Shown: positions 1 to 64,000, numbered from the stretch's first letter. The stretch: DNA of 64,000 nucleotides from Promethearchaeota archaeon (GCA_019058445.1 JAHPZA010000009.1:192001-256000); one strand, 5' to 3'. Made by a program: numbers and translations. Notes: generated by a model not told the origin, from the letters alone.

Positions 1-255
1 TAAATCTTGTGACAGTTTTCATAACCCTTCTTATATAGATTATAGAATATTTTATAATCATTAAAAATCCAATTAAAATACTATTTAGATAATCAAAAAC
101 TGATTCTTAGTATAATAATAAAAACCATACTTATTCTTAGATAAATCAGAAAAATGTGTGGTAGTTATTATAAAAAGAATTAAATAATTCTCTGATCATT
201 ATAAGAATCGTAATAAGTAAAATTAAATTAGGTACTTTATTATTGTGATATAATT

Positions 256-411
256 ATGCCTTCGATTGATGTATCTGAAAACGTGAAGGAAAGGTTAGAA
301 AAGGTTAAAGAAAAGTACGGATGTAAAACGTACTCGGAAGCTGTAAACATAATTCTCTTACTTTTAGAAGAAAAGGAAAAAGCAAACAAATCCTCTTCAA
401 ATTCGCACTAA
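256..411 (+). CDS. Small ribbon-helix-helix/antitoxin-like DNA-binding protein (51 aa; below the ORF-track cutoff)
   Basis: Hand translation MPSIDVSENVKERLEKVKEKYGCKTYSEAVNIILLLLEEKEK...; strand-helix-helix pattern (xIxVSxxVKxRL...xTYSEAV) typical of archaeal RHH/VapB-like proteins. Confidence 0.6.
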   Translation: MPSIDVSENVKERLEKVKEKYGCKTYSEAVNIILLLLEEKEKANKSSSNSH

Positions 412-653
412 TCGTCTTTCGCTGTTTTTCGCTATTTTTATTCTTTTTCTCTTTTTAACATATAATATTGTTTTAATGTTTCCCTTGTAATTCTTGAAAT
501 AAAAAAGGGATATTAGAGTCTAAATCATAATTCAAAAGAAAGACTTATCATTGATAAATGAATAAAGTCTTAAGTTAAAACTTAAATACATTTATGTGAT
601 AAAATATATTATTATTAATAATAAAGACATTAATTAGAGGTGCAATTCTAAAA

Positions 654-1130
654 ATGAAGTTCAGATATGGTTTTGTTAGTAATTCTTCATCTATGAGTTT
701 CATTGTTGCTTTTCCAAATGAAATAAGAACAACTGAGGATCTTAGAAAACTAATTTTAGACAATTTGAATGAATCATATCAGATAACTGATCAGGGAGGG
801 GAGGTTATAGATAAAGAAGAAATATTAATTGAATTATTTAAGCAAATTGAGAATCAAACTCCTAATGATGGAGATAAAGCAATTGATAGATTGAACGGAT
901 ATATACTAGTACCAAAAGATGCGGGAGTAAATTGGAGTAAATACAATATAACAATACTTGAAAAACAAACTCTTACAATGCAAGAGGCTACAAATATTTT
1001 CGATGAGCTTAAAAAGGATGATAAGTATATATATACATTTATTTTCGATACAAGTGATTATATATATCAAGCTATATCCAGAAGTCTTCTATTCATTAAT
1101 TTCGATCATGTCCATATTGTAAACCATTAA
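654..1130 (+). CDS. Uncharacterised protein with N-terminal MKxRxGFVSNSSSxSF motif (phage/mobile-element-type family)
   Basis: N-terminus MKFRYGFVSNSSSMSFIV. Confidence 0.7.
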   Translation: MKFRYGFVSNSSSMSFIVAFPNEIRTTEDLRKLILDNLNESYQITDQGGEVIDKEEILIELFKQIENQTPNDGDKAIDRLNGYILVPKDAGVNWSKYNITILEKQTLTMQEATNIFDELKKDDKYIYTFIFDTSDYIYQAISRSLLFINFDHVHIVNH

Positions 1131-1145
1131 CTTTAGATTTTTTAT

Positions 1146-2177
1146 TTAAATTTTAAAAACTGGACAGATTCTTTTATTTCGTATTAATTTTTTTCTAAAT
1201 CTTTTAATTTTTTCATTAAACCATATGTCATCGATAAAATTATTTACCTTTATAACATCTATACCTTCATACATCAATTCTCCTTCTAAAAATGAGCAAG
1301 GGTATGCTATTCCCTCAACATTTATATATTGGCTAAAACAATTACTTTCACATGATTCTATCATCATTTCTAAGAATTTCTTTTTTTCATTATTTTGAAT
1401 TATTTTTAAGAATTTTTTTGCCGAACAGCTATCAAATCCTATTGAAATTTTTTGGTTAAGAGCATACTGGACTAGATCAGAAAATTCAACTTGAGATATT
1501 GCATGAAAATCTTTACCTCTTCCCTTCTGCTTTAGACTTAAGAGAATTATAGCATTTAAGCTACTTAATCTAACATCATTTTTTGTCTTATCTATTAAAT
1601 CATAACAACCTTTTAGCGTTTCTTTTGTTACTAATTTATGAATATTTACTTGTTTTATCCCAACATTGATCAATAGTTCTACTGCATTAAAACAATATTC
1701 ATCATTATAGTGGCTAACCGCAACCGCACCACAATATTTTGCTAATCGTTTTGCCCATTTTTCATTAATTTTATATCCATTAATTGTTATATTGGGTACT
1801 ACCTGATTTTTTTGACAATATTCAAACATTTTCCATAAATCTTGATTTGCATCTAAATCACCAATACCAAATGCGATTTGAATTAAATTCTTAGGAAATT
1901 TGTCAAAAATTAATTTAAATGTTTCAAAACTCATATTTTTTCCATTAGTTGTATTAGATTTATAGCACCAAGGGCAACTACCACTACATATTGTTGATAC
2001 TTCAATATCTAAGATTTCAGGTCCGAAAGGGCTATATTCTGGATCATCTCGTTTATTTTTTCCCCACCTTGCGAAAAATCCATTTTCCATATTAAATATA
2101 TAGTTATACTCTTCGCTTTTTACAAATTTCACATTATTTTTATAATAAATCTCTTGATTAATTAAAAAAATCACCAT
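1146..2177 (-). CDS. Radical SAM protein with C-terminal SPASM/twitch-like cysteines
   Basis: CxxxCxxC motif (CSGSCPWC); C-terminal CESNC...YPCSF...CPVF. Confidence 0.9.
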   Translation of the reverse strand: MVIFLINQEIYYKNNVKFVKSEEYNYIFNMENGFFARWGKNKRDDPEYSPFGPEILDIEVSTICSGSCPWCYKSNTTNGKNMSFETFKLIFDKFPKNLIQIAFGIGDLDANQDLWKMFEYCQKNQVVPNITINGYKINEKWAKRLAKYCGAVAVSHYNDEYCFNAVELLINVGIKQVNIHKLVTKETLKGCYDLIDKTKNDVRLSSLNAIILLSLKQKGRGKDFHAISQVEFSDLVQYALNQKISIGFDSCSAKKFLKIIQNNEKKKFLEMMIESCESNCFSQYINVEGIAYPCSFLEGELMYEGIDVIKVNNFIDDIWFNEKIKRFRKKLIRNKRICPVFKI

Positions 2178-2225
2178 TTTGTTCCTGAATATAGGCTTCG
2201 CTTTTTACAAATTTCACATTATTTT
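2111..2225. repeat. Perfect 30-bp direct repeat (2111-2140 and 2196-2225)
   Basis: cttcgctttttacaaatttcacattatttt occurs twice, once inside the radical SAM 5' coding region and once just upstream of its start. Confidence 0.9.
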
Positions 2226-2313
2226 AAAGTAAAACTCCTAATTAAAGATATTTAGGATATTAAATTATGATTATCAAAAAATTTTTCATGATTGAAAAAT
2301 TTGAACTAGAGAA

Positions 2314-4302
2314 TTATAATCTCATTTTTCTTATAATTTCGCTAGATTTACTATTAATTTTTTTTAAGATTTTGATAAGATCTGCAAAATCTTGGCAATT
2401 TTCTTCATTTATATATTTTTTTAGTAATATAAATAAATCTAATTTTAACTGATGAGCACTTAAATTGCTAATATTAATGTCTTCAATCAATTTTGAGTCA
2501 AATTCACCATTTTTATCTCTTTCCTTGATATTGTTGATTATTTGTTTAATTTGAGGGGTAATTTTTTTATCTTCTAAATATACATTATTAGCTATTAAAA
2601 TGTTCCAAGGTTCAATTGATTTCTGAAGTTCCTTAAAGGTTCTTTTAATGATTTCAAAAGGAATTAAATCTTCAATTTCTTTATTCTTTTCAAGAATAAA
2701 TAAGAAATCAATTGCATTCTGATATTTCTCAGGATTTTTCTTATACTTTTTATATTTTTTTGAACCCTCATCATCATTATCTATTAAGGCAATGAAATTT
2801 ATATTCGATTCTTGTGCTACTCTAATAAATGAGTCCAAATTATTTATTCCATTTATTGGGATTATAGAGATATAATTTAGATCCAAGAGATCTTCATTAT
2901 TTTTTTTAGCATAGTTAATTGCTAATTCTTCAATTAGTATTTTATCGGTTATTCCCTCAACAAATAAGTTGACTTCTCCAAAATTAGAGATACTTGAAAA
3001 ACTAAATCCAAGTGTATTGGATAAGAGAACATCATCGAAAATTCCCTCTTTTCTTGGTTGCCTTAATTTAGTTATACCTTCTTCCTTGTTTAAAAATATT
3101 ATCCTTTCAGGATGGTTTCTATTTATCATAAATGGTAAATGAGTTGTATAAATTATTTGATTATAAAGAGATAGTTTTTCAATCTCTTTTAGTAAATCTT
3201 TTTGCCCTCCTGGATGTAGATAAATACCTGGTTCATCCAATAGAATAACACAATTTTTAAGTTCATTGCCAAAATTTGCGTTAAAATGCAGTAAAAATGC
3301 AAAGAACCACTGAAATCCTAAACTTCTTCTTTTAGGATCAATAGTTTGTTCATTCTCCAAAAATCCTATATAAAGGGCATTATCTGTCCCAAGATATAAA
3401 TTAAGTTTAATATCTTGATATTGTGTCCAGCTCTCGTTTAAAATTTTACTTACTTTTTGATTAACTCTTCTTAGTATATTAATCCTTCTACCCTGATCAT
3501 TCGTCTTAATAAAGTCACTTAGATTAATATTCGCAATCTTGAAAAAATTATCTATTGAACGGTACTTGTTAACATTTGATTGTAATTCGGTTAAAAGAAT
3601 TTTACTAGGGATATAGTATTCATCTTTAAAACTCCAATTTATTAATTTAACATTTTCTAAAAGAGTATCCAAAATTGTATTTTCAGAAGATTCCATTAAA
3701 ATATCATCAACTTTGAAAACGATATTTTGTTTATGTTGATGACTTGCGAAATAATTTATTACCTTATCAACTATTTCTTTTGAGTTAGTTGCAAATTGAT
3801 AGGTTTTATTTTGTTCAATATGATGATTAGAGGGTAAAGAGATATTTTCGATGATCTCTGGTAAGGTAATATGAATTTGACCTGTAGGTAGAGTTCCATG
3901 AAATGATATTTTATAACCAGCTTCTCCTAAATTTATTTTTTCAGGAGTTTCAATCGTTCTATTTTTTCCTTCTATTTTAACTTTTAATTTATTTATATCT
4001 AAATTCGATATTAAATTCTTAATTTTATCAATATTAAATTTAAATTCAATCTCTGGTTTTGTCTCAAAAATATCTTCAACATAACAGCAGGTATCGCTAT
4101 CTTGCAGAATGTTAGGATTACTTAATGATTCAAAAGCCAATAGAAGATTTGTTTTTCCACATTCATTGGGGCCAACTAATGTATGGATGTTTTTTTTAAA
4201 TTCAATTGTTAAAGCATCATAGGTTCGATAATTTTTAAGCGTAATCTCATTGATAAAAATGGGATTTTTGGGATTTGTGTCTTTATTACTTAATTTTATC
4301 AC
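2314..4302 (-). CDS. OLD-family ATP-dependent nuclease (ABC-type ATPase + TOPRIM)
   Basis: Walker A GPNECGKT, signature RSLGFQW, Walker B LLDEPG, YTTH switch, TOPRIM FVEGITD...DND. Confidence 0.85.
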   Translation of the reverse strand: MIKLSNKDTNPKNPIFINEITLKNYRTYDALTIEFKKNIHTLVGPNECGKTNLLLAFESLSNPNILQDSDTCCYVEDIFETKPEIEFKFNIDKIKNLISNLDINKLKVKIEGKNRTIETPEKINLGEAGYKISFHGTLPTGQIHITLPEIIENISLPSNHHIEQNKTYQFATNSKEIVDKVINYFASHQHKQNIVFKVDDILMESSENTILDTLLENVKLINWSFKDEYYIPSKILLTELQSNVNKYRSIDNFFKIANINLSDFIKTNDQGRRINILRRVNQKVSKILNESWTQYQDIKLNLYLGTDNALYIGFLENEQTIDPKRRSLGFQWFFAFLLHFNANFGNELKNCVILLDEPGIYLHPGGQKDLLKEIEKLSLYNQIIYTTHLPFMINRNHPERIIFLNKEEGITKLRQPRKEGIFDDVLLSNTLGFSFSSISNFGEVNLFVEGITDKILIEELAINYAKKNNEDLLDLNYISIIPINGINNLDSFIRVAQESNINFIALIDNDDEGSKKYKKYKKNPEKYQNAIDFLFILEKNKEIEDLIPFEIIKRTFKELQKSIEPWNILIANNVYLEDKKITPQIKQIINNIKERDKNGEFDSKLIEDINISNLSAHQLKLDLFILLKKYINEENCQDFADLIKILKKINSKSSEIIRKMRL

Positions 4303-4411
4303 CGAATTTTTATTCTTTATAAAAAATTATGATTTATGATTTAAATATTTATAAAATAGTCAAAAAATATTTTCTAAAATTGTCTATTCTTTTAATTTTA
4401 ATTTTTTAGAT

Positions 4412-5179
4412 TTAGTTAAAATATTTTTCTTGATTGTCTTCTATTTCTTTAATTCCCATTTTATTAATTATTGCGCCTTCTTTATTTAAATGGATTAATT
4501 TTTCCTTGTATAAACCATTTAAGTATGTTGATATATAAGAAGCTTGTTTTGGTTTCAAAATTAAGTTTAACTCTTGTCGTGTCATTCTCTTTGGAAATTG
4601 ATATAAAATTAGTAATAATTCTTCCTTAAATTTCAATCCTTTTTTAAGAATCATTATTTCACCATCTTCGAATTGCTCAATAGTAGGTATTTTTCTTTCC
4701 ATAACTGAGTTAGTTAAAATTATGGCATCTTCAAAAGAAATATCGAAATATATTAGTATTAATTGAGATATTACCCAATTACACGCTGTAATAACAAATT
4801 CAAAATCGATTAAATCAGCATTAGTCATTTTTATATGTGCTACTCTTTTTTTACTCCTGATGGAAAAAATAGCTTTTAGAGTTTGTGGAATGACCAAATA
4901 TAACATTTCTTCTTTAGCAGAAGTTTTAGGTAATCTCAACAAGTCATTATAAAAATTTCCAAATTCTATCTTGTTTAAGTTAATATTTATTAATGGTTCA
5001 GATAACTGCTTGAGACATGCAATACAAATTTCACTAAACCTAGCAGCATGTAATAGCCCTTTGGTTACATCACCTAACCAGTAGGCGGACTTAGATCTTT
5101 CAAACTCAAAAAGAAGCTCTTTTGCGAATGATTGACCAAAAATATTTTGAAATTTTTTCATTAAAGATTTCTGACTCAT
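4412..5179 (-). CDS. Putative HEPN-like nuclease with C-terminal winged helix
   Basis: IRSKKRVAH Rx4-6H-type motif in a helical domain; C-terminal wHTH (LLLILY...TYLNGLYKEKLI); ATG at 5179 overlaps the upstream stop (ATGA). Confidence 0.55.
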   Translation of the reverse strand: MSQKSLMKKFQNIFGQSFAKELLFEFERSKSAYWLGDVTKGLLHAARFSEICIACLKQLSEPLININLNKIEFGNFYNDLLRLPKTSAKEEMLYLVIPQTLKAIFSIRSKKRVAHIKMTNADLIDFEFVITACNWVISQLILIYFDISFEDAIILTNSVMERKIPTIEQFEDGEIMILKKGLKFKEELLLILYQFPKRMTRQELNLILKPKQASYISTYLNGLYKEKLIHLNKEGAIINKMGIKEIEDNQEKYFN

Positions 5180-6546
5180 AATTGACAATCCTCTGTTTCT
5201 AAATATGTCTTTAGCATTTCAATAGCTTGGTTCTCACCTCCATGTGTCAGTTGCATAGCAGATTTAGGTTTATTTGCTGAAAAATACATCTTATAATATT
5301 TATTGCTGTTCAATAAATCCAATCGATCATAAGAAACCCCGCTATTCTTTAATAGAATTTTTCCAGAAAAATTCTTAACATCATATACTTTTTTTAATAT
5401 AACACCTAACAACATTAAGGTTTTGATTTGTATTCTTTTTCTTATATTTTCTCTTAATGGAACACACATTCGGATTCCATCATTCTGGAAATCAAATAAT
5501 GTTCTTAACTTTTCTTCATCTAATCCATTTCTTTCGGCAAAAAAAGTTATATTTTGATTTAATTCTTCTTCATTAATCGAGATTTTATCAGATTGTTCAT
5601 TTTTAATTTTGCTTTTAAATTTTAAATCAAAATTTGAAGTATTTTCTATAATATCTTTCAATAATATAATACCCTTCTGGAATCCAAGAGGTGTAATTCT
5701 ATAAGAGGTGTTTGTACTTCCTATAGGTCCCCGCTTATGCACTATATATGTAGAATAGTTTTTCAAAGTGGTGCTCATGTATTTTACTGGTACTCCTGCA
5801 TCTAATAAACATTTCCTAAATTCAGAAGATTGAATTTCATCCAAACCATACATTAATTTGTGAACTGTAAGGAATAATAAGGTTGCTTTAATATGGCTCT
5901 CTTTATTCGATACGCCTTTCCATCCTCTTAACAAAATAATCTCGTTATCTACAACATTAATTATTGAATGTAGATTATCCACAGTTAAATTGTACTTTTC
6001 AAGTTTGTTTTCCAATAATTCCTCATCCAATTTTTTATCTATTTTTTGTGATACTGGTTCAGAAATTTGTCTTCTTTTTGTAGATTTTTTTTTTACTGGG
6101 ACTCTTTGTTTTTTAGATGTCATTATGGCACTATTCTTTTCTTTAATCAGATATTTGTGAGTTAGGGTGTCTAATTGTTTCTCTATTTCATAGTATTTAA
6201 TGGTGTATGAATCATTTTCTATACCTACGATTTTATTTTTGACATAATTTCCTAATGGTCCAGATACTGTTGTCTGAGCAATATCAATACTTTCACTAAT
6301 AAACCTTGAAGTTATTTGTACATCTTTGTTAAGATTTAATTCCTTTGAGAAATAGATTCCGATAAGAAAAATAATTATTTTTTCTTTTACAGTTAATGGA
6401 AATTCTGGTGAAATGATGATTTTACCTGTTTTACTCTCTATTTTTAAGAAAGGTTTTGATTTTTCAACCAACCTTCTTAAGTCTTCAAGAGTGTGTTCTT
6501 CATCAACTATGAGGTCTTTTAGTATTTCAAGTTTTTTGTCGTCCAT
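5176..6546 (-). CDS. Protein of three tandem winged-helix-like modules
   Basis: Internal repeats ending YRITPLGFQKG and MQLTHGGENQA; N-terminal wHTH (ITSRFISESIDIAQTTVSGPL). Confidence 0.6.
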   Translation of the reverse strand: MDDKKLEILKDLIVDEEHTLEDLRRLVEKSKPFLKIESKTGKIIISPEFPLTVKEKIIIFLIGIYFSKELNLNKDVQITSRFISESIDIAQTTVSGPLGNYVKNKIVGIENDSYTIKYYEIEKQLDTLTHKYLIKEKNSAIMTSKKQRVPVKKKSTKRRQISEPVSQKIDKKLDEELLENKLEKYNLTVDNLHSIINVVDNEIILLRGWKGVSNKESHIKATLLFLTVHKLMYGLDEIQSSEFRKCLLDAGVPVKYMSTTLKNYSTYIVHKRGPIGSTNTSYRITPLGFQKGIILLKDIIENTSNFDLKFKSKIKNEQSDKISINEEELNQNITFFAERNGLDEEKLRTLFDFQNDGIRMCVPLRENIRKRIQIKTLMLLGVILKKVYDVKNFSGKILLKNSGVSYDRLDLLNSNKYYKMYFSANKPKSAMQLTHGGENQAIEMLKTYLETEDCQL

Positions 6547-6908
6547 TTTATTTTTACTCCTTTGATTTATATTATTATATAATAATACACTTTAATAAAC
6601 TTTTTCATACATATTTACATAGTATGAGGTAATAATATGAAAAGCCAATAATAATCGTTCCTCATTTTATATTGTATGAATCTCTCTTAGAATCTGTTAT
6701 TTACCTTATAATTTTATTATTAATATTTTGTCTTTCAATTTGAATTAAATTATAAAAGAATTATAATGATTCATAGTAGTATGAACAATCAATATCTTCT
6801 ATTAAGAGAAAATTACATAGCAGTATAAAATATAAAATGAATAGAAGGATGGTTAAGTTGTCAAGATTAAAGGGATATAGAAACAGGAGATAGACTCTAT
6901 TTTTGTCT

Positions 6909-6928
6909 ATAGAGGGTGAAATCCAATG
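6909..6928 (+). repeat. Dispersed IS-end-like motif, copy A (atagagggtgaaatccaatg)
   Basis: 19/20 match to the reverse complement of 25270-25289; core also at 11804-11820. Confidence 0.65.
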
Positions 6929-7020
6929 ATATACCTAATGATTCTTGCTAATCCATGTAATATTTTTACCTAAGAGTATATAAATACTACTGTAGATTAT
7001 TATTATTAGACCAAAAACCA

Positions 7021-7141
7021 TGACTCCTGCCACACCCTGGATTTTTGTCTTTTGGTTAGTGTATGAAAATACACTCTGATTTTGCCCTCCTCCCCCTATT
7101 TAATTTTTAACCTTGTATTGAGGTTGAGTGGCAAGGAGTCA
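7021..7141. mobile_element. Putative ~120-bp MITE-like element
   Basis: Terminal inverted repeats tgactcc-tgccac (7021-7033) and gtggcaaggagtca (7128-7141) with TG...CA ends; related end gggcgggagtca at 11673-11684. Confidence 0.45.
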
Positions 7142-7235
7142 CCTTTTCAAAAAATATTTATTCAAATTCAAAAATATTTATACTAAAGACAAAACACAGA
7201 TTTCAAAAAAAATTCAATTATAGGATTTATTTAAA

Positions 7236-9047
7236 ATGGTATGCCCAATATGTGGAGAAATTAGACTCTCAGATCCAGAAAAATATTTAATTTGTCCAAA
7301 ATGCGATAACTATTGCAAAATCTATTCTCGTGAAGAAACAAGGGAGTATATGAAGAAAAAAATTAGAGAAGGATATCGTTTGTTTTATAATTTAGTTGTT
7401 CCATATAATTTAAGCAAGATTATTATAAATCTTCATAATTTTAGAAATATTTCTTTTCCTGAAGGATCTTTTTTTAGTCGTTATTTTCATTCCTCATTAG
7501 GAATTGGTTTAATTTTAAAGAAATGGGACAAATTAAATAGAATTTCCAAAAATATTGATCTTGATTCATATCTCATGTCAAATATTATAATGCGATGCAA
7601 GGATATCTACTTAGTTAAACATTATTTATTTTTTACTAAGTTTGACGGTGTAAGATTAATAAACCGTTATTCTGACAATTCTGTCGGATTTAAATATACT
7701 GAGAATTGGAAACCTTATTTAAAAAGAGCAATTCTTAATGGATCTTACCCTAATGATAATTTAGATTCTTTATTTTTAAATAAAAAAGATTTTAATTTGT
7801 TTTCAGCAGTTTTATTTAAAAATATAATATTAAAAAAATTGCATGATAAAAATCCTGATTATTATTATATTACTGATGCATTAAAGAAATTTCAAAATTT
7901 TATTTTTCATTATCCTTGGAGAGATTATTTTAAGGTTAAAAAGACACAAAAAAGCATCGATAATTATATAGAATTTTGTGATTTTTTTAAGAATAAGAGT
8001 TTTTTTTCGCGAAGAGAAATCTCTGAGATTGGAATAAATAAAAAAAAATATATCAACAATAATTGGGTTTCTTCTCCTAATAATTCAACTAATTTTCCAA
8101 TAATAATAAGACTTAAAAGAAATTGGTATATTCCAAACGTTTTGTATGATTTTTGTAGAAGCTTTTATGATCTGTACTCTTCTAAAAAGAAATCTTTTTT
8201 TCGAAGATATCAGAACGATATTGGCAGCCTTTTTGAAGATAAAGTATCTATTTTATTAAAAATATTTAATCTAGACTTATATACACCTGAAAAACCAAAA
8301 AAAAAATTAGTTCGACTCCAATATCAAGGAAAAGAATTTTTAGATATAGGAGCATTTTATCATCCCTTAAAATATTTTTTTATAATAGAATGTAAAAATA
8401 AATCATTCGTAAAAATTAGTGATTATAATCCCGTGAATTTGAATCAAAATATTCTGAGTGAATTTGAAAAATTTCGAGATCGTGATATCCCTCGTATAAA
8501 AAAACTTCTCAATACATGGGATTTAGATTATACCATAATCCCCCTTTTTTTCAATTTAGTTCCTTTAGTAGGAGAATTAGCAGATAAATCTTATTTTTAT
8601 AATAAAGATGGAATAACTATAATTCAAAATTTTGCAGAAATCTCACTCTTTATTTATCATTTACTAAAAGAAAAAGGCAAATCATTTCATGAAATATACC
8701 ATTTTCCAGAAAAATTGATGAAGGTTATTAATGACAAAAATTTTTTAAAAGATGTAGATTATAAGCATGAGCAAGATATAGGTACGTTATTAGGAGAAAA
8801 ATCTGAACGATATCTAATCATACATGGAGAATTTATTAATTTTGATGATTTAGATATAAAAAAAGAATTGAATGTTAAGACAGAGTTCCAAGGCAAGAAA
8901 ATTGACCTATCAATTATTATTCCTCCAGAATTGGAAGAATATATCAAAGATCTTAATTTATATAAAGGAGATATAATTAGTATAATTGTTTATAGGTTAG
9001 AAGAACACACATCAATCTATTTTTTAGGAAGAATTTGGAAATTATAA
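7236..9047 (+). CDS. Zn-ribbon + PD-(D/E)xK (NERD-like) nuclease protein
   Basis: N-terminal CPIC...CPKC; GSLFEDKV...EFLDIG...IIECKN catalytic pattern. Confidence 0.65.
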   Translation: MVCPICGEIRLSDPEKYLICPKCDNYCKIYSREETREYMKKKIREGYRLFYNLVVPYNLSKIIINLHNFRNISFPEGSFFSRYFHSSLGIGLILKKWDKLNRISKNIDLDSYLMSNIIMRCKDIYLVKHYLFFTKFDGVRLINRYSDNSVGFKYTENWKPYLKRAILNGSYPNDNLDSLFLNKKDFNLFSAVLFKNIILKKLHDKNPDYYYITDALKKFQNFIFHYPWRDYFKVKKTQKSIDNYIEFCDFFKNKSFFSRREISEIGINKKKYINNNWVSSPNNSTNFPIIIRLKRNWYIPNVLYDFCRSFYDLYSSKKKSFFRRYQNDIGSLFEDKVSILLKIFNLDLYTPEKPKKKLVRLQYQGKEFLDIGAFYHPLKYFFIIECKNKSFVKISDYNPVNLNQNILSEFEKFRDRDIPRIKKLLNTWDLDYTIIPLFFNLVPLVGELADKSYFYNKDGITIIQNFAEISLFIYHLLKEKGKSFHEIYHFPEKLMKVINDKNFLKDVDYKHEQDIGTLLGEKSERYLIIHGEFINFDDLDIKKELNVKTEFQGKKIDLSIIIPPELEEYIKDLNLYKGDIISIIVYRLEEHTSIYFLGRIWKL

Positions 9048-9271
9048 ATCAGTATTAGAAATGATATTTATAATAATTATGAAGACAATAGAATAATACT
9101 CAAGAATTAAGAATATAATTTTCAAGTTCCATATCTTAAGAATTTGAATAGATATGTGATTAAATAATATAAATTAGATTAAAGAGAGAATACTATGATC
9201 TCATTTCTTATTTTATATCAATAGGAAAAATAAAAAAAATGTAAATTATTTAAGAATTCTGTTTTATTTGC

Positions 9272-10657
9272 TTACTTTTTGGTCATAAAATAATATCCTA
9301 TAATAAACTCTATTATAATTAAGAATACTTGGTTAAATGCAATTATTGGAAGAATAAACATAAGACCGCATATAGCAACCATACCATTTACTGAAATACT
9401 GGCTACAAGATCTTTGGGTAAATACATTAAGAAATTTGTAGTCTTAATTTTATCTAATTGGTCTTCAATTTTTTCAATAGTATTCAATATATCATCTGAT
9501 AATTCTTCAACACTATCTGTTATAATAGTTAGTCCACCAATAATCTCATTAAATTGACAGTTTATCCACGGTTTTATATGGTTCATCATGATCTCTTGGA
9601 TATTTATTCCAAATGCTATAGTAATTAATGCTATAGTTGATGCAAGAATAATATTCAAAAAATCTAAAGGTTGATTGCTAGAGCTGATGAATAAAGCACT
9701 TAATACGATTGTAATGATTAAAATTATTATTAATCCTATTTGCTCAAGAAGACTCTTGCTTTTCACAGTTAATGTACTTACCAAATCTGTAAATGAATCT
9801 ATTTTTGCATTAACTTTTTCCCTTAAATTTTCGACTTTTCTCGTAAGTTTTGTTACATCTTTTTTAAATTCACGTAATAGCCTTAATGTCCAATCTTCTA
9901 TATCTTTTAATCGATCTTCAACGTTTTCAATTAAATCAGGGATAATTGGCATACGAGATATGGTTCCATACATTTCAGGTATATCCACAACGAATTGTTT
10001 AGGGAGAACATCTTTAGGTTTAATTCCATAATAAACTAAAATAATATTTAAAATAATTATAAAATGTAATGGAATAGTCAATAACGTAAAAATGTAATAA
10101 AGTGAAACAAAGGTCACACTTATCATGAGAATACCTCTTACTATCCCCCCAGGTAAAATTAATGTTTCTTTTTCACGATCCTTCTTTTTATTATTATTAT
10201 TCTTATCATCTTCTTTTTTAACAAGTAACTCCCAACAGTTTTCTTTTTCAGAAAGTAATTCTTCTAATTTATCTAAGTTTATTTTTTTAGAGATTTCTTT
10301 TACCATATCTTCTTTAAGATCTTTTCTATCTTTTATTTCTGCTCTACTTTTATCTATTTCTGTTTTGATTGGACCTAGCTGCTCTTTTATCTTATTTGTC
10401 TTGTTCTTTTCACTTTCAAGTTTTTGCTTAATAGTCTCAAAATTTCTGTTAAAAAAAAGACGGATTAAAAGTAAAAGTATTATGGAAATTATTATATATA
10501 CAATTAGAGCTATAAGATGTGGCATATAACTCTGAAAAAGAAACATATAAAATATTAACCCAGCAACTATAACATTCGAAATAATCCAAGTATATGTAAA
10601 AGTATTTTTTGACTTCTCTCTTCTTTTTAAATCAATATCTGAACTTTTACTAGACAT
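9272..10657 (-). CDS. Membrane protein with alternating TM pairs and coiled coils
   Basis: Four TM hairpins; internal repeat LILPGGIVRG...YYG and MYLPKDLVAS...YYF. Confidence 0.7.
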   Translation of the reverse strand: MSSKSSDIDLKRREKSKNTFTYTWIISNVIVAGLIFYMFLFQSYMPHLIALIVYIIISIILLLLIRLFFNRNFETIKQKLESEKNKTNKIKEQLGPIKTEIDKSRAEIKDRKDLKEDMVKEISKKINLDKLEELLSEKENCWELLVKKEDDKNNNNKKKDREKETLILPGGIVRGILMISVTFVSLYYIFTLLTIPLHFIIILNIILVYYGIKPKDVLPKQFVVDIPEMYGTISRMPIIPDLIENVEDRLKDIEDWTLRLLREFKKDVTKLTRKVENLREKVNAKIDSFTDLVSTLTVKSKSLLEQIGLIIILIITIVLSALFISSSNQPLDFLNIILASTIALITIAFGINIQEIMMNHIKPWINCQFNEIIGGLTIITDSVEELSDDILNTIEKIEDQLDKIKTTNFLMYLPKDLVASISVNGMVAICGLMFILPIIAFNQVFLIIIEFIIGYYFMTKK

Positions 10658-11122
10658 CTAAAATACCCTCTATTTATTATTCAAATATGAACTTTGGAAA
10701 TTAAATTGAATTTTGAAGATTTTTGTAAAATTTTAGTACTTAAAATATTACAAAATTGTTATTTAAACTTTTTGAACTATAAGAATCAAAAATAACAATA
10801 TCTTATCTGTAAATAATTATTCAACTCCTTCTTAGTTTTAGACTAATTTAACAGTGTGAATTAATATTAAATATCAGCAATAAATAATATAAGGAAAATT
10901 CTTTCATAATTAACTAAAAGACAGAATTTATTTTTTTGATTTAAGACTAAATTCATAATTTTTTATGAAAAAAGCTGTCTAAAATCTTTTTAGTGGATCA
11001 AATAATGAGCTCATATAATCTACTTACATTGAAAATCGTATTAGATGAAGTTTAATGTAAAAATATTTAAAAACATGTACTTCATTTAGAGGTTAGCTTT
11101 TGATTAAAATTCCTTTAATAAA

Positions 11123-11509
11123 GTGTTTTATATGAGCAATGGTGAAGAAAATCAAGATGAGAGATTTTTAAGATTTCTTTCTGAAATTACAGGAATCGTC
11201 ATGGCTATTCTTATCTCTGCCTTTGTACAAATAGAGGACAGTATTAAAAACGACTCAATATATTTTTGGTATATTTTAGGTCTTCCTTGTATTTTTCTGA
11301 GTTTTATATTTTCAATTTGGGCATTCATCCTAGAAAATAGAAACGCATTTCAGAATAATGGACGTTGGTATCAAAGAATTAGTAGAAATAGGTTCTATAG
11401 GGTTATAATGGTTTTATTTATTTTGAGTTTGATTTTTTTACTCGCAATCCCTTATATAATAAGGAGTATATACTTTTGGAGTAATTTCAAGGAAATCATG
11501 TGTAATTAA
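11123..11509 (+). CDS. Small membrane protein (3 TM)
   Basis: Hydrophobic segments; likely start at MSNGEE. Confidence 0.55.
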   Translation: MFYMSNGEENQDERFLRFLSEITGIVMAILISAFVQIEDSIKNDSIYFWYILGLPCIFLSFIFSIWAFILENRNAFQNNGRWYQRISRNRFYRVIMVLFILSLIFLLAIPYIIRSIYFWSNFKEIMCN

Positions 11510-11803
11510 TAAGTAATTTAAAATGCTTATTTAATTTATTTTTTAAAAAAATCTCTAATTTTGCTAAAAATAACAACCTTATTTTATAACCTTACATTGA
11601 CTAATTTCATAAAAGATTTAGAGTTTTGTACAATTCAACAAATTTTCTTACAATACTAATATTGTTGTCTAAGGGCGGGAGTCATCTTTTTTCTATTCTA
11701 TTCTTAATTAAATAAATATAAATCTAAAAATAGAAAAAGAAAGGAATCCAAATTCAATCAGAAAAGCAAAAAAAGAGAGAGTTAAACTTCTTAAAAGTCT
11801 AAC

Positions 11804-11820
11804 AGGGCGAAATCCAATGT
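11804..11820 (+). repeat. Dispersed IS-end-like motif, copy B (agggcgaaatccaatgt)
   Basis: 17/17 match to the reverse complement of 25269-25285. Confidence 0.7.
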
Positions 11821-12133
11821 AAGACTGAATTTTTTGATTCTTTCTTACTTAAACAAATAGAGGTAAAATTAATAAATTTACTGTATTTCTTTCTTTCAAA
11901 TTCTTTTTAGATCCGATTGAATTCTCTCCCTAATTTTTTGGGGAATGTCTATTGTCTCTTGAACTTTCGACTTTGGTTCTACCATTAAATCCTAATCTGC
12001 TTCTAATATGAATTGAATAAACACGTAAACACTAGCATAAAAAAGAAGTAAAAATGAAGATTGTATCAAGACAACATATCATAAAAAATAAAATTATAAA
12101 AAAAAAGTGAGATGAAATCTCACATTAAATTAG

Positions 12134-12577
12134 TTATTTTGGGGGATAAATCCTAAATTCCCCTTTAATTATATCAAATGGAATCCTATGAGTGTATAAC
12201 CACAATTCTGAGGGAATCAAATCCATATGATCTCGGAAAGTATCATTAGTCAGGATTGGGCAATCATCCTGGATGGCCTTTAATATGAGTAAAATATCGG
12301 CCTCTATCCCTTGAGGGGCTTCCAGTATGATCCTACGCCTTAAATAATATTCATAAGAAGGGCGATAGTCAATACAATAATATAATTCCCAATCAGCGAT
12401 TCCTGTAATATAATAATCATATTTTAAATTATTATACATTAGATTGATATTTTTAATTTTAGGGGGATTTTCATCATAATGCCCTGCGACATTAGAAATA
12501 TCTGAAAGTAATTTTGGCTTTGCTTTTCTCACCTTGAGTAAGTGATTTACGCATTGAAACCCCCTATATGCAAACAT
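12134..12577 (-). CDS. Zc3h12a/Regnase-like NYN (PIN-fold) ribonuclease, possibly 5'-degenerate
   Basis: DISNVA, ADILIL and ILTNDTFRDH acidic motifs; upstream Cys-containing sequence is interrupted by stops. Confidence 0.7.
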   Translation of the reverse strand: MFAYRGFQCVNHLLKVRKAKPKLLSDISNVAGHYDENPPKIKNINLMYNNLKYDYYITGIADWELYYCIDYRPSYEYYLRRRIILEAPQGIEADILLILKAIQDDCPILTNDTFRDHMDLIPSELWLYTHRIPFDIIKGEFRIYPPK

Positions 12578-12979
12578 CTGTACTGTATAACAATAAAATT
12601 TCTAACTATTTATGCAATATATCTTTTTCTTCCTATCTCACTCACTCACGGTTAATATTCTTAAAAAAGAGTATAATATCCTATATCTTCCCTATATCTG
12701 CTCAACAATCACTATACCATGCAGCTTTCTACCAATGAGGGGCCAATGCAGTTGGTCTTATAATAGACCTACATAAATGTAAGAAATCGTCTTTTATAAG
12801 TTTTGTTAAAATGAGTTATTTTCTTAATTTTTATCTAATTTTTGAAGATTGGAAAAAAGTGAATTTTTAATGCCTAATGTGAAATAGAGGAGCTCATGAA
12901 TTGAAAGAGTTATGAAGGATATATCTTTTTATGGATTAAATCCATAAAATGAGCTATTATTTTATTTCCAATGTTGGAT

Positions 12980-13750
12980 TTATAACTTCAATATCTTTAT
13001 TATATCTTCCTTAGTGGTTAATCTTGTATGAGAACAATCTCTAGTCCAAGAGGTAGTTGGGATATATGAGGTATTCTTACTATATAGTTTTTTTTTAATC
13101 ATATAATGTGTTCCTACTTCGTAATTTAATTGAATTAGGTAATTTCGATAAAATCCATCTTTTTCGCTTAGTGAGATCTCAACTGAGCCCTCTATTCTTA
13201 TATAATATTCTATAAAATCTAGATTTATTTGAGGGGTGATATAATTATTAAGAGCTTGGAGAAAGGGTTGCTCATCTATCTTCTCTATGTTGGTAATTTT
13301 ACCATTGAATTTATCGTTTTCTTCCCCAACTCCAATTTGAAGGAAAGCCACTCCTAAATTCTTTTCTTTTGTTTTATTATTTACTAAACTGAGCACATCT
13401 TTAATGAATTCGGCTTTTTGTTCTTGTTTTCGCTTTTTATCTAGAGAAATTATATCATACATTTGTGATTTGAAATCTAAAAACTCGCATTCTCGCTCCT
13501 CCAACAATTTTTTGATTAATTCCTTCTTTTTAAGTCTAGGAATTTTTCTGTATTTACCTGGAATCCTTAAATTCAAAAGATACGAACTAGTAATATATAC
13601 TATTGCCCCGAAGAATATAATTCCAAATACCAATAAGAATAATTGAATGTCGGGGTTCAACCTTATTATCATTGGATATGCTGCTATTGTTCCAATGGAA
13701 AAAAAAATAACAAAACACCCCATACATTTTTTAAAATTTGTTAATTTCAT
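12980..13750 (-). CDS. 2-TM + AlbA_2 (Schlafen-like) domain protein
   Basis: ECEFLDFK...FIKDVLSLVNN...LQIGVGE...WTRDCS pattern following two TM helices. Confidence 0.75.
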   Translation of the reverse strand: MKLTNFKKCMGCFVIFFSIGTIAAYPMIIRLNPDIQLFLLVFGIIFFGAIVYITSSYLLNLRIPGKYRKIPRLKKKELIKKLLEERECEFLDFKSQMYDIISLDKKRKQEQKAEFIKDVLSLVNNKTKEKNLGVAFLQIGVGEENDKFNGKITNIEKIDEQPFLQALNNYITPQINLDFIEYYIRIEGSVEISLSEKDGFYRNYLIQLNYEVGTHYMIKKKLYSKNTSYIPTTSWTRDCSHTRLTTKEDIIKILKL

Positions 13751-14100
13751 TTGGACACCACATTCCCTTTGATTATTTTATAACTATAAGGAATCTTAGC
13801 TTAATAAATGATTTGGAACTATGGGATTATGTTCTAAATTGGAAAGTGCGATCCCATCCCCTTTACCATCTTCTTAATTAAAGAGGGAAATGCTATAAAG
13901 CACCATTTATCAGCTTCTTAATTACATAAGAAAATAATGGGAGATTTAATGAGTGCAGATATTATAGATCTTCGTCGACTAAATCCAAATATCAAAATTA
14001 TATAAAATAATTAATAGCAATATTTCTAAAAAGGCTAATTTTTATATGAGAATATCCTAATTAATATTAGCCAAAAAGTTCAAAATCGAGTTTAATAATA

Positions 14101-14712
14101 ATGTCAAATCAAGAGAAAATAGATTCATACCTTAACAATTTTGAAGTAAGATTAAATGAAGAGAAAAAATATAGTGGTTTAATAATTGCTTCCTCATTTT
14201 CAATGATGATTTTGTTACTTACTTTTATTTCTAATAGAGATTTTATTTTAGATCTTGGTATAGGTGCTATAATTCTCTCGATTTTTTTTCAATATTATAT
14301 ATTTAGAAAAGCTCCCCTAAATATAAAGAGTTTTAAAGAAATCGATGAAGCATTACAATTCAGTTTCAGAGAAATGAAAATAAGAGAAATTTGTCATTTG
14401 TTAGGAGAATATTTCTTTTTAATAAGTATTGCTTTAATATTGTCTTTTTTTAAATTATTTATTTATAGCTTTTTTTTAATTTTAGTTATAATATTAAAAG
14501 AACTAAAAAATATAATTAATGATTCGAAATATTTTAAACTTAATCGTGAATTTAAGGATCTTGGTGTTCCTATAGGTTCGGAGGATTATTTAATAATAAA
14601 ACACAACCTCTCTATTATTAAGATTACTTTTTTATTAAGTTCTTTTCATTTAATATTGAGTGCGTATTTTGTAATCTTATTACTTGACTACGGTTCAATT
14701 ATGTCTTTTTAG
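14101..14712 (+). CDS. Hypothetical membrane protein
   Basis: 203-aa ORF with 4-5 TM segments. Confidence 0.6.
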   Translation: MSNQEKIDSYLNNFEVRLNEEKKYSGLIIASSFSMMILLLTFISNRDFILDLGIGAIILSIFFQYYIFRKAPLNIKSFKEIDEALQFSFREMKIREICHLLGEYFFLISIALILSFFKLFIYSFFLILVIILKELKNIINDSKYFKLNREFKDLGVPIGSEDYLIIKHNLSIIKITFLLSSFHLILSAYFVILLLDYGSIMSF

Positions 14713-14835
14713 GCAACATAAATTAACTTTTATGAATAATATTTTTAAATAAACATTAAATTTACCTTTTCCTTTATTGAGATATTGATATGATACAATA
14801 TCTTGTAGAAAGAGATATTTTGAAAGTGTAGAACA

Positions 14836-15870
14836 TTAAAAATATTTAACAATTGCTTTAAACGCGGGTTCAAGTATTGAAAAAGAATCTTCATCTAGTA
14901 GACCTATATTAGAAATTCGTTTTTCATATTCCTGAAGATGAATATAATTTCTATAATCTCTAAAAATATTCTGTGCAATACCCCATTCTGTATCTTTTCC
15001 TATTTCAAAAGAGAAATTACTACCTGCAGTTTCGAGATAATAACACATCTTATCAAAAAATGTAGCCTTAGTTAAAGATTTACTATTAGAGATTTTTGAA
15101 TGATTAATTCTATTAATATTCTTATTTTCCAACCATTTTGTTAAGAGATATTCTAATATTGAGCCCATTTTAATACATGCATCTTTCCAATAGCCAAGTT
15201 TGATTAGGTCAACGATTGATTTATGCTCTTGTAAAACTAATTTTCGATTAGTGATAAATTGCTTTTGAAATAATTCATTAGAAGACTCATAAAATTTGAG
15301 GGATATTTCTTTTAATTTAGGATTAAATTCAATTAAAAACTTATCTTGGATATTTAGATTACAACAATAAAGAGAAATTAAAATTGCTGACAATATAGAA
15401 AGATAAAATCCGCTTTGGAGTTCAAAATTATATAATAAAAATTTTGTTGTAGGATTATTAGGAAAATCAATTAAAAATGGAAAAAATACACCACCTAATA
15501 ACCATATTAAACTTCCAGCTAGCAATAAAATAGAGGAAAATATCAATGAATATTTTTTTAACTTTATTTCTTCTAGTATAAAGTGTGAAAAATAAACAAA
15601 ACATCCAATTAGATAAATAATCAATCCCGCAACCAATCCATAAATGTTAAAGCTAACAAAATAAATTGGATCAATAGGAAAGAAAAATTCTGAATGATAA
15701 AACTTAGAGGAAGTTGTCCAAATTGGATTAAATTTTAAAACTCTCATAACTTTTTGACCATATAATTCTCCATAGATAACAATTTCAACCCACGGTAAGC
15801 AAAAACTTGAAATTAAACAACCAATAATGATAACTTCAAAAAACAAATTTATTCCTCTTAATTTTTTCAT
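14836..15870 (-). CDS. 4-TM + HEPN-like domain protein
   Basis: N-terminal TMs; ACIKMGSILEYLL...FRDYRNYIH. Confidence 0.65.
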   Translation of the reverse strand: MKKLRGINLFFEVIIIGCLISSFCLPWVEIVIYGELYGQKVMRVLKFNPIWTTSSKFYHSEFFFPIDPIYFVSFNIYGLVAGLIIYLIGCFVYFSHFILEEIKLKKYSLIFSSILLLAGSLIWLLGGVFFPFLIDFPNNPTTKFLLYNFELQSGFYLSILSAILISLYCCNLNIQDKFLIEFNPKLKEISLKFYESSNELFQKQFITNRKLVLQEHKSIVDLIKLGYWKDACIKMGSILEYLLTKWLENKNINRINHSKISNSKSLTKATFFDKMCYYLETAGSNFSFEIGKDTEWGIAQNIFRDYRNYIHLQEYEKRISNIGLLDEDSFSILEPAFKAIVKYF

Positions 15871-16030
15871 TGTACTACCCTGATTAAGATTAAATTATTA
15901 GTTTTCTATAATTATATTTAAAATATCCTTTTTAAAATAAATTGACAAAAAATTATTAATCTATGAAAAAATAATAGGTCTTTTCCTAAATCTAATGTTT
16001 TTATAATCATTTAAATTATATAATCCTAAA

Positions 16031-17509
16031 ATGAAAGAATTAAATTATGAGAAATTTATAGAATTCTGTAGAAAAAAAATCAAAGAAGGTAAATTTTTTG
16101 AAAAAGTATTAGGGATATATTATATTATTACTGCCATATTTTTATCTTCTTTATATTATTCTTTAGATTTTTTAATTTTTGTAACAATTCTTCTCATATT
16201 TACATTATCATTTATAGGGCCTTTAGTAATAATAGGTATAAGATTTAAGTTTCCTTGGAAAAAGAATGTTAAAAATTATAATGAAAAATTCTATAGAGAA
16301 GTAAAAATACTTTTTTCTGGAAATATACTAGATGATAAGAATTCTTTAGAGAGTTGTAGGTCATGGTTTTCTAAAGCTAGAATTTTTGATGGAATAAAAT
16401 TTAGTGGCTATATTCTTAGCATATTTCTATTAGTATATTACATTTTGTTATTAATAGAAATAGTTATATTGAATTTTTCAATGATTTATGTTGAAAAAAA
16501 TACAAATTTTATTTTCAAATTCCTCTTCAATCCTTTTTTAAAATATTATATATTTTGTTTAACATGGTTCTTATTGTTTAACATTACAGAACTATATATT
16601 AATCGATTAAAATTAACAATTGATGATATTATCAGAGAAGCTTATAATGATATTGAAGATAAGAATGATAATATTTTCTCTATTTTAAATAATCCAGATT
16701 CCATTAATTATGAAGATCTTCAAAAAGATATAAAAACAGAAATAATTAACATCCAGAATCTTTATTCTTTAAATATTCTTAAAGTATTAAAAAAATCAGA
16801 ACATCGATTTAAGCTAAAATATTTATATAAACAATTTAAAGTGGGGGGTAGATTTGATCTCATTAAAATAATAAACAGTTATTTAAAGTGTATTGAAATT
16901 ATCAATTCTAAAAATGAAGATTTTGAATATTATGACGTTTTCTATAATTATTCAACTATTTTAGCTAAATTAAAAAAAGAAATTATATTAGAGTCAGAAA
17001 GTATCATAAATGAAACTAAAGACTATTTAAATGAGTATAAAGAAGTAAGAGTTAATAAAACGGATATAAGAGAAAAAAAGAACACAATTAATAATCTAAT
17101 TAGTGATTTTGAATTAACAATTCGACAATTTATTAAAAATCAATTAAAAAAACATTTTAGTGAAGATTGGTGGAATCAAGGTATCCCCTCAAAAATACGA
17201 AAAGATGCTGAAGTCCTTAAATCAAAAAAAGAAATAATTGAACCTAAAAGAACATATCAAGTTATAGATTTTCTCACATTTATGGATTACTCTAATATTA
17301 TTTTAAATAAAAAGAATTGGAATAACATCTTCAGTGATTTTTTTAATCAAAAATACATCTTTCAAGCACCATTCGAAAAGTTAACATATATTAGGAATGA
17401 TCTTGCTCATAATAGATTTATAGAAGATGATTTTGAACGATGCAAAACTTATATTAAAGATATTTTGAAATATATACCAGATTTTAATCGGAACTGTATA
17501 TTAAATTAA
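16031..17509 (+). CDS. 4-TM + Swt1-like HEPN domain protein
   Basis: FELTIRQFI...WWNQGIP...FLTFMDY...IRNDLAHNR. Confidence 0.75.
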   Translation: MKELNYEKFIEFCRKKIKEGKFFEKVLGIYYIITAIFLSSLYYSLDFLIFVTILLIFTLSFIGPLVIIGIRFKFPWKKNVKNYNEKFYREVKILFSGNILDDKNSLESCRSWFSKARIFDGIKFSGYILSIFLLVYYILLLIEIVILNFSMIYVEKNTNFIFKFLFNPFLKYYIFCLTWFLLFNITELYINRLKLTIDDIIREAYNDIEDKNDNIFSILNNPDSINYEDLQKDIKTEIINIQNLYSLNILKVLKKSEHRFKLKYLYKQFKVGGRFDLIKIINSYLKCIEIINSKNEDFEYYDVFYNYSTILAKLKKEIILESESIINETKDYLNEYKEVRVNKTDIREKKNTINNLISDFELTIRQFIKNQLKKHFSEDWWNQGIPSKIRKDAEVLKSKKEIIEPKRTYQVIDFLTFMDYSNIILNKKNWNNIFSDFFNQKYIFQAPFEKLTYIRNDLAHNRFIEDDFERCKTYIKDILKYIPDFNRNCILN

Positions 17510-17645
17510 GACGGAAAAAGATAAACAAAAACCAGTAATTTATGATTTAGGAATATCTTTTACGAGAGATGGTTCTTATACGAGATTAATTACTCAAGAT
17601 GATAGAAAAAAAATAATGAATCTAAAAAAAAGACATAACTTTTAA
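17487..17645 (+). pseudogene. C-terminal remnant of an AlbA_2 paralog
   Basis: IGTVY*IK...ISFTRDGSYTRLITQDDRKKIM aligns with VGTHYMIK...TSWTRDCSHTRLTTKEDIIKIL of 12980-13750. Confidence 0.65.
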
Positions 17646-17735
17646 TTGACTTTATTTATTTTTTAAAGAATTTACACTCTACTTATGATTAATTGCTTTT
17701 CATTATAGATTCATAAAATAGCTTTATTTTTCTAT

Positions 17736-19352
17736 TTATATTGGACTCACTTTTTCAATTATCCTTTTAATAAATCTTTTACCAATAAGTTTTATACAGA
17801 TACCTATGAACTGTTTCCGATTTATTCTACCTTCTTTGTAGTCTTTATATGCATCTTTAATCTTTTCCCAGTCAGAAGCAAGATGATCTACTAAGTATGC
17901 TTCTAAATCATCAACTTTATCAAAAATTTGTTCTATTTGTAGCGTATATTCTTTAATTAACTCTGTATCGCTCTTGATATCATCTAATTTTTCACTGAAA
18001 TCTCTTAATATCTCTGTAATTTTTTCTGTTTTGTCACTCATTGCCTTAATAATAATTTCTGAACTATCACCTACTTTATTTAGAGCAACAGATAATGCAA
18101 CATCCTGCTTGTCGTACAAACCTTGAGCATAGGCTTCGATTAACTTGAAATTATCATTCTGAATAGCATGTATTTCTTGAAGCAACTTAAAGTTACATCT
18201 CTTAATGATATTTTCTATTTCTGACTCTAAATTAATGATATCAATATCACTTTCAATAATTAGCTTTTGATCCTCCATAAATTGGGTTTTTTGGTCAAAT
18301 TCTTGCTTGCTTATCTGTTTAGGAATTAATAAATTGCATACATAACAAATTTTAAATGGTTCAATAAAACTAGACCGTGTTCTTCCACTGGGATCCATAT
18401 ATGTTACCATTCCTTCTATAGAATCACCCACACAACTTTGTGTTGCTATTAATTTGAAAGTTGGACTCTCAAAAGAATTTGGTTTTAGTAAATTGATTTT
18501 AGACCTATCTTTTTTTACTAATAAACCTGCAGGAGTTTGAGTTAATAAAATTTGAATATTATTTATTACTAATTTGGAGTTATTCTTTATCTTCACTTTA
18601 TAATAGAAAATGCTTTGATTACCTTCAATTTTCCAGTCTCCTCCGCGTAAAACTTCAATATCCTTCATATTAAAGTCCGTTGATATATCTTGAGATTCAA
18701 TAAAATTTTTATCCTGTGTGGATATAGATGATTCCATAAAAGAATAATCTCTCTTTTCCTTATTAAAACTAATGCAATATTCTATATCTATAATTTCTGG
18801 AGCATTATCTCTTAATGGGTATAATTCTTTAACTGCATTTAAAATAAGGGCATTATCTTCTTCTTTTAATTCTCTTAACTTTTCAGTATATTCAATAGGT
18901 GAATAAATTTCAAATGTACTAATAATGGAATGTAGTCTACTTCCAAAGGATGATGATTCTCTGACATTAGAATGAGATTGAAAAAGTAATCTAGATAAAT
19001 CTTCTCGACCTCTGTATTTTAGTATTTGTCTGATTTTTTCAATATCATTTTCAATTTCTTTTGAGATTATCTTTTTTTCTTTTAAAATAGGTTTAAAAAA
19101 TTCTAGATATTCTTTTAGAACTTTATTCCTAGATCTATGAAAATATCCATATGTATTCCAATTTGGTGTAAAAGAATTATTGGTTTTAATAATTTCCTCT
19201 AAAATTTGTAATGTTAAAGATAGATTTTCAAAATTAATATCATCTTCGTTAATACCATAATCACTAAGATTAAATTCTATTGGTAATCTTAAAAATTCAA
19301 TAATTTCTCTTTTGAGACCTCCAAACTTTAGTCGAGTTTCTTTTTCAATCAT
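17736..19352 (-). CDS. Multidomain protein: defence-type N-terminal region + Loki-type Ig-like/platform C-terminal module
   Basis: 538-aa ORF; VLRGGDWKIEGNQSIFYYKVKIKNNS beta-rich domain followed by an alpha/beta domain and coiled coil. Confidence 0.6.
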   Translation of the reverse strand: MIEKETRLKFGGLKREIIEFLRLPIEFNLSDYGINEDDINFENLSLTLQILEEIIKTNNSFTPNWNTYGYFHRSRNKVLKEYLEFFKPILKEKKIISKEIENDIEKIRQILKYRGREDLSRLLFQSHSNVRESSSFGSRLHSIISTFEIYSPIEYTEKLRELKEEDNALILNAVKELYPLRDNAPEIIDIEYCISFNKEKRDYSFMESSISTQDKNFIESQDISTDFNMKDIEVLRGGDWKIEGNQSIFYYKVKIKNNSKLVINNIQILLTQTPAGLLVKKDRSKINLLKPNSFESPTFKLIATQSCVGDSIEGMVTYMDPSGRTRSSFIEPFKICYVCNLLIPKQISKQEFDQKTQFMEDQKLIIESDIDIINLESEIENIIKRCNFKLLQEIHAIQNDNFKLIEAYAQGLYDKQDVALSVALNKVGDSSEIIIKAMSDKTEKITEILRDFSEKLDDIKSDTELIKEYTLQIEQIFDKVDDLEAYLVDHLASDWEKIKDAYKDYKEGRINRKQFIGICIKLIGKRFIKRIIEKVSPI

Positions 19353-19685
19353 AATCTTTTCTAATTAATAATAAAGTAAATAATATATATTAGCATAATT
19401 GAAATTAAGTTCTTTGATGGTGAATCCACATACTTCCCTTACCCTATATCGACTATGAACTTATCAGTTCTATAAAAAGGGGTTTCCCTCAATTTTATCT
19501 TTAAATAAACTCCAATTTTATATTAGTTTTACAAGTTCTTTTCTTAATATTAATTATTTTAATAAATTTACATGGTGTTAATGATAAATAAAAAAGAGAG
19601 AATTATAACAGAGATTATCCCATAAAATTTATTTAAATAGTCGTTTTTCCTTCTTTTTAGTAACAGTTAATAAATTAAATTTAAG

Positions 19686-19940
19686 ATGATAAAGCTGAAA
19701 GACGATTATAAATATCTTTTTGGTTTGGGAATACGCTCGTTCTATGATGCTATAAAATCAGATTTGAAAACAGATGAAAATGAATCTGCTTTTGATTTTG
19801 TTGAATCAATAGGAAAAGAGATTAGGAATGAACTAGAGAATAATCCTAAATATCAAAAAATCTATCAGGGAGCAGATTTAGCACGAAAAGCAAAAGAATT
19901 TGCAGATGAGCTTGAAAAATTATTCTCGGATTTCTTCTAG
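19686..19940 (+). CDS. Hypothetical protein
   Basis: 84-aa ORF with plausible amino-acid composition. Confidence 0.5.
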   Translation: MIKLKDDYKYLFGLGIRSFYDAIKSDLKTDENESAFDFVESIGKEIRNELENNPKYQKIYQGADLARKAKEFADELEKLFSDFF

Positions 19941-19960
19941 AAACCCATTTAATAAAGAAC

Positions 19961-20188
19961 TTATAGAAAGCTCATCTCATAATAATCTTTCTTTATTTTC
20001 ACTTTTTCTAAGATCGGTTTCAATTTCTCATCTATGTAGGTTTCGATTTTCCGAATAATCCTTTCATCCAACTCCTCTAATTCTGCATCTTCTATAATAC
20101 TTTCCTTACTATTAACTATAATCCTATAAATTACAGAAAGAAAAAGTATATAGAAATCGAAGCTGCATAAATTTTTAATTTTCAACAT
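19961..20188 (-). CDS. Hypothetical protein or gene fragment
   Basis: C-terminal half (EDAELEELDERIIRKIE...) looks coding; start uncertain. Confidence 0.35.
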   Translation of the reverse strand: MLKIKNLCSFDFYILFLSVIYRIIVNSKESIIEDAELEELDERIIRKIETYIDEKLKPILEKVKIKKDYYEMSFL

Positions 20189-20281
20189 ATCATGTAGATA
20201 TTACCCTATTAAAAGAGCTGAAAGAAAGAGACCTGATTAAATATTAAAATATCTCAAATCATTAACGGGAAAGAACATAAT

Positions 20282-20535
20282 TTAGCTTCAGAAGATGTAA
20301 ATAAGCTAATAGAATTTCAACAATTACGGAATGTTTATGCTCATGGTGATGGTACAATTACTCAAAATTATCTTGATAAAATTCCGAATTCTAATTTCAA
20401 GCTAGGTTAGCGACTAGAAATATCTCAAGAAATATTACTAAAGAGTTATTATATAGTAATAAAAACTATCAATAATTTAATAAAGCATTTATAGAGAAAT
20501 ATCCTGAAATAATTTCCAATAAAAATAATTTGTGA
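20282..20535 (+). pseudogene. Degraded HEPN-domain gene
   Basis: Hand translation LIEFQQLRNVYAHGDGTITQNYL...KLG*RLEIS: RxxxxH motif, internal TAG and a later frameshift; ends approximate. Confidence 0.65.
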
Positions 20536-20559
20536 AAATTATTAACTTGGTTTGAAAAT

Positions 20560-21498
20560 ATGATCCCTATTAATTCATTTCCAATTTGGAGAAAATTTTT
20601 TGATTTTAAGAAATACTCCGAATTGGTTGATAATAGTATTATTCAAATTACTGAAGACTTTAATGCAAGATATAAATTTATTGAAAAAGAAAACGCAAAA
20701 GATATTTTTTGGAAATTAGCAACATTGCAGAAAGAATTAGATCCGAATAATTGTTATGATATTTTTGCGTTATTTATTGGAAGAATGCTATTCTATGAAA
20801 TTCTTAAAAAAGAAAAAAGTAATGTTGAAGAACAATATCAAATCCATAAAGAATGGTTTGAATATATATCTAGACGAATCAAACCTCATGTAGCAAAATT
20901 ATCTGAAAAATTTTTACGGATATTATTCTCTTATTACCCCGCTGGAGATATTACAGAAGGAGTTTCGAAGTTAGAAATGACAAAAGATATGATTGAAGAA
21001 TTTGATATTCTTAATGTCCTCGTGAATCCAAGAATAAATGCATATAAAAAAGTTCGGGCTTTTAAAGAACAATATATGAACTTTTATGATCTCTTTTTAG
21101 ATCGATGTAAGTTAATTGGTGATGAACTGTCTAGATATGAAGGAAATAGGAAAGTTGGTAGATATGGAAAGGATCCTTATAACATTTTCCAATTAAGAAA
21201 TAATAATCAATATACACCTCCAGATTTTATCAAAGATATGATAATTGAACTTGTCCATATAAGAAATGCTTGTGCTCATTTGGGGATAACAGTCTTAAAC
21301 GAAAATGAAGTACAAATTATTGATAGATATCCTAATGGTGAAATAAGCTTTAATGAGACAGTTCAAATAAAAGATTTAATCATATATTTTATTAGATTAT
21401 TTTCACTTGATAAAGAATTTGAGAATTTAGCATTACTAATATATATAATTGGCTGGTTAAATGAAATAAGCCTAAAGAGAACTGAAGAGTCTAAATAA
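20560..21498 (+). CDS. HEPN-like domain protein
   Basis: IRNACAH RxxxxH motif in the C-terminal helical domain. Confidence 0.65.
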   Translation: MIPINSFPIWRKFFDFKKYSELVDNSIIQITEDFNARYKFIEKENAKDIFWKLATLQKELDPNNCYDIFALFIGRMLFYEILKKEKSNVEEQYQIHKEWFEYISRRIKPHVAKLSEKFLRILFSYYPAGDITEGVSKLEMTKDMIEEFDILNVLVNPRINAYKKVRAFKEQYMNFYDLFLDRCKLIGDELSRYEGNRKVGRYGKDPYNIFQLRNNNQYTPPDFIKDMIIELVHIRNACAHLGITVLNENEVQIIDRYPNGEISFNETVQIKDLIIYFIRLFSLDKEFENLALLIYIIGWLNEISLKRTEESK

Positions 21499-21578
21499 CT
21501 TTTATTATAAGGTTTTCTAAAAAGGTATTCACAGTATCCCAACAGTTATCTTAGAATTTTTCCCTTAATTCTCTTTTT

Positions 21579-21821
21579 TCAAATAATTTTTAAATCGGAT
21601 TTGATACTCTTTCTAATTTTTTGAAGAAGATCTATTGCTTCTTGAACTTTCGATTTAGCTTGTACCGTTAAATCCTTATCGGCTTTCAAATTAAATAAGG
21701 TCATGTTGGGAATGTCTTTTCGCAATTCGTTTAAATTTTCCATTATCATATCGACATTTTCAATTTCTTCAATTAGTTGTTTTTTGGTAATAATATGACT
21801 TTTAGTTATTCTTTCAATCAT
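21579..21821 (-). CDS. Small coiled-coil hypothetical protein
   Basis: 80-aa helical ORF. Confidence 0.5.
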   Translation of the reverse strand: MIERITKSHIITKKQLIEEIENVDMIMENLNELRKDIPNMTLFNLKADKDLTVQAKSKVQEAIDLLQKIRKSIKSDLKII

Positions 21822-22175
21822 TTCTTAATATTCTAAATTTCCTATGTTTACAAGAATATCTAAAAAAACCTATTTAAAGTAAGAATTAGAAATAAGAATA
21901 GTTCATAGAGGTATGTAATGTTGAGTATCAATTTATTGGAAAATACTTGATATATCTATAAAATATTAAATTAGATGATCATAGAATAAAGATAGACAAT
22001 AATTTATCGGTAAATTTTAGGACTTGTCTAATTATTGCTTTTATCCCTTCTATTATCAATATAATACACTTTTTTTGTATTAATTTTACGGGTATCAATT
22101 TCAATACAGTAACTAAAAAAATAATTCAAAAGGTTATGGATTTTTTTTTAAATAGTCACTCTTATTTTTATTAGA

Positions 22176-23561
22176 ACCTTTAGGGATATTTCATCAATAA
22201 AATATCAAAATCAAATAAAATTATTAGCAGAAAAATTAAGAATAAAGCCCTTACCTAAAAATATCTTGAATATTGAAATATCTGCACTTTTTTTTTACCA
22301 AGCAAAAGAAGTTTATTTAAAGAATAATGGTAAAATTTTCTTTGTAATAACCAAAGGAGTGATAACAGGTTCCCATACTTCTCGTTTTCGCAATTTTAGA
22401 GGATATAAAAACGTTAAAATATGGAGCTTTGAACCCCGGTTAGAGAAATTGTTCAATATTGGTTTCATCTGCTTATTTGCCCAGAAATCAGAAAATACCT
22501 CAAAACTTTACAATAAAAAAATTACACATTTTCACGTTGAATTAAAAAACGAAGCTTACCAGATTGAATATTTTAGTAAGTTGGAATTGAAAATTGTAGA
22601 GAAAGATGTATTATTACCTTATTTTATTGAGAAAAGAGGAAAGAAAATCTTTACAAAGAAACTCATTCCACAAAAATTGTCTAAGGATCTTTTACCATAT
22701 GCTGAAAGTGTATATAAAAAATTGTTTCATAAGGGGGCAGATATAAATCCCAGAAATCTCATATTTGTGAACTATGAAGAAATTGAAGATAATTTAATTA
22801 AAATAAACCCAGATAAAAGAATATTTAAGAGAGCTAAAGCTCCATGGAATCTGAAAGAGTTCAATGATGAAATTGTAGAGAAAAAATATATTTTTAAAGT
22901 TATCAAAAGCACGGAGTTAGTTAAATTTCAAGTATTTGACTATTATAATGTTTTCTTACCTCTTTCTAATGGAAATTTTAATTACGATTATAATGAATTA
23001 ACTGATAATGCTAAGCGTTTTTATAATAAAATCAATCAGGTTTATTTAAAAAAAAAGAAATCTACCACAAAACATTCATCACTTTTAGAAAATCTTAATC
23101 GATGGTCGAAGTTGATAAATCAGCGTCAGCAATCGAAAATAAAATGTGTATATAATAATTCGGGATCAATTTTGAATTCTGCAGTGGTTTTAGGAGATTT
23201 TTTAGTAACCGGGGATTTATCTTTTTATGATACAGATAGCCTTGATGAAGCTTATTATTTGTCATCAATATTAAATTCAAATTTAATGCAAAAGCAAGTT
23301 AAAATAAGAAAGAGTTCCAGACATATTTTTAAAATTCCCTTTGAAATTCCAATTGAAAAATATAATACACACAACAAAAATCATAAGCATTTAGCAGAGA
23401 TTGGAAAGCAGTGTCAAAAAATTGCAGAAAAAACAACAAAAAAGTTGATGTTAAAGAGTTCTCATAATATTTCAAAGATTAAACTTCAAAAGGCACTTAA
23501 AAACAGATTAAATCCTCTTCTAACGCAAATAGATGAGATATTAAAATTAGAGTTTAACTGA
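22176..23561 (+). pseudogene. 5'-truncated N6-adenine methyltransferase/type IIG restriction-modification gene (end of MTase + target-recognition region)
   Basis: Frame reads TFRDISS...LFFYQAKEVYLKNNGKIFFV...YYLSSILNS; no NPPW/Y or SAM-binding motif I; in-frame stop at 22149. Confidence 0.65.
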
Positions 23562-23639
23562 TTAATATTTCTAAGGGGATTCTGTAGAACGAATGATTAA
23601 AAATACCAAAATTAATAAAATTAAATCATTATTAATTAC

Positions 23640-24188
23640 ATGAGTACTCATCAAAACGGGGATCTATTCATGAATAAATTTTTTCTGTTCAAAATACTTA
23701 TCGGTGGCGATGCAAGTGTAGGTAAAACGACACTGTTGCGCAGATTCGTAGATGGCATGTTTGATGAGAGCACCATTATGACTGTGGGTGTTGATTTTTT
23801 TATAAAACAAATGAGTTTCGACGGTGTGAATTGTGCACTTCAACTCTGGGATTTAGGCGGTCAAGAACAATTTAGGCATCTTATGTCTAGTTATGTAATG
23901 GGGGCGAGGGGCGCATTACTTTTAATAGATTTAACTCGAATGCCAGAATTGAATAGAGTGTTAGAATGGGTAAATATAATTAGAATGCACGATATCGATC
24001 TTCCGATAATACTCGTAGGAACCAAATTAGATCTCGAGGAAATGATAGCGATAGATGATGAAATAGCCTTAAACATCAAGGACACATTTAATATGATTGA
24101 TTATGTAAAAACTTCTTCTAAAACTGGGCACAATGTTGAGAAAGCATTTAAAATAATGGCTGAAAGGTTGATTCATATTAAAGAGTAG
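23640..24188 (+). CDS. Rab-like small GTPase
   Basis: GDASVGKT, TVGVDF, WDLGGQEQF, TKLD, TSSK. Confidence 0.92.
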   Translation: MSTHQNGDLFMNKFFLFKILIGGDASVGKTTLLRRFVDGMFDESTIMTVGVDFFIKQMSFDGVNCALQLWDLGGQEQFRHLMSSYVMGARGALLLIDLTRMPELNRVLEWVNIIRMHDIDLPIILVGTKLDLEEMIAIDDEIALNIKDTFNMIDYVKTSSKTGHNVEKAFKIMAERLIHIKE

Positions 24189-24295
24189 TAGAAATTTCTT
24201 TATTCAAGTTTTATTCTATGATTTAAAATCATAAAAATTATTTTCTTTAAACCCATTCAATTTAAATATACAAAAAAAACTTAAAAATTCGCATT

Positions 24296-25105
24296 ATGGA
24301 AGATGAAATAGTTATTCTTGGTTCTGGTGGGGGTAGACATCATATCAGAACGCAACATAGAGCTACCGGAGGGATATTATTCAAATTTAACGGTATTCAA
24401 GCTCATATAGATCCAGGACCAGGTGCAATAGTGAGATTAAATCAATACCATGAAGATCCGACGAAAACAGAAATGTTTATCGTAACGCACGTTCACATAG
24501 ATCATTTCAACGATTTAAGCGCAATTATTGAATCTTCCCGGGAATCTCTTCACGATAAAAAGTATGATTACTTCAGAAAGGGGATTTTACTTACTACGAA
24601 TGAAACTTTAAGATATGTTTCTGACTATCATTTAAATATGCTTGAAAAGGTCGTTCCTTTTAAAGCTGGAGATATCTTTCATTATAAAGGTGTAAAAATA
24701 ATTGGAACAAAAGTTTTACATTCACCAAAAAATGAAGGATTTGGCGTAAAATTCAATTTACAGGATTATTCAATTGCTTTTTCGAGCGATACAATGGTTT
24801 TTGATGGTTTTTCAGAGCAATTTTCAGGTGCAAATATCTTAATATTAAATTTATTAAGACCAGACTCAGTTACTTGCAAGCGACATTTATGCACAGATGA
24901 GGTTATTCCATATTTGAATAAATTAGAACCCTGTCTTGATGCTCTCATCATCACTCATTTTGGATCTTATATGGATGGACCACGATCTGAAAGAAATCAT
25001 GTTCCTAGTCAAGTGAAAAAATTTAAAGAGAAAACTAAAATAAAAAAAGTAATCCCTGCCGAAGATGGATTAAAAATTAAAATTTCTGATTTACTAAATA
25101 AATAA
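24296..25105 (+). CDS. MBL-fold metallo-hydrolase
   Basis: THVHIDH, DPGPG, SSDT, THFG. Confidence 0.88.
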   Translation: MEDEIVILGSGGGRHHIRTQHRATGGILFKFNGIQAHIDPGPGAIVRLNQYHEDPTKTEMFIVTHVHIDHFNDLSAIIESSRESLHDKKYDYFRKGILLTTNETLRYVSDYHLNMLEKVVPFKAGDIFHYKGVKIIGTKVLHSPKNEGFGVKFNLQDYSIAFSSDTMVFDGFSEQFSGANILILNLLRPDSVTCKRHLCTDEVIPYLNKLEPCLDALIITHFGSYMDGPRSERNHVPSQVKKFKEKTKIKKVIPAEDGLKIKISDLLNK

Positions 25106-25268
25106 AATCTAATTTTACATGAAATTTCTTTCTGAAATCGTCTTGAAAATTACCTTCTAAATGTGAGTACTATAAGAACATAAAATGAAATAATAATTGT
25201 ATCTTTTTATATTAAGATACTTATATGTAATCAAGGAAGGGAAATTACGTAATGATTAACAGGTCAAA

Positions 25269-25289
25269 ACATTGGATTTCGCCCTCTAT
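25269..25289 (-). repeat. Dispersed IS-end-like motif, copy C
   Basis: Reverse complement atagagggcgaaatccaatgt matches copies A and B. Confidence 0.7.
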
Positions 25290-25406
25290 TAAACTCAATG
25301 GAGTTTAATTCTCTCCCTAATTTTTTACATAAATAGGCCTGCTTTTCGCTACCCTTCACTTTTTTTCTTAAAAATAAATTAGTGTCTTAAGAGAGTTAAT
25401 CACATT

Positions 25407-26828
25407 TTATGATTGTTCATTTTTTATTTTGTTAATAATTCCATGGGCAGCAATAATTCCGGTAACAGCAGCTCCAATAATACCTCTCGACATTCCGGCT
25501 CCATCACCCGCAAAAAAAAGATTTTTAATTTTTTTAGATTCCAAAAACGAGTTTGTATCTATTCTTTTAGCACTGCGTTTAAATTCAGGGGCATATATTA
25601 AAGTGCTGTTATTATTTACTCCTGGAATTACTTTATCAAGAATCTCTAAACCTTCTATAATATCTTTTACGAAGCGATAAGGATATGCCATAGCTATATC
25701 CCCGGGAGTGGCATCTTTTAAAGTGGGTTGTACTGGATTACGTTCAATTAAGGATTTTCTGGAACGATGGCCTCTTCGCAAATCTCCAAGAGTTTGAATT
25801 AATGGTTTATATCCTCCAAGAATCGATGTTTGTTTCGCAATTGATCGTCCATATTCAGTAGTATCTTCGAGCGGAGATGTGAGTTGTTGTCGGATGAGAA
25901 ATGCAAAATTACTATTTTCAGATTTACCTTCAGTGGTAAGTTGATGACCATTTACACCTGCTATTTTTTCGCTATATGTTTCTTTTACTACATAGCCTTT
26001 ATGATTAACGCAAAACGTACGTACAAAATCATCATATGTATGAGTTATAATATGAAATTTTGGATCTCTTTGAATATGACATACTTGTTCCATAATAATT
26101 GCTGGTACCTCAACTCGTACCCCTATATCTAATGGCTCATAAAATGTTTTAATATCTAATTTATCGCATTGTTCTGCGAGCCAAATCATGCCCCAACGAC
26201 CGGGAGCAATAAGTAAATAATCAAAATTTTCTTTCTTTTCACCATCAAAATATAGATTTCCTTGCTCGTCGAACGTAGTTACTTTTGTATTGGGAATGAT
26301 TTCAATACTATAATTCGATTCAAGAAACTTTTGAATTGATCTAATTATATCAGCTGTTTTTTGGGACCCCAAAAGTCTTTGTTTAACTGGAACAAATCTA
26401 ATATCAACGGATGCACACCTACGCCTTAATTCTTTCAATTTTTCTTTTTTTTCTTTTTCAAGGGGATCAAAGATCTTATTGGGAGCGCCATTTTGAACAA
26501 AAAATTCATCAATTTGCTGAATGATTTTATCTGCGTTAAGATTAGCATTTTCACACAATTCTCCAAGGTTTCCACCAATATTTTTATTTAAATTTAAGAT
26601 CCCTGAAGAAAAACATCCTGCTCCACCCACACCGCTCATAATCCTACACGGATCACATAAAGCACATGCGAGTTCTTCTTCTTTAATAGGGCAATGTCTA
26701 TTTTCTATTTTAGGTCCTTGTTCAAAAATAGATATATCCACAGTTTCTACACCAGCCTTTCCAAGTTCATTTGCAGCAAATAAACCAGCTGAACCTGCTC
26801 CCACAATCCCTATTTTAATTGTTGTCAT
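25407..26828 (-). CDS. FAD-dependent oxidoreductase (COG2509-like)
   Basis: GAGSAG Rossmann motif, Cys cluster CALCDPC, GVGGAG, VRTFC, AGDGAG. Confidence 0.88.
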   Translation of the reverse strand: MTTIKIGIVGAGSAGLFAANELGKAGVETVDISIFEQGPKIENRHCPIKEEELACALCDPCRIMSGVGGAGCFSSGILNLNKNIGGNLGELCENANLNADKIIQQIDEFFVQNGAPNKIFDPLEKEKKEKLKELRRRCASVDIRFVPVKQRLLGSQKTADIIRSIQKFLESNYSIEIIPNTKVTTFDEQGNLYFDGEKKENFDYLLIAPGRWGMIWLAEQCDKLDIKTFYEPLDIGVRVEVPAIIMEQVCHIQRDPKFHIITHTYDDFVRTFCVNHKGYVVKETYSEKIAGVNGHQLTTEGKSENSNFAFLIRQQLTSPLEDTTEYGRSIAKQTSILGGYKPLIQTLGDLRRGHRSRKSLIERNPVQPTLKDATPGDIAMAYPYRFVKDIIEGLEILDKVIPGVNNNSTLIYAPEFKRSAKRIDTNSFLESKKIKNLFFAGDGAGMSRGIIGAAVTGIIAAHGIINKIKNEQS

Positions 26829-26953
26829 ATCTAATCATTTAATTTACTTAAATTTCCTTCTTGCTTAAAAACTCTTAAATGTTAAAATATTCTATAATAG
26901 TGAGGATTCAAATAGAATAAATAATTTATAATTTAATTCAGTATGAAAAGATC

Positions 26954-27091
26954 TTAGTCTTCATTCTCAGATTTCTTTCCAACAATATTAAAATCAATGA
27001 TTTTATCATTGGGTGGTCTTTGTTCTTTGATCAGAGAATCTTCCACTCCAATTATTTTAGGATGAGGTTTTTCTGAATTTTTCTCGCCCAA
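26954..27091 (-). CDS. Small hypothetical protein (45 aa)
   Basis: TTG start after a GGGGA RBS-like sequence; MGEKNSEKPHPKIIGVEDSLIKEQRPPNDKIIDFNIVGKKSENED. Confidence 0.4.
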   Translation of the reverse strand: MGEKNSEKPHPKIIGVEDSLIKEQRPPNDKIIDFNIVGKKSENED

Positions 27092-27378
27092 TTGAATCCC
27101 CAATTTGTATTATATATTTAATATGAAGATAATTTTATTTTTTTTTTAATGATGATTATATTAAAGTCAAACTCAAATTTAAATTAAAACATAGCGATAA
27201 TTTAAGAAGAAATAATAGATAATCAACATCATATCAAGATTTAAGTATGTCCATCCATAATTTAGAAGATTAAATTAGTGCGTTATTGATAAATCACTAA
27301 AAAAACTTTTATAATCATCTTGATATATTCTTAATATTAAATATTTCATAATAGAGGTTACCAATATATTCGTAAATT

Positions 27379-28332
27379 ATGATATCTAGAATTCTGATTA
27401 TGGCTCCGGGAGGTGTAATTTAGAAAGAATTCCTTTCTAAACGCTACCTCTGCTACAGCAAGAACTTTATCGGAGACATGCAAAAGGATGATAATTTAAT
27501 CGAAGAAGATTTAGTTGGGGGATTTCTTAATGCTATTAGTAGTTTTGCACAAGAAATACAAGGCGGAGCCATAGAGTCTTTAAATTTTAGAAATTTCGAT
27601 TTCATTTATTCATATGATGAAGAATTTGGGTGTATGTTTGTACTAGTTATAGACATCGGTGATCCAGAAGAGGTAGTGAGAGAAAAACTTGAACTTATGA
27701 AAAACAAGTTCATGGAAAGATATAGAGAAGAGATACGAACATTTAGTGGATGCATTTCTGTTTTTGATGAGTTTGATGAATTTGTAGAAGAGAATATATT
27801 TATACCACCAAAAGTATTATTAGTAGGTGAGCCGGGGGTTGGGAAAACAACGATTATGAATTTATTTCCCGGAGAGACAATCTTAGAATTAGATGAGGAT
27901 TTAAACGAGATCATTCAAAAACCAATAGATAATATTAATTTAAGAAGCATAAAACAAATTACATTAAGGGAAATGGACTTAAGTGAATTAGTGGATAAAT
28001 CAAAACTATATAGACCTCTATTAAACTCGATAGATGCCATTTGTATAGTTTCTAACTCAGCAGCCAGTAATTTGTCTAGAACAAAGAATTTATTTTCTCG
28101 ATTAAAACCATTAGTGAAAAATACTGATTTCTATTTAATCGCAAATTTCCAAGATTTAAAAGAATACGCTTTTGAACCAAAGAAAATCGAAGATATGTTT
28201 GACGGGATAAAGACCTATGGATATTCAGCAACTCAAGATGATGCGAAAAGTAATTTTCTTCAGATATTGACAGAAATCTTAGAAAAATCTGTAGTCGAAA
28301 AGATTGAAATGAAACAAAAAAATTCATCTTGA
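27379..28332 (+). CDS. Longin-domain + small-GTPase fusion; exons 27379-27417 and 27448-28332
   Basis: Spliced N-terminus MISRILIMAPGGV|LCYSKNF...EEDLVGGFLNAISSFAQE (longin); GEPGVGKT P-loop, ANFQD, SAT. Confidence 0.8.
27418..27447 (+). other. Putative bulge-helix-bulge (EndA-type) mRNA intron, 30 nt, with in-frame TAG
   Basis: Central helix GGUG(27412-15)/CGCU(27442-45); 3-nt bulges UAA(27416-18) and ACC(27446-48); 9-bp intron stem UUUAGAAAG/CUUUCUAAA; canonical cut positions give an in-frame junction. Confidence 0.75.
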
Positions 28333-28390
28333 TGGAAACTTCATATGTTTTAGATTTTAATTAAAGTTTTTAACGAAATTTGATATAATC

Positions 28391-28879
28391 ATGAGTCTTC
28401 CAGATAAATACGTATTCCCCGTTTATATCTATAAGGACATCTTAGACGAAATTAAAAATGTGTGCAAAAAAGCGAAATTAGAAGTTTTTGGATATTTAAT
28501 AGGGACTATTCATACATGGAATAAAAAAACCTACATAATTATTGAGGACCAACTCTTTCTCATAGGAGCAGTCCATAGTGATAAATATTCAACTTCCCAA
28601 ATAGAGGGAACCGCGGGAAAATACGAGAAAAAATTTCAAAAATTAAAACGTAAAAAAAATAATCAAGAACTGAGAATTGTTGGATGGTGGCATTCACATC
28701 CAGGATTTTCCTGTTTCCTTTCAAGAACGGACCTTCATACGCAAGAAGCTTTTTTTTATGAATCCTACCAAGTCGCATTAGTAGTTGATCCGATTAAAAA
28801 AGAGCTTGCATTCTTTACCTTAGATGGAAAATCAGATAATAGATATAAAGAAATTAGCTATGCAGTTATAAAACCATAG
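28391..28879 (+). CDS. JAB1/MPN (JAMM) metalloprotease, deubiquitinase-like
   Basis: EVFGYLIG; GWWHSHPGFSCFLSRTD (HxHx7Sx2D). Confidence 0.92.
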   Translation: MSLPDKYVFPVYIYKDILDEIKNVCKKAKLEVFGYLIGTIHTWNKKTYIIIEDQLFLIGAVHSDKYSTSQIEGTAGKYEKKFQKLKRKKNNQELRIVGWWHSHPGFSCFLSRTDLHTQEAFFYESYQVALVVDPIKKELAFFTLDGKSDNRYKEISYAVIKP

Positions 28880-28915
28880 TATTAAATATAAAATTAAATC
28901 ATAATATGTTTCCCT

Positions 28916-29794
28916 ATGAAGTTATCTGAAAATAAAGATGAGGAAGACTTTGAAGTTATATCTGAAGTATCGATTGATGATGATAAATATGATAGGCAAA
29001 AACGAATTGTAGGATGGGATCAAAGCAAAATATCGAACGCTACAGTAATGGTTGTTGGAGCTGGGGCAACGGGTAATGAACTGATCAAGAATTTAGTATT
29101 AACTGGAATCGGAAAACTAATTTTAATCGACTATGATACAATAAACATCTCTAATCTTAATCGATGCGTATTATTTGACAAAAAAAGTGCTAAAAAACAA
29201 GAGTATAAAGTAGACGTAGTGAAAAAGGCGGTAAAAAATTTAGGAGAAACAGAAATAGTTGCACTAAAGGAAGATTTAAATGATATTGATAAAGATTTCT
29301 ATAAAAAGTCTGATGTGATATGTTCTTGCGTAGACAATATTGAAGCTCGACTCCAATCAAATAATTATGCCTATTACTACGGAATTCCTTTCATAGATTC
29401 TGGGATAGATGAATTTTACGGAACGGTTCAGGCAGTCTATTCTGAAGTTAAGGATGCTGCCTGTATGCAATGTGGTGTTTCAGGTATGGATTTGGATCTT
29501 ATGTGGCAAAAATATTCCTGCACTGGTCAGGAGATTGAATCTGAAAATGGGGAAACTATCGGGAAAATGGCAACTCTTATCACCACCACTGCTATTATTG
29601 GGGGTATACAATCTCAACAAGTAATAAAATTCTTACTGGGATTAGATTATTTTAAAAAAACTGGAAAATGGAATCCAAATATTGGAGAACCTTTAATTGG
29701 TAAGCAACTTAACTATAATGGCTTAACCAATTCATTTGAAATTATAAACAAGATAAAAAATGAAGAATGTTGGGTGTGCTCTTATAAAAAGTAA
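28916..29794 (+). CDS. Ubiquitin-activating E1-like (ThiF-family) enzyme
   Basis: YDRQ, GAGATG, SNLNR, CMQC...CWVC zinc site, putative catalytic Cys in YSCT. Confidence 0.9.
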   Translation: MKLSENKDEEDFEVISEVSIDDDKYDRQKRIVGWDQSKISNATVMVVGAGATGNELIKNLVLTGIGKLILIDYDTINISNLNRCVLFDKKSAKKQEYKVDVVKKAVKNLGETEIVALKEDLNDIDKDFYKKSDVICSCVDNIEARLQSNNYAYYYGIPFIDSGIDEFYGTVQAVYSEVKDAACMQCGVSGMDLDLMWQKYSCTGQEIESENGETIGKMATLITTTAIIGGIQSQQVIKFLLGLDYFKKTGKWNPNIGEPLIGKQLNYNGLTNSFEIINKIKNEECWVCSYKK

Positions 29795-29926
29795 ATATTT
29801 TTTTATATAATAGACCAAAATCAAAATAATATAAAGTTATTATTATAAACGAAAAAAATATATTTTTTAATATAAATTGTCATTATTAATAAAACAAATG
29901 GGTTAGGAATTAAAGAGGGTAATCAT

Positions 29927-30508
29927 ATGAGTCCAGAACTACCTCAAGAGATATGGAAAGACAGGCTCGAAAATGAGATTAAAGGATTAAGGAACTTAGC
30001 TGTTATTGAAGAAAATTCAATTATCAGAGAAGAAAACAGCATAGAGATAATGATTGATATTAAGGCTCTAGGGTTTGAATATGTAAAAGATAGTGAGGGG
30101 ATTGATTTAGTTCCGAAATGGAACCATCGAGTATTTTTAAAAATAAATAGAAGTTTTCCCTATCCAGGTGGTATTGATTTTGCTTGGTATTCTGATATAT
30201 TTCATCCTAATATTCATCCAGTTGAGTTATCTACTTCCGATCAACCTGGTACGGGGTACATATGTTTAAATGTGTTAAAGAAATGGTCCCGATTATCTGA
30301 TTTAGAAACAACGGTGAAAGCACTGAAATTGCTTGTAGAAAATCCAAATCCAGATGATCCATTGAATTATCCAATCTGCGGAGAGGCGGCTGAATTTTTC
30401 AAACAAAATACTATGGATGAGCTAAAAGTACAATATAATATTAAGGAGGAAGAAGAAAAAAAAGAAACTACAGAAGAATCTGATGATATTATTATTATTG
30501 ATGATTAA
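29927..30508 (+). CDS. Ubiquitin-conjugating E2 enzyme
   Basis: FHPNI...GYICLNVL..W; NPNPDDPLN; acidic tail. Confidence 0.92.
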   Translation: MSPELPQEIWKDRLENEIKGLRNLAVIEENSIIREENSIEIMIDIKALGFEYVKDSEGIDLVPKWNHRVFLKINRSFPYPGGIDFAWYSDIFHPNIHPVELSTSDQPGTGYICLNVLKKWSRLSDLETTVKALKLLVENPNPDDPLNYPICGEAAEFFKQNTMDELKVQYNIKEEEEKKETTEESDDIIIIDD

Positions 30509-30571
30509 AATAGTGTTTTATATCTAATTTACTTAAAATATCGTAAAAATAAGGAAAAAAAGAGGGTATTT

Positions 30572-30826
30572 TTATCCTCCTACTACTCTAGCCCATAATG
30601 CTAGTTTGTCATTTTCTTTTAAGCCAAATTTATGAATGGCATCCTTAACTGTAATATTGGTAGGTAATTCTTGACCATTAAGGACTAATGTGTAAGAGCG
30701 CTGCTCAACTGAAATGATGCCCATATGTTTTATTATGATATCCACGATTTTCTCGATTATATGATGCTCTTTGACATCCAATTTAATTAATTTGCCAGTT
30801 CGGCTATCTTCTACGGAAATTTTCAT
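30572..30826 (-). CDS. Ubiquitin-like protein
   Basis: 84-aa beta-grasp-like sequence ending RVVGG, convergent with the E2 gene. Confidence 0.88.
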   Translation of the reverse strand: MKISVEDSRTGKLIKLDVKEHHIIEKIVDIIIKHMGIISVEQRSYTLVLNGQELPTNITVKDAIHKFGLKENDKLALWARVVGG

Positions 30827-31017
30827 GATTTTTACCCTTGATAATATTTTTTTACCAAACTTATTTTGGATTAATAGTTCTTGATTCCGATTCTATTTAT
30901 TAATTAACAAATAGTGTTAAGATATATATTAATTTTGATGATATACTCAAAACTAATTTTTAAGATTTTAAAATCCAGATCTTATTACAAATTGTTGACA
31001 GATTGTATTTATTCAAT

Positions 31018-32127
31018 TTATTTTGGAGTCTTTTTTTTGTACTTTGGTGTTTTTTTTGGAGGTATTTGAGATATATCAACAGGAATCTCAGTATCTTCCT
31101 CCTTAGACTGGTTTATCGGCCTGGATTTATCTATCGCTCCTAAACAACCCCAACACATATTATCAAGTTGAATTAACTCATTCGCACAATTTTTACAATA
31201 GAGAGATTTACATTCCGGACAAATATATATGCTAGTAAAGCCAATCTGAAGTGTCTTACAAACGATACAGAGCGTTTGGTCTCGATAATATTGTATATCT
31301 TCTTTTGAGAGATCATCCGGTCGTGAGTATGAAAGCGTTTGAATTAAGGTAATTTTAGGGCTTTCAAATGATTGGCGCTCTTTTAATGGCTCATTTTTAA
31401 GTTCAACACGTTCCTCTTTAATACTTAAATAAAATAAAATCCCTCCACTAATCATAATATATCTAATAGTTATTAAAGTAATATCGGGTAAAATAATCAA
31501 AACGTCTAATGACCCAACTCCGAAAAATAAAATAATAGCGAAGAAAAGGAATAACAGTTTTTTTCTTACAACACCTGAAGATTTAATACTCTGGCTCAAC
31601 AATATTATCTCTCCAACGAGTAATGCAGGAAATAAAGTCATTGATAGCAAAAAAAAGAGAGGAGACCATTCAATAAGAGTATTATCTATTAAATTTTCAC
31701 CTGACTTATTGGGATATTGGAAATTAATTGAATTAAAGGGATCTGTAAAGAGAAAAAATTCAAAAATTACACATAAAACAAAAATATAGATTAATAATAT
31801 TCGTTTTAGATGAGGATTAAGATCTGGAAATATAATGTCGGCTAAAAGATAGAACATAAAAACTAAAGGACCAAACCACATGTAAGTCAAAATACCATGC
31901 AATCCATAACTATTATCCAGATTTTTACCGGTTATGAGTATTAGCATAAAATCTAAAAATAAACCCAGAAATAGCAAACTGATAAAAATTACAATCAGCC
32001 CAACCAAAAAGAGATATTTAGAATTCGTTTTTCTTGACCGATAAATACTGATAACCCCCCACAATATCCCTAAAATTACCCAGACGATTACAGTTATTCC
32101 ATTGATCAAACCTAGTAAGGAAATCAT
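31018..32127 (-). CDS. 7TM protein with C-terminal C4C4 RING-like finger
   Basis: 7 TM; CIVC-x12-CPEC-x4-CKNC-x10-CWGC. Confidence 0.8.
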   Translation of the reverse strand: MISLLGLINGITVIVWVILGILWGVISIYRSRKTNSKYLFLVGLIVIFISLLFLGLFLDFMLILITGKNLDNSYGLHGILTYMWFGPLVFMFYLLADIIFPDLNPHLKRILLIYIFVLCVIFEFFLFTDPFNSINFQYPNKSGENLIDNTLIEWSPLFFLLSMTLFPALLVGEIILLSQSIKSSGVVRKKLLFLFFAIILFFGVGSLDVLIILPDITLITIRYIMISGGILFYLSIKEERVELKNEPLKERQSFESPKITLIQTLSYSRPDDLSKEDIQYYRDQTLCIVCKTLQIGFTSIYICPECKSLYCKNCANELIQLDNMCWGCLGAIDKSRPINQSKEEDTEIPVDISQIPPKKTPKYKKKTPK

Positions 32128-32141
32128 AATAAAACCATATT

Positions 32142-33227
32142 TTATTGTTTATTCTTTTTTTTTTTAGGTTTATGTTTAGACTGAGAGGAGTCTATAACAA
32201 TATTCTCATCTTCTTGTTTAATAGGGCTAATGGGTTTTGAGTCATCTATAGGTCCGGAGCAAACCCAACACATATTTTCTAATTTTATTAATTCTTGTGC
32301 ACATTTTTCACAGTATATAGATTTACATTGAGGACAAATGAACACATCGTTAAACCCCAACATTTTAGCTTTACAAATTATGCAAAGCGTTTGTTCTCGA
32401 AAGTATTGTATGTCCTGATCTGAAAGGTCATCTGGTCTTGAATATGACTCAAGAGTTGTCAGTAATGAAATTTTTGGCCCCTCAAATTCTGATTTTTCAA
32501 TTTTACTTGTTGAGATTTCAACTTTCTCTTCTCTTATTCCGAAGTAAAAAACTATGGCACAGCTTAACTCTCCTATCCTTAGGAAAATAACATAAATACC
32601 AGGAGCAGTTAAAATATCTATTGCACCTAAAGTAAGAAACGCTATAAATGCATATGATAAAATAATAAACTTTTTTCTAAGGATTCCAGTCGTTTGAATC
32701 CCTATCACAAAAAATCCGATTCCAAACAATATAAAGGCTGATATAAATATAAAACTAAGAACTACAAAAATTATTGTACCATAAACCAAACTAGAATGAA
32801 TAATTCCACCATCCAGTGTTGTGTATGATATTTTAAATGAATCTACTGGATCTAAAAAAAGTAATATTTCAAATACAATACTCAAAACAAGAAAAATTGG
32901 TAAAATATACCATTTTTTCTCGGGAATCGTAACCTCAAAAATAATATACATTCCTAATATAATGGTAGGGCCAATCCAGATATACGTAAGAAGCGAGAAT
33001 AATCCGAAAGAATTATCCATATTACTTCCTGTTATGATAAGTGTTAAGAAGTCCAATATAGTGGCAAGATAGATTTGACTCAAAAATAAAATAATAAGGC
33101 CAAAATAATCTAAGATTTTCGCTTCCGTTTTTGTTGCTTTATACAGGGCATATAATCCCGTAATCACTCCTAAAGCATAATTTCCAATTGTGATGACCCC
33201 CTCAAGTAATACAAAGGACGATATCAT
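32142..33227 (-). CDS. 7TM protein with C-terminal C4C4 RING-like finger
   Basis: 7 TM; CIIC-x12-CPQC-x4-CEKC-x10-CWVC. Confidence 0.8.
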   Translation of the reverse strand: MISSFVLLEGVITIGNYALGVITGLYALYKATKTEAKILDYFGLIILFLSQIYLATILDFLTLIITGSNMDNSFGLFSLLTYIWIGPTIILGMYIIFEVTIPEKKWYILPIFLVLSIVFEILLFLDPVDSFKISYTTLDGGIIHSSLVYGTIIFVVLSFIFISAFILFGIGFFVIGIQTTGILRKKFIILSYAFIAFLTLGAIDILTAPGIYVIFLRIGELSCAIVFYFGIREEKVEISTSKIEKSEFEGPKISLLTTLESYSRPDDLSDQDIQYFREQTLCIICKAKMLGFNDVFICPQCKSIYCEKCAQELIKLENMCWVCSGPIDDSKPISPIKQEDENIVIDSSQSKHKPKKKKNKQ

Positions 33228-33358
33228 TGATTTTCTCTCGTTTCGCGGAGTTTACCTTATTTTTCACTCCTATTGATTGTACTTAAGTTAATAATCTTAT
33301 TCAACATAAAAATATTATTTCTAAATCAATAATTCATATTGTTCTTCAGTTCAATAGA

Positions 33359-34402
33359 TTATTTCTTTTTCGCGGATTTAAAATCTTCTATTTCCTTTCT
33401 TTTAGGTGTTTTTATAGGTTTATTTTTATCGATAGCATTATTACATATCCAACATGCGTTCTCCAAATTAATCAGTGAACGAGCACACTTTTCACAATAT
33501 AAAGCTTTACAATCTGGACAAATATAAGTAAAACCTAACGCTTTTCCTTTGCAAACTAAACATATTGTTTGTTCTCTATAAAAAGTCACTTCTTCATCTG
33601 AAAGATGCTCATCGGTTAATTCTGTAAGCCTTTCTATTAAAGTGATATCTGCATCTTCGCCTATGGCCTGCTTATCAGATATTTCAACCGTTTTAATCTT
33701 TTCCTCCCTTAAGCCAAAATACCAAAACCATGAGCTACTTAGCATGCCAATTCTAACTAAAAATAGCCCAATTCCGGGGGATGTTAATGAATCTAATGCT
33801 CCTGCTGAAGCAAACATAATCCACCCTAACGAGAGATAAATAAATTTCCTCTTAATTATGCCGGTCGATTGAAAACTTTTATATAAAAATCCAAAACCAT
33901 TGAAGATCAACGCAGAGAGTAAGAAAAAGGCAATTAAGATAAATGTTGGAGAAGATCTATTGAAATTCACATCAATTATATCTTCTCCAGGATTAGTAGG
34001 GAGTCTAAAAATAAAAGAATTATTTATATCTAGAAATAAAAACAATTCAAAAACAATTCCTATAATAGTATATATCAATACGATAAGCTTTTTTTTCTCA
34101 GGAAGAAGAATTTCGGCTCCTAAATAAAAACCGAAAATTACCGCTGGAGCAACCCACATATAACATAAAATGGCATATAGCTGGTAAGGTTTTAAATTCT
34201 CTCCGGTAATTATAATAGCTATAAAATCAATAAATTGGCCCAAATACAAAAGACTGACAAAAATTGTTAATATTCCTGTATATAATAAAAGCTTGGCATT
34301 CGATTGTTTAGATTTATATATAAAATACAGTCCAAATATGCAACCAGAAATAACTACACCCGATCCTGTAAGGCTATTTAGCCATCCAATAGGAGAAAGC
34401 AT
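33359..34402 (-). CDS. 7TM protein with C-terminal C4C4 RING-like finger
   Basis: 7 TM; CLVC-x10-CPDC-x4-CEKC-x10-CWIC. Confidence 0.8.
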   Translation of the reverse strand: MLSPIGWLNSLTGSGVVISGCIFGLYFIYKSKQSNAKLLLYTGILTIFVSLLYLGQFIDFIAIIITGENLKPYQLYAILCYMWVAPAVIFGFYLGAEILLPEKKKLIVLIYTIIGIVFELFLFLDINNSFIFRLPTNPGEDIIDVNFNRSSPTFILIAFFLLSALIFNGFGFLYKSFQSTGIIKRKFIYLSLGWIMFASAGALDSLTSPGIGLFLVRIGMLSSSWFWYFGLREEKIKTVEISDKQAIGEDADITLIERLTELTDEHLSDEEVTFYREQTICLVCKGKALGFTYICPDCKALYCEKCARSLINLENACWICNNAIDKNKPIKTPKRKEIEDFKSAKKK

Positions 34403-34589
34403 CTAGAAATTCAGCCTCCATAAAGATTTTTAACAAAATATTATTGAATTGGAAATCTCTTATTAAATCTTAAAATAATATAATTTAATTTAATATAATC
34501 TTCTTTTAGTTCTAAGATTTAAAAAGATTATTGACCTAAATGTAGAAAATTTGTTATTATAGCTATTACTATTGGAATGGAAAATAGAA

Positions 34590-34751
34590 CTAGTCAATTT
34601 TTATCCAATGCCTACATACTTTACATTGGAGTATTTTAATGAATGCTTTCGAATTTTTTATCGCAAGCAACCTCTCAACCATTACACTACCGCACTTATC
34701 ACATCTATCCAATAATATCTTGGTCTGAGACTTTGTTTTTTGTGCGGCCAT
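34590..34751 (-). CDS. Small Zn-ribbon protein (53 aa; below the ORF-track cutoff)
   Basis: MAAQKTKSQTKILLDRCDKCGSVMVERLLAIKNSKAFIKILQCKVCRHWIKID; two CxxC motifs. Confidence 0.65.
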   Translation of the reverse strand: MAAQKTKSQTKILLDRCDKCGSVMVERLLAIKNSKAFIKILQCKVCRHWIKID

Positions 34752-34965
34752 AGCATTCAACTTCCGTGAACTAACTAAATATTTTTTAAAAAATTCGATT
34801 TTGTATGTTTTTATACCTAGAGTATATAAAAATAATAGGTCTCCATTTATTTAAATGTTTGTTTGATCAAAGAATTTGTAAATTTTAGCGGTTAAATCGT
34901 AAAGAAATTTGCCTTATTTAACCGACATATTCTTTTAGCACAGATTACTTAATCGTATTGGATTA

Positions 34966-35254
34966 ATATTACCTCTATTCTCTATTTTATTGGATTTTTA
35001 TATTCATAATTTTTTAATGCTCTCTTACGGTAAACTATCATAAACATTTTATTCAGGACTGGCACCATAACACATAAGATCAAATCAATTAAGATTACTT
35101 GTGTAAAATCTAAACGAATTAATTCTATATCCTCATCATCACCATGCTTAATCACAGTCTCTGCTCTCTCGGAATCCTCGTTAAAATTATTCAATAAGCT
35201 ATTATTCATACGTATGATATAAAAATCCAATAAAATAGAGAATAGAGGTAATAT
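34966..35254. repeat. Perfect 38-bp inverted repeat (34966-35003 and 35217-35254)
   Basis: atattacctctattctctattttattggatttttatat and its exact reverse complement. Confidence 0.92.
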
Positions 35255-35453
35255 ACTCCTCCTCGGGATACTGTCGTCCCAGTTGGAAGGTCTCAAGTAA
35301 AGTACGCAATTGATCTTTTCGGACCAAAAGATATAAATACACTAAAACTACTACAAGCAATCCAAGAAATGCGATAAAACTAAATAAAAGAGAAATAGCA
35401 CTGGCTATGATAAACTCAAAAAACATCATCCTACAGTATAATTTTAAATCCAT
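34982..35453 (-). pseudogene. Membrane-protein gene frameshifted by a 34-nt inverted duplication
   Basis: ORFs 35202-35453 and 34982-35296 fuse as ...YPEEEY|IIRMNN... when 34 nt of the inner repeat copy are removed. Confidence 0.65.
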
Positions 35454-35497
35454 ATTTCTCCCAAATATTAAAAGCGTGTTTAATAATTTGACTATTC

Positions 35498-36229
35498 TTA
35501 ATGGGCTTCATCATCTAAATTAAACCAGCAATCTATTGTAGCGTTTTTGGTACGCTTTAACGTTAATCTTTTAGGATTCCGGGGTTTCCAACGTAATCGC
35601 CTATCTTCTGGAAGATCAGGATGTTTAATAAGGATATACTCAATATATCGCTCCCCATCGTTTATCAATACCAAGACAAATTTGGACGAAAAAGGAACTT
35701 TGTCGCTTTCTATGTTAAAAGTAGTATCTTTACTTAAAGGATGAGTTAATATAAAAATCGGAGCTGATTTGATCAGTATTTCATTGAGCCCTTCTATCAC
35801 TTGGATTTGTTCCTCAAGAGTTTTTTTCTCGCTGCTCTGAAACAAGATATTTATGCCTGAGACCATGACCATCTTGAAATGTTCAAGCTTGGCAAGTCGA
35901 TTCTCAAACAGCTCGATCATTTGATCATATGTGCCCACGCAGGCAATAATGATGTTTTCTAAGACTTTTGTTGGGGAAAGCTTTTGGGTGACAGCATATT
36001 TGCTTACTTTGTTGGGATTAAACCGATTATTCCCATCAATAAACACAACTTTTGTTTTCCCGCTAGGATTGCTAGAATCCAACGATATCTGAGCTTTCAC
36101 AGCAGTTTTTAACAGAATATTTGATGTTACCCTTTTATCTCCGAATAGTAAATATGTTAAATCTTTCTGAAATCCTCCGCCTAATAATTCATCGAGCGTA
36201 TTATCTCCACTTGATATAAAGTTTACCAT
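35498..36229 (-). CDS. Inactivated RadA/Rad51-like paralog with C-terminal PIP-like motif
   Basis: ISSGDNTLDELLGGG, FIDGNNRF; Walker A degenerate (FGDKRVTSN); C-terminal NATIDCWF. Confidence 0.75.
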   Translation of the reverse strand: MVNFISSGDNTLDELLGGGFQKDLTYLLFGDKRVTSNILLKTAVKAQISLDSSNPSGKTKVVFIDGNNRFNPNKVSKYAVTQKLSPTKVLENIIIACVGTYDQMIELFENRLAKLEHFKMVMVSGINILFQSSEKKTLEEQIQVIEGLNEILIKSAPIFILTHPLSKDTTFNIESDKVPFSSKFVLVLINDGERYIEYILIKHPDLPEDRRLRWKPRNPKRLTLKRTKNATIDCWFNLDDEAH

Positions 36230-36426
36230 AACCTAGTAGAATTTTGTCCTTTTTTTCTAAATTATTTTAGGTGGTCTAATAATTTAAATTTTTTTCATAA
36301 TCACACAACAGAATCTAATGTTAATTTATATCCCTCGGATAGAATCTACCGTTGATGTTCTATAAGAAAATCAAAGTAGTTTTTTATGAAATTAAGAATT
36401 ATTATCCTTTAGTAAGGTGAGAAAAA

Positions 36427-36984
36427 ACGGATTTTAAAGAAGCTTTAGATACCCTAGGTGAAGAAATAAGTCGTAATTCAGTTTTTATAAGCGAAGTTAT
36501 AGAAACTCTGAATTTGAATAAGAATATGAAAATTTTAGATATTGGAACAGGTCGAGGAACAATGGCAATCATGCTTGCCCTAAAAGGATATCATGTCATT
36601 ACAGGGGAACCAGAGGGTCATGACTGGGCAGACTGGCGTAGTTCAGCGAAAAAAGTAGGTGTTGAAAATTTAATCACTTTTAAACATCTAAACGCGGAGC
36701 AATTACCATTTTCTAATTCGGAATTTGATGCGATTTTTGTGTATGTCTCCTTTCACCATATAAATGATAAAATTTCTGCTTTAAAAGAGTTTTTTCGGGT
36801 GGCTAAACAACATGGAATTATAGTTATATTCGAACTTACTCCCGAAGGTGTTGAGGAAGTTCGGATGTCATTTCCTTCTCATGCGAACGCAGTAGATCCC
36901 AGAGATTACACAAAAAACACGTCATATTCTTTGAATATAATTGAGCATGGCAATATAAATGCCTATATTTATAAAAAGAGTTAA
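36427..36984 (+). CDS. Class I SAM-dependent methyltransferase (frame open upstream of the TTG called at 36514)
   Basis: ILDIGTGRG, AEQLPF..FD, SFHH; start probably ACG at 36427 after AGGTGA. Confidence 0.8.
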   Translation, partial: TDFKEALDTLGEEISRNSVFISEVIETLNLNKNMKILDIGTGRGTMAIMLALKGYHVITGEPEGHDWADWRSSAKKVGVENLITFKHLNAEQLPFSNSEFDAIFVYVSFHHINDKISALKEFFRVAKQHGIIVIFELTPEGVEEVRMSFPSHANAVDPRDYTKNTSYSLNIIEHGNINAYIYKKS

Positions 36985-37064
36985 AAAAAAATTTATGGAT
37001 ATAAGACATTTTTGTTTTAATTCGTCAATAGTTTCCCTTTTTCAATTAATGTAATTATAAGTTT

Positions 37065-37772
37065 TTAGGATTTTTCTCTAAAACCGAAATACATTATCCA
37101 AAAGCCAACAATTTCGGGAATTCTAACAAAGATTAGTCCAATACCTGGTGTAGTTAGTCCATCTAAACCCGCAAATATAATATATAGAAACATTCCAATT
37201 GATATTGCTAAGAACTTCTTTCTTGTATCTCCTGCGGTTTTAAGTGCTTGATATAAAAATCCAAAACCGAGAAAAATTAAACCAGAAATTGCAAAAACAA
37301 GTACTAAAATACCAGCAGGAGAGGTAAGCGCAACGCTGTCATCAATTAAATCTTCACCTGATTTTTCGGGATAAATATATGAAAAAGAATTCTCATCTAA
37401 AAATATAAATAATTCAAAAATTACGCCTAAAATACTATATACAATCAGAATATATCTCTTTTTTTCCGGCATTAATAGTTCAGCACCTAAGTACAATGCA
37501 AATATGATAGTAAACGGCAACCACACAAAACTCAACTTAGGGATTTGTCCGTAGCTATTATCCAAATTTTTCCCCGTAATAAGAATATGTATGAAATCAA
37601 AACAGGGACCTAACATCCCGAGACCTGAACAGATGGCAGCTAAACCTAAATACAAGAGAAGTTTAGCATCTTTCGTTCTCGATTTGTAAATGCAGACTAT
37701 TCCAAATATGCAACCACTAAGAAGTACACATAATGCTGTGCTCCCGTTAATCCAACCTACATTAGATAACAT
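37065..37772 (-). CDS. 7TM protein, paralog of 31018-34402 lacking the zinc finger
   Basis: Shared motifs GWINGST, ITGKNLDNSYG, PEKK, GEDLID, LDGLTTPGIGL; ends at GFREKS. Confidence 0.8.
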   Translation of the reverse strand: MLSNVGWINGSTALCVLLSGCIFGIVCIYKSRTKDAKLLLYLGLAAICSGLGMLGPCFDFIHILITGKNLDNSYGQIPKLSFVWLPFTIIFALYLGAELLMPEKKRYILIVYSILGVIFELFIFLDENSFSYIYPEKSGEDLIDDSVALTSPAGILVLVFAISGLIFLGFGFLYQALKTAGDTRKKFLAISIGMFLYIIFAGLDGLTTPGIGLIFVRIPEIVGFWIMYFGFREKS

Positions 37773-37935
37773 TTTGAATTTACCCTTTTTAGAAATACTT
37801 ATTTTTTTATTACTATTAAAGATATACTTTATTTTTGTTTAAATATGTTTTCACTCGAGTATTAGAATATAGTTTCTACTTTAATAAAACTAATTTAATA
37901 AAAATGAATTAATCAAAATACTCTTGAACTGCAAT

Positions 37936-38259
37936 TTATTCTAATCTCTGAATTTTGAAATACACAGGCCTAAACCAATCACTACAAGAGGAGATAATGG
38001 TTCCCTTTTGTTTCATACCTATCATATTTCCTCCAGAGGCAATGAGATTAATATCATTGCGTATATCCGCCCAAGCCCAATCACAAAATTCATCAGGAAC
38101 TTTAGCTAAATTAGGATCAATAATGAATTCTTGACCTTCTGTAAAGCGCTCACATTTATTCATTTCCTTATATTTCTCAACGACATACTCATCAATTAAA
38201 TCTTTATTTAGCATTCTTTTAATGATTGTAATTTTACATTTTGGCATCATATCTGACAT
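37936..38259 (-). CDS. TIGR04076-family protein
   Basis: CKITI...C.RFTEGQEF...FCDWAW...SCSDWFRPVYFKIQR. Confidence 0.8.
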   Translation of the reverse strand: MSDMMPKCKITIIKRMLNKDLIDEYVVEKYKEMNKCERFTEGQEFIIDPNLAKVPDEFCDWAWADIRNDINLIASGGNMIGMKQKGTIISSCSDWFRPVYFKIQRLE

Positions 38260-38351
38260 ATTAAAATAACCTTTATGGAGTTATAATATAAATAAGTTAT
38301 TTCATAGTATATTAAGTATTTCTATAGGACAAGTAGGTTTGAATTTTCAAT

Positions 38352-38885
38352 CTAAATATATCCAATTTCTTTTAAGATTAATAGGGTTAATAATTTAAAA
38401 ATTAGTTCTACGTTCTCTCCAGTTTTTGAAGAGCACTCAATAACAGTGAAAACATCCTTAGAAAGAGCAAAATTAAATGCTTCCTCATAGAAAATACCTC
38501 GCTTATGGTCTAAATCTATTTTACCCCCTATCATAATGATCGGAATCGGATTTGATTTATAGTCTATTCCTTTTCGAAATACATTCATCCATGTATCGAA
38601 ATCCATTAAAGTACTATATCTAGTAATATCATACATAAAAATCCCAGCAAAAGATCCTCTGGCATAAGCGGGTAAGAAAAACCTAAAACGTTCTTCACCT
38701 CCAAAATCCCAAATCTGGAGAGTCACAGCCCAATCCCTGATTTTTATGAATTTAGTTGCAATATCCACTCCAATTGTCATTTTAGTGCTTGTATTAAAAC
38801 GACCGCTAACATATCTTTGTGTCAGTGTGGTTTTTCCTACACCTCCATCTCCAAAAAGGCATACTTTAAATGTAGCAGTCTTCAT
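38352..38885 (-). CDS. Rab-like small GTPase
   Basis: GDGGVGKT, TIGVD, WDFGGEERF, GGKID, CSSK. Confidence 0.92.
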   Translation of the reverse strand: MKTATFKVCLFGDGGVGKTTLTQRYVSGRFNTSTKMTIGVDIATKFIKIRDWAVTLQIWDFGGEERFRFFLPAYARGSFAGIFMYDITRYSTLMDFDTWMNVFRKGIDYKSNPIPIIMIGGKIDLDHKRGIFYEEAFNFALSKDVFTVIECSSKTGENVELIFKLLTLLILKEIGYI

Positions 38886-39063
38886 TTTACTCTTTTCTCA
38901 ATCTTTCCCAATTATTAGATTAATTATTTTCCATACTTTCGTATAAATTATGATTTATAATTCATTTAAAATTTACTTATACTTTTTTAAAAAATTCTAA
39001 AAAAAATCTAAGAACCTAATATTCAAGGCAAAACGGTTAGGTAAATAAAGCTTCAAAATGAAT

Positions 39064-39600
39064 TTAAAATAAGTGACCCACATCTTTCATTATGAGATGA
39101 GTGATTTCTGTAAAGATTGATTCTACATTTAAGCCAGTTTTAGCTGAACATTCAATAACTTTATATATATGGCGTGATTGCGCAAAATTAAATGCTTGTT
39201 CCAAAGAAATCGCACGTCTTTCCACAAGATCTAATTTTCCACCGACCATTAAGATAGGAATAGGTTTTTGATCATATCCACATCCTCTCTTAAACACGGT
39301 TAACCATTCATCGAAATCCATAATAGAGCTATAACGCGATATATCATACATATAAATCCCCCCAAAAGATCCTCGAGCATATGCTGGTAAGAAAAATCTG
39401 AAACGTTCTTCACCTCCAAAATCCCATATCTGGAGTGTTACTTGCCAATCTTCTATTTGTACTTGTTTTGTCACTATATCAACACCAATCGTCATTTTAG
39501 TGCTCTGAGTGAATTGGCCTGAGACATATCTTTGAACAAGAGTAGTCTTTCCTACCCCACCGTCTCCAAAAATGCAGATTTTGAAAGTTGCAGTTCGCAT
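39064..39600 (-). CDS. Rab-like small GTPase (tandem paralog)
   Basis: GDGGVGKT, WDFGGEERF, GGKLD, CSAK. Confidence 0.92.
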   Translation of the reverse strand: MRTATFKICIFGDGGVGKTTLVQRYVSGQFTQSTKMTIGVDIVTKQVQIEDWQVTLQIWDFGGEERFRFFLPAYARGSFGGIYMYDISRYSSIMDFDEWLTVFKRGCGYDQKPIPILMVGGKLDLVERRAISLEQAFNFAQSRHIYKVIECSAKTGLNVESIFTEITHLIMKDVGHLF

Positions 39601-39764
39601 GTTTTTAAATGAATTTCCTTTCTTATTTAAAGATTGAATTTGTATAAAAAATTATGTATAAGTTAATTTTAATTATCTCTTTTTTAAATTTATTTCCAAA
39701 TTTGTCACGTGAATAAAATTCCCTTTATCTTCTTTTGAGTTTTCATGAGGATTGATTGAAATTT

Positions 39765-41669
39765 CTATAAATTCTTTATTAACCAAATAGGACTTGACCA
39801 GGCCATATTATTATTAATAAGAAAAACTCGAATATAGTAAAAAATAAAAATTTCGTTTTTTTGAGAGTGTTTAAGAGCTATAGCATTAAAAGAATCATTA
39901 TCAATAAACTCATGCGTAATTGCTTCATTGTGGGTTGTTATAAGATCGATTACAGAATTATTTCTAATTATTTCGATTTTTTTGATAGGAATAGGACTTA
40001 ACAAGAAAAGTGTCAATTTTCTCTCGGAATTCATATGGGGAATATTTGTTAAATCTATGATATCTCCCATAAAATAGTCATTTACATAGAATTGAATGAT
40101 TACTCGGGGGCCTGTTGTCCCATAGCACTTTCGATCATGAAGTGCTTTCCATAAAGATTCTTTCGTGAGATTTTCAGCCCATACTGCCATAATTCCAGGG
40201 GGGTATATCCCATTATCGGGATCAATCGAACCCGAGGGATAAATCCCGAAATGATCATCGCCTCCTGCCACAAAACCTAATTTATATCCTCGTTCAAGAG
40301 CATCTGAAACAAAGGAATCCCTTTTTTCTAAAATAGCGCCTCTCTTTCTGGCATATTTTCCGTTCCCGAAAAACTTATACCTAGGGGGTAAAGGATTACC
40401 TTTTTTGGAGGGATATTCTTGATTCCCCCAAGTTGAGTAGATTTCTACTAATTTCTCAAGAGAATTATCGAAAGATTGCCAGTTACGATAGCCCGGTCTT
40501 AATGCCGTATGGTGAGCAATCATCAAGATTTTTCCATTATATTTTTTTAAATTTTTTATCAATTTTCGGGTCGAATTAAATTTATTCAAATCTGACCTAA
40601 AAACAGGTATGTTATCGTCGAGATTATATATACAAATGTCTCCATGCCCTCCACTATACCAACTTCCATATTCATATCCGAAAAATGAAACAAATTCATG
40701 ATCCTTATGATATTTTTTGACATTTTGTTTTATCTCCTCAAAATCCTCATCAGAGGTTTCCCATACATGATCATGTTCAGTAACTGTCCCAAAATCTAAT
40801 CCTGCGTTCAATATATTGTCATAATATTCATGCAACTCCCTAATGCCATCACTTTTGAGGGAATGACCATGGATATACCCCCAATATAATTTTCTTTCCA
40901 AAAGTTTTTCTTTACAAATAATGGGATTCGATCTAAAAAATTTATTATTGTATAACGCCTCAAGATGAAAGATTCCAGATTTTGAAAGCTTAAGTCCCTC
41001 TATTCTCAAAATTCCTTTATTTTCTTTCTTAAATTCAACTTCTCGTAATAAATTCCTTTTATTAGGACTTACTACCTCATAGATTTGAATATTATTTTCA
41101 AAATTTTTCACAAGATTTTTGAATCTATCTTCAATTCGAATTAGTAATTTAAATTCTTCATTAACAACAATATTAGACGGACAAATTAAAGTAATATGAT
41201 TAAATTCACCGTTAATGACTTCGATTGTAGGAGATTTATTTAGTTGTATGGGTTGTTGCTTTTTGGTAGGAAATTCAACTAAGATATCAATTTTTTTTTT
41301 TTCCTCTACTAAAGATTGAACTAACGTATTGTAAATTTTGAGTCGAAATGGAGTATTTTTCTTTATACCTTTTTCCTCACAAATTAGATATTTAATGTAC
41401 AAGTCTTTACCAGTAATAAGTATCGGTTTTAATTTAGTAGGTTCGTCTATACTTAATACTGTATATCCATTTGAATTGGCATTATAGGGTTGTAAACAAT
41501 ACCAATCATTCTTATTGTTTCTGCCACCTCGAAGTCGAACAATGAGAGATGAATCTTTTGGAAGGGTAAAATTTAACGAAAAATTAATTGAGAGGTTTGA
41601 AAAAGTTCTTACTCTCACTTTGGTAGGCTCAATTTTAAAGAGTTCTAAGGTAAACTGATTTTCAGACAT
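39765..41669 (-). CDS. DUF3604/PHP-like metallohydrolase
   Basis: YWGYIHGHS..SDG, TEHD, GGDDH, AWSSPIW. Confidence 0.8.
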   Translation of the reverse strand: MSENQFTLELFKIEPTKVRVRTFSNLSINFSLNFTLPKDSSLIVRLRGGRNNKNDWYCLQPYNANSNGYTVLSIDEPTKLKPILITGKDLYIKYLICEEKGIKKNTPFRLKIYNTLVQSLVEEKKKIDILVEFPTKKQQPIQLNKSPTIEVINGEFNHITLICPSNIVVNEEFKLLIRIEDRFKNLVKNFENNIQIYEVVSPNKRNLLREVEFKKENKGILRIEGLKLSKSGIFHLEALYNNKFFRSNPIICKEKLLERKLYWGYIHGHSLKSDGIRELHEYYDNILNAGLDFGTVTEHDHVWETSDEDFEEIKQNVKKYHKDHEFVSFFGYEYGSWYSGGHGDICIYNLDDNIPVFRSDLNKFNSTRKLIKNLKKYNGKILMIAHHTALRPGYRNWQSFDNSLEKLVEIYSTWGNQEYPSKKGNPLPPRYKFFGNGKYARKRGAILEKRDSFVSDALERGYKLGFVAGGDDHFGIYPSGSIDPDNGIYPPGIMAVWAENLTKESLWKALHDRKCYGTTGPRVIIQFYVNDYFMGDIIDLTNIPHMNSERKLTLFLLSPIPIKKIEIIRNNSVIDLITTHNEAITHEFIDNDSFNAIALKHSQKNEIFIFYYIRVFLINNNMAWSSPIWLIKNL

Positions 41670-41856
41670 TATTCTTTATTTTAAATGAAATAATTATACA
41701 TTAATTACTTTTGTTAAATCTATATGGCATAAACTTATAAGGATTAGACACGGTATTTTGCATATAACTCTTAAAAATGATCGAATAACAAAAATTGTAC
41801 TATTAAAAATTTATAATACAAAGTAAAATATCATACATAAGAGTAGTTAAGGTTGA

Positions 41857-42252
41857 GTGAAGAAAATTATGATTCAAATGAGTAAAATAGATACTGTGAG
41901 AAAGATTTTAGAAGAATTAGAAGAAAAAGTAATGGATATTATTGGTACTGCTGTTATCAGAACAAATGGTTTGGTTGTAGCATCGGCATTACCAAGTGAA
42001 TCTAATGAAAGAATGATAGCAGCAATGTCAGCTGCTCTGTTAGGTACCTCTAAAAGAAGTGCTGAAAATTTATTCGATGCAAATTTTAGAAGTTTGAATC
42101 TTGAATTAGATAAAGGAAACATGTTTCTTATTGAGGCTGGTCGCGTAATTCTTGTCGCGATTACGAAAAAAGAGCCAAATGTAGGATTGATTACATTAGA
42201 AATGGAAGATACCTCAAAAAAGTTAAAAGAAATATTTAAATTTGAGGATTAA
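41857..42252 (+). CDS. Roadblock/LC7 domain protein
   Basis: AVIRTNGLVVAS...IAAMSAALLG...NVGLI. Confidence 0.9.
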   Translation: MKKIMIQMSKIDTVRKILEELEEKVMDIIGTAVIRTNGLVVASALPSESNERMIAAMSAALLGTSKRSAENLFDANFRSLNLELDKGNMFLIEAGRVILVAITKKEPNVGLITLEMEDTSKKLKEIFKFED

Positions 42253-42255
42253 GTC

Positions 42256-42720
42256 ATGTCGGATAAAAGAATTAATCAATTAAAGTTCATAGTATCAATG
42301 TTTAAAATGTCTATGAATGAATTCAATAATGTAATGGGGCCTGAATCAATTCAGACTATTTTTAGATTAATCGGAGAAAATCAAGGTACAGCAATAGAAA
42401 AAAGATTAAAAGAAAAATATAAGGTTGATAATTGGACTCCAGAAAAATTAAGCGAATTATTAATTAAAGATGTATTTGAACCTGCTATAGGAGAAGATAG
42501 CGCGGAGATAAATGTTACAGGTAATGAACTGACTGTTAAAATAAAAGCCTGCCCATTTCATAAAGCAGGTATAAAAATTGATGATAAATTCTATTGTACA
42601 TATACAGAGGGATTAATTGATACAGTATCTAAATTAGCATTGAAAGATACAGAATTTAAAACTGAACTTTTGCAATCTGAGGGAAAAGATTGTTGTCAAT
42701 TTAAAATAATAATTAACTAA
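42256..42720 (+). CDS. V4R-like/methanogen output domain protein
   Basis: ACPF...FYC.YTEG...GKDCCQF. Confidence 0.75.
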   Translation: MSDKRINQLKFIVSMFKMSMNEFNNVMGPESIQTIFRLIGENQGTAIEKRLKEKYKVDNWTPEKLSELLIKDVFEPAIGEDSAEINVTGNELTVKIKACPFHKAGIKIDDKFYCTYTEGLIDTVSKLALKDTEFKTELLQSEGKDCCQFKIIIN

Positions 42721-42752
42721 ATAAACAGGTATTAGAATTTTTATTCTTAATC

Positions 42753-43523
42753 TTATATCAGGGTTTTAATTTTTTCTGCAATGCGTTCAGCAGAATAATC
42801 CATCATTCCAAGTGTAGTTTTTTTAGTAAATTGAATAATCAATAATAAATTAATGAAATTCTGATAAGATATAACTCTTTCACATACCTTTTGTCCATTT
42901 CCTAATGTATAAAATAGTTCAGGTAAATCAAACACGCCGGTCATATACCTAATTTCTAATTCTCTCATTGCTCTAAGAAATACATCATCTGTTAGTGAAG
43001 AATAGATAATAGACCCTTTACTTGTTAATAATGCACAGCCAATTATTTCTTCTTCAGAGCGTAAGGTTGCAAAGTAATTAATGATCTCATTATATGATTT
43101 ATGTTGTTTCATTTGATTGATTTCTTCTTCCCCATGAATTATGGTGTCAATTTGAGTATTAAAATTAGGATCCTCAATTATTTCACAGCCTTTCTCATAT
43201 TCTCCATCATTTATCATTTTTTGATAATATTGAACAAAGAGAAGAGTGATTTTTTCCAATCTACTATTAATGAATAATAGATTTTCCCCTGAATCAGAGA
43301 GAATTACGAATACAAACTCCTTTTCTTTTTTTAAAACAAATCTTAATTCGCTTAATTCTAGAACCTCTAGATTTTTCGAAATTACCTTTTCAGAAAAAGA
43401 TAATATTGCAGAGATAAAAGGTGTTATTAAATCAGTTTGTAAATCTTTAAATTCATCTGAAAAATCCCGTTTATACACACATACTCCACCAGAATGCAAA
43501 ATAAAAAGAGAATGAATCTTCAT
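42753..43523 (-). CDS. Longin + roadblock/profilin-like domain protein
   Basis: LFILHSGGVCVY...DLITPFISAILSFS; second domain CALLTSKGSIIYSS. Confidence 0.7.
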   Translation of the reverse strand: MKIHSLFILHSGGVCVYKRDFSDEFKDLQTDLITPFISAILSFSEKVISKNLEVLELSELRFVLKKEKEFVFVILSDSGENLLFINSRLEKITLLFVQYYQKMINDGEYEKGCEIIEDPNFNTQIDTIIHGEEEINQMKQHKSYNEIINYFATLRSEEEIIGCALLTSKGSIIYSSLTDDVFLRAMRELEIRYMTGVFDLPELFYTLGNGQKVCERVISYQNFINLLLIIQFTKKTTLGMMDYSAERIAEKIKTLI

Positions 43524-43585
43524 TAGCTAACTATATTAGATGGTATTAATATTAAATTATAAGTAATACTTTAAAATTATTTAGA

Positions 43586-44020
43586 TTGATGATCAGAATG
43601 GGGATTCTTACTAAAGTAAAGGAATTGTTTGAGAAGAAACCTATTGAAACCCTTCGCCAGTTAGAAGAAGAGTTAGCGAAAATTCAAAGTAAAAATAAGT
43701 ATGAAATAATTGCTTTAATCGGGACTGGGGGAAGGCTTAAGGGATTACCCCTTGTTTATGCCGCTGAAGATGAAAATTCTTTAAAAATTCTTTCAGCAAG
43801 ACTGAGTGAACTATTAAAAATAATACAGAATCTTTCAGAGGAAGATATTCTCAGAGACATAGTGATTAATTATGATGATACAATATTATTTTTCAAACCC
43901 ATAATGGCTAATATTAGTTTTTTCGCTGTTGTAAGGGAGAATGATGATATTTTAATTTTAAAGCAATTTATTTATAAACATGAAGATATATTAAAAGAAT
44001 TATTTCATGATAAAATATAG
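43586..44020 (+). CDS. Roadblock/longin-like protein
   Basis: IIALIG...GLPLV...LSARL pattern; genomic context. Confidence 0.55.
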   Translation: MMIRMGILTKVKELFEKKPIETLRQLEEELAKIQSKNKYEIIALIGTGGRLKGLPLVYAAEDENSLKILSARLSELLKIIQNLSEEDILRDIVINYDDTILFFKPIMANISFFAVVRENDDILILKQFIYKHEDILKELFHDKI

Positions 44021-44050
44021 ATAAAAAAAGAGCAATTTTTTGCATTATCC

Positions 44051-44962
44051 TTAATCACTTGAATCTTCATAACTCGAGTTCAGGTCTTTATTTTTCAAAA
44101 CTGTTATTATAATAGCAATAAAGATTAGACCACATCCAATCCAAGCTTGTAATGATAAAACTTCATTCCCGAGTAAATAGCTAGCAAAAATTACAGCAAA
44201 AACAGGTTCGAGTGTGAAAATAATGGCGGTTTGGGAAGGACCTTGATATTGCTGACCCCAGTTCTGAAATAAGAATGTGAGAGTAGTAACGATGAGTCCC
44301 ATGTAAACCATAATTAACCAAAAACTTATATTTGCACTCATTAATTCATATGACTCATTAATTAATAGAGAGCTGCCAAAACAGAGCAAGGCAAGCGTTG
44401 CTAATTGAATCATAGAATAAAGGTATACATCAACCATCCGCACATATTTGTCATTAAAAACTATAAAAATAGCACAAAAGACTGCACATATCAAAACCAA
44501 TATATCCCCAATGATAACTTGCGCGTTTCCTTCCAATAATAGAAAGCCCATTCCGACAACAGATAACGCAACCGCAATCCAAATTCGCACATTAACCTCC
44601 TTTTTTTTAAATATAATCCAAGCCAGAAATGGAACCATTACACAGTTGAGACCTGTAATAAATCCCGCTTTTCCAGCAGAAGTTGTTTGAAGACCAATGG
44701 TTTGGAATGTAATAGCAAAATAATAAATTATTCCGCTGATGATTCCCATCCATATAATTTTTTTATTGATATTCCTTATATGGATAAAAAATGGAGCAAA
44801 TCCGATAAGTGCTATCAAATATCTTAAGCCGAGATATAAAAAAATTGGGACTTCTTTAGTAACTGTTTTAGTAATAATAAATGTAGAACCCCATAGGACT
44901 GATGTTATTATTAGCACTATAATTGCGATGGTTTTTTTTTCTGAGAGGGAAATAGTGACCAT
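44051..44962 (-). CDS. DMT/EamA family transporter
   Basis: LWGSTF, TSAGKAGFI, IFTLEPVFA; about 10 TM. Confidence 0.9.
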   Translation of the reverse strand: MVTISLSEKKTIAIIVLIITSVLWGSTFIITKTVTKEVPIFLYLGLRYLIALIGFAPFFIHIRNINKKIIWMGIISGIIYYFAITFQTIGLQTTSAGKAGFITGLNCVMVPFLAWIIFKKKEVNVRIWIAVALSVVGMGFLLLEGNAQVIIGDILVLICAVFCAIFIVFNDKYVRMVDVYLYSMIQLATLALLCFGSSLLINESYELMSANISFWLIMVYMGLIVTTLTFLFQNWGQQYQGPSQTAIIFTLEPVFAVIFASYLLGNEVLSLQAWIGCGLIFIAIIITVLKNKDLNSSYEDSSD

Positions 44963-45042
44963 AGTTAGTCTAAAGATATATTATGATATTTAGGAAAATT
45001 TTTCATGATTTACTAATCTTCTGATTTCAACAAAAAATGGGA

Positions 45043-48000
45043 CTAATTTTTATTAAAAAGCAAAAAATATTGCTCCTTAATAGTTTCTAAATTTTTAAGC
45101 GCTTCAAGGGTAAAGATCATCATATATTTAGAATGAAGTTTATCGTGATTCGGACAGATATTATGTGCTAGTTCATGGGCAGCAATCATTAACCAAATTA
45201 AAAATAAGGGATACTTGTTTTCAAGCTCTTCATCAATCATTAACAAATAGTTAAACAGTATTTGTCCCTTATAATTAAAAGCTTCAATAGGGGCATTGAA
45301 TAGTGCAACTGAAACTGTCTCTTGATTTCCCCCCATCATAGAGATTATGAATTGTAGCATTTTTTCAAATTTTTGAAGTAAATTAACATCAAAATTAACT
45401 TCAAGATCATCTTGGATATAGTAATGAAATCCATTTACTTTTTCAATTTTTAATTTCGGAATTGGTGGGGTAATATCAACTCCACCGAATTCAGCACGAC
45501 CCGGGAATTCCATTGATTTGTACATAGTTTTTCTTTGCTTTTTTAAAATCCTTTTGGTATTATTGTTGATTTTGTAATAATTGGAAATTCTTCCCTGATT
45601 AAAATTAAAATTATTATCAATTTGTTGTTTAATAAAATCAGTCATTTTATTATGAGGAGGTGGTGATTTAAGGATAATATTAATCTGATCCTCCTGATTA
45701 ACCGATATATTTTTATTCATATTTAGTATTCTTTTTTGAATATTAGTTCCAGTAGCTTCTTTGATTATATTAAACCGTTTGGGCGTCCATGATTTCGGTT
45801 TTATATCTTTCTTTTTAGAAATTCTGGGTAAGTTTTGATAAAATCGTGAATTTTTAATTAAATCCTGATTTTTTTCCTCTACCAAATTTAATTTGACATT
45901 GGGGTTATTAAATTTCTTAGCTTCTAACTTAAATGTAGAATATCCAAGTTCTTTCAAGGTTTGAATCTTATTTTCTGAAAATAACAATTTTTCTATTATA
46001 GGACTGAACATTTTAGCTTTAGGGACACTTCCAATGAATACACTATATGCGATTGCTTTTGAAAAATCCATTAAAAATTTGGTGGGATTTCTTTTATTGA
46101 TATGTTGGATTATCCCAATTATATTTTTCTTTGAATCATATTCTACTGTATTGCCTTGAATCTTACTCTTTTTATTTTCATACTGAAGTTCATAGAATAT
46201 ATGTTCACATATTAAACATTTTATTTTTCTAATTCGGCTTTTCCAATTTTTATCTAGTGAAGAAATATTACTTTCTTTTACAATGATTTCTATATAGGGT
46301 ATAAGTTCAACAATCTTCATTGATAAATCTTTGGAGAATTGAGCTCCTTTTATTTCTCCAGTAAACATAATATTTTTGAGAATGACATCCGAAACCTTTT
46401 TCACACCGACACTCTCTAAAAAATCTATAATTTTATCATTAATAATGGCTACTTTAATTGAAGGGAATCTTTCTATATAGGATTTTTCATCAGGAATAAA
46501 AATTTTATCGGGATATTCGAATGATTTTAAATCATCACTTAGTACTATCTTGGATTTCCTTAAGCTTAGTCTCATACTTTCGCTTAGAAATCTATAACGC
46601 TGTCCTAGTATGTTATACAACATAAAAAGCCTCTGAGATTCTACTTTCCCATGATTTGTATATTCGATTAAAAATTCTGCCACATCATCGCTGTTAATAG
46701 ATGTTTTAACGCCTATTCTTTTAAAGAAATTTAGACTATTAGGGTAATCCGAATATCTAATCAAATTCTTTTTATCTCCATAAATAACTTCCGCCTCTCT
46801 TGAATAGATAATGAGTTTTGATGCCTTTTCGAAAGTTTGATATTTAGGGAGATATATAATTGGATTATTCATCAATTTCTTTATAGTATTAACATTTAAT
46901 CTGTTAAAATTATCGGTTTGTCCAAGAAATGCATAAATTTTATCAAATCTCTTTTTAAGGCTCGGAATATCTGAGTTATTATCAAAGATCTGTTTATCTT
47001 TTATTAGGTTATTAAATAAATGATAAGCAACATCCTCAGGGATAGCGTTTTCATTTATTCCTAATTTTTTAAATAATTTTTCAGGAATGTTAATTAATGG
47101 ATAAGGAACAGATTCTCCTAATAAATTCATTATTTTTTCTTGTTTGATGTAGATTTCAGTAGATTTTTTAAGGCCTTTAGTGCTAGGAATGAAAGCTAAT
47201 TCTTTTAACTCGAGAAAAAATCCACGTTTTTCATCTTTTTGATCGTTTTTAGCAATAGCATTTAAGAGTAATTCTATTCTTTCTTTAAGTTCATGCGCAA
47301 TCTTTCCGTTTTGTTTTTCCTGTGATTTATAAATATTAATTGCTTGCTCTATTGCTAATCTCAAGTGTTTTATTTTTGGATACTTTGAAATTCCAATTTT
47401 CTTAAAAAACTTTAACCACTCTTTATTAGTATCCTCTTTTGGATCAAAATAATTTACAAGATCGCCCAATATTTTTTTATTTTGGTCATTTAAGAAATAA
47501 CAATCATTTGGTCTGACAAATTTACCATCAGTAGTGGGAATTAATTCAATTTTTTCTAAATATTTAAGATCGCTGTTTTTAAGACTACGCACATTTTTTG
47601 ATAAAAATTTCAAGACCTCTAAAGATATTATCGCAGATCCATGTTTTCTTATCTGAGCTATAACATATTTTGCAGTTAATTCTTTAGAAACTCCTAAATT
47701 TTCGAAGTACATTTTGCATTTTCTAGATGCCTCAAGTTTCTTAGGAATTAAAGCTATATTATTCCCAAAGACATTTTTTGTGGCCGCACGATTGAAAAAG
47801 GCCTCATCAGGATTCTTAAAACCATCATTAGTAATAATTATTTTACGTTTTTTATCTAAAAGCCCGAACTTATGAAAATATATGTAGTATTTTTTCAATA
47901 ACTCTAAATTTTTTGTGGAAAATGAGGATTTCTTTGAAATGAAATAATCTAAAACTTGTTTAGGTCTGAGTTTTGGGACCCCCAGATTTATAATAAAATC

Positions 48001-49605
48001 CTTTAATGGTTTGTTCTCTATGAAGTCAGAATTAAGTTCCTTCTGTGACGAATAGAGACCTATAGCTTCCTCATGTGGGATGATTAAATGCCTTGGTACG
48101 AGGAGTTTCCCCCCTCTATTTGGGAGGGTTTTCCTATTTAAGAGAAGGGTTTTCATTTGCTTGGTTATTTTGTTACGGTGAATGGAAAGATATGACCACG
48201 CGTTAAAAAGATCTTGCGTCTTTCTAATATTTCCAAGTGCAATGTTTTCAACTAAGTCGCTAATTGTAAGTTCTCTTACACCTGCGGTTTTAAGAAGTTT
48301 AATTATATCTTCATTTGAGCCGGGATCTATAAATTTAAACTGATTTTTGAAGAAGGTCCATAATCCAGGATCGGCAATTGCCATTTTTGATGCCTTATTC
48401 CAGTTACCATTTTGATCTAATACATTCGTTTCAAGATATTTTACAATTTGTCTGAAAATATATTCCTTAGTATAAGATTCCAATGAAGAATACGTTTCTC
48501 TATAGTAAATTGTTTCCAGAATTGCATTAAAGAATTCAATCTTTCTTGCATCAGGAAAAGAAGATAAATATTTTTTAAAATAAGTGAGGGTAACTTCAAG
48601 TAATTCGGAAGCTTTACTTAGCAAAAACTTATTAAAATCTCCATCTATACCCTCTGTGGAAAATCCTTTTCTTGAAGTTTCTGGACTAAAATTACTAGAG
48701 AGCACAAAACCCAATCCAAATTGTGTATCAGATGGAAAAATGATATAAATTGGATAGTCGACTCTTTTTGGCAGGTTATTCTCAATTGCAAATGCGAGAT
48801 AAATGGGAATTTTAATATCTTCGGATTCTAAGATTAATACTTTTTGATTTAAATACTTTTTAGGAATATCTATGTCGCGTTTAACCACAATCCATCTATT
48901 CTCTTCTGAACGTAATTTTTTTCCTTTTGAAAATGTCTTAGTGATTAGAACGTTCATTATATTTGCTTGAATTTTATTACTTTTGAACAATACCTGATCC
49001 TCTATTGATTTTTTTAATTCAAGCATTTTATCAGAGTAAGTTAAATTTATAGTTTTTAATTTTCGCGTAAACAATAGATGGGAATATTGTGTGAGATAAT
49101 CTTCAATTTTATCCAATTTTTTTAAGTCATCTGAAGAGAGCCGTGAATGGAATGGCAGAATTAATCTTGTACCCTTAAAAAATGAATTGTAGTTTTCATT
49201 GATATATGGAACGAAATCTTCTGAATCATGATCCATTTTAAATTTTAGCAAAACCTTTCCCGAATGATACATAGGCGTGTCTGAAACCGATAGAACTGAG
49301 AGTGCTCCTAAGTTCATAGCTCCTGTTTTATCAAAATCTTTTCCTCCTAAACATGGTGTTAGAAGTCTTTCAATATCGTTAGAATCGAATGGTTTCCCAT
49401 CGTTAATAACCTCTATTTCTTTTGGCAAACTTATTCTAAATTTAATAGAATCGGCATCTGCATCATCAGCATTCTGGATTAATTCTCGTACAAACGTACG
49501 CACATCACTGTATAGATTATGAAATCGATGAGTTGTTTGATAAGCAGGATATATGATTTGTTTTCTTTTTAAATTACAATTTTCAAATTCTTTATTTATT
49601 TCCAT
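45043..49605 (-). CDS. Sacsin-like HATPase protein with DUF3684-like repeats and C-terminal zincin motif
   Basis: VRELIQNADDA, NDGKPF, TGAMNLG; repeated LIPTxDG..VxPxxCY units; HELAH. Confidence 0.75.
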   Translation of the reverse strand: MEINKEFENCNLKRKQIIYPAYQTTHRFHNLYSDVRTFVRELIQNADDADADSIKFRISLPKEIEVINDGKPFDSNDIERLLTPCLGGKDFDKTGAMNLGALSVLSVSDTPMYHSGKVLLKFKMDHDSEDFVPYINENYNSFFKGTRLILPFHSRLSSDDLKKLDKIEDYLTQYSHLLFTRKLKTINLTYSDKMLELKKSIEDQVLFKSNKIQANIMNVLITKTFSKGKKLRSEENRWIVVKRDIDIPKKYLNQKVLILESEDIKIPIYLAFAIENNLPKRVDYPIYIIFPSDTQFGLGFVLSSNFSPETSRKGFSTEGIDGDFNKFLLSKASELLEVTLTYFKKYLSSFPDARKIEFFNAILETIYYRETYSSLESYTKEYIFRQIVKYLETNVLDQNGNWNKASKMAIADPGLWTFFKNQFKFIDPGSNEDIIKLLKTAGVRELTISDLVENIALGNIRKTQDLFNAWSYLSIHRNKITKQMKTLLLNRKTLPNRGGKLLVPRHLIIPHEEAIGLYSSQKELNSDFIENKPLKDFIINLGVPKLRPKQVLDYFISKKSSFSTKNLELLKKYYIYFHKFGLLDKKRKIIITNDGFKNPDEAFFNRAATKNVFGNNIALIPKKLEASRKCKMYFENLGVSKELTAKYVIAQIRKHGSAIISLEVLKFLSKNVRSLKNSDLKYLEKIELIPTTDGKFVRPNDCYFLNDQNKKILGDLVNYFDPKEDTNKEWLKFFKKIGISKYPKIKHLRLAIEQAINIYKSQEKQNGKIAHELKERIELLLNAIAKNDQKDEKRGFFLELKELAFIPSTKGLKKSTEIYIKQEKIMNLLGESVPYPLINIPEKLFKKLGINENAIPEDVAYHLFNNLIKDKQIFDNNSDIPSLKKRFDKIYAFLGQTDNFNRLNVNTIKKLMNNPIIYLPKYQTFEKASKLIIYSREAEVIYGDKKNLIRYSDYPNSLNFFKRIGVKTSINSDDVAEFLIEYTNHGKVESQRLFMLYNILGQRYRFLSESMRLSLRKSKIVLSDDLKSFEYPDKIFIPDEKSYIERFPSIKVAIINDKIIDFLESVGVKKVSDVILKNIMFTGEIKGAQFSKDLSMKIVELIPYIEIIVKESNISSLDKNWKSRIRKIKCLICEHIFYELQYENKKSKIQGNTVEYDSKKNIIGIIQHINKRNPTKFLMDFSKAIAYSVFIGSVPKAKMFSPIIEKLLFSENKIQTLKELGYSTFKLEAKKFNNPNVKLNLVEEKNQDLIKNSRFYQNLPRISKKKDIKPKSWTPKRFNIIKEATGTNIQKRILNMNKNISVNQEDQINIILKSPPPHNKMTDFIKQQIDNNFNFNQGRISNYYKINNNTKRILKKQRKTMYKSMEFPGRAEFGGVDITPPIPKLKIEKVNGFHYYIQDDLEVNFDVNLLQKFEKMLQFIISMMGGNQETVSVALFNAPIEAFNYKGQILFNYLLMIDEELENKYPLFLIWLMIAAHELAHNICPNHDKLHSKYMMIFTLEALKNLETIKEQYFLLFNKN

Positions 49606-49860
49606 TCAATAACCCCAAAAAATAGTTATATTCAATGAGCTTATAAAAAAGATGATGTTTATTGATTTTAAATTTAACTATAAGGAATAATAAGAATCGA
49701 AATGAGTGATTTTAGTATTAAATGTAAGAGATTTGAGCTTATAAGAAAGAGCATAAATCCTAGACAAATAATTTAACAAGATTTACATAAATTTTTTTAT
49801 ATATCTAAGAATAAATAAATATTAACAACAAATTAAAGAGATTCATTAAAGTCGATTGTT

Positions 49861-50298
49861 ATGCCTGAAATAGAAACAAAAATAGAAATAAATGCCCCTC
49901 CAGATCTTATCTTTAAAATCTTAGATGATTTTAAAAATGCTCAAGTTTGGAACATAGTAATTAGCCATACAGAGGAATTAGAACCGAATAAAAAATATTT
50001 CTTTAAAACAAATGTAGGAGATATGACAACCACGAGAACTGAAACTATTGAAAATAAAAAAGTTGCAATGCTCCAAGAAGGGAGCCCTATACAAGAAATG
50101 GCATATCTTATAGAACCCAAAGGGGAAGTTACAGAAGTTGCTATATGGGGTGTATTTGAATTAGAAGAGCAGCGGAGTATTATGAAGATGGCAGGCGAAT
50201 TGCTACTTAAAAGTTTAAAAGTATATGTTAACCATATCGTAGCTGGTGGGAAACCTGAAGACTATGAAAAATCTTTTGATGAAATAAAAAATGCCTAA
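49861..50298 (+). CDS. SRPBCC family protein
   Basis: IEINAPPDLIFKILDDF...W. Confidence 0.8.
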   Translation: MPEIETKIEINAPPDLIFKILDDFKNAQVWNIVISHTEELEPNKKYFFKTNVGDMTTTRTETIENKKVAMLQEGSPIQEMAYLIEPKGEVTEVAIWGVFELEEQRSIMKMAGELLLKSLKVYVNHIVAGGKPEDYEKSFDEIKNA

Positions 50299-50348
50299 TT
50301 CTTTTTTTGAAATTAATTTTTTTTTTTAATTTTGTTATGTAATTATTG

Positions 50349-50909
50349 CTATACTAGTTTTAATAAGTCTGCATCAGTACTAATTCCAATATATTTTCCA
50401 TGTTCTTTTACAAGAACAGCAGGATAATTGGTTAGTAAATTAGAGATATCCCTTATATCCCAATCCTTTTCTATTTCGGGAAATGGTAATTCTTTAATGA
50501 GTTCAACTTCAGCGTTAATTAGATTAGGATTATCAGTAATGAGCTTTTGAATTTTCTTAGAAGTAATACTTCCAAGATTTTGTCCATTCTCAATAATAGG
50601 AAGCTGAGATATTTTATATTTATTCATTAATTCAACGGCGTTTTTAATAGTGGATTTAGGTGTTATAGAGATAATATTTTTACTCATAATTGTTTCTGCT
50701 CTCCGTTCTGATTTTTTAATTCTCAATTTTTCATTCTCTAAGTAATCAAAAATCTTTTTTACTGTTAAATAAGATGGATTTCCAATACCATTTTCAATTC
50801 GAGAAATAGTAGCTTGAGAAATGCCTAAATCTTTTTCAATCTTTTTTTGATTAATATTAAGTTTCCTTCTAATTATCTTAATCTCTTTCAAATCTGGAAT
50901 TAGTGGCAT
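50349..50909 (-). CDS. XRE HTH + CBS transcriptional regulator
   Basis: GISQATISRIENG..NPSY; two CBS domains (ISQLPI). Confidence 0.88.
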   Translation of the reverse strand: MPLIPDLKEIKIIRRKLNINQKKIEKDLGISQATISRIENGIGNPSYLTVKKIFDYLENEKLRIKKSERRAETIMSKNIISITPKSTIKNAVELMNKYKISQLPIIENGQNLGSITSKKIQKLITDNPNLINAEVELIKELPFPEIEKDWDIRDISNLLTNYPAVLVKEHGKYIGISTDADLLKLV

Positions 50910-51048
50910 TTTTATAATATTTATGAATATTTTATGTTATATATGGATATTTCTTTTCTTAATTATTTATAAATAAAATATTGTTTTTATTATTAACTTT
51001 TATTGATATTTTTAAAATAGAAACAATATTTTATTACATGGTGATAGC

Positions 51049-52521
51049 GTGACTAAGACGTATTCTGAGATTAATGAAAAAATAAAAAATGGCAGTGTGG
51101 TGGTATTAACCGCCGAAGAAATGATAAATTTTGTAGATGAGCATGGAATTAAAGTTGCTGCCGAGGAAGTTGATGTGGTTACCACGGGAACTTTTGGTCC
51201 TATGTGTTCGAGTGGAGCGTTTTTAAATTTCGGGCATAGCGACCCCCCTATAAAGTTCGAACATTTAACATTAAACGATGTAAAGGCATATCATGGGAAT
51301 GCTGCTGTCGATTGCTATATTGGTTGTACCAGAATGGCAGATATAAAGCCATTTGAATATGGAGGAGGGCATGTAATTGAGGATCTCGTGTCTGGTAAAC
51401 CAATAAGGCTGAAAGGAACTTCTTATACGACGGATTGTTACCCCCTTGCTGAAGTTGATACCGAATTTACACTTGATGATCTTAATCAGGCAATTTTATG
51501 TAATCCTAGAAATGGGTATCAGCGATATGTATGTGCGGTAAATAGTTCCGATAAAACGATCTATACATATATGGGGAAATTATTGCCAAATTTTGGAAAT
51601 GCTCATTTTGCTGGATCTGGGTGTTTGAATCCTTTAACTAATGATCCTGATTATGAAACCATTGGATTGGGTACAAAAATATTTCTTGGAGGAGGGGTGG
51701 GATATGTAATTGGGGAAGGAACGCAACATAGCCCCTCCAATAGATTTGGTACTTTATTTGTTAAAGGAAATCTAAAGCAAATGAAGCCGGAATTTTTACG
51801 TGGAGCAACTTATGAAAAATATGGCACTTCAATGTTTGTTGGGCTTGGTATTCCCATACCCATTTTGAATGAAGGATTAGCTAAAAAAACGGCTATTAAA
51901 GACGAGGAAGTAATAACTGGTATTGTAGATTATGGTATACCCCGAAGGGATAGACCTACACTTAAAGAAATTACATATAAAGAATTAAAAAGTGGTTCAA
52001 TTGAGTTAAATGGGAAAAAAATAAAGTGTTCATCTTTAACATCGTTGTATCATGCACGAAAAATTGCTGAAACTCTTAAAAACTGGATCCTCAATGGAGA
52101 CTTTCTATTAAATCCTCCAGCTGAAACGCTGCCAACAGATACCGTATTTAAACCAATGAAGTTGACAGCTGAGTTGAAATTCGTAAAAGATTTAAAGAAA
52201 GATGCTGAAATTTGTTATGATGACTGTGATATTAAAGTAGTCGCTGAAATTATTATTAGAAAAAATGTTAATCACATTGTTATTACCGATCGAGACCGTA
52301 CTCTAAAAGGAATCGTCACGAGTTTTGATATTACAAGGGCTATTGCTGAAGATAAGGATCACTTGAGTGATATAATTACAAAGCGGGTCTTTACAACCAA
52401 GGATAATGAGCCTATAAGTAACGCCGCGAGAAAAATGAAAATAAATAATATTTCTGCCTTACCTGTCCTCGATGATGAGAGAAGGGTTATAGGTATAATA
52501 ACAAGCGAGGAGCTGATGTAA
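51049..52521 (+). CDS. Homocysteine biosynthesis protein (DUF39 + CBS; L-aspartate semialdehyde sulfurtransferase, MA1821/MJ0100-like)
   Basis: VDVVTTGTFGPMCSSGA, NFGHSDPPIK, YGGGHVIEDL; C-terminal CBS pair. Confidence 0.9.
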   Translation: MTKTYSEINEKIKNGSVVVLTAEEMINFVDEHGIKVAAEEVDVVTTGTFGPMCSSGAFLNFGHSDPPIKFEHLTLNDVKAYHGNAAVDCYIGCTRMADIKPFEYGGGHVIEDLVSGKPIRLKGTSYTTDCYPLAEVDTEFTLDDLNQAILCNPRNGYQRYVCAVNSSDKTIYTYMGKLLPNFGNAHFAGSGCLNPLTNDPDYETIGLGTKIFLGGGVGYVIGEGTQHSPSNRFGTLFVKGNLKQMKPEFLRGATYEKYGTSMFVGLGIPIPILNEGLAKKTAIKDEEVITGIVDYGIPRRDRPTLKEITYKELKSGSIELNGKKIKCSSLTSLYHARKIAETLKNWILNGDFLLNPPAETLPTDTVFKPMKLTAELKFVKDLKKDAEICYDDCDIKVVAEIIIRKNVNHIVITDRDRTLKGIVTSFDITRAIAEDKDHLSDIITKRVFTTKDNEPISNAARKMKINNISALPVLDDERRVIGIITSEELM

Positions 52522-52525
52522 AAAT

Positions 52526-52921
52526 TTGACTGTCATTAACGTTACCTTGCCATTTGGGCTAATAAAAAAAGTTGATGATTACTCAAAAATAATTAACGTT
52601 ATCTTAGAACAACAAATTTCTGTTAATATATTAAAATTTTCAACTGGTAGGAGTGGTATTAATCTACTTTTAGACATTCCTGAAGATAAAATAAACAGTA
52701 TCACTGAAGCATTGAAAAAGAATAAAGTTATTGTCAATAAAAAAGGAAGAGTAATTGTTGATATCGAAAAATGTATCGATTGTGGAGCATGCGTGTCCCT
52801 TTGTCCAACTGATGCCCTTCATCTGGACGAAAAAGGATTATTAGAATATTCCTTAGAACGTTGTCTTGGATGTGGGCTCTGTATTGATGCTTGTCCACGA
52901 GGCGCGATTGAAGAAACCTAA
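52526..52921 (+). CDS. NIL-domain 2x[4Fe-4S] ferredoxin (MA1822-like partner)
   Basis: CIDCGACVSLCP and CLGCGLCIDACP; immediately downstream of DUF39. Confidence 0.88.
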   Translation: MTVINVTLPFGLIKKVDDYSKIINVILEQQISVNILKFSTGRSGINLLLDIPEDKINSITEALKKNKVIVNKKGRVIVDIEKCIDCGACVSLCPTDALHLDEKGLLEYSLERCLGCGLCIDACPRGAIEET

Positions 52922-52957
52922 AAGTTCTTAATCTTTTTTTTCTCTTTTATTTTTGAA

Positions 52958-53971
52958 TCAATCTTGAGTTATTATCGAGTATATCTCATCTAATCGTGGG
53001 GTTTTCCTTCGTAGTGTAATACAACGTTCTTCTTCACATCCTCTTAGTATAGCGATTAATTCGTTAATATGGATTGTAGGAATGTCCAACTTTTCCTTAT
53101 AATATTTGTTAATCTTTTCTCTATATTCTGGTTTACTCAAGGTATATAAACAGGTTGGACATGGCATTAACATAAAATCAGCGTCGACATTTTCTGCGCT
53201 TTTTAATTTGTTGTAAGTAATCTTGAGAGCTTCTTTCGGATGAATAACAATTTGAGATGCCCCCCATCCACAACACGCTTCTTTTTCTTGATATTCTACG
53301 GGCTTCCCACCAAAAAGTAAGACAAGCTCATCTAATTTGGTTTTATCTCTTAGATACGCATCAGCTGTTTTCTTATCTCTTGAAAGATTTAGATAATGAC
53401 ATCCGTAATGAACTGCAACTTTTAACTTTTTTAAATCAAATTTTAGTGTATTTAATACATCATTTCTAATTAGATATAACAAATCTAAATCGTGGACTAA
53501 TTTTAATTTTGGATTATCCAAGATCTCGTATTTTCCCGGATAATTCTTTCCAGAAGATTTTGCTTTTAAGCGGCTTAAAATTTCTTGAGTCTTCCTTTTT
53601 ACATCAGGATTTTTCAAAAAATCTCTTCCTCTCAGGAGAGAATTATAACACCCATTACAACTGAATAAAACCACATCAGCTTGCTGGTTAAGCTCACTAA
53701 GATTTCTTTCATTAATGGCAGCAAACTGAGCTCTAGTGATTAAATTTCTCTGAAAAAAAGTACCGGAACAGCATGATTGATTTTCACAGACAGAAATATC
53801 CAAATTAAGTTCTTCTAATAAGTCATGAATCCCCCAGCGCACTCCCGGAAAATATTTTTCGAGACATGCTTTAAATAAGCATAACTTTTTATTCCTAAAA
53901 AAATCTAGAGGATTCTCAGGATATTTGCTTTCTATTTCATCTAAATCTAATGCTAAACTGTTAAATTCCAT
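52958..53971 (-). CDS. hdrB: Heterodisulfide reductase subunit B-like (CCG domains)
   Basis: QSCC, CNGC, VAVHYGCH, CCG, CPTC. Confidence 0.8.
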   Translation of the reverse strand: MEFNSLALDLDEIESKYPENPLDFFRNKKLCLFKACLEKYFPGVRWGIHDLLEELNLDISVCENQSCCSGTFFQRNLITRAQFAAINERNLSELNQQADVVLFSCNGCYNSLLRGRDFLKNPDVKRKTQEILSRLKAKSSGKNYPGKYEILDNPKLKLVHDLDLLYLIRNDVLNTLKFDLKKLKVAVHYGCHYLNLSRDKKTADAYLRDKTKLDELVLLFGGKPVEYQEKEACCGWGASQIVIHPKEALKITYNKLKSAENVDADFMLMPCPTCLYTLSKPEYREKINKYYKEKLDIPTIHINELIAILRGCEEERCITLRRKTPRLDEIYSIITQD

Positions 53972-53991
53972 TTTAACCTATAATTATAATT

Positions 53992-54519
53992 TTATTTACG
54001 CTTTTTTCTTTTATTTTTATTGGTCTTACTAGCTTTAAATACATATTTTATTCGAGCAAAATTACAAATTTCGTTTAATTCATCAATCATTTCTTGAGGA
54101 AGTTTATTTCCTAGTTGTTCCTCAACAACAACACCAGATGTTAGAAATCTTTCTGCCATTTCTACATATTTGGTAAGGTCATTATAGCGAGGACCATATC
54201 CTTTTTTAAATGATTCGTTTCTTAGATTTATGATTAATAATGGGATGTTTATTCCTTCTCTCGGACACACCCTTTTACATTTTTCACATAGGAAACAATA
54301 CCAAATATCGTCCTCTTTCAAAACGCTTTTGTCGCCCCGAAGGATTTTTTGTATGATTTTTCTTATGTTAAAATTAGAAATTTTAGAAGCTGGACACTCT
54401 CCCACACATTTACCGCAGGAAATACATTCGATTATATTTCTATTTTCTTCAACATCAGCAATAAGTTCAGCTAAGAAATCATCATTCCAATTATCATCAG
54501 ACTCTATATCATCTACCAT
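53992..54519 (-). CDS. hdrC: Heterodisulfide reductase subunit C-like
   Basis: CISCGKCVGECP and WYCFLCEKCKRVCP; upstream of hdrB. Confidence 0.8.
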   Translation of the reverse strand: MVDDIESDDNWNDDFLAELIADVEENRNIIECISCGKCVGECPASKISNFNIRKIIQKILRGDKSVLKEDDIWYCFLCEKCKRVCPREGINIPLLIINLRNESFKKGYGPRYNDLTKYVEMAERFLTSGVVVEEQLGNKLPQEMIDELNEICNFARIKYVFKASKTNKNKRKKRK

Positions 54520-54646
54520 ACTGAGCCAATTTTTTCATTTAATTTCTCTTCCTATATGATAACCATAATTCATTGTAAAAAAATTATTAGTTTTTAAATA
54601 TAACACAATTAATTAAATCTTTTAAAGAAAATAATCTTTAAAGCAA

Positions 54647-55738
54647 TTATATTATCTCATAATCTAATAAAGAAGATTTAGTTCCATATTGAGTCGTCAG
54701 TAATTTTATATGAGTAAGATATTCATTTAATGAAATTTCCTGACTTCGATATCGCTTATATACCCTTTGAATAATATAATAAGGCGTAAACTTAATAAAT
54801 CTAATATCTGAAAAGAGACTGACAGTACCTCTCGACTCATAAATAATATTTTTGGTTAATAACTCATTAAATAGATCCTCTTTATTACTTAAGATATCTA
54901 AGCAATTACTCACAGATACCACACTATTCTCTCTCAATTTCTGAATTAAATAATACACCTCTTTATTCATTAAAAAGCTAATGAGTGATTTATCTTCAAT
55001 TTCCGAGATATAATCATAATTCGCAAAGAACTTTATAATCTTATCACTATAATCACTCAATATTTCATCATCATTTTGATAAACTTTCGGAATATCTCGT
55101 GGGGGAATTCTAACACATGAGAGATCTTTTATTAGAAAATAACACTCCCTGCTTCCTGGTATACTTTTTTTTATAATTAAATTCTCACGAATGAATGAGA
55201 TTAGCAGTAAATCGATATTTATTGTTGAAAATCCAAAATCCTGTCTTAAAATAATATTTAACTTATCTTTAGAAATAGCACCATCTTGTAGGATATTTAA
55301 AATTGTAGATTTAATCTTGTCTCTGAAAAAATTCAACAGATTCGCTCCAGTTTCCAATTTTGTGTAATTTCTAATGGTATGAAAGGCTTCTGATATCGCC
55401 CTTGTTATCTTATTAGTATTTATTAGTTCAATCAAATTTCTACTAACAATTGCCAAAATATCAGGATAATCCATAACGATATTTTTGATTTTATCCTTTC
55501 GGTTATACACAATAATTATGAAGTATATCTCTCCCTCATATTTCTGAATAATAGAGATATACTGTTCTTCCTTGACCTCAGGAATGAATTCTATCATCGA
55601 AGATTCTTTATCTAACTCATGCAAAGCCCAAATTTTAAGGAACAAATCATTTGATGGGAATTTTTGCTCTGGTGGATATTGAAGTATAGGTTCTGGACCA
55701 GTGCTTTTATTCCAATGAACAATTATTATACGGTCCAT
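54647..55738 (-). CDS. Longin/uDENN-like + winged-helix protein
   Basis: N-terminal WNKSTGPEPILQYP; two wHTH-like C-terminal segments. Confidence 0.5.
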   Translation of the reverse strand: MDRIIIVHWNKSTGPEPILQYPPEQKFPSNDLFLKIWALHELDKESSMIEFIPEVKEEQYISIIQKYEGEIYFIIIVYNRKDKIKNIVMDYPDILAIVSRNLIELINTNKITRAISEAFHTIRNYTKLETGANLLNFFRDKIKSTILNILQDGAISKDKLNIILRQDFGFSTINIDLLLISFIRENLIIKKSIPGSRECYFLIKDLSCVRIPPRDIPKVYQNDDEILSDYSDKIIKFFANYDYISEIEDKSLISFLMNKEVYYLIQKLRENSVVSVSNCLDILSNKEDLFNELLTKNIIYESRGTVSLFSDIRFIKFTPYYIIQRVYKRYRSQEISLNEYLTHIKLLTTQYGTKSSLLDYEII

Positions 55739-55918
55739 ACATTAATTCGCTTAAAAAATTATTGATAACTCTTTATTCAATTAAACGATATATACTCTCT
55801 ATCCTATAATATAGAAGTAGTAAAATATATAATTTGATTTTTTAAGAGTTAAATAAATCTATTAAATTTTGAAATGTTGACTCCACTTTACTAAAATCTT
55901 AAATATTACAACTATTTT

Positions 55919-56098
55919 CTAGTTTTTATGCAATTGTTGTCTTGTAATAATCTTAGAGAGTTGCCAAATTGATTGCGTATTACTTGAATTTATGGCTTTT
56001 TTAATATCTTTGTAATACTGTTTTAAACTCATATTATTATTTTCAGTAAAATCAAAATCTTTTATAGCAGAATCTTTTTCATACACTAAAATTTTCAT
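55919..56098 (-). CDS. Small hypothetical protein (59 aa)
   Basis: Hand translation MKILVYEKDSAIKDF...SIWQLSKIITRQQLHKN; fills an intergenic gap co-directionally. Confidence 0.35.
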   Translation of the reverse strand: MKILVYEKDSAIKDFDFTENNNMSLKQYYKDIKKAINSSNTQSIWQLSKIITRQQLHKN

Positions 56099-56185
56099 GA
56101 GCTAAAAAAACACTCAAATACTAAAAAAAAAATGTAATACGACGATATTATAGATTTAAAAAAAAATAATCAGAGAGAAGTGTGT

Positions 56186-57031
56186 TTATTTGTTTACCTT
56201 TTTCTCCCAATATATGCCAAATAAATAATAGGCAACAAATATAACAACCAAGACACCTAAGATAATGAGCAAGATATTATTAAACAAGGCTGCTTGTGCT
56301 TCTACTTTTTCAAAAGGAATCTCTGATAGATTTATAGGTTCTCCAGGCTTATGTGAAATTAATGATGCGCCTAAAAACGCGAAAAAGAACGCCCGTGGAA
56401 TTGATCCAATAAAGGTTGCTATTGTGTATTTTTTTATTGGGTATCTCAATACTCCACTAATGTAGCTGATAGGATCAAATGCTACAAATGGTAAAAGTCG
56501 AGCAATTAGTATAGCTCCTGTCCCATATTTTTCTATGAATACATCCGCCATATTTAGCGCACTTTCACCTACAAATTTTTCCGCAAGCGGTCTTCCTCCT
56601 TTATATGCGATATAATAACATAATAAACCTGCTGCCATACTCCCAATAATGCCCATTATGCCCCCAATCCAAAATCCCCAAATCATACCAGATGCTAAAA
56701 GAACTAGCTCAGACGGTATTGGAACTAAGAGCCCTTGTATTGCCATTACACCTATAAAGAGAAATATCCCCCATATGCCCAATCTAATAATTGGATTTAC
56801 AAACCACTCAACAACGAGGATGTATAGAAAAGTGGGATCAACAAAATAGATATAATACAATAAGTATACGGAGACACCAAATAAGAATATAAAGATGATA
56901 ATATACAGTTTTGTTTTCATATCATAGTTAGAAAAATCAAAAAGATTCTTAATATAATCTTTTAACTTTACTGAAAACGACTTTTTTTCATTTTCTTTAG
57001 ATTTATTGCTCATTTCTTCCATTCTTATCAA
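56186..57031 (-). CDS. TVP38/TMEM64 (VTT/DedA) membrane protein
   Basis: PIPSELV, ARLLPFVAFDPISY, TFIGSIP. Confidence 0.9.
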   Translation of the reverse strand: MIRMEEMSNKSKENEKKSFSVKLKDYIKNLFDFSNYDMKTKLYIIIFIFLFGVSVYLLYYIYFVDPTFLYILVVEWFVNPIIRLGIWGIFLFIGVMAIQGLLVPIPSELVLLASGMIWGFWIGGIMGIIGSMAAGLLCYYIAYKGGRPLAEKFVGESALNMADVFIEKYGTGAILIARLLPFVAFDPISYISGVLRYPIKKYTIATFIGSIPRAFFFAFLGASLISHKPGEPINLSEIPFEKVEAQAALFNNILLIILGVLVVIFVAYYLFGIYWEKKVNK

Positions 57032-57125
57032 ATTCTAGTATAAAAATTAAGTAATATAGGAAATTTTTACAATAAAAAAAACATTTTTATTTATATAATT
57101 CACTCATTTTAGGAATTTCTTAAGA

Positions 57126-57860
57126 ATGAAAAAACCTTACATTTTTGCTCATCGTGGTGCCATGGGCTATTGCATAGAAAATACAATGGAGTCATTTCAA
57201 AAAGCTGTAGAGCTGAAAGTGGGTATTGAAACGGATATACAAATTACTAAGGACAATATACTCGTTTGTTTCCATGATCCTGCGTTCAGGATTGGTGATG
57301 GATGGCATAATATACGAAATTTAAATTTAGAGGAGCTTAAAGCTCTTAATTTTGAAGATGGAAGAGAAATACCCACATTAAATGAAGTACTTAATACTTT
57401 TAGTTATTGTCCTAAAAATTTTCGATATAGTATGGATATAATTGATAGAAAAACTGGTTTGGCTTTAATTAAACTGCTAAAAAAAAGACCCTTTTATAAA
57501 CAGGTTGAAATCACAGACACCCGTTTCTACATTCTCAAAAGATTGCGAAAAAATAGTGAGAATGTAAAACTCGTCCATACCATACCTTCTTATATTGCGA
57601 ATATTAGCGAGCACACCATTAATTTTGAAAAATTGACCCAGAGTAACATAAAAGCTCTAAATATTAAAGTCGATTACGCTACTAAAAAAAATTTCGGTAA
57701 TATTGTAAAGAATGGATTTAAATGTTATGTGTGGGACGTAAATTCAATAGATCATATGAAAAAAGTATTAAAACTCAGAAGTAATGAAGAATTTGTAAGA
57801 GCAATTTATACTAATTATCCTGATGTGCTTAAAAAGCTAAGAGACTCGATATTTACATAA
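57126..57860 (+). CDS. Glycerophosphodiester phosphodiesterase
   Basis: AHRGA..ENT, IETDIQ.TKD...CFHD, YTNYP. Confidence 0.9.
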   Translation: MKKPYIFAHRGAMGYCIENTMESFQKAVELKVGIETDIQITKDNILVCFHDPAFRIGDGWHNIRNLNLEELKALNFEDGREIPTLNEVLNTFSYCPKNFRYSMDIIDRKTGLALIKLLKKRPFYKQVEITDTRFYILKRLRKNSENVKLVHTIPSYIANISEHTINFEKLTQSNIKALNIKVDYATKKNFGNIVKNGFKCYVWDVNSIDHMKKVLKLRSNEEFVRAIYTNYPDVLKKLRDSIFT

Positions 57861-57942
57861 CAAACATTAAAAATTTCAGAAGAGAAAATTATAAAATTTA
57901 AAACTAAAAACATACTAATTATAAAATACTCAAAAAGAGATC

Positions 57943-58761
57943 GTGAAGAATATGAAATTAGAAGGACCTCTGAAATATTTATTATTATTAATCATAATAT
58001 GTTGGGTTATTTTAGCTATAATATTTGGACTGACCGATTTGGAAATATCTAAAGCTTTATTGAATAGAAAATCAATATGGGCAAATATTGGAAAATATTT
58101 TGGGGAAGGCCCAGGTTATGGTCTAATTGCGATATCTATTGGTATTCTAATTGGAAGTAGGGAAGAGGATCTGAAAAAGCAGAGAACCGCTTTATATATC
58201 ATACTAATCATAGGGATTGTTTTTCTTATTATGGCTATCACATTCGATAACTTATGGTTCATAACTTTTGGTGGAGGCATTAGTATTTTTGTTCTGATCT
58301 TTTTATTCCTTACTCGTGGCAAAGATCTGAAAGAATATAATACCATCGCTACATTTATAATCTGCCTTGCTATTATAAATCCCTTGTTATTTGTTCAAAT
58401 AACTAAGGTTATGTGCGGAAGGGTTCGATTTAATGATTTATCACCGGGATATTCAAATTATACTCCTTGGTACTTACCTCCAGGTCCTCTTAGTGGAATA
58501 CAGGGCAACGCCTCATTTCCTTCAGGTCATACCGCTATGGGCTGGATGTTCTTGCCTTTATTAATAGGAGTCCGGAATAGAAAATGGAAAAATCCAATTA
58601 AAATTTTAGTGATTATCTTAGTGATCGGATTTGGTTTATTTCTAGGAGTTTCAAGGATCGTTACAGGAGATCATTACGCTTCAGATGTATTATTTTCAAC
58701 CGGAGTCGCTGCGATCGCTACAATTTGGTTATATCAAAAATTTTATATTGAAAAAGCATAG
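57943..58761 (+). CDS. PAP2-family membrane phosphatase
   Basis: K...GRVRF, SFPSGH, SRIVTGDHYASD. Confidence 0.9.
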   Translation: MKNMKLEGPLKYLLLLIIICWVILAIIFGLTDLEISKALLNRKSIWANIGKYFGEGPGYGLIAISIGILIGSREEDLKKQRTALYIILIIGIVFLIMAITFDNLWFITFGGGISIFVLIFLFLTRGKDLKEYNTIATFIICLAIINPLLFVQITKVMCGRVRFNDLSPGYSNYTPWYLPPGPLSGIQGNASFPSGHTAMGWMFLPLLIGVRNRKWKNPIKILVIILVIGFGLFLGVSRIVTGDHYASDVLFSTGVAAIATIWLYQKFYIEKA

Positions 58762-58783
58762 AGAAAATAGGGATCTGATAAAA

Positions 58784-59431
58784 GTGAAAGAAATTATTAA
58801 AAATGTCTATCATGTCGGAGATTCTGGTTGTTCGGTCTTTTTAGTTAATACACAGAGTGATGATGGTTTAGTGTTAATTGATTGTGGAATGTCTTTGAGT
58901 TTAATAAAAAATATTAGCAGAGCGGGCCTAGATCCGAAGAATATAAAGAACTGTATTATTACGCATTTTCATATCGACCATATTGGAGCTTGTAGTGATC
59001 TTAAGAAATTTAATAAAAACGTTAAATTTTTTGCACACGAGTTAGATGCAACTGCTATTGAAGAGAAAGGTCATGATCATGAAACCGCTGCTCGATGGTA
59101 TGGTGTAAGTTACACTCCAGTTAAATTAGAAAAAAGACTAAAAGGAGATCTTGAAATTCTAAAATTTGGACAGTGTGAATTTAAATGTATCCATACTCCG
59201 GGGCATACTCCGGGATCTATTGTAGTAGTTATAGAAGTTAATAAAACTAAAGTTCTCTTTGGGCAAGATTTACATGGTCCAATTATCCCAGGAGTAAGCA
59301 ATTTTAACGATTACCAAGATTCTCTACGAAAAATTTTGGATTTAAAAGCGGACATTTTATGTGAAGGCCATTTCGGGATTTACCAGCCCGCTGAAAGAGT
59401 CGAACGGTATATTAAAGGATATATCGAATAA
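58784..59431 (+). CDS. MBL-fold metallo-hydrolase
   Basis: THFHIDH, TPGHTPG, CEGH; GTG start at 58784 avoids overlap with PAP2. Confidence 0.88.
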   Translation: MKEIIKNVYHVGDSGCSVFLVNTQSDDGLVLIDCGMSLSLIKNISRAGLDPKNIKNCIITHFHIDHIGACSDLKKFNKNVKFFAHELDATAIEEKGHDHETAARWYGVSYTPVKLEKRLKGDLEILKFGQCEFKCIHTPGHTPGSIVVVIEVNKTKVLFGQDLHGPIIPGVSNFNDYQDSLRKILDLKADILCEGHFGIYQPAERVERYIKGYIE

Positions 59432-59451
59432 AAACATATTTTCGAACAATA

Positions 59452-60240
59452 ATGTTATTGGAAAGCGTCTTTATTGTAAGGGGGGGATTTTGGGGCGAGG
59501 AGTATGAGTTTAAACTACTATTTGCCATAGTTGCAATAAGCATTACTATTTTTGATTGGAAGTGGAAAAATAGAAAGGATTATTTCTGGGTTTTTTTAAC
59601 GGGGGCCATTTTCTGGACTTTAGTTGAATTAATGCTTCATTTTACTGGTGTTAGGGACATGCCGAACAGATATCTTTTCGGGATGGAAATACCAATTTGG
59701 CTTTCAATACCTATGCAGGGCTTATCAGAAGGAGTTTCGGTAGGAATCATGGGCTTATTTATTACAGATTTATATTTAGATAAGGAGATGAGGAAGTACA
59801 GTCTAATTATTTTTATAATTGTTGTAAATGGATTGGCTTTAGTTATGTTTAGCCATGGAATTTATACTCCAAATGTTGGTGGAGAGGTTCCATCTCGAAG
59901 AGAAGTATTTCCTCTATGGTCCTTACTTATCCCAGTTTTAGTTTCCCCAGCAATTTATTGGTTTGCAAAAACTGATCATGAATCTAGGAAGAGAGGTTCA
60001 TATATGTTTATTACTATGTTTATCCTCGGTTGTATCTGGTATTTGTTTTATTGGTTATCTGGTCAACGTTGGGTTGAAATAGGAACTAAAAATCGGGATG
60101 GAAGCTATTCAAATTTACGGCGTGCTGATCCTATAATTGAACTTAGTGTTATTATTTACAATGCAGCAGTAGAAATCGCTTTAATCTATATGCCATTTTT
60201 AGCAATACCATATTTATGTGGATTAATTCAAGAAAAATAG
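59452..60240 (+). CDS. Hypothetical integral membrane protein
   Basis: About 7 TM segments. Confidence 0.75.
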   Translation: MLLESVFIVRGGFWGEEYEFKLLFAIVAISITIFDWKWKNRKDYFWVFLTGAIFWTLVELMLHFTGVRDMPNRYLFGMEIPIWLSIPMQGLSEGVSVGIMGLFITDLYLDKEMRKYSLIIFIIVVNGLALVMFSHGIYTPNVGGEVPSRREVFPLWSLLIPVLVSPAIYWFAKTDHESRKRGSYMFITMFILGCIWYLFYWLSGQRWVEIGTKNRDGSYSNLRRADPIIELSVIIYNAAVEIALIYMPFLAIPYLCGLIQEK

Positions 60241-60299
60241 GCATGATATATTAAGTTGTATAAATTGCCGAAAAGACATGGAAAATTAATCCGAGCAAA

Positions 60300-62087
60300 T
60301 CAAGAAACTTCAACCCATATTGGACCAATCCAAGCCGCTCCCCCTCCAGAGTCCTGCATTCGAACATAGTAGTAATCTGCTCCATTTGTGTTTAATTCAT
60401 CAGGATCTACCGATTTTGATGATGTCTCATGAATATAATATTTACCATCATCTCTTTTAATGCAATCTTCATATTCCGTGCCAGTTATAGGACTGGTATC
60501 ACTTACTGTAATTTTACTAAGAACTTCATCAATATTTTCATAGGATTTCCATAATTCCGAGTTTTTAAATATTTCAATTTCTTCAATTTTTGTTCTTTTA
60601 TTTGGTTTCAACGAAATTCCATCAGCAGCAATAAAAATATTAATTTGTCTTGCCGAATCTATATTAGGTACGTGCACTGTTGAATCGTTAACACCTACAG
60701 TCAAACCATTGATTGAGAATTCAATGTAGGGTCGATTAATCCAGGTCGTTGCATAGGCAGAACGTTTTTTCAATGCGTCAAAAATGTGGCTCCTATCAAG
60801 TGTATCTGAATATATTCCGGTTAATCCATTTGGATAGGGTGTTCCATAACGATAACCTGATAGAGTATATGGTTGTTGGTTGACGGCACGTGCATCAGTA
60901 TGGGATATACTATGTCCTAATCTTCCATCATGACTATCTCCTGACGCCATAAATCCAAATTTTCTCCCCATTTTGAGAGCATCTCTTATAGAATATCCAT
61001 CTCCATCTATCTCTTTAGCTGAGGTATATAAATTATCCCTACCAGTACATTCACTAGAACCATGACAAGAATAAATTTCAACCATAGTATTTATATCTTC
61101 ATCATAATAGGCAAAATCCGAAGGATTTGTGCTTCTTATGCAATGATGTGTCCAAGAGATAAAATCATCATCAGATTCTTTTTCAATTGCTTTGTATAGG
61201 TCATCTGGATTATTATGAGTAAGAGTAGAAAAGAAAGGCATATCATCATCTTCAAAATATATATTAAGATGCTCAGTAGGAAAATTAGAATTTGGGCCAC
61301 CAAACCAAGTAGTCCATTCCATAGCGACAAGTGTAGCGAATTCACCATCATCATTGAATTCATTCGATATCTCAATATATTTTTTAAATCTACCAGTGAG
61401 GTCTACTTCACTAATTCTAGGAAACAATTCAACATGTTCCGTTAATGCAGCGAAGTCTAATAAAGCGACATCTCGAGCAAATTTGTAAGCATCCTCGGGT
61501 GTTCCCGAACCATCGGAATAAGCTGTATGACCGTGTATATCACCCCAAAACAAATTTTTAAAATAAGTATCTTCAGGTTTGACTATAATAGGATTACTTC
61601 GGTACTTTTCTTTTGTATCCATATCCTTTAATTTAATGTAGTGAATTCCTGGTGTTGATATTTTGATAATAAAAGTTCTTTTTCCATTATCAGCACCTTT
61701 AATATTATAAGCTGGTACTAATCCATTCCATATAAAATTAGATGTAAATTCGTAATCTTTAGGTAAAGAAGAAATAGCATTGATTTTTTCTAATGTTGTA
61801 TAGTTATAGGATTCGATTTCAAATGATACCATTCCATTATAGCTACCTGCTAATCTTTCATATTGATCCCATGCTTCTACGGTAATTTCAAAATCTTCAT
61901 TTTCTACTACCATAGAGGGACCATGAATCCACATTGTTGTTTTATTATTATCAAACATTACATTAAAATCAATGAACATAAAAACCCAAGAACCAATGAC
62001 AATCGAAATTATGAGAATTTTTCCAAGAGGGGATAATTTGTTTTTAAAATCTTTATTAATTTTCATCATTTTTGTTTGCTTAATCAT
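60300..62087 (-). CDS. DUF3604/PHP-like metallohydrolase with N-terminal membrane anchor
   Basis: FWGDIHGHT..SDG, TEH, SGDSH, AWIGPIW. Confidence 0.8.
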   Translation of the reverse strand: MIKQTKMMKINKDFKNKLSPLGKILIISIVIGSWVFMFIDFNVMFDNNKTTMWIHGPSMVVENEDFEITVEAWDQYERLAGSYNGMVSFEIESYNYTTLEKINAISSLPKDYEFTSNFIWNGLVPAYNIKGADNGKRTFIIKISTPGIHYIKLKDMDTKEKYRSNPIIVKPEDTYFKNLFWGDIHGHTAYSDGSGTPEDAYKFARDVALLDFAALTEHVELFPRISEVDLTGRFKKYIEISNEFNDDGEFATLVAMEWTTWFGGPNSNFPTEHLNIYFEDDDMPFFSTLTHNNPDDLYKAIEKESDDDFISWTHHCIRSTNPSDFAYYDEDINTMVEIYSCHGSSECTGRDNLYTSAKEIDGDGYSIRDALKMGRKFGFMASGDSHDGRLGHSISHTDARAVNQQPYTLSGYRYGTPYPNGLTGIYSDTLDRSHIFDALKKRSAYATTWINRPYIEFSINGLTVGVNDSTVHVPNIDSARQINIFIAADGISLKPNKRTKIEEIEIFKNSELWKSYENIDEVLSKITVSDTSPITGTEYEDCIKRDDGKYYIHETSSKSVDPDELNTNGADYYYVRMQDSGGGAAWIGPIWVEVS

Positions 62088-62093
62088 GTTGTT

Positions 62094-62405
62094 TTAGAAA
62101 AATTCCATAGAGTATGCAAAATGTGCTAATATAAAAATTTGGATGAGAATTATAATAAAACCTAACAAAACTACCTTTTTATTTTTTTGAAATAATAAAT
62201 AACTTGCGCAAATAATACCTATAGGCATAAATACTGGGGTCGAAAAAGCAATGCCTAATATAAAGATCGTTAAGTAATAGATTTTTTTTTTTTTAGATTT
62301 TGTTGCTACGATCTCTTTATCTCTTGAAATTAAATTAGAAGTTGAATTAGTACTATTATTCTTAATTAAATCTTTGGTTAGATGTATATCTCGAGAATCA
62401 CTCAT
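62094..62405 (-). CDS. Small membrane protein
   Basis: C-terminal TM segments; co-directional with DUF3604. Confidence 0.55.
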   Translation of the reverse strand: MSDSRDIHLTKDLIKNNSTNSTSNLISRDKEIVATKSKKKKIYYLTIFILGIAFSTPVFMPIGIICASYLLFQKNKKVVLLGFIIILIQIFILAHFAYSMEFF

Positions 62406-62547
62406 TTATTTAGATTTGTTCCTTAATTTTATAAATGTTTGCATGCATTTTCAATATGAATGAAATACATCAATTTAAAGGGGGAAAAATATAAATACCT
62501 TATCGTTGATTTAAATTATTATAAAATTTTAAATAAAGAGATAGATC

Positions 62548-62997
62548 TTGATTCCAGCATATTTTTTTTTAGGATTAACCTTAATTGGTTATTTCATTTT
62601 TTCAATCATTCAGACCATAATTTATCTACTACTTTTAAATCTACTATTATATCTTGGATTTTGGATGCTTATAAAAGATATTTCCAAGATAGATAAAAAA
62701 GATATACTCTTAACGAGTGTAATTATTGAATTATGCAATCTTATTAACTCTTTTGTGGTTTATTTTTATGTATATCTTGCATTATATGGAGTATTGATAT
62801 TTCTACTTATATTTTTTATGTTTCCATTTATAATTTTATATTTAAGATATTATGAAAGAGACAAGATCTCCGAGTTCAAAATCTTTTTATTATATTTTAT
62901 TTCTATCCCAGCATCTTTTTTTATTAGTATCTTATGTGCTAGTGTAATTCTTAACCTGCTTGGATTCCAAAATATATTTCTATTTTCGAGAAATTAA
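62548..62997 (+). CDS. Hypothetical membrane protein
   Basis: Highly hydrophobic 149-aa ORF. Confidence 0.55.
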   Translation: MIPAYFFLGLTLIGYFIFSIIQTIIYLLLLNLLLYLGFWMLIKDISKIDKKDILLTSVIIELCNLINSFVVYFYVYLALYGVLIFLLIFFMFPFIILYLRYYERDKISEFKIFLLYFISIPASFFISILCASVILNLLGFQNIFLFSRN

Positions 62998-63054
62998 GAG
63001 GATTATAGAAAGTTTTATACTACTAAAAAAGAAGTATAAAATTATTCGGATGAT

Positions 63055-63423
63055 TTATTTCGCGAGTTCTAAATACTTTTCATCAACTAGTATATTAAGC
63101 TCTGCTATGAGCCAACATAATTCATCATATGGGGTCGCTGACCTGAAAATCTCTGCTGCTTTTTTCCGTATATCTTCTTCTGAAACATTTTTATCTCCTT
63201 TTTGAATAATTAGTTGCTTTTCTGCTAACATCCAACATAATTCATCATATGAAAGCTGATTTTGCGAAAGATAATATGCTCCAACGCTAATCATCTCGCT
63301 TAAATCTACTTCTTGCTTTTCAATCTGTATTGGTTCTTCTTTATCTGGTTCAGATTTTCTATATTTTTTAAGTTGGAGAAACCATTCTAATATATCCTTT
63401 TTTGTTGATGTGATAATTATCAC
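63055..63423 (-). CDS. Hypothetical protein with tandem YDELCWxxAE repeat
   Basis: SYDELCWMLAE and PYDELCWLIAE. Confidence 0.7.
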   Translation of the reverse strand: MIIITSTKKDILEWFLQLKKYRKSEPDKEEPIQIEKQEVDLSEMISVGAYYLSQNQLSYDELCWMLAEKQLIIQKGDKNVSEEDIRKKAAEIFRSATPYDELCWLIAELNILVDEKYLELAK

Positions 63424-63489
63424 CTCTATTAAACAAATTAATAATGGAGATTTCCACTTTTAAAGTTAAGGGCAAATTTGATTGTAAAA

Positions 63490-63885
63490 TTATAATTTGA
63501 TATCCAAATACTCTCTCAGAAATTTTTGAATTTGCTCACAAGTTTTCTCGAATTCATCATGCGACTGGTAAAATAAGTGGGTTCTGGGACAATCTTCATC
63601 AAACACACAGGTTTTTTTATCTTTGTCATATGTAAGAGGATAAAATCTGCATCCTTGAGGACGATTAGAATATATTTTACACTTCTTAGTTGAGATATCA
63701 AAAAATACGCAATGTCCGTTTACATTTTTTAATTGAAAGTATTCGTTATTCTTAAGCACAAAATCCTCTTCTTGTAAGTCTTGTGGATAATTTTTTAGAA
63801 GTAAAATAATTTCCTTTTTGGATAACATCATCTCAGTATTTAAACAACATTTTCCACAATCTTTACATTTTTCTGTCATAAGCAA
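63490..63885 (-). CDS. YkgJ-family cysteine-cluster (CxxCxxCC) protein
   Basis: CKDCGKCC, CVFFD...CKIYSNRPQGCRFYP. Confidence 0.9.
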   Translation of the reverse strand: MLMTEKCKDCGKCCLNTEMMLSKKEIILLLKNYPQDLQEEDFVLKNNEYFQLKNVNGHCVFFDISTKKCKIYSNRPQGCRFYPLTYDKDKKTCVFDEDCPRTHLFYQSHDEFEKTCEQIQKFLREYLDIKL

Positions 63886-64000
63886 GTCAATAGATCGATA
63901 TATTTTAAGTTATTTAGAATTGTAATTGTTATAAAAATTCACATAAATATCAAATGAAATCCTAGCAAAATCTATATTATTATTAGGATAAACTTTAAAA

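What the first reader, a model, noticed from the sequence alone, without database searches (positions are those of the whole stretch)
27379..27480. Candidate bulge-helix-bulge mRNA intron in a longin-GTPase gene upstream of the ubiquitin cluster
Seen: the called ORF starts at 27478 and lacks the first longin strands. In the same frame upstream, ATG 27379 reads MISRILIMAPGGV, then 30 nt containing an in-frame TAG (27421-23), then LCYSKNFIGDMQ. The insert and its flanks fold into an h-B-H-B-h' motif: exon stem GGA(27409-11)/UCU(27449-51), 4-bp central helix GGUG/CGCU (2 G-C, 2 G-U), opposite 3-nt bulges UAA and ACC, and a 9-bp intron stem closed by an AAUUC loop. Established: archaeal tRNA-splicing endonuclease EndA cuts after the second nucleotide of each bulge and RtcB ligates; the classic mRNA case is crenarchaeal cbf5. 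Applying that rule (UA|A, AC|C) removes exactly 27418-27447 and gives GGT GTA|CTC TGC TAC = GGVLCY, matching GGVCVY in the intron-less longin at 42753-43523. Inference: this is a spliced protein-coding intron in an Asgard eukaryotic-signature gene, which I do not know to be described. The unspliced message stops after 14 codons, so splicing would act as an on/off switch, conceptually like non-spliceosomal HAC1/XBP1 splicing.
Basis: partly seen in the sequence, partly recalled or inferred. Interest (0 to 1): 0.95.

Follow-up and report, generated by a model that had tools for sequence, protein, structure and literature searches.

The report
tRNA-type mini-intron in Asgard longin-GTPase gene
A 30-base hairpin with a stop codon interrupts a conserved longin-GTPase gene of a Loki-type Asgard archaeon exactly where the archaeal tRNA-splicing enzyme would cut, so the mRNA very probably has to be cut and rejoined before the full protein can be made; published work documents this for only one archaeal gene family (cbf5).

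Summary
Bases 27418-27447 are a 30-nt in-frame insert with a TAG. It lies between codons 13 and 14 of a gene whose roughly 250 relatives read MISRILI..GG(V/I/L)|LCYSKNF without a break. Removing exactly these bases gives the N-terminus of the intact relative P0006, residue for residue.

The flanks can form a canonical h-B-H-B-h' motif, and its cut rule gives those same boundaries.

Evidence found here:
- The insert is present in four other independent assemblies of near relatives.
- A homologous 30-nt insert sits at the same site in a relative only 66% identical. Compensatory changes there keep both the 4-bp central helix and the 9-bp intron stem. They break the thermodynamically favoured alternative fold.
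- Exon changes between insert-bearing strains are synonymous (pN/pS 0.087). All three changes inside the insert would alter the protein but keep the RNA pairing.
- One strain has no internal ATG.
- The genome encodes EndA and RtcB. PylS and PylD were not detected.
- Its EF-2 gene carries an insert of the same 1+9+5+9+4+2 build.

No RNA data exist for this gene, so splicing itself is inferred. The "on/off switch" idea is untested. This scan has already noted many such introns, in this genome and in other Asgard genomes. I found no paper describing them.

The parts
27379..27417 (+). Exon 1: start codon plus 12 codons (MISRILIMAPGGV), which form strand beta-1 and the beta-1/beta-2 turn of the longin domain
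   Evidence: Identical to the N-terminus of intact relative P0006. Only synonymous differences from L067 (codons 5 and 6) and from a Logan contig (27396 G>A). Structure model.
27418..27447 (+). 30-nt BHB-type intron, built as 1 nt + 9-nt stem arm + 5-nt loop + 9-nt stem arm + 4 nt (central-helix strand) + 2 nt
   Evidence: Absent from intact orthologues L002 and L003. Present in L067, L001 (partial) and two Logan contigs. Homologous insert at the same site in L068/L069. Single copy in the genome.
27421..27423 (+). In-frame TAG that ends translation of the unspliced message after 14 codons
   Evidence: PylS and PylD were not detected in the genome. The L068 insert has TAA and TAG in frame.
27409..27411 (+). 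Outer helix h, 5' strand (GGA, exon 1); pairs with 27449-27451
   Evidence: Sequence. Paired in all three complete insert-bearing sequences, invariant.
27412..27415 (+). Central 4-bp helix H, 5' strand (GGUG, exon 1); pairs with 27442-27445
   Evidence: Two of its four pairs show changes on both sides across lineages (U.G / U-A / C-G and G-C / A-U), with 100% pairing.
27416..27418 (+). Bulge 1 (UAA); predicted 5' splice site between 27417 and 27418
   Evidence: Sequence. The cut rule was checked on tRNA-Tyr(GUA) of the same genome. The junction gives GTA=Val, as in relatives.
27419..27441 (+). Intron helix h': 9-bp stem (27419-27/27433-41) closed by the loop AAUUC (27428-32)
   Evidence: Two compensatory pairs and one G.U change in L068. 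In a Logan contig, A27424G keeps a G.U pair and A27429U lies in the loop.
27442..27445 (+). Central helix H, 3' strand (CGCU, intron)
   Evidence: Reads CACU in L001 and L067 and UGCU in L068. Each is complementary to its own exon strand.
27446..27448 (+). Bulge 2 (ACC); predicted 3' splice site between 27447 and 27448
   Evidence: Sequence. In L068 the bulge is AGC. There only the canonical cut gives ATA=Ile, as in its nearest relatives P0016 and P0027.
27449..27451 (+). Outer helix h, 3' strand (UCU, exon 2)
27448..28332 (+). Exon 2: rest of the longin domain and the Arf/MglA-like small GTPase domain, stop codon included. The spliced product would be 307 aa.
   Evidence: pN/pS 0.087 against L001. 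Fold results.
27478..27480 (+). Internal ATG used by gene callers as the start. It is probably an ordinary Met codon (residue 24), not the true start.
   Evidence: It is ATT (Ile) in insert-bearing strain L067 and Ile in most relatives. The 10 codons before it show 5 synonymous and 0 non-synonymous differences against L001.

Best explanation
Bases 27418-27447 are an archaeal bulge-helix-bulge (tRNA-type) intron inside the coding sequence of a longin-GTPase gene.

Proposed mechanism:
1. The primary transcript starts upstream of ATG 27379.
2. Around codons 11-24 it folds, or is held by the enzyme, into h (GGA/UCU), a 3-nt bulge, H (GGUG/CGCU), a 3-nt bulge, and h' (a 9-bp hairpin).
3. The splicing endonuclease EndA cuts between the second and third base of each bulge (27417|27418 and 27447|27448).
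4. RtcB joins the exons.
5. The mature mRNA encodes a 307-aa protein beginning MISRILIMAPGGV-LCYSKNF.

Unspliced RNA would yield only a 14-residue peptide.

Shown here: the insert, its exact boundaries by homology, its retention under selection, compensatory changes in the helices, and the presence of EndA and RtcB.

Inferred: the cleavage and ligation themselves, and that they are constitutive.
For: 1. Exact restoration. About 250 relatives of 298-310 aa begin MISRILI..GG(V/I/L)LCYSKNF. P0006 (85% identical) matches the predicted spliced N-terminus, except that residue 23 is N in P0006 and D here, which is downstream of the junction. Intact orthologues L002 and L003 lack the 30 nt.

2. Not an artefact. 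The insert is in ENA contigs from two other samples (L001, L067) and in two Logan contigs of an unrelated soil study.

3. Selection after acquisition.
- Window against L001: pS 0.445, pN/pS 0.087.
- The 10 codons between the insert and the internal ATG carry 5 synonymous and 0 non-synonymous changes.
- Exon 1 against L067 has 2 synonymous and 0 non-synonymous changes.
- L067 has Ile instead of the internal Met, so no nearby alternative start exists.

4. The insert is not translated. Its three strain differences (27424 A>G, 27429 A>T, 27443 G>A) would give K>E, E>D and R>H. Each keeps or improves the RNA pairing or lies in the loop.

5. A second lineage. L068/L069 (66% aa identity) carries a 30-nt insert of the same build at the same codon boundary, with TAA and TAG in frame. 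In the BHB register all cells pair, and 4 pairs change on both sides (2 in H, 2 in h'). The rival 7-bp register loses 2 pairs.

6. Machinery. An EndA catalytic subunit (both Pfam domains) and RtcB are in the genome. Asgard EndA is reported to be the broad-specificity (alpha-beta)2 type with the L1 loop (PMC5829648).

7. Same genome.
- tRNA-Tyr(GUA) has a 37/38 intron with the same geometry and cut rule.
- The EF-2 gene is split by a 30-nt insert of identical build. Its exon 1 ends at yeast eEF2 residue 58, and exon 2 aligns from its residue 4 to residue 62, so exon 2 starts at residue 59 by register.
- With strict motif settings, 10 ORF-fusing 30-nt hits were found against 1 for a mirror-geometry control.
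Against: No RNA evidence. No public RNA run holds this locus, so no spliced junction was seen.

The BHB register is about 10 kcal/mol less stable than the predicted minimum-energy fold of the naked RNA in the window's own sequence. The enzyme would have to select or induce it.

Only three distinct complete intron sequences are available for the covariation count, so the statistics are thin (13 of 500 shuffles reach the observed values).

The beta subunit of EndA was not detected with Pfam models.

The central helix in the window has two G.U pairs.
Confidence: 0.85

Rival explanations
1. The insert is a disabling or truncating insertion. Under this view the gene is a pseudogene, or it now makes an N-terminally shortened protein from ATG 27478.
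For: Gene callers start at 27478. The insert is restricted to a few lineages, and all other species representatives searched lack it. A paralogous longin protein exists at 42753-43523.
Against: The insert has persisted through pS = 0.445 of divergence while the gene stayed at pN/pS 0.087.

The codons upstream of 27478, and exon 1, show only synonymous changes.

Strain L067 has ATT instead of the internal ATG.

A product starting at residue 24 would lack strands beta-1 and beta-2 of the longin sheet.

A random insertion would not carry a tail complementary to the exon that co-varies with it.
Confidence: 0.06
2. The 30 nt are translated. TAG would be read through or recoded (for example as pyrrolysine), giving a 10-residue insertion in the longin domain.
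For: The insert is a multiple of three and has a single stop in this genome. ARAGORN calls a 'tRNA-Pyl(cta)' with an intron on the same contig.
Against: No PylS or PylD reaches the family cut-off in a genome that is 92.6% complete.

The homologous insert in L068 has both TAA and TAG.

All three strain differences inside the insert are non-synonymous, while all those in the flanking exons are synonymous.

The insertion would fall at the start of strand beta-2.
Confidence: 0.03
3. The insert is a DNA-level palindromic element (a miniature mobile element, a recombination site or a protein-binding hairpin). It would be tolerated in the gene and not removed from the RNA by EndA; for example it could be bypassed by ribosome hopping.
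For: It is a near-perfect inverted repeat with an EcoRI-like GAATTC centre. Its distribution on the gene tree is patchy.
Against: It is single-copy in the genome, and no orthologous or repeated copies turned up in 37 metagenome pattern hits.

There is no target-site duplication.

No matching take-off and landing codons exist for bypassing: GTA before the insert, TAC/CTC after it.

Covariation extends beyond the palindrome into the exon/intron helix H.
Confidence: 0.04
4. The insert is an assembly or sequencing artefact.
For: None found.
Against: Five independent assemblies from at least four samples and three studies carry it, with small differences between them.
Confidence: 0.01

Closest known systems
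cbf5 pre-mRNA intron of Crenarchaeota (Desulfurococcales, Sulfolobales; Watanabe 2002, Yokobori 2009 = PMC2738675)
   Same: Both are short introns inside a protein-coding sequence: 16-44 bp for cbf5, 30 nt here. Both are bounded by a BHB-type motif, presumably cut by a hetero-tetrameric broad-specificity EndA and rejoined by the tRNA ligase. Some cbf5 introns are also multiples of three. Both have a patchy gain/loss distribution, and both are mis-annotated by gene callers.
   Different: The host gene differs (a longin-GTPase, not the pseudouridine synthase), and so does the phylum (Asgard/Lokiarchaeia-type). Here the motif is the strict hBHBh' form, whereas cbf5 introns often have a relaxed motif. 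The intron sits 13 codons from the start, not at a catalytic residue. cbf5 splicing is shown by RNA work; here it is inferred.
Archaeal pre-tRNA introns (canonical 37/38 and non-canonical positions), including those of Asgard archaea (bioRxiv 10.64898/2026.10.13.758758)
   Same: The motif, handedness and cut rule are the same, as checked on tRNA-Tyr(GUA) of this genome. The enzymes are the same. That preprint reports repeated, lineage-specific gains at sites that can form the motif.
   Different: The substrate is an mRNA, and the exon part of the motif is coding sequence. The consequence is restoration of a reading frame rather than of a tRNA fold.
HAC1/XBP1 unconventional cytoplasmic splicing (IRE1 plus tRNA ligase / RtcB)
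   Same: Both are non-spliceosomal, protein-only endonuclease-plus-ligase removal of a short intron from an mRNA, and in both the excision changes what is translated. RtcB is the ligase for XBP1 in animals.
   Different: IRE1 recognises twin stem-loops with 7-nt loops, not a BHB. That system is stress-regulated and shifts the C-terminal frame. Here nothing shows regulation, and the recognition element is the tRNA-type motif.
Other ~30-nt BHB-type inserts in protein genes of this same genome (EF-2 at G000:C10:684116-684145, GH38-like at C9:6926-6955) and in other Asgard genomes noted by this scan
   Same: The EF-2 insert has the identical 1+9+5+9+4+2 build. The 4-nt strand near its 3' end is complementary to the last exon bases before the bulge. 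It contains an in-frame stop. Its exon junction is exact by homology.
   Different: The sequences are unrelated apart from the shared build (16 of 30 identical to the EF-2 insert). The host genes differ. These cases are AI notes and my own scan, not published work.

Membership tests
Archaeal bulge-helix-bulge intron (EndA/RtcB-spliced) | [quoted passage not shown] | tested here: met
   h is GGA/UCU. H is GGUG/CGCU. The bulges are UAA and ACC. h' is 9 bp. All 16 pairs form in the three complete insert-bearing sequences. Caveat: this is not the predicted minimum-energy fold of the naked RNA.
Archaeal bulge-helix-bulge intron (EndA/RtcB-spliced) | The handedness of tRNA introns: the 5' exon pairs with the 3' end of the intron, and the 3' bulge lies next to the exon helix | tested here: met
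   The arrangement matches the 37/38 intron of tRNA-Tyr(GUA) in this genome. A mirror-geometry control gave 1 ORF-fusing 30-nt hit against 10 for the true geometry.
Archaeal bulge-helix-bulge intron (EndA/RtcB-spliced) | Cutting between the 2nd and 3rd base of each bulge yields a functional mature RNA | tested here: met
   Removing 27418-27447 gives GGV|LCY, as in intact relatives. In L068 only this rule gives Ile, as in its nearest relatives.
Archaeal bulge-helix-bulge intron (EndA/RtcB-spliced) | Helices are maintained by compensatory substitutions | tested here: met
   Four pairs change on both sides (2 in H, 2 in h') with 100% pairing. Versions of the structure slid by 1-3 columns pair in 48-56% of cells. 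The rival register loses 2 pairs. Only 3 distinct complete sequences were available.
Archaeal bulge-helix-bulge intron (EndA/RtcB-spliced) | Splicing endonuclease and RNA ligase are encoded by the organism | tested here: met
   EndA has both domains in one 203-codon frame: PF01974 at 68 bits and PF02778 at 29 bits. RtcB (PF01139) scores 574 bits. A separate beta subunit was not detected.
Archaeal bulge-helix-bulge intron (EndA/RtcB-spliced) | Spliced RNA (exon-exon junction, or excised or circular intron) is observed | not testable with these tools
   No RNA run holds the locus. The single metatranscriptome contig laid covers only 27603-27869 and comes from a relative.
cbf5-type pre-mRNA intron | The intron lies in the cbf5/dyskerin pseudouridine synthase gene of Crenarchaeota | tested here: not met
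   The host gene is a longin plus small-GTPase protein of a Promethearchaeota/Lokiarchaeia-type genome.
HAC1/XBP1-type IRE1 splicing | Twin stem-loops with conserved 7-nt loops at both splice sites, and stress-regulated cleavage | tested here: not met
   The splice sites lie in 3-nt bulges of one composite helix, not in 7-nt loops. IRE1 and regulation were not examined.
Longin-domain small GTPase (Asgard eukaryote-like trafficking protein) | An N-terminal beta-beta-alpha-beta-beta-beta-alpha longin fold | tested here: met
   AlphaFold model of P0006 residues 1-118: pLDDT 82, with elements in that order. Foldseek matches AP-2 sigma, the Mon1-Ccz1 longin domains (TM 0.64-0.67), TRAPP subunits and Ykt6, and also the related roadblock protein MglB. 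No Pfam longin model hits this protein.
Longin-domain small GTPase (Asgard eukaryote-like trafficking protein) | A C-terminal Ras-superfamily P-loop GTPase domain | tested here: met
   The G1 motif GEPGVGKT is present. Foldseek matches Arf, Arl, MglA and an Asgard Arf, with TM up to 0.7 on the target. Pfam Ras and Roc hits fall below their cut-offs.
TAG recoding (pyrrolysine) | PylS and PylBCD are present | tested here: not met
   The best PylS_Cterm hit scores 38.6 bits against a 178-bit cut-off. The best PylD hit scores 24.4 bits against 150.

The most novel reading that the evidence does not exclude
This gene records recent intron traffic. A stereotyped family of roughly 30-nt BHB mini-introns would be actively gained, or exchanged between lineages, in Lokiarchaeia-type Asgard genomes, entering coding sequences wherever the exon can supply half of the motif.

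The same codon boundary of this longin-GTPase gene would then have been hit twice independently, in the two non-sister intron-bearing clades.

If so, many Asgard mRNAs, including EF-2, routinely depend on the tRNA-splicing machinery. That would be a pre-spliceosomal form of 'genes in pieces' in the closest prokaryotic relatives of eukaryotes.
Probability: 0.35. Interest if true: 0.85.

Novelty: new member of a known kind. Interest (0 to 1): 0.7.

Why it matters
Published work documents protein-only (tRNA-type) splicing of an archaeal coding sequence for one gene family, cbf5 in Crenarchaeota.

Here the same kind of intron sits in a eukaryote-like trafficking gene, a longin domain fused to an Arf/MglA-like GTPase. 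This gene heads a ubiquitin-system gene cluster in an Asgard archaeon. The same genome carries inserts of identical build in EF-2 and other genes.

If confirmed at the RNA level, three things follow.
- Asgard gene annotation systematically truncates or splits such genes. This one loses 23 residues and two core strands.
- The tRNA-splicing machinery has a much wider mRNA clientele in the lineage that gave rise to eukaryotes.
- Presence/absence among near relatives, together with two intron-bearing lineages at one site, offers a tractable case for studying how such introns are gained and lost.

Tried and rejected
**RNA evidence.** Two searches for sequencing runs listed no RNA holder of the locus. 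The only metatranscriptome contig laid (X21) covers 27603-27869 at 90-95% identity, so it comes from a relative and does not reach the intron. No verdict on expression or splicing is possible.

**Metagenome scan.** A pattern scan for the hairpin gave 37 hits, all unrelated hairpins with different flanks. No further orthologous introns were found this way.

**Species genomes.** In 400 species genomes of the phylum, only this genome shows the 10 extra codons with a stop. The other 'stops inside' rows have no extra length; the one I inspected (L027) has its stop just upstream of the start codon.

**P0107.** This 285-aa homologue starts MCYNK and looked like a second truncated call. Its contig has an intact, intron-less N-terminus.

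**Cluster look-up.** It gave no further members.

**Genome-wide motif census.**
- Loose motif settings are swamped by background. True and mirror geometry give equal counts.
- Frameshifting lengths cannot be separated from gene boundaries without homology.
- Only the strict setting (7-bp or longer intron stem, length 30, in-frame stop) shows an excess: 10 against 1.

**ARAGORN.** Its intron calls in this genome are mostly unreliable for checking the cut rule. Only tRNA-Tyr gave a clean canonical case.

**Rfam.** Only a chance miRNA-hairpin match turned up, far below its gathering score.

**Rejected readings.**
- Pyl recoding: PylS and PylD were not detected.
- Translational bypass: no matching take-off and landing codons.
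- Transposon-like element: single copy, no target duplication.
- The 7-bp minimum-energy register as the functional fold: it is broken in L068.

Full report
**1. What is in the sequence**

From ATG 27379 the + strand reads MISRILIMAPGGV, then Ile and TAG (27421-23). The same frame continues KEFLSKRY and LCYSKNFIGD into the ORF that a mechanical caller starts at ATG 27478 and ends at 28332.

Bases 27419-27427 and 27433-27441 form a perfect 9-bp stem around the loop AATTC. The stretch 27400-27460 folds better than all 200 dinucleotide shuffles (z = -3.4).

- h: GGA 27409-11 with UCU 27449-51
- H: GGUG 27412-15 with CGCU 27442-45
- bulges: UAA 27416-18 and ACC 27446-48

One correction is needed. 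This register is not the predicted minimum-energy fold. ViennaRNA prefers a 7-bp outer helix (27409-15 with 27445-51) plus a 3x3 internal loop, at -20.0 against -10.2 kcal/mol.

**2. The insert is defined independently by homology**

The ORF product has more than 250 relatives. Nearly all are 298-310 aa long and begin MISRILI(I/M)xxGG(V/I/L)LCYSKNF. P0006 (307 aa, 85% identical) begins MISRILIMAPGGVLCYSKNFIG. This is exactly exon 1 joined to the sequence after 27447.

DNA alignment with two intact orthologues from related genomes (L002, L003; 87-88% identical) shows a clean 30-nt gap.

Only two excisions give GGVLCY: 27418-27447, or the same 30 nt shifted by -1. The BHB cut rule (between the second and third base of each bulge) picks the first.

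The spliced product would be 307 aa.

**3. Not an artefact, and retained under selection**

The insert occurs in four other assemblies of near relatives:
- ENA contig L067 (sample ERZ27256772). It is complete and differs by G27443A.
- ENA contig L001 (ERZ27283517). The contig begins inside the insert and carries the same G27443A.
- Two Logan contigs of an unrelated soil metagenome study. Both span 27337-27485 without gaps.

Window and L001 differ at pS = 0.445 but have pN/pS = 0.087 over exon 2. The ten codons between the insert and the internal ATG carry five synonymous and no non-synonymous differences. Exon 1 differs from L067 only by two synonymous changes.

In L067 the 'start' ATG 27478 is ATT (Ile), as in most relatives, so that strain has no nearby alternative start.

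The three strain differences inside the insert behave in the opposite way:

| Change | Effect if translated | Effect on the RNA |
|---|---|---|
| 27424 A>G | K>E | A-U becomes G.U in the stem |
| 27429 A>T | E>D | lies in the loop |
| 27443 G>A | R>H | U.G becomes U-A in helix H |

So the exons evolve as protein and the insert evolves as RNA structure. The genome has no PylS or PylD above the family cut-offs, so TAG recoding is not available.

**4. A second lineage decides the fold**

P0013 (272 aa, 66% identical) is another truncated gene call. Its contigs L068 and L069, from two samples, carry a 30-nt insert at the same codon boundary, GGC ATA | 30 nt | CTC TGC. The build is the same: 1 + 9 + 5 + 9 + 4 + 2. 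TAA and TAG are both in frame.

On the alignment of insert-bearing sequences:
- In the BHB structure, 100% of cells pair. Four pairs change on both sides. Two are in the central helix (G-C to A-U, and U.G/U-A/C-G) and two are in the intron stem. Versions of the structure slid by 1-3 columns pair in only 48-56% of cells.
- The rival 7-bp register loses two pairs in L068 and shows no compensatory change in its outer helix.

In L068 only the canonical cut gives ATA (Ile), the residue found in its nearest relatives P0016 and P0027. The -1 alternative gives Met.

The sample is small, with three distinct complete sequences. Even so, it points one way.

**5. Machinery and calibration in the same genome**

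The window lies in a 4.6-Mb genome of 31% G+C, 92.6% complete. Its relatives are labelled Promethearchaeota/Lokiarchaeia.

It encodes an EndA catalytic subunit with both Pfam domains, and RtcB. Asgard EndA is reported as the (alpha-beta)2 type with the L1 loop, which gives broad substrate range in Crenarchaeota (PMC5829648).

tRNA-Tyr(GUA) of this genome has a 37/38 intron with the same geometry and cut rule.

A scan of my own, prompted by earlier notes of this scan, re-found an insert in the EF-2 gene at C10:684116-684145 (minus strand). It has the identical 1+9+5+9+4+2 build and an in-frame TAG. Exon 1 ends at the residue aligned to yeast eEF2 58. Exon 2 aligns from its residue 4 to residue 62, so it starts at 59 by register. 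A 35%-identical EF-2 paralogue also exists. For EF-2, too, the BHB is not the minimum-energy fold, so that caveat is not specific to this case.

With a strict motif, 30-nt ORF-fusing hits number 10, against 1 for a mirror-geometry control. Looser settings are uninformative.

**6. The gene**

AlphaFold models of P0006 give strands at 2-9 and 13-19, a helix at 33-49, three more strands, and a helix at 87-110. That is the longin order.

Foldseek matches for the N-terminal domain are AP-2 sigma, the Mon1-Ccz1 longin domains, TRAPP subunits and Ykt6, plus the related roadblock protein MglB. The C-terminal domain matches Arf, Arl and MglA GTPases.

The intron lies between residues 13 and 14, at the beta-1/beta-2 turn. 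A product starting at Met-24 would lack two core strands.

JAB and E1-like (ThiF) genes follow directly downstream. The same order is seen in L068.

**7. History**

On a gene tree, the intron-bearing rows fall in two separate, well-supported clades. Each is nested among intron-less relatives, so at least two changes are needed. That means either two gains, or one gain and roughly nine to eleven losses.

The two introns are 21/30 identical. That is about as diverged as the gene itself (~70% nt), which fits an old intron with many losses as well as it fits two gains. I leave this open.

Among 400 species genomes of the phylum, only this one carries the insert.

**8. What is not shown**

No RNA run holds the locus, so cleavage and ligation are inferred.

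I found no paper describing BHB introns in Asgard protein genes. The documented precedent is cbf5, with introns of 16-44 bp (PMC2738675).

This scan has already noted many similar cases, in this genome and in other Asgard genomes. Some reportedly have spliced reads, which I did not check.

**Verdict**

[quoted passage not shown] It is a new member of the cbf5 kind, in a new phylum and a new gene. Its value comes from the covariation that fixes the fold and from its presence/absence pattern among near relatives.

Noticed in passing
G000:C10:684116-684145, minus strand (outside the window; locus L066:2217-2246): The main EF-2 gene of this genome is split after codon 61 by a 30-nt insert of the same 1+9+5+9+4+2 build (H is ACAG/CUGU; bulges AUA and AGU; in-frame TAG). 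Exon 1 ends at the residue aligned to yeast eEF2 58. Exon 2 aligns from its residue 4 to residue 62, so it begins at 59 by register.
   Followed up: yes
G000:C9:6926-6955, plus strand (outside the window): A 30-nt BHB-type insert (H is CGUG/CACG; 7-bp stem) lies 20 codons into a 913-codon ORF. My motif scan re-found the insert.
   Followed up: partly
G000:C4:202440, 202683 and 204645, minus strand (outside the window): Three neighbouring ORFs (519, 600 and over 1000 codons) each carry a near-identical 29-nt BHB-type hairpin insert 16 codons after the upstream stop. These may be paralogous genes that share an intron.
   Followed up: no
G000:C9:775863-775892, minus strand, and other 30-nt hits: There are further ORF-fusing 30-nt hairpin inserts with a 4-bp exon/intron helix. 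For one of them (ATGG/CCAU) the BHB is also the minimum-energy fold. Many hits lie within 10-30 codons of the ORF start, which hints at a 5'-end bias.
   Followed up: partly
whole genome G000: ARAGORN finds only 23 tRNA genes, 18 of them with predicted introns. One is a 'tRNA-Pyl(cta)', although no PylS or PylD is present. This points to heavily interrupted tRNA genes that are miscalled or missed.
   Followed up: partly
G000:C10:652107-652775 (outside the window): A second copy of the EF-2 C-terminal third (residues 528-750, 97.8% identical) lies 30 kb from the full gene. It may be a partial duplication or assembly redundancy.
   Followed up: no
window 28391-28879 and 28916-29794 (+): A JAB/MPN deubiquitinase-like gene and an E1-like ThiF gene directly follow the longin-GTPase gene. 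The same order is conserved in the 66%-identical relative L068.
   Followed up: partly
window 42256-44020: An intron-less 256-aa protein with a weak Fuz/Mon1 longin hit (42753-43523, minus strand) lies between two small ORFs of 154 and 144 aa on the plus strand. This may be a second longin/roadblock-type module.
   Followed up: no
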